From: Macrostomum lignano
Taxonomy: Eukaryota
DNA length: 29,470 nucleotides
Reading direction: 5' to 3'
Assembly: GCA_002269645.1 (NCBI GenBank)
Contig: NIVC01004984.1
Coordinates: forward strand, 1-29,470
This document shows positions 1 to 29,470 of this stretch, in pieces. The stretch's first letter is position 1. Each line of letters begins with the position of its first letter. The notes under the pieces are model-generated. The model had not been told where the DNA came from, ran no database searches, and saw only the letters and a list, made by a program, of their open reading frames with translations. Both the position numbers and the translations under genes were made by a program.

Positions 1-3000
1 TGTAAAAAAATCAAGAAGCGTCATGTAAAAAATCATAGAAGCGTCATGCGTAAAAATCATAGAAGCGTCATGTAAACAATCATAGAAGCGGTCATGTAAA
101 AAATCATATAGAAGCGTCATGTAAACAATCATAGAAGCGTCATGTAAAAATCATAGAAGCGTCATGTAAAAATCATAGAAGCGTCCATGTAAACAATCAT
201 AGAAGCGTCATGTAAAAATATAAGCGTCATGTAAAAATCATAGAAGCGTCATGTAAACAATCATGAAGCGTCATGTAAAAAATCATAGAAGCGTCATGTA
301 AAAAATCATAGAAGCGTCATGTAAACAATCATAGAAGCGTCATGTAAAAATCATAAGCGTCATGTAAAAATTCATAGAAGCGTCATGTAAAAATATAGAG
401 CGTCATGTAAAAAATCATAGAAGCGTCATGTAAAACAATCATAGAAGCGTCATGTAAAATAAGCGTCATGTAAATCATAGAAGCGTCATGTAAAAAATCA
501 TAGAAGCGTCATGTAAAAATCATAGAAGCGTCATGTAAAAAGCATAGAAGCGTCATGTAAAAAATCATAGAAGCGTCATGTAAAAATCATAGAAGCGTCA
601 TGTAAACAATCATAGAAGCGTCATGTAAAAATCATAGAAGCGTCATGTAAACATCATAGAAGCGTCATGTAAACAACATAGAAGCGTCATGTAAAAAATC
701 AAGAAGCGTCATGTAAAAATCATAGAAGCGTCATGTAAAAATCATAGAAGCGTCATGTAAAAATCATAGAAGCGTCATGTAAAAATCATAGAAGCGTCAT
801 GTAAAAATCATAGAAGCGTCATGTAAACAATCATAGAAGCGTCATGTAAAATATAAGCGTCATGTAAAAACGCCTAGAAGCGTCATGTAAACAATCATAG
901 AAGCGTCATGTAAAAAATCATAGAAGCGTCATGAAAAAATCATAGAAGCGTCATGTAAACAATCATAGAAGCGTCATGTAAAAATATAAGCGTCCATGTA
1001 AAAATCATAGAAGCGTTATGTAAAAAATCATAGAAGCGTCATGTAAAAATCATAGAAGCGTCATGTAAAATCATAGAAGCGTCATGTAAAAAATCATAGA
1101 AGCGTCATGTAAAAATCATAGAAGCGTCATGTAAAAATCAGAAGCGTCATGTAAACATCATAGAAGCGTCATGTAAACAATCATAGAAGCGTCATGTAAA
1201 AAATCATAGAAGCGTCATATAAAAACATCATAGAAGCGTCATGTAAACAATCATAGAAGCGTCATGTAAAAAATCATAGAAGCGTCATGTAAAATCATAG
1301 AGCGTCATGTAAAAACATAGAAGCGTCATGTAAACAATCATAGAAGCGTCATGTAAAAATCATAGAAGCGTCATGTAAAAAATCATAGAATCGTCATGTA
1401 AAAAATATAGAAGCGTCATGTAAAAACCATAGAAGCGTCATGTAAACAATCATAGAAGCGTCATGTAAACAATCATAGAAGCGTCATGTAAAAATCATAG
1501 AAGCGTCATGTAAAAATCATAGAAGCGTCATGTAAAAAATCATAGAAGCGTCATGTAAAAATCATAGAAGCGTCATATAAAATCATAGAAGCGTCATGTA
1601 AACAATCATAGAAGCGTCATGTAACATCATAGAAGCGTCATATAAACAATCATAGAAGCGTCATGTAAACAACATAGAAGCGTCATGTAAACAATCATAG
1701 AAGCGTCATGTAAAAATCATAGAAGCGTCATGTAAAAAATCATAGAAGCGTCATGTAAACAATCATAGAAGCGTCATGTAAACAATCATAAAAGCGTCAT
1801 GTAAAAAATCATAGAAGCGTCATGTAAACAATCATAGAAGCGTCATGTAAAAATCAAGAAGCGTCATATAAAAAGCATAGAAACGTCATGTAAACAATCA
1901 TAGAAGCGTCATATAAAAATCATAGAAGCGTCATGTAAAAATCATAGAAGCGTCATGTAAAAATCATAGAAGCGTCATGTAAAAATCATAGAAGCGTCAT
2001 GTAAAAATCATAGAAGCGTCATGTAAACAATCATAGAAGCGTCATGTAAAAAATCATAAAAGCGTCATGTAAAAAATCATAGAAGCGTCATGTAAAAAAT
2101 CATAGAAGCGTCATGTAAACAATCATAGAAGCGTCATGTAAACAATCATAGAAGCGTCATGTAAAAATCATAGAAGCGTCATGTAAAATCATAGAAGCGT
2201 CATGTAAAAAATCGTAGAAGCGTCATGTAAAAATCATAGAAGCGTCATAAACAATCATAGAAGCGTCATGTAAACAATCATAGAAGCGTCATGTAAAAAT
2301 CATAGAAGCGTCATGCAGAAAATCATAGAAGCGTCATGAAACAATCATAGAAGCGTCATGTAAAAAGCATAGAAGCGTCATGTAAAAAATCATAGAAGCG
2401 TCATATAAACAATCATAGAAGCGTCATGTAAAAAATCTAGAAGCGTCATGTAAAAATCATAGAAGCGTCATATAAACAATCATAGAAGCGTCATGTAAAC
2501 AATCATAGAAGCGTCATGTAAACAATCATAGAAGCGTCATGAAAAATCATAGAAGCGTCATGTAAAAGCATAGAAGCGTCATGTAAAAATCATAGAAGCG
2601 TCATGTAAACAATCATAGAAGCGTCATGTAAAAAATCATAGAAGCGTCATGTAAAAATCATAGAAGCGTCATGTAAAAAATAGAAGCGTCATGTAAACAA
2701 TCATAGAAGCGTCATGTAAACAATCATAGAAGCGTCATGTAAAAAATCATAGAAGCGTCATGTAAAAAATCATAGAAGCGTCATGTAAAAATCTAGAAGC
2801 GTCATGTAAAAATCATAGAAGCGTCATGTAAACAATCATAGAAGCGTCATGTAAAAATCATAGAAGCGTCATGTAAACAATCATAGAAGCGTCATGTAAA
2901 AATCATAGAAGCGTCATGTAAAAACATAGAAGCGTCATGTAAAAATCATAGAAGCGTCATGTAAACAATCATAGAAGCGTCATGTAAAAATCATAAAAGC

Positions 3001-6000
3001 GTATGTAAAAATCATAGAAGCGTCATGTAAAAATCTTAGAAGCGTCATGTAAAAATCATAGAAGCGTCATGTAAAAAATCATAGAAGCGTCATGTAAACA
3101 ATCATAGAAGCGTCATGTAAAAAATCATAGAAGCGTCATGTAAAAAATCATAGAAGCGTCATGTAAAAATTATAGAAGCGTCATATAAACAGTCATAGAA
3201 GCGTCATGTAAAAAATCTTAGAAGCGTCATGTAAAAATATAGAAGCTCATATAAACAATCATAGAAGCGTCATGTAAACAATCATAGAAGCGTCATGTAA
3301 AACAATCATAGAAGCGTCATGCAAATCGTAGAAGCGTCATGAAAAAATCATAGAAGCGTCATGTAAAAATCATAGAAGCGTCATGTAAAAAACATAGAAG
3401 CGTCATGTAAACAATCATAGAAGCGTCATGTAAAAATCATAGAAGCGTCATGTAAAAATCATAGAAGCGTCATGTAAACAATCATAGAAGCGTCATGTAA
3501 AAATCATAGAAGCGTCATGTAAAAATCATAGAAGCGTCATGTAAACAATCATAGAAGCGTCATGTAAAAAATCATAGAAGCGTCATAAAAATCATAGAAG
3601 CGTCATGTAAAAATCATAGAAGCGTCATGTAAAAACATAAAGCGTCATGTAAAAATCATAGAAGCGTCATTAAAAATCATAGAAGCGTCATGTAAAAAAT
3701 CATAGAAGCGTCATGTAAAAAATCATAAAGCGTCATGTAAAAAATCATAGAAGCGTCATGTAAAAAATCATAGAAGCGTCATGTAAAAATCATAGAAGCG
3801 TCATATAAACATCATAGAAGCGTCATGTAAAAAATCATAGAAGCGTCATGTAAAAATCATAGAAGCGTCATGTAAAAATCATAGAAGCGTCATGTAAAAA
3901 TCATAGAAGCGTCATGTAAAAATCATAGAAGCGTCGTAAAATCATAGAAGCGTCATGTAAAAATCATAGAAGCGTCATGTAAACATAGAAGCGTCATGTA
4001 AAAATCATAGAAGCGTCATGTAAAATCATAGAAGCGTCATGTAAAAATCATAGAAGCGTCATGTAAAATCATAGAAGCGTCATATAAAAATCATAGAAGC
4101 GTCATGTAAACAATCATAGAAGCGTCATGTAAACAATCATAGAAGCGTCATGTAAAAATCATAGAAGCGTCATGTAAAAATCATAGAAGCGTCCTGTAAA
4201 AATCATAGAAGCGTCATGTAAAAAATCATAGAAGCGTCATGTAAACAATCATAGAAGCGTCATGTAAACAATCATAAAGCGTTATGTAAAAAATCATAGA
4301 AGCGTCATGTAAACAATCATAGAAGCGTCATGTAAAAATCAAGAAGCGTCATGTAAAAACATAGAAGCGTCATGTAAACAATCATAGAAGCGTCATGTAA
4401 AAAATCATAGAAGCGTCATGTAAACAATCATAGAAGCGTCATGTAAAAATCATAGAAGCGTCATGTAAAAATCATAGAAGCGTCATGTAAAAATCATAGA
4501 AGCGTCATGTAAACAATCATAGAAGCGTCATGTAAAAAATCATAAAGCGTCATGTAAAAAATCATAGAACGTCATGTAAAAAATCATAGAAGCGTCATGT
4601 AAACAATCATAGAAGCGTCATGTAAAAAATCATAGAAGCGTCATGTAAAAATCATAGAAAGCGTCATGTAAAAATCATAGAAGCGTCATGTAAAAAATCA
4701 TAGAAGCGTCATGTAAAAATCATAGAAGCGTCATGTAAAAATCATAGAAGCGTCATGTAAACAATCATAGAAGCGTCATGTAAAAATCATAGAAGCGTCA
4801 TGCAAAATCATAGAAGCGTCATGTAAAAATCATAGAAGCGTCATGTAAAAACATAGAAGCGTCATGTAAAAATCATAGAAGCGTCATGTAACAATCATAG
4901 AAGCGTCATGTAAAAAATCATAGAAGCGTCATGTAAAAATCATAGAAGCGTCATGTAAACAATCATAGAAGCGTCATGTAAACAATCATAGAAGCGTCAT
5001 GTAAACAATCATAGAAGCGTCATGTAAAAATCATAGAAGCGTCATGTAAAAAGCATAGAAGCGTCATGTAAAAATCATAGAAGCGTCATGTAAACAATCA
5101 TAGAAGCGTCATGTAAAAATCATAAAGCGTTATGTAAAAATCATAGAAGCGTCATGTAAAAAATCATAGAAGCGTCATGTAAAAATCATAGAAGCGTCAT
5201 GTAAACAATCATAGAAGCGTCATGTAAAAAATCATAAAGCGTTATGTAAAAATCATAGAAGCGTCATGTAAAAAATCTTAGAAGCGTCATGTAAAAATTA
5301 TAGAAGCGTCATATAAACAATCATAGAAGCGTCATGTAAAAAATCATAGAAGCGTCATGTAAACAATCGTAGAAGCGTCATGTAAAAATCATAGAAGCGT
5401 CATGTAAAAACATAGAAGCGTCATGTAAAAATCATAGAAGCGTCATGTAAACAATCATAGAAGCGTCATGTAAAAATCATAGAAGCGTCATGTAAAAAAT
5501 CATAGAAGCGTCATGTAAAAATCTAGAAGCGTCATGTAAACAATCATAGAAGCGTCATGTAAACAATCATAGAAGCGTCATGTAAAAAATCATAAAGCGT
5601 TATGTAAAAAATCATAGAAGCGTCATGTAAAAAATCTTAGAAGCGTCATGTAAAAATTATAGAAGCGTCATATAAACAATCATAGAAGCGTCATGTAAAA
5701 AATCTAGAAGCGTCATGTAAAAATCATAGAAGCGTCATATAAAAAATCATAGAAGCGTCATGTAAAAATCATAGAAGCGTCATGTAAAAATCATAGAAGC
5801 GTCTGCAAAAATCGTAGAAGCGTCATGTAAAAATCATAGAAGCGTCATGTAAAAACATAGAAGCGTCATGTAAAAAATCATAGAAGCGTCATATAAACAA
5901 TCATAGAAGCGTCATGTAAAAAATCTTAGAAGCGTCATGTAAAAATCATAGAAGCGTCATGTAAACAATCATAGAAGCGTCATGTAAACAATCATAGAAG

Positions 6001-9000
6001 CGTCATGTAAACAATCATAGAAGCGTCATGTAAACAATCATAGAAGCGTCATGTAAAAATCATAGAAGCGTCCTGCAGAAATCGTAGAAGCGTCATGAAA
6101 AATCATAGAAGCGTCATGTAAAAAGCATAGAAGCGTCATGTAAAAAATCATAGAAGCGTCATATAAAAATCATAGAAGCGTCATGTAAACAATCATAGAA
6201 GCGTCATGTAAACAATCATAGAAGCGTCATGTAAAAATATAAGCGTCATGTAAAAACATAGAAGCGTCATGTAAACAATCATAGAAGCGTCATGTAAAAA
6301 ATCATAGAAGCGTCATGAAAAAATCATAGAAGCGTCATGTAAACAATCATAGAAGCGTCATGTAAAAATCAAACAAGCGTCATGTAAAAAATCATAGAAG
6401 CATCATGTAAAAATCATAGAAGCGTCATGTAAAAATCATAGAAGCGTCATGTAAAAAATCATAGAAGCGTCATGTAAACATCATAGAAGCGTCATGTAAA
6501 CAATCATAGAAGCGTCATGTAAAAATCATAGAAGCGTCATGTAAACAATCATAGAAGCGTCATGTAAAAATCATAGCGTCATGTAAAAACCATAGAAGCG
6601 TCATGTAAACAATCATAGAAGCGTCATGTAAAAAATCATAGAAGCGTCATGAAAAATCATAGAAGCGTCATGTAAACAATCATAGAAGCGTCATGTAAAA
6701 ATATAAGCGTCATGTAAAAATCATAGAAGCGTCATGTAAAAATCATAGAAGCGTCATGTAAAAATCATAGAAGCGTCATGTAAAAATCATAGAAGCGTCA
6801 TGTAAAAATATAAGCGTCATGTAAAAATCATAGAAGCGTCATGTAAAAATCATAGAAGCGTCATGTAAAAATCATAGAAGCGTCATCTAAAAAGCATAGA
6901 AGCGTCATGTAAAAAATCATAGAAGCGTCATGTAAAAAATATAAGCGTCATGTAAAAACCATAGAAGCGTCATGTAAACAATCATAGAAGCGTCATGTAA
7001 ACAATCATAGAAGCGTCATGTAAAAAATCATAGAAGCGTCATATAAACATCATAGAAGCGTCATGTAAAAATCAAGAAGCGTCATGTAAACAATCATAGA
7101 AGCGTCATGTAAAAATCATAAAGCGTCATGTAAAAATATAAGCGTCATGTAAAAACCATAGAAGCGTCATGTAAACAATCATAGAAGCGTCATGTAAACA
7201 ATCATAGAAGCGTCATGTAAAAATATAAGCGTCATGTAAAAACCATAGAAGCGTCATGTAAACAATCATAGAAGCGTCATGTAAAAAATCATAGAAGCGT
7301 CATGAAAAAATCATAGAAGCGTCATGTAAAAAATCATAAAAGCGTCATGTAAAAATCATAGAAGCGTCATGTAAAAATCATAGAAGCGTCATGTAAAAAA
7401 TCATAGAAGCGTCATGTAAAAATCATAGAAGCGTCATGTAAAAATCATAGAAGCGTCATATAAACATCATAGAAGCGTCATGTAAACAATCATAGAAGCG
7501 TCATGTAAAAAAATCATAGAAGCGTCATATAAACATCATAGAAGCGTCATGTAAACAATCAAAGAAGCGTCATGTAAACAATCATAGAAGCGTCATGTAA
7601 AAATATAAGCGTCATGTAAAAACCCATAGAAGCGTCATGTAAACAATCATAGAAGCGTCGTGTAAACAATCATAGAAGCGTCATGTAAAAATCATAGAAG
7701 CGTCATGTAAAAATCAAAGAAGCGTCATGTAAAAAATCATAGAAGCGTCATGTAAAAATTATAGAATCGTCATATAAACATCATAGAAGCGTCATGTAAA
7801 CAATCATAGAAGCATCATATAAACATCATAGAAGCGTCATGTAAACAACCATAGAAGCGTCATGTAAAAATCAAAGAAGCGTCATGTAAAAAATCATAGA
7901 AGCGTCATGTAAACAATCATAGAAGCGTCGTGTAAACAATCATAAAAAAGCGTTATGTAAAAAATCATAGAAGCGTCATGTAAACAATCATAGAAGCGTC
8001 ATGTAAAAAATCGAAGAAGCGTCATATAAAAAGCATAGAAACGTCATATAAACAATCATAGAAGCGTCATATAAAAAATCATAGAAGCGTCATGTAAAAA
8101 TCATAGTAGCGTCATGTAAAAAATCATAGAAGCGTCATGTAAACAATCATAGAAGCGTCATATAAACAATCATAGAAGCGTCATCTAAAAAGCATAGAAG
8201 CGTCATGTAAACAATCATAGAAGCGTCATGGAAAAAGCATAGAAGCGTCATGTAAACAATCATAGAAGCGTCATATAAACAATCATAGAAGCGTCATCTA
8301 AAAAGCATAGAAGCGTCATGTAAACAATCATAGAAGCGTCATGGAAAAAGCATAGAAGCGTCATGTAGACAATCATAGAAGCGTCGTGTAAACAATCATA
8401 GAAGCGTCATGTAAAAATCATAGAAGCGTCATGTAAAAATCAAAGAAGCGTCATGTAAAAAATCATAGAAGCGTCATGTAAAAATTATAGAATCGTCATA
8501 TAAACATCATAGAAGCGTCATGTAAACAATCATAGAAGCATCATATAAACATCATAGAAGCGTCATGTAAACAACCATAGAAGCGTCATGTAAAAATCAA
8601 AGAAGCGTCATGTAAAAAATCATAGAAGCGTCATGTAAACAATCATAGAAGCGTCGTGTAAACAATCATAAAAAAGCGTCATATAAAAAAGCATAGAAAC
8701 GTCATATAAACAATCATAGAAGCGTCATGTAAAAAATCGAAGAAGCGTCATATAAAAAGCATAGAAACGTCATATAAACAATCATAGAAGCGTCATATAA
8801 AAAATCATAGAAGCGTCATGTAAAAATCATAGTAGCGTCATGTAAAAAATCATAGAAGCGTCGTGTAAACAATCATAGAAGCGTCATATAAACAATCATA
8901 GAAGCGTCATCTAAAAAGCATAGAAGCGTCATGTAAACAATCATAGAAGCGTCATGGAAAAAGCATAGAAGCGTCATGTAAACAATCATAGAAGCGTCAT

Positions 9001-9322
9001 ATAAACAATCATAGAAGCGTCATCTAAAAAGCATAGAAGCGTCATGTAAACAATCATAGAAGCGTCATGGAAAAAGCATAGAAGCGTCATGTAGACAATC
9101 ATAGAAGCGTCATGTAAAAAATCATAGAAGCGTCATGTAAAAATCATAGAAGCGTCATGTAAACAATCATGGAAGCGTCATGTAAAAAAATCATAGAAGC
9201 GTCATGTAAAGAGCATAGAAGCGTCATATAAACAATCATAGAAGCGTCATATTAAAAATCATAGAAGCATCATGTAAAAATCATAGAAGCGTCATGAAAA
9301 ATCATAGAAGCCTCATTTAAAG
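1..9322. repeat. Satellite DNA array, ~22-bp monomer (consensus AGAAGCGTCATGTAAAAATCAT; variants AAACAATC and AAAAAATC give 21-23 bp), roughly 410-420 copies; runs off the left edge of the window
   Basis: The monomer is directly visible throughout; it decays after ~9300 with remnants to ~9415. Much of the variation is A-run length, which may partly be long-read error. Confidence 0.98.
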
Positions 9323-9519
9323 ACTAATGAAAGTGTCAGTTAAAAAAATTAAGAAGCATCATGGTAGAATAAAAGAAGCGTCATGTCAGACATGAAGGTG
9401 TCATGTAAAAATTAAATGCAGTTATAATGCTGTGCTGGGGAGAAAAACTGAGACGTAAAGGCTCTCAGAGAATAACTGAGATTACGGGGGGGGGTGGTTC
9501 TGAGATGTCAAAGCAAAAG

Positions 9520-10560
9520 TCAGAAGCTACTTCAAAGTTCATGTACTTTACTCAATTTTTTAATTACATTCTTTGTTGGCTCGCCACGGGGGGAGGCGCT
9601 GATAGAAGAAGAGTCATGTAAAAAATAAAAGTAGCACTAAGTATACATAAAAGAAAGGTCATGTCGAAGTCAAAAGATTCATTTGGGAATTGCTACGATG
9701 TCAAAGCTTGGTGGAAATCGTTATAGTGCTGTGATTCTTAAAGAAGGAATCACTAAAATGCCAAGGCTTAGGGGAGAAGAATTGCTGAGATTTCAAGGCT
9801 TTAGGTTGGGTTAAAGTTAGGTTTAGGTCAGGTGTGGGTTGAGGGTTATATTTTATCGGGTTTCAAGGTTAACAGGGGATTTTTTAGATTTCAAGGTTTA
9901 TGGGGGCCATCGCTGACATGTCAAGGCTTACGGGGGGGAATAGCTGAGATGTCAAGGCTTACGGGGGGGAATAGCTGAGATGTCAGGGCTCACTGGGGTA
10001 TAAATGAGATTTCAAGGCTAAAGCCAGAAGCTACATGTAGTTTATTGAAAACTTTTTATTACATTATTTGATGCCTCCTCAGGGGAGGGATCGCTGATAA
10101 AAAAAGCGTAATGTAAAAATAAAAGAAGCTTCATGTCGAAGTTAAGAGATTCATTTGGGAATCCCTACGATATCGAGGCTTGCAGGGAATCGCAATAATG
10201 CTGTAGTAGTGCTATTATGACTCTTAGAGAGAATTACTGAAATTTCAATGCTTTAGGGTTAGGTTAGGGTTAGGGTTAGGGTTAGGGTTAGGGCTAGGGT
10301 TAGGCTAGGGTTAGGGTTAGGGTTAGGTTTGGATTAGGGTTAGAAGGTTGACAGATATTTTTAGATTTTCAAGGCTTATTGGGGGCATTGCTGAGATGTC
10401 AGGGGGGGGAGTTGATATGTTAAAGCTTGTGGGGGGAATTACTGACATGTCAAGGCTTACAAGGTTTGACAGGAGATTTTTTAAGATTTCAAGGATACAT
10501 GTAGCTTATTAAAAAACGTGTATTGCATTTCTTTGGCTCCCCAACGGGGGGCGTAGATTG
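9520..10560. repeat. Degenerate tandem duplication, period ~500 bp (about 2 copies plus the start of a third), each copy with a satellite-like motif, a TTAGGG-like tract and ~30-bp GCTGAGATGTCAAGGCTTACGGGGGGGAATA sub-repeats
   Basis: Paired landmarks: CAGAAGCTAC (~9521 and ~10025); TCATGTCGAAGT.AA.AGATTCATTTGGGAAT (~9659 and ~10131); degenerate vs intact TTAGGG tract (~9801 and 10253). TACATGTAG.TTATT recurs at ~10031 and ~10496. Confidence 0.75.
10253..10343 (+). repeat. Interstitial telomere-like tract (TTAGGG)n, ~15 units of which 9 are perfect
   Basis: TTAGGG units interspersed with TTAGG and CTAGGG variants; non-telomeric sequence on both sides. Confidence 0.9.
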
Positions 10561-10593
10561 CTAGTCTGATTCTATAACTAAAAGCTACAACAA

Positions 10594-10623
10594 AAGGTTG
10601 CAGAACTTTTTGATCACCCCTCG

Positions 10624-10625
<2 letters not shown>
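10594..10625 (-). mobile_element. Solo terminal inverted repeat of a mariner-like DNA transposon, ending at a TA dinucleotide
   Basis: The reverse complement reads TA-CGAGGGGTGATCAAAAAGTTCTGCAACC, resembling irritans-subfamily mariner ends (Hsmar2-type TA-CGAGGGGTCTTCAAAAAGTTC, recalled from memory). No partner TIR or transposase ORF seen. Confidence 0.5.
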
Positions 10626-12281
<1,656 letters not shown>

Positions 12282-12515
12282 GTGTCAGACGCGTTCCCAC
12301 TCCGCTACTCAGCCCCTTCTGCTTCAGGTTGATAAGCGGCTATCTGTGCTTTTGTCTGTCAGATGTTTGGCTCGATGATCTTCAAAACCAGACAGCCAAT
12401 CCGAGCTCTCTCAGCTCATCCCCGGCACCTCTAGATTTAAAGCCAGGTTGATAATCTCTCCCGAGTCCGCGGTGGATAACAAGACGATTCTTGGCGCGGG
12501 ACAGCACGGCACCAG

Positions 12516-12790
12516 GTAATCAGTTTTATTACCCTGTTTATTTGTCAGCGGCTCCAATTATCTGAGTTATTCTCCAAGCCGGTCATAATTTGGGCTTCTC
12601 CTTTTTATCTGATCTCCAAGCAGATTGACTTCAAGCGACAGAGTCAATAGAGCAATCGGGTCGAGCACTCAACTTCCTGGTATTAGCGCAGCATAGCTTG
12701 AAAAAATAAGATAAATAAAGACGACGGAGAGTCTCAACACACCGACTCTGTCTCTTATACTCACATAAAACTTTACCCTTACCTATTCAG
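12516..12790 (+). other. Probable 5'UTR intron of the neuropeptide gene
   Basis: Donor CAG|GTAATC at 12516 and a strong acceptor CTTTACCCTTACCTATTCAG| ending at 12790, 38 nt before the ATG. A non-coding first exon is typical of vertebrate NPY genes. Confidence 0.5.
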
Positions 12791-12828
12791 CAAGTCTGAA
12801 ACAGCAGCCAGCCAACCCTGACTCTGCA

Positions 12829-13997
12829 ATGGCCCCTAGCAACTCCTTTGTGTCCTGTAAGCACCCGGCAGCTCAGTTGCTTCTGCCGATGCTGCTGCTG
12901 CTGCTGCTGCTCCCAGTCTGCCTGCGGCAGGGCGGGGCGGTGGCCGCCTTCCGAGTCGAGGCCGAGGCCGACTATCCCGACTCCGATCTGGCTGGCATCG
13001 ACGATCTGCTGGTGAAAAAGCGTCTGGCAGCGGCCGACCACAGCAACTTGGACTCGCTCAAGTTCCGCCTGATCGAGGCGGGAAAGCTGCCGGCGGCCGC
13101 CACGGACGAGGATGTGGCGAGATACGTGCAGCAGATTGTGCAGATGGTGAATAGGCCGAGGTAAATCTTTTTCCACGATTTTTATAGCGTTTACTGGTTC
13201 GTGTCTAACAGGTACATTGAAAACAAAAAAGTTTTCATTACTTCATTTGGGTTGAGTACACTGACTGGTTGAGTACACTGACTAGTTGAGTACACTGACT
13301 AGTTGAGTACACTGACTAGTTGAGTACACTGACTAGTTGAGCACACTGACTAGTTGAGTATACTGACTAGTTGAGTACACTGACTAGTTGAGTACACTGA
13401 CTAGTTGAGTACACTGACTAGTTGAGTACACTGACTGGTTGAGTACACTGACTAGTTGAGTACACACTGATTGGTTGAGTACACTGAATAGTTAAGTAGA
13501 CTGAGTGACTGGTTGAGTACATTGGCTGGTTGAGTACATTGGCTGGTTGAGTACATTGGCTGGTTGAGTACATTGACTGGTTGAGTACATTGACTGGTTG
13601 AGTACATTGGCTGGTTGAGTACATTGGCTGGTTGAGTACATTGGCTGGTTGAGTACATTGACTGGTTGAGTACATTGACTGGTTGAGTACATTGACTGGT
13701 TGAGTACATTGACTGGTTGAGTACATTGACTGGTTGAGTACATTGACTGGTTGAGTACATTGGCTGGTTGAGTAGACTGCAGTTTATGGAGCTCCATTGC
13801 GTAAAATTTTATTTGGGTGCAGCATCCGTAAAGATAAATTACATTCAGGACATGCAAAAACTCTTAGGCATGGTAGGAGAAGCTTAGAGATCTGTGAGGA
13901 TGAAATTTGCAATGAGGTGCCATCAATCAACCTTTATCGTTTCAGGTACGGCAGAAGCGTCGACAAGCAGACAGCCTGGCACTCCAAACGACTTTAA
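12829..13997 (+). CDS. npy/npf-like: Neuropeptide Y/F (NPY/NPF) family precursor, join(12829..13160,13946..13997), 127 aa; predicted peptide ends ...EDVARYVQQIVQMVNRPRY-amide (G-R amidation/cleavage site)
   Basis: Hydrophobic signal peptide (LLLPMLLLLLLLPVCL) and a KKR site. The ORF ends RPR at AG|GTAAAT (13160/13161); acceptor CCTTTATCGTTTCAG|G (13945/13946) continues in phase 2 as R-Y-G-R-SVDKQTAWHSKRL*. A phase-2 intron inside the penultimate Arg codon is the hallmark of NPY/NPF genes. EDVARY resembles EDMARY of human NPY. Confidence 0.88.
13250..13774. repeat. 17-bp minisatellite (GTTGAGTACACTGACTA, then GTTGAGTACATTGRCTG), ~30 copies, inside the NPY intron
   Basis: Directly visible; two variant domains separated by a short irregular junction at ~13490-13515. 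Confidence 0.97.
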
Positions 13998-14116
13998 AGA
14001 CGAATTCGTCAGGATGCGCCAGAATGACTCCATCAATTCAATGACTCGATAAAAATTAAAACAAAATTTTCAATCTATCCAAGACCTGAGCTCCATATCC
14101 AGCTGAAACTGATAGC

Positions 14117-14122
14117 AATAAA
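14117..14122 (+). promoter_or_regulatory. Candidate polyadenylation signal of the NPY-like gene
   Basis: AATAAA ~120 nt after the stop codon; an ATTAAA also lies at 14055-14060. Confidence 0.45.
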
Positions 14123-14974
14123 TCTCTGTTCCATTCAGGAAATTGATCATTTTACCCGCCCTAATCTCTAAAAAAAATTTCTGTCGATTTTCCCGCTTCC
14201 TGCTTCATCCCTGGTTACTGAGCGGCCTGTTGTGGAGACCGAGTTCGGAGTGAAACAAGCAGCAGCTAAAATATAAATCTTCAAAACTTTTTGGGATGGT
14301 AAAAGTTTTAACTGTTTTGCAGGACTTTCTCTTATTTAGCAAAGTGGGTACACGAAAGGTGATCACCTTTCCTATCACAGATTACAGCTTCCGGCCCTGC
14401 TTACAGATGCAGACTCTGCTCCTGCGCAAATTAACTAGATTGATTGCGCCGACTCTGATAGATACAAAACAAGGTGACGCATCGGCTTGCTTGCAATCCA
14501 GGTCTGAGGTCTGAAAGGAACAGGCAAAGTCATTCCATAATTTCATAATGTTCAGCCAGTGACTTGTCGAGCGTACAGAACTCATCTAGCATAATAGACA
14601 GGTGAACAGGGCGTTATACCCAAGTGGGATTGGAGGCGACTCAGTCCTGGAGGCTTCGCACGGCTTCGCGAGTCCATTAGGTTCGTCTCTGACTGAGTAA
14701 AAGATTGCCCACTAATTATAGATCCTTAGCGACTATATTCTGATAGCAATATTCTTCCTCACATGTACAAACCGTGTCGTTGTATTAAGAAGCTGCCTCT
14801 GAAGACCAGATCTATACATATAATGTTGCATTATAGTCCTAATCTAAGTAGTCCCTGATGTTACCTGAACTCACAGATTGTCATAGTCACACAGGTTGTC
14901 CCGCCACATGTCTTTCAAGCACCCAGTTGTGTCCTAAAATTCATTCGCACCGGACCGTCGGATTTTGATTCTAA

Positions 14975-15457
14975 CTGAGTACACTGGCTGGCTGAGTACA
15001 CTGGCCGGTTGAGTACACTGGCTGGCTGAGTACACTGGCCCGTTGAGTACACTGGCTGGCTGAGTACACTGGCCGGTTGAGTACACTGGCTGGCTGAGTA
15101 CACTGGCCGGTTGAGTACACTGGCTGGCTGAGTACACTGGCCGGTTGAGTACACTGGCTGGCTGAGTACACTGGCCGGTTGAGTACACTGGCTGGCTGAG
15201 TACACTGGCCGGTTGAGTACACTGGCTGGCTGAGTACACTGGCTGGCTGAGTACACTGGCTGGCTGAGTACACTGGCAGGCTTAGTACACTGGCCGGTTG
15301 AGTACACTGGCCGGTTGAGTACACTGGCCGGTTGAGTACACTGGCCGGTTGAGTACACTGGCCGGTTGAGTACACTGGCCGGTTGAGTACACTGGCCGGT
15401 TGAGTACACTGGCTGGCTGAGTACACTGGCCGGTTGAGTACACTGGCCGGTTGAGTA
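14975..15457. repeat. 17-bp minisatellite (GAGTACACTGGCCGGTT / GAGTACACTGGCTGGCT), ~28 copies, same family as 13250-13774
   Basis: Directly visible; the two variants alternate as a 34-bp dimer in the left half and form homogeneous runs in the right half. Confidence 0.97.
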
Positions 15458-15988
15458 GATCTAGAAAGTCCTAGAGGAATAAGTACAGCAGACTGCCGCC
15501 TCAATTGACTGCCTCCCACGCAAGCATGTTATCTTTGCCGTGGCAAAATGCATGTACTGGCATGTAAAACATCTCTAATTAAAACAAGTCCTTAATTAGC
15601 TAACACGTCTCCTCAACAGTGTATCATAGGATTCATAGTCATGGTTTTCCCAATAAAATACAACGAATGTTATTTCAATACCTGTTGAACATCTTTCAGT
15701 TTGGGCGAGGCTGCGCTTCGAGGACGTGACATGACGAAGCCAGGTAGCAAGGTTTCTTCAAGATCCTCCTGCTGACCCTACTGGGACTGCGCAGGCTCGA
15801 TCCGTAACAGGCGGTTGGAGTGACGAAAAGTTGGGACCTTGCGATTTTAGGGTCGCCTTCCTAAGCTCGAAAATTCACATCGTCAAAAATCTTTCTGGCC
15901 ACTTTATGAGGTTGAAATTTTACATGGTGCAAAACTCAACATTTTTAATACGATTTTTAATACGAGTAGAATCTGCGCAGGTGTGCGA

Positions 15989-16219
15989 GCTCCGATAGCT
16001 ATAGGATGTCTCTGAAATGCTCCGATAGCTATAGGATGTCTCTGAAATGCTCCGATAGCTATAGGATGTCTCTGAAATGCTCCGATAGCTATAGGATGTC
16101 TCTGAAATGCTCCGATAGCTATAGGATATCTCTGAAATGCTCCGATAGCTATAGGATGTCTCTGAAATGCTCCGATAGCTATAGGATGTCTCTGAAATGC
16201 TCCGATAGCTATAGGATGT
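15989..16219. repeat. 30-bp minisatellite GCTCCGATAGCTATAGGATGTCTCTGAAAT x7.7, followed by a short (TTATG)n-like tract to ~16270
   Basis: Head-to-tail copies with one substitution; no spacers. Confidence 0.97.
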
Positions 16220-16680
16220 TATTGTTATGTTATTTTATGTTATGTTATGTTATGTTATTTTTATTGTTATTAAAATAATATAATTAAAGTGCGCGGCCAG
16301 AGAAAATCTCTCGCAGGTAAAAAGCTCTCAACCGATCCGAAAAACAACAAACAACAAAATAGTGCGTGTCCACAGTCAGTTACGGACTTATGGAACTGGA
16401 GCACCGATACAGAGCGCGCCTCTGGGCTTCGTCACCGATACGTCACAGCGTACGTCGTGTCAACTTCCTGTTCAAGCAAGTTCTGGCAGTTCATGAAACT
16501 GCAGGAGCCTTAAATGCTTCACAGGTAACTATAGTTAGGTAGGATAACTGAGTTTGAATGTTTTGGATGTTCGAACGCACGATTATGAGCATTCATTTAT
16601 TCAGTAAGAATTAAAAGACGAGCAAAACGAAATTATATGGACTGCTCTTAAATAGGACTGGAAAAACGTTAATGAACATT

Positions 16681-16985
16681 TATAACAATAATAATTAATT
16701 ACACCTGCCCTAATGGCCAGATGTTCAACCGACAGCTCAGCCGCAGCTATTGCGCGGCGCATCTGAAGGCTGCGTACGGCTGTTCAGTCCAAGGACTCGG
16801 GGGTCGCCACACACTCCCTCAATTACCCCAGCTAATCCTGGCACCCATTTTACAGCTGGGTGAACTGAAGCAATGCAGAGTTAAGCGTCTTGCTCAAGGA
16901 CACAAATTGTTTCGAGTGGGTCGAGAATCGAATCGCCGACGTTTCAGTCGTGATTCGGACGCTCTGACCACTAGGCTATGCTGAG
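16681..16985 (-). mobile_element. tRNA-derived SINE with a CORE (MIR-like) central domain and an AT-rich (TAT/TAA) tail, ~305 bp
   Basis: Minus strand: A box TAGCCTAGTGG (16978-16968), B-box-like GATTCGATTCT (16934-16924), then TGTGTCCTTGAGCAAGACGCTTAACTCTGCATTGCTTCAGTTCACCCAGCTGTAAAATGGG (16904-16844). The last matches the MIR/CORE consensus as I recall it at 44/61 positions without gaps. Ends in TAATTAATTATTATTGTTATA. Confidence 0.8.
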
Positions 16986-17157
16986 AAAATGAGCAAACAC
17001 TAGTCAAACTGAACTGCATAATGTGTTAGTTATTGTCTATGGACATGGATATGTAATTCACAAATTTTTTTCTATAAATGACATTTCTCGAATCAGCCTA
17101 ATAATTTTAAATTAGGCTTGCGATAAAATATAGTGCATTTATTTAGAAAACCTAACC

Positions 17158-18464
17158 ATGACCAACCAGTCTAGCGAGTCCGCCAACGACTTGACAGATG
17201 AATCGAAGCACAACATCAACATGAGCTTCTACTTCACTCTGTGCCATCGAATGGCCGAGCTGGAGCCCATGCTGGTTGAGTTCTACTCCAAGCTGCTGCG
17301 TCAGCTAGGCCTTCTGAACAGTGCAAATCAGATGATTAACGACTCTGAGCAGACACTCACCGAGGAACTGCTGCGGAGCGTCGTCAACTCCAAAGAGGAC
17401 GTCGCAGAGGGCGTTGAATTCCCTCTGTTCCGCGGCGCCTACATCCGGCTGTTTGAGGACGGGTCCCTGTTCCAGAGGATCATGTTCGAAGTGTTCGACG
17501 CCCTGGGTGAAGCCAGGTTGATCTGGATTCGATGGTGAGGAGCGAGCGTTGAGATTTGGGATACCCGATTGTCGATACCCGATTGCCGATACCCTATTGC
17601 CGATACCCGATTACCGATACCCGATTGCCGAAAATCGATTGCCGAAACCCGATTGCCGATACCCGATTGCCGATACCCGATTGACGATACCCGGTTTCCG
17701 ATACCCGATTGCCGATACCAGATCGCCGATACCCAATTGCCGATACCAGATTATCGATACCCGATTGCCGATACCACATTACCGATACCCGATTGCCGAT
17801 ACCACATTACCGATACCAGATTATCGATGCCCGATTGCCGATACCTCATTATCGATACCCGATTACCGATACCCGGTTCCCGATACCCGATTGCCGAAAC
17901 CCGGTTCCCGATACCCGATTGCCGATACCCGGTTCCCGATACCCGATTGCCGATACCATATCGCCGATACCCAAATCTTATCCGGATTTCCACCTCCAAT
18001 TACCCAACACGCTTTACAGGTATTCGGAATACAAGCTCAAAAACAAATCCAATCCAAAGTTGCGCACATTCTATCGCTTCATCGACTACAGCTTCATCTC
18101 GCAGCTTCCCCTGCATCACTACACGGCATTCCAGGCTGACACCCTGCTGTACTGCGAGTGGCGCTGCGCCCACCCCAACCTGATCGGCTTCCATCTGCTC
18201 ATCCTCGCCTGGATGCTCGACGCCCGCGAGTTTTTCCAGTTCGCCCCGGCCGGAATCCAACAGGCCGACCCGCTGCGGAGCCCCCTGCTGCGCAGCTTCT
18301 GGCCGATGGCCGGCCAGCCCCGGATCCGCCTACTGCCTTCGGCCAAATCGCCCACAGAGGCAGCTCCGCCGTCGAGGCCGCCGCCGCGGTCGCCAGCAAA
18401 GACGCCGAGGCTGGAGGGCCGGACCGATAAACGGGCGCGGCTGGCGACCAAGAAGTCGGCCTAG
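17158..18464 (+). CDS. Hypothetical protein, paralogue A, join(17158..17534,18020..18464), 273 aa; Pro/basic C-terminal tail
   Basis: Donor TG|GTGAGG (17535) and acceptor CGCTTTACAG|G (18019/18020) join in phase 2 (..WIR-W-YSEYKL..). GC-rich codon-like composition; homologous to the gene at 19609-20789 in both exons. Confidence 0.85.
17560..17977. repeat. 14-bp minisatellite CCGATACCCGATTG, ~30 copies, filling the intron of paralogue A
   Basis: Directly visible, with variants (CCGGTTCC, CCACATTA, CCAGATTA). Confidence 0.96.
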
Positions 18465-18967
18465 ACTCTGCAGGAAGTTTTGCTTTTGCTTAAAAAGTTA
18501 AAAGTACACAATGCCCGCGATATTTACTAAATATCAAATCTATCAAATCTTTTTTATTTGTGGAGCCTCAGTGATTTGGTGTTAAATTTTGAGGATTTGA
18601 AAGACGTTCTTTTAAAAAGTATTTGAAACCAAAAACTGTTTTTTACGCAGAACTTGATCGAGAATTCATTAGGCATTTGCTGGGTCGACACAATTCCGAA
18701 TTGTCCTTTCATATTCTTTTAATATCAAATTTGACAATGACTCTGCCCTCGTGCAACGCCTTCGGCGACATCGTCCTTTAATCGTTCTTTTTAATCGCTC
18801 GGCATGTACGACGTACGACGATCATACGACGCAAGAATCACACTTGTTTACCGCTGAGCTGCTCAGCCCCGTGTGCGACCACCTTGGACCAAGCTTATGC
18901 TGGCTTCAAAAGAGAGAAAGTGCTAATTTTTACTAAAAATTAACAAATCACCTCTCGCTAATCGGTT

Positions 18968-19020
18968 GTCTACTAGATGTCTACTAGATGTCTACTAGAT
19001 GTCTACTAGATGTCTAGACA
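18968..19020. repeat. 11-bp repeat GTCTACTAGAT x4 ending in the palindrome TGTCTAGACA
   Basis: Directly visible. Confidence 0.9.
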
Positions 19021-19608
19021 CTCACTCAGTGCCAGCGCCATGTGCTGCCAGCCGTTTAATGTTGTTTTTTGCCAGCAGAAACCCGCAGGCTTGCAGCTGC
19101 TGTCGAGTGCAGGTGAATTTTTTGTTTAAATAATAATGACAAGGCGCTTCCAAGCCCGCCGGATTTTAACGATAGAATTTGTAAAATTTTGAGTCAGTGT
19201 GCAGTTTTTCCATCTCCCAATAGAGTCCTCAATTATTTAAGTGCTTCGTCTGAAACAATATTTTTTCGAGCGATTCAAGTGCGGAAAAACATAACTGACT
19301 GGCTGACTATTGAAATTCTAAAAAAATACCCTATTAGCATTCATTTGAATGCTGCTACCTTTTCAAGCACTATACGATTTTCGTAAATCTCTAATGACAC
19401 TACTGAGTTTTTAAAAGTAAGTAGAGTAGACGATATTTTGCTATTTCTATGCGAAAATTTTTCTAGTCTAGTCTGTATAACCTCAGGACCACAGGCATTA
19501 CACAAGGAATGAGCGCTTCTGTCTATGGCTAACACCCCTGCGGCTTAAAGAATGATGAATTTATACCAAATAATTTTTGGCTAAATTTGGCGGTCACTTC
19601 CAGTTGGC

Positions 19609-20789
19609 ATGGAGCAGCAGGACCGGGACAAGTTTATAGGTTTCTATTTGTCACTCAGGGAGAGACAGGACGATCTCGATTATGTGATGTGGCAGTTCTT
19701 CACCCAGCTCCTCGCTGCTCTCAGGGACTACCAACAGAAGCAACTGGGCGGTAGTCAAGGCCGAGTGTCTAAAAGTCTCCTCATCGAGGAGGTGGCCCAG
19801 ACCAACTTGAGCGTGAAAATCAACATGCAAAGTTTTACAGACGACTTCGTTCTGTTCCGCGGTGCCTATATTAAAACCTTTCAGGATGGATCTGTGCCCT
19901 ACAAAATACTGCACCTAATCATCGAAGCTCTGGGTGACAGCGCAGAGCCGTTGAAGGCCAAGTGAGTGTGCTGGAGTTGGAGGCTGGAGTGAAATTGGAA
20001 CTGAGTGACACTGGGACTGAGTGAGACTGGGACTGAGTGACACTGAGACTGAGTGACACTGAGACTGAGTGACACTGAGACTGAGTGACACTGAGACTGA
20101 GTGACACTGAGACTGAGTGACACTGGGACTGAGTGACACTGGGACTGAGTGACACTGGGACTGAGTGACACTGAGACTGAGTGACACTGGGACTGAGTGA
20201 CACTGGGACTGAGTGACACTGGGACTGAGTGACACTGGGACTGAGTGACACTGGGACTGACTGACACTGGGACTGAGTGACACTGGGACTGACTGACACT
20301 GGACTGGTTACTGCTTGAAGCTCAAGTGACTTGAAACAAAAATATATATTCAAATATTTAAGATCGAAAAGTACATTGAAAGTTGGGCAGCCAATTTGTC
20401 TCCAATTCAGAGTGCACCAGTTCGAATCCGAGGGCAAGAGCCTGCCGATGCTGCGCGCATTCTACTGGTACGTGGACGTGAACTTCATTTCGCAGCTGCC
20501 AACAGAGTTCCAGGTGGCGTTCACCGTTGACTGCCTGCTGTACGGAGAGTGGCGCATCGACCACCCGAACCTGGTCGGCCTGAACCTGCTGGCCCTGGCC
20601 TGGATGCTGGGCGAGGCCCAGTTTCACCGCTTCCTGCCCGACGGCATGAAGGACTGCCAGCCGGTGAAGAGGCCGATTTTTAAGCAGCTGCTGCCGCTGG
20701 TCGGCATTCGAGTTCGGTACAACGACAATGCCACTAAGTCCGGTCAGCAGCTGAAGGGTCAGGATAGTCAGCAGAAAAACGGGAAATAA
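19609..20789 (+). CDS. Hypothetical protein, paralogue B, join(19609..19961,20411..20789), 243 aa
   Basis: Consensus donor AA|GTGAGT (19962) and acceptor CTCCAATTCAG|A (20410/20411) join in phase 2 (..PLKA-K-VHQFES..). Shares LFRGAYI..F.DGS, FISQLP, LLY.EWR..HPNL.G and LAWML with paralogue A; AATAAA at 20862. Confidence 0.87.
20001..20305. repeat. 16-bp minisatellite CTGAGTGACACTG(G/A)GA, ~19 copies, in the intron of paralogue B
   Basis: Directly visible. Confidence 0.97.
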
Positions 20790-20861
20790 GTTGGGGCTCT
20801 GATTTTCCAATACTTTCTTTATTCATTGAAAATTTATCAAAATATATTTTTGCTTTTTTCG

Positions 20862-20867
20862 AATAAA
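20862..20867 (+). promoter_or_regulatory. Candidate polyadenylation signal of paralogue B
   Basis: AATAAA ~72 nt downstream of the stop codon. Confidence 0.5.
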
Positions 20868-20893
20868 GCTAGCGTATTTAAGTTGCATTCCTC

Positions 20894-20999
<106 letters not shown>

Positions 21000-22069
21000 G
21001 TTTTGGACGCTCATTTTGTAGCTCCTTCATCATCTAGCCGAAAAAATGCTCAAGAAAAGAGCTCACACAATGATCTTCTAGCTGTAAGGAAGGTTTTTCG
21101 CGAGCTCTTTGAGCCACGCCCTTTTCTCGGCAGCTGCAGATTGCTAACGCGACTCAGCTTCTTCAGAGAGCGGCGTGAAACCTCGTGACTGTTTGCCTGT
21201 CATTCCATTATGCATTTGTTATTGAAGAAGAAATTACTTTAAAGGTGAAAAGCTTATTTCAAAGGTTGGAACCCATTATCTGAACAATGAACTTTAAGAG
21301 CCTTTGAACGGCAGATCAAACACGTCATGGCAAGTTTTAGTGGTAAAATTCAGTGGGCTTCCAGTTTTATTTTGCGATGACAAGTGTAGTGTCCACAGTT
21401 GTCAAATACTGAGTTGACAATGCGGCTATAAAGTGCTTCCAAATACAGTAAAAACTGCATCAAACATCAGTTGTCTCAACCAGCCGCTAAATTTTACGAG
21501 AGCATGCGGATGCTGAGACTAAAGTTGAGCGTCAGGCTAAAATCCTGGGTCACTTCAATTTTCCGGCTGGCTTGATCTATCAATATGTAATGGATTGAAA
21601 CGCGTACTGCATAGGCTAGGAAGCTAAGCTCGTAGCTTTTAAATACAAGCTTGTTAGACAGTCCTTCGTGGAGGGCTTGGACAGGGGGAGAGGATTATTA
21701 AGATAAGCTTGGGTGTGTAACGCATTAGCAGAGTTGCAGTTTATTTGGATGGATTCGAAATTGACAAGCGCATATTATATTACAAATTAAATTAAGTTGC
21801 CCTTTAACGACAAACTGCGGATTTCAAATATAGACAAGTACTTTACAAAATTAAGAAGTATTCTAGAATATTCTAGAATAATAATGCGGATTCACCTATT
21901 AAAAAAGAACATATCAATAATTAGCAATTACATCTACAGCAATGCATCTAGTATCGACTCTACTTTACTTTTATATATCTGTGGAAGCTGGTTAGGCTGT
22001 TCAGCGCCACTCGTTTTAATACAGCACTTGACTCACTCACTGGCAACTTGCGTAAACAAAGGGCTAAAA

Positions 22070-22560
22070 GGGGTTGGGGCTAAGCCACGCAGGGCTGAGG
22101 GTGGGGCCTAGCCACGCAGGGCTGGGGCTGGGGGGGCCTAGCCACACATGGCTGGGGGCTGGGGGTGGGGCCTAGCCACACATGGCTGGGGCTGGGGGTG
22201 GGGCCTAGCCACACATGGCTGGGGCTGGGGGTGGGGCCTAGCCACGCAGGCCTGGGGGCTGGGGTGGGGCCTAGCCACGCAGGCCTGGGGGCTGGGAACT
22301 GGGGGTGGGGCCTAGCCACACAGGGCTGGGGGCTGGGGTGGGGCCTAGCCACGCAGGCCTGGGGGCTGGGAACTGGGGGTGGGGCCTAGCCACACATGGC
22401 TGGGGGCTGGGGGTGGGGCCTAGCCACGCAGGCCTGGGGGCTGGGGGTGGGGCCTAGCCACGCAGGCCTGGGGGCTGGGAACTGGGGGTGGGGCCTAGCC
22501 ACACAGGGCTGGGGGCTGGGGGTGATGGCTAATCCACGCAGGCCTGGGGGCTGGGGGAGG
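22070..22560. repeat. G-rich minisatellite anchored on GGGGCCTAGCCAC, ~14 units of variable length (~27-42 bp)
   Basis: Directly visible; several G4-G6 runs per unit on the + strand. Confidence 0.93.
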
Positions 22561-22857
22561 AGGCACAGAGTTGAAGAGCGCGAGAGAAGAAGGGGGAGAT
22601 CGAGCTAGCCAATCAGGGCCTCCGCGGCAAGAGACATAGATTGGACTGGCCCAAACGATAGAGAAACGTAAAGGGGCAGCCGTTGAAAATACAAGCGTAC
22701 ACAAAAACAAGAATGGAGGCTTAAGACGGGGCAGACTAGAATAAACTTACGGCAGAGCGCGAGGGTCGGGGCAAGAGCATTGTGAAGCACAGCTCAGAAT
22801 TTCATCCCCAAACCAAAAAGAGCATGAAATAAAATGCATTATACAAAATCATCTCCG

Positions 22858-24687
<1,830 letters not shown>

Positions 24688-25315
24688 AGACTAAGCGAGT
24701 TTATGAGCAGTCACAGAGTCCTGATTCCTGAGTAGTTTAACAGCAAACTTTTTATTCAAATAATATTACTTACCCAACAATTCAGCCAAAGTGACTGCTC
24801 GTCGAACAGTCAGAATAAAAACTTTTGCTACTTCCATTGAGCCCGTCGTGTCCCCGCGTCTGAAATGTTCAGTTTCGAGTAATCAATATATTATTAATTT
24901 TGCACTTACAGTACAACAGTGAAACAACAGTAAAACATTCAAAACAAAGCCTATGAATTAATGCTTTGAACTTACATTCGTAAGCCGCTCGTGCTACACA
25001 AATTAATAAGTGAAGTTTTATGAGCTCAGTCGAGTGGCCCATGGTAGCTATTTTCGGATTCGTTGCATCACTTTTTCTGACTTGCACGTTGCTCTGTTCC
25101 CGATTCACCTTTTCTCGCAAAATTGAAGCATACAAAACTTTGAGGGATTTTGGTCTCGATAAGAGTCTCGAATTTTTGCACTGGCCAAATAATCAGATTT
25201 AAAAAAAGCATCGCCAGGTGACAACGAAGAAATAAAAAACAATATGAGATTTCCTTTTGATTATGTATACTCAGTAGCATCGACAAGTCGCCATCACAGA
25301 AGATACCGTTGTTAG

Positions 25316-25720
25316 CACTCATTTTTTGCGCCACAGACAGTCACTCATTTTGGCGCCACAGACAGTCACTCATTTCAGCGCCACAGACAGTCACTCATTT
25401 TGGCGCCACAGACAGTCACTCATTTCAGCGCCACAGACAGTCACTCATTTTGGCGCCACAGACAGTCACTCATTTTGGCGCCACAGACAGTCACTCATTT
25501 CAGCGCCACAGACAGTCACTCATTTCAGCGCCACAGACAGTCAATCATTTTTGCGCCACAGACAGTCACTCATTTCAGCGCCACAGACAGTCACTCATTT
25601 CAGCGCCACAGACAGTCACTCATTTCAGCGCCACAGACAGTCACTCATTTCAGCGCCACAGACAGTCACTCATTTCAGCGCCACAGACAGTCACTCATTT
25701 CAGCGCCACAGACAGTCACT
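25316..25720. repeat. 25-bp minisatellite CGCCACAGACAGTCACTCATTT(CAG/TGG), ~16 copies
   Basis: Directly visible. Confidence 0.97.
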
Positions 25721-28700
25721 TATGTCGCCATATTTGCAATATTTTGGAGCCCTGAAGCAAAATTATTGATTTCCAAAACGGGTCACAATGTGGGGGGCAA
25801 AGCATTGGAATGTGCCTTGATCGATACTAAAACTAGCATATAAAGACATTACTTAACTTTTATTCCGAGTGACAAACGTTTGAGTTTTGCGGGGTGAGGG
25901 TTTAGCTGTTGTTGACTATAATTATATCCCCACGTTTGCACTTTGACACAGTCGGTTCTTACCTTCTGGAGACAGAAAGAGACATAAAGCTCCAGATATA
26001 ATGTTTACTGCTTCCAACTCTTTTTAGAGCTTCAGTGAGTATTCTTGCTTCAGCCGATGACTCTCATTCAGTGTTACTAAAAAGAGGAAAGAGAGTGAGG
26101 CGTCAGCGAGATTGCAGCTTTAGTCGAGGATTTCTTCATCATTTCCTCGTGTCTTCCCTGCGACCGTGGGGATTGGCTCCTGCCAGGGCAGTCCGCCTGG
26201 ATTTATGGCCCGAGCGCAATCCTCGTCCTCTATCATCAAAACGTACTCACTTTGGGGGGGAACAAGATAGAAAATTGCATCTGGGGAAACGCACATGTGC
26301 ACTCTTTAGTTAGCATCAGAGCAGGGATCGGTTTGCCGCACAGTATATTGTGCATGGTGGGAGATACAGGTCTGTACTCTGAGAGCAGTGGGGAGAAAAT
26401 GGGTAAAAAGTCAGCCTTGAGGAGAAAGCTGCATGCCCACCCTGAGTCAACTCTGCGACCGCGAGATGAAAGAGACCATACAGAATTGATGAATAATAAG
26501 AAAACTAAACGAATGCGTCTGAGGTACCAGCGGTCCAGTGAAGGGAGACTGCTCAAGCTGAGCAAGGGATAAAAGATTCTCAGGAGAGCATTCAATAGGC
26601 GCATTGTAAGAGATGAAGTCTTCTCTCATCTTTTCTCTCACTTAGACAAAAATTGAAAACTAGTTATTGGCGATCATTGCCGCTCAAATCTAAGGTTGTG
26701 TTCTCAAATAAAGACTAAGCTGATTTTTTACCATAGACAAACTTGGCTAATAAAATGCCATCAACTATGTCGTCCATGAATGAGTAGTAGAAAAACCAGA
26801 AATTATACATGTACTCCACGAGTACAGTAGTATAGGATATTGCAATTAACGATGCGAGGTGATCTGCTTTCTGTCCAACTCCATTGTTCCCTCAGCATCA
26901 TTAGTCTCTGAGTCCATTCAGATGGGCACTCACTAATGCAATGCCCGGTCCATCCTGCTCTGTCCTTGGTCCATCTGCTGGCTCCTCTGGTTGTCTCCCT
27001 GCTTATTGTGTCTCGGCTCTCATCACTGACAGTGGGTTGGAGTCCTGGGCTGGAAGTTCGTCCCGAATCGGGGAAAACCGGCTGAGTCCGGTTTCCTCTT
27101 GCCCCTTGTGCCCCTCCCCCCTTGGCCTGGCCTCCAATATTGAGCTGGATAGGTGAAGCCCTTGTGGCTTGCAGCCCCATAGGTAGTCGCAATATCCTGC
27201 CTGATTGGGAGACTCGCCCTCGGATACAAGCCTTCCAGACTCGCTCCAATAGTCAAGCCCTATTCCAAGACTTCTGGGTTTCCCCGCTCTTGGACGGCTT
27301 TCAGTAGTATACCCAACCTTTTCATTTCCAATTCTGTTTTTCGCGCACTCCCAAGGACTTGTCTGCTGGGTTGGTGGTCTGGGTGGACTCGGTCCTGGCA
27401 CCGTCCCTGATTCCACTCTTTGGGTTGGCGGTGTCTTGTTAGTAGCCCCAAAATTCCCCTGGCCTAGACGTCGGGCCCAACCATGTGGGTATCTCGGGCT
27501 TAGGCCCCTGGAAGTGCCCCTCAGCGGCAGAGCCCAATTCAGGGCTGATCCGCGGGTTGCCACCGGCTTCCCACCCTCGTTTAACAACAACAATGCAATA
27601 AAAGAATGCTTTCTGTGAAGACCATTAGCGGAGGTACACCTTGTGCAGATTATGAAAATATGAAATTTCTACTCCAATAATTTTTATTAACAAGGTAAGA
27701 CACTTTGCACATTGAATTTATTAGTTATTAATGAATTGTCATACAGATTTCTACCTGATCAATGCTAACTGTAATTCACTCAGAGACGTTTCTGTGGTTG
27801 TAATTAGTGGTAAGAGTATAATTATGGGCTTCTGAGCTCAGTTGCAGCTGTTTAGCTGACTGCAAAATCCAATCGCCGAACGGTGCAATTCTGTGTAACA
27901 ATGCATGCACATGCAACCCATATGACCTTGTGCTCTACGAAAACTCACAGGTAAATTACGCCCTTTTCGATGCGAAGATTGATCGGCTGATTGATGTTCA
28001 AAGACACGATGTTTGTAAAGTACACTGAGCGAGTTTTAGGCGCGAGATTGGCAAGGAATTCAAACGAATACTTTTCGGACGCCTCTGCACGCTACTCACA
28101 ATGGGGATTGCTTTTTTTGAGCAGGTGAGGATTAGGTGCATGGAAAGGTTAAAGGTTACATTTACATGTCGTCGGTATAGAGCAGTTGCGTGCGTTGAAA
28201 TCACTTTGAAATCAAATAATACAATGAGCTGAGCTGATGTCGCTGTTGCTATCATTAAATCCAGCTGGATCGCCAGGAGTCTGGCGTCTGCTCTGGAGTC
28301 TGCGAAATACGCGAAAGCAAGAAGACAACCGGGCTGCGAATATTTATTTTAGCACACTCACGTGTGGTGTCTTCGTCGAACCTCAGCCATGCAGACAGAA
28401 TAGACTTATCCATGCGGGGGACTGTTTTTTAGCCCTAATTAGCTGTCAAGGCCTTTAGAGCTTAAAAAAATGAATCGCTGAGCTCTCTGCTTTCTCATTC
28501 CTGATGAGACAGTCCGAAGTGAGCATAGCTGTAGTCGAAAGACTCATCCATACCTAAGATGGAAGTCAGCTAACCCCTAATCCTGCAGATTAGGCTAATC
28601 CGCCGCCTAACGCGAACAAAATCCATTTGAACTGGCTCACCAAACCTGATCCGTCGAGGCAGGATTTCCAGCTAGGAGGGATTATAAGGGACATCAAGCA

Positions 28701-29470
28701 GGCGCTTTTCTGTCCATCTGGAATCATAGAATTATAGAAATGATGTAACCGCCCTTGTCACCTGTCCGCTCCTATTGAGAGACGAACGCTTGGCTAGAGG
28801 GGGCAATGACCATAGGCTGCCTATGACCGGCGGCAACGACCTGACGGACCTCCAGCACCAGACTGTCCCGCCCACATGATTAGTAGCTTTGGTAGCGCTT
28901 CGTGACCAGAGGGCCAAGGACCCACATGGACCCCACCTGTAGCCAAGGTGCAATAGTTGGTCACTCGGTCATGGTATGACCGAGTGGCTGCCACCACTCT
29001 ATGTGACCTGGCGCACCTGGATCTTTCTACCAGACCTCTCGAGGCTAGAGCCCCGCCTGGATTGGTTACCAGGGGATTTAGGCTAACAGGGGAGACGCAT
29101 GCAACCGAGTACAGGGACTCTGCTTGGGGCATGATCGGGAACTCTGGCTCAATCCTGGAGGATTTCTCAGCAGGGATCCTTTGTGGCTGTGAGCGAGGCA
29201 GACTTGCGACTTTGATTACTAAGAGTAGTATGAGGCGAACATGTACTGTCTCTAGTTTAGATTGCTCAGGCGAAGGGACGCGTTAGCATGGGGTTGCAAC
29301 CTTCCTACTGCCATTCTGTGCCAAAACTCGCTAATCACCCTCCACTGCACGCACTCACGAACCCGCCGCACGCACTCACACAGGCGGCTTTGCACGGGGA
29401 GAGGCCATTAGCTTACCCAAACTTCCTTATGCTTTGCCACCCCGGGAGAAAGGCTTAGCAAGCCATGAGT

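Follow-up and report, generated by a model that had tools for sequence, protein, structure and literature searches.

Is the locus at positions 12829-13997 of the window (the whole 29,470-nt stretch of Macrostomum lignano DNA analysed here) a member of the NPY/NPF family of neuropeptide genes, as proposed in a first-pass annotation, and, if so, which of its features are truly out of the ordinary? Our analysis makes it likely that the gene encodes a secreted NPY/NPF-family prohormone which has kept the ancestral C-terminal module of the family and has diverged in its peptide body.

The locus was confirmed to be a real two-exon gene, with all of the sequence features described for it in place (Table 1). 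The start codon at 12829 lies in a good context, with G at both -3 and +4, and an in-frame stop is found upstream, at 12766. The donor of exon 1 reads AG/GTAAAT (13160/13161) and the acceptor reads TTTATCGTTTCAG/G (13945/13946), the latter being the only AG within 13200-14060 preceded by at least 11 pyrimidines in 15 positions. The spliced CDS is 384 nt long and encodes a precursor of 127 aa that ends in ...NRPR/YGRSVDKQTAWHSKRL; unspliced read-through would meet an immediate stop (AGG TAA), leaving a product that ends in ...NRPR. The intron is inserted between the second and third bases of the final Arg codon (RPR/Y), which is the phase-2 position characteristic of the family. The CDS terminates within exon 2, 52 nt past the acceptor, and the further intron typically (though not universally) present in the C-terminal flank of NPY/NPF genes is absent. 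A combined tblastn and motif scan of the window revealed no second NPY-like exon pair. The surrounding DNA is rich in repeats, and the locus adjoins satellite and TTAGGG tracts.

Table 1. Features of the NPY/NPF-type locus and its predicted product (positions are those of the window).
Feature	Position	Strand	Remarks
Coding exon 1	12829..13160	+	332 nt; residues 1-110 and the first two bases of Arg111; identical in public contig NIVC01001159.1 (L001)
Predicted signal peptide, residues 1-39/40	12829..12948	+	n-region, Leu-rich core LLLPMLLLLLLLPVCL, c-region RQGGAVAA; by inspection, cleavage placed by the rule of small residues at -3/-1
Acidic pro-segment FRVEAEADYPDSDLAGIDDLLV, residues 41-62	12949..13014	+	sequence read; planarian NPY-3 and NPY-10 have comparable spacers
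KKR, predicted prohormone-convertase site, residues 63-65	13015..13023	+	KKR also in planarian NPY-3
Predicted 47-aa peptide, portion in exon 1 (L66 to the first two bases of Arg111)	13024..13160	+	possible KFR site at residues 78-80
Intron	13161..13945	+	785 nt, GT...AG, phase 2, splits the Arg codon of RPR/Y; donor and acceptor conserved in L001
17-bp tandem array GGTTGAGTACACTGACT, ~31 copies	13250..13779	.	inside the intron; L001 has a different copy number from the window
Coding exon 2	13946..13997	+	third base of Arg111, Tyr112 (13947-13949), Gly113 (13950-13952), Arg114, tail SVDKQTAWHSKRL, stop 13995-13997
Poly(A)-signal-like hexamers	14055..14122	+	ATTAAA at 14055, AATAAA at 14117

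It had been claimed that annotation based on open reading frames would miss the amidated end of the peptide, which turned out to be wrong, as the spliced 127-aa protein is already public, though unnamed. The NCBI protein BOX15_Mlig001675g1 (P0001; 127 aa, "hypothetical protein") is 99% identical to the precursor over its full length, and the UniRef entry A0A1I8J0Q3 (P0002) is 97% identical; the gene models of both use the same splice junction as in the window. The contig carrying P0001 (L001, assembly GCA_002269645.1) represents the same locus at ~99.6% identity, with a single pyrimidine change in the acceptor and one coding difference, a TGG to CGG change in the exon 2 tail (W121R). Its intron, of 853 nt, exceeds that of the window by 68 nt (4 x 17). 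This contig was rejected as a paralogue in which exon and intron conservation could be compared, being the same locus; it confirms the splice sites and carries no evolutionary signal. The 13160-13946 junction proposed previously, which gives Y-G-R, is upheld both by the single plausible acceptor and by its use in the two public gene models. Since these protein models share the junction and L001 shares the splice sites, the gene is real and already publicly predicted, but without a name. A further record of 112 aa (P0003), considered as possible evidence of pseudogenisation, was discarded, as it appears to be a model of this same gene taken from an older assembly and riddled with frameshifts. 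MVNRPRY, NRPRYG and the names Mlig-npf and Mlig-npy are not mentioned in the literature searched, the coverage of which was incomplete, and an earlier description is possible.

The precursor consists, in order, of MAPSNSFVSCKHPAAQLLLPMLLLLLLLPVCLRQGGAVAA, FRVEAEADYPDSDLAGIDDLLV, KKR, LAAADHSNLDSLKFRLIEAGKLPAAATDEDVARYVQQIVQMVNRPRY, the pair G R and SVDKQTAWHSKRL, followed by the stop. By inspection, the hydrophobic Leu-rich core of the predicted signal peptide occupies residues 17-32 and is followed by an AVAA c-region, and the AF2 model places a helix over residues 18-34. There is no Cys after residue 31 and hence none past the signal peptide. The 47-aa segment ends in EDVARYVQQIVQMVNRPRY, after which come Gly and Arg; Gly113 is the predicted amide donor and Arg114 the predicted cleavage site, RYGR fitting the RXXR consensus. 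The mature peptide would thus extend over 47 aa, counted from the residue after KKR to Tyr, or over 32 aa, counted from the residue after KFR, although cleavage at KFR appears less likely because neither P4 nor P6 is a basic residue and P1' is Leu. Both lengths fall outside the ~36-40 residues expected of a canonical member, and the peptide does not directly follow the signal peptide, from which it is separated by the acidic spacer (22-23 aa) and KKR. A single proline is found upstream (in KLPAAAT), the N-terminal proline pair of the PP-fold being absent; the polyproline arm had been described as nearly absent, which is correct.

Despite these departures, the earlier assignment to an NPY/NPF-type prohormone gene is supported by RPRY-Gly with its basic site, by the phase-2 Arg intron and by the mollusc-like tail encoded in exon 2. 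As is typical of the family, an N-terminal signal peptide is predicted, the C-terminal R-x-R-[F/Y] is followed by Gly (...NRPRY-G), a basic site after this Gly (G-R-S, RYGR) precedes a C-terminal flanking peptide, and the Arg codon is interrupted in phase 2 (AG/GTAAAT ... TTTCAG/G). A phase-2 intron within the last Arg codon is a hallmark of NPY/NPF genes throughout Bilateria, with examples from vertebrates, molluscs, annelids, arthropods and nematodes (Collins 2010, PMC2953531; Yanez-Guerra 2020; Kim 2021, PMC8536682), and ten planarian npy genes carry it as well (Collins 2010, PMC2953531). The CDS contains only 7 protosplice-like AG/G sites; the probability that an intron would fall at the family position by chance is ~1 in 7 on the most conservative view and ~1 in 380 on a uniform view.

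A further resemblance was found among mollusc NPFs, which were reached through a profile search with planarian NPYs and the M. lignano peptide and then through a second search seeded with one of the matches. The 15-residue module across the intron (MVNRPR/YGRSVDK) has its counterpart in the IVGRPRF-GRSVNKRS of molluscan NPF precursors. An HMM of the mollusc-type region aligns MVNRPRYGRSVDKQT to IVGRPRFGRSvnKRS with a score of 18.7 bits. When the tail was shuffled with RPRYG held fixed, none of 3000 sequences reached this score, and in a tail-only comparison (best over 45 tails) 45 of 5000 did so. Exon 2 encodes Y-GRSVDKQTA, the tail of which, GRSVDKQTA, resembles the molluscan GRSVNKRSA. GRSVNKRS following RPRF is conserved in the NPFs of Lottia, Patella, Haliotis, Batillaria and Mizuhopecten, with GRSANKRS in Pomacea, and the NPFs of Lottia gigantea, Patella, Haliotis and Mizuhopecten share RPR[F/Y]-G-R-S-V-[N/D]-K-x-[S/T]-A with the M. 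lignano precursor. A GRS site is present in 10 of the 58 family precursors that we retrieved, a set collected by similarity in which divergent forms are under-sampled. Full shuffling of the pro-region never reproduced its score on an HMM of the planarian NPY core (0/2000). Mollusc NPFs further resemble the M. lignano gene in the position of the intron (abalone NPF; Kim et al. 2021, PMC8536682) and in being single-copy peptide precursors. Conversely, they are 39 aa long, directly follow the signal peptide and possess a PPxRP proline arm and a helix of the type ELRxYLKALNEYYAIVG; they also differ in their Phe-amide end and in having more exons downstream (Kim et al. 2021, PMC8536682). Because of the phase-2 Arg intron and the mollusc-like tail module, we conclude that the gene probably descends from an NPF gene, and that it would have kept an ancestral spiralian processing module with a peptide body diverged beyond profile detection. 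The proposed membership in the family rests on the 15-residue module straddling the hallmark intron.

The remainder of the peptide presents a different picture. Neither the precursor nor its sub-peptides matched Pfam PF00159 (Hormone_3) at E<=10. As a control we used the 11 NPY-superfamily prohormones of Schmidtea mediterranea listed in Table S5 of Collins et al. 2010; all ten of those tested matched PF00159, with E-values from 8e-13 to 0.012, and 4 of the ten scored above the gathering threshold. Likewise, no NPY, PYY, PP or NPF chain in the PDB was matched by phmmer at E<=10, planarian NPY-5 matching Moniezia NPF, PYY and PP among the same chains. On an HMM of the 25-residue planarian core the M. 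lignano precursor obtained 8.2 bits, with RPRYG alone aligned, compared with 26-45 bits for the planarian members in leave-one-out tests. The upstream helix region adds no significant family signal, since sequences shuffled upstream of a fixed RPRYG scored at least as high as the real one in 89 of 2000 cases with the planarian core HMM and in 250 of 3000 with the mollusc NPF HMM. The best PDB match of the 47-mer, ribosomal protein bS18 (E 0.13), and that of the 27-mer, the designed repeat protein THR6 (which contains TEEDVARFV), were put down to chance or to a generic helix resemblance; the likeness of EDVARY to the 'EDMARY' of vertebrate NPY is therefore not statistically meaningful.

Close, already described orthologues with the same spacing would have contradicted the first-pass annotation. 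A phmmer search of 1.84 billion representative proteins and a word-indexed search of 5.8 billion proteins both returned M. lignano copies only; with no orthologue found outside this species, they gave no evidence of conservation under selection.

Several details of the peptide body that had been singled out proved accurate. Counting from the C-terminal Tyr as 1, Ile is found at -10, Val at -17 and the Tyr of ARY at -14, so that the family residues Tyr(-17), Leu(-13), Tyr(-10) and Ile(-7/-6) are represented in register by Val, Val, Ile and Met/Val. The spacing between ARY and RPRY is indeed 3 residues short: MAFFT introduces a single 3-residue gap there, removing the 'NEY' turn, and thereby places the M. 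lignano Tyr on Tyr(-17) and Ile on Leu(-13), with Tyr(-10) deleted. Within the similarity-retrieved set, an aromatic residue occupies -10/-9 in 57 of the 58 relatives, and -5 is G, S or A in every one of the 58; the peptide of M. lignano lacks an aromatic residue at both -9 and -10 and carries Asn at -5. What appears unusual in the predicted peptide is, in short, the 3-residue deletion of the Tyr(-10) turn, the Asn at -5 and the length of 47 aa.

The atypical character of the precursor was nevertheless overstated, as the short spacing, Val(-17) and Ile(-10) hold, but RPRY-amide, spacers ending in KKR or KR, weak proline arms and G-R-S all have precedents. Among planarian peptides, NPY-5, -7 and -10 end in RPRY-amide, and AIAGRPRYa has been detected by mass spectrometry (Collins 2010, PMC2953531). 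Planarian NPY-3 possesses an acidic spacer, NKDELDILF, which is followed by KKR and was itself detected by mass spectrometry; in NPY-10 the spacer LSDYETSSFNQWYD precedes KR; NPY-8A is 29 aa long and devoid of a proline arm, members running from 29 aa upwards (Collins 2010, PMC2953531). A spacer between signal peptide and peptide, as in M. lignano, is present in planarian NPY-3, -4, -8 and -10. Spacers ahead of KKR or KR, RPRY-amide ends and short peptides have each been recorded in planarians by mass spectrometry. The S. mediterranea NPY-1 to NPY-11, of which NPY-3 and NPY-10 are the nearest, thus belong to the same phylum, share the phase-2 intron in the last Arg codon and likewise show a reduced or absent proline arm and a short C-terminal flanking peptide, with both RPRF- and RPRY-amide ends occurring in planarians. 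In contrast to the M. lignano peptide, however, planarian NPYs have Tyr(-17) in 8 of 11 cases, an aromatic residue at -10/-9 in all 11, G/A/S at -5 and a GKR site, whereas the M. lignano precursor combines Val(-17), Ile(-10), Asn(-5) and GR-S with the 3-residue deletion, the 47-aa length and the lack of a Pfam match.

In a single-sequence AF2 model of the precursor, pLDDT averages 63 and climbs to 85-88 across residues 81-100 (means of 10-residue blocks). The model contains helices at residues 71-83 and 93-107, connected by the loop AGKLPAAAT, and a non-helical NRPRY end; the C-terminal helix (93-107) is amphipathic, with a muH of 0.51. The model is weakly consistent with a helix-loop-helix in place of the PP-fold. 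Vertebrate NPY, PYY and PP share with the M. lignano peptide the Rx-R-Y-amide end (predicted here), the intron in the Arg codon, an amphipathic C-terminal helix and a flexible receptor-binding end. Compared with them, the M. lignano peptide has no detectable sequence similarity (phmmer, PDB chains), a helix shorter by about one turn and an extra pro-segment, and the place of the vertebrate polyproline helix would be taken, as the AF2 model suggests, by the alpha-helix 71-83.

A peptide body in which none of the family's structural residues survives except the RPRY end could also belong to a relaxed or degenerating NPF-derived paralogue that encodes no functional NPY-type ligand and drifts or serves another role, a canonical NPF residing elsewhere in the genome. 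The several near-identical copies in M. lignano (P0001, P0002), together with the garbled P0003 and the repeat-rich DNA with its satellite and TTAGGG tracts, are compatible with such decay. We nonetheless consider it quite unlikely: no damage is seen in the ORF, the signal peptide, KKR, RXXR with Gly, either splice site or the poly(A) signals, and the disruption of P0003 looks like frameshift errors of the older assembly. None of the differences among the near-identical copies lies in the C-terminal helix or the RPRY stretch. Moreover, no canonical M. lignano NPF was found in a non-exhaustive profile search with planarian NPYs and the M. lignano peptide, in which 707 candidates were scored and the matches listed were all of 88 aa or less.

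Luqin-type precursors have a conserved C-terminal Cys pair. No such pair can exist in the M. lignano precursor, where Cys is absent past the signal peptide, and its peptide is long, which argues against the luqin/RYamide form of the proposition that a convergent precursor, not derived from NPY/NPF, simply came to end in RPRY-Gly. Such an origin might also be sought in the sNPF/PrRP type or in a flatworm-specific family, given that upstream of RPRYG the peptide does not significantly resemble any NPY-family profile and that comparable reasoning led to echinoderm 'NPY-like' peptides being moved to PrRP/sNPF (Yanez-Guerra 2020). In precursors of the PrRP/sNPF type, however, the peptide is interrupted by a phase-1 intron in its N-terminal or central portion (Yanez-Guerra 2020), whereas the only coding intron here is of phase 2 and lies in the last Arg codon. 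The GRSVDK of exon 2 matches GRSVNK of mollusc NPFs, and the peptide is long and single-copy rather than short (RLRF/RF-amide) or multi-copy, making convergence very unlikely in our estimation. That the gene encodes a small secreted protein never processed to an amidated neuropeptide, with its basic sites unused or its transcript ending as unspliced ...NRPR, we consider highly unlikely. Read-through would indeed stop at once, and the helix-loop-helix of the AF2 model could be a small folded domain, but the signal peptide, KKR, RXXR-Gly and family-specific intron together form a standard prohormone layout, and it is the spliced form that appears in both public gene models.

For the favoured reading, that of an NPF-derived prohormone, we infer processing, amidation, expression and receptor as follows. 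The signal peptide would be removed after residue 39 or 40 as the precursor enters the secretory pathway, and a PC2-type convertase would then cut after KKR (63-65) and after Arg114 of R-Y-G-R. M. lignano has a pc2 homologue, the knock-down of which is severe (Arbore 2015). A carboxypeptidase would take off Arg114, and peptidylglycine alpha-amidating monooxygenase would convert Tyr-Gly into Tyr-NH2, giving a 47-residue peptide, possibly trimmed further, that ends in ...QMVNRPRY-NH2; the by-products would be an acidic peptide from the N-terminal side and one of 13 residues from the C-terminus. The amidated RPRY end is presumed to be the receptor-binding part and to target a rhodopsin GPCR of the NPY/NPF type, just as planarian NPY-8 targets NPYR-1; this pair maintains sexual maturity in planarians (Collins 2010, PMC2953531). 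In evolutionary terms, the gene would have retained the ancestral spiralian NPF C-terminal module, RPR[F/Y]-G-R-S-V-[N/D]-K together with its phase-2 intron in the Arg codon, and its peptide body would have diverged through the 3-residue deletion of the Tyr(-10) turn, the loss of the proline arm and the gain of an N-terminal extension and a spacer.

Macrostomorpha are the earliest-branching rhabditophoran flatworms. The gene might even be the NPY/NPF orthologue of this group rather than a side paralogue, its PP-fold having been rebuilt as a helix-loop-helix with little left but RPRY-amide and the GRSV[N/D]K tail. Such a rebuilding, which would have involved an alpha-helix in place of the polyproline arm, a C-terminal helix shorter by one turn and the loss of Tyr(-10), is a tentative and on balance unlikely scenario; were it true, the receptor would recognise little beyond the peptide's C-terminal end or would have co-evolved with its ligand.

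As a probable NPF descendant, the gene is an unusually diverged addition to the well-known NPY/NPF family and not a new kind of signalling system, and it leaves the current picture of NPY/NPF biology unchanged. The GRSV[N/D]K tail, found in a macrostomid as well as in molluscs, suggests an ancestral feature of the spiralian NPF precursor that would have been lost in planarians. The gene also offers a clean case of a family member invisible to profile searches and recognisable only by its gene structure and by a processing module that straddles an intron, which makes it a useful example for neuropeptide mining pipelines. In planarians, NPY-type signalling controls sexual maturation, and M. lignano provides a transgenic flatworm model in which signalling of this type can be studied. 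A gene hitherto recorded as a 'hypothetical protein' thereby gains a name and a testable function; in UniRef, its copies bear the labels 'RxLR effector' and 'INCENP_ARK-bind'.

Public databases hold copies of the NPY-like precursor under other names. Two of them, UniRef A0A1I8J0Q3 (P0002) and a 112-aa entry (P0003), carry the names 'RxLR effector protein' and 'INCENP_ARK-bind domain-containing protein', which are evidently spurious automatic labels; P0003 itself appears to be a model of this NPY-like gene riddled with frameshifts. The antisense ORF over exon 1 most likely owes its existence to the GC-rich codons used in that exon.

Unannotated eukaryotic NPF precursors are also present in environmental assemblies. 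Contig Ga0123365_1111069 of JGI metagenome 3300012394 (L002) carries a canonical mollusc-like NPF (P0011) with the tail GRSVNKRSA, and an ENA protein, P0051 (…VKAILEKLEKDSAIAGRPRFGRS…), represents another long, divergent form which, like the predicted M. lignano peptide, is devoid of aromatic residues at positions -17 and -10/-9, counted from the C-terminus.

Features of the window surrounding the NPY-like gene
Feature	Position	Strand	Remarks
A-rich 23/45-bp satellite	1-9412		~9.4 kb, ~420 copies of AAAAAATCATAGAAGCGTCATGT
(TTAGGG)n, short tract	10253-10343		~16 copies
(TAGT)414 microsatellite, perfect	10624-12281		1.66 kb
Antisense ORF, 129 aa	12787-13176	-	almost exactly overlaps coding exon 1
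17-bp tandem array GGTTGAGTACACTGACT	13250-13779		in intron of NPY-like gene
17-bp tandem array TGAGTACACTGGCCGGT	14976-15457		~1 kb downstream of NPY-like gene stop
Paralogous gene, first copy	17158-17538 / 17709-18464	+	two ORF pieces
Paralogous gene, second copy	19609-19965 / 20331-20789	+	two ORF pieces
G-rich 33-bp array	22070-22557		flanks fucosyltransferase ORF
GT10 alpha-1,3-fucosyltransferase, single-exon ORF, 389 aa	22858-24027	-	Pfam matches
(CTAT)55	24111-24331		flanks fucosyltransferase ORF on other side

The surroundings of the gene are rich in repeats. The first third of the window is taken up by the satellite, whose copies match at 89-90% and whose composition is skewed (GC 0.32, AT skew +0.35). 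It is followed by the (TTAGGG)n tract, a telomere-like repeat lying inside the contig, and then by (TAGT)414, with the NPY-like gene ~550 bp further downstream; the same (TTAGGG)n plus (TAGT)n arrangement is found in L001, the public M. lignano contig covering this locus. The intronic and downstream 17-bp arrays are related to each other, and the former differs by four units between the window and L001. Between 15.9 and 25.7 kb lie many further scattered minisatellites, whose periods range from 14 to 33 bp.

Downstream of the NPY-like gene, two paralogous genes are arranged in tandem, each with a minisatellite between its ORF pieces. Both copies share the motifs F.LFRGAYI..F.DGS and ...FISQLP...EWR..HPNL.G..LL.LAWML, and neither gave a Pfam match. 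In L001, ~2.8 kb separate the NPY-like gene from the start of a called 141-aa gene further downstream, which is probably the counterpart of the first copy. The assignment of the 389-aa ORF to the fucosyltransferases is based on matches to PF00852 (7.8e-49) and PF17039 (9.7e-13).
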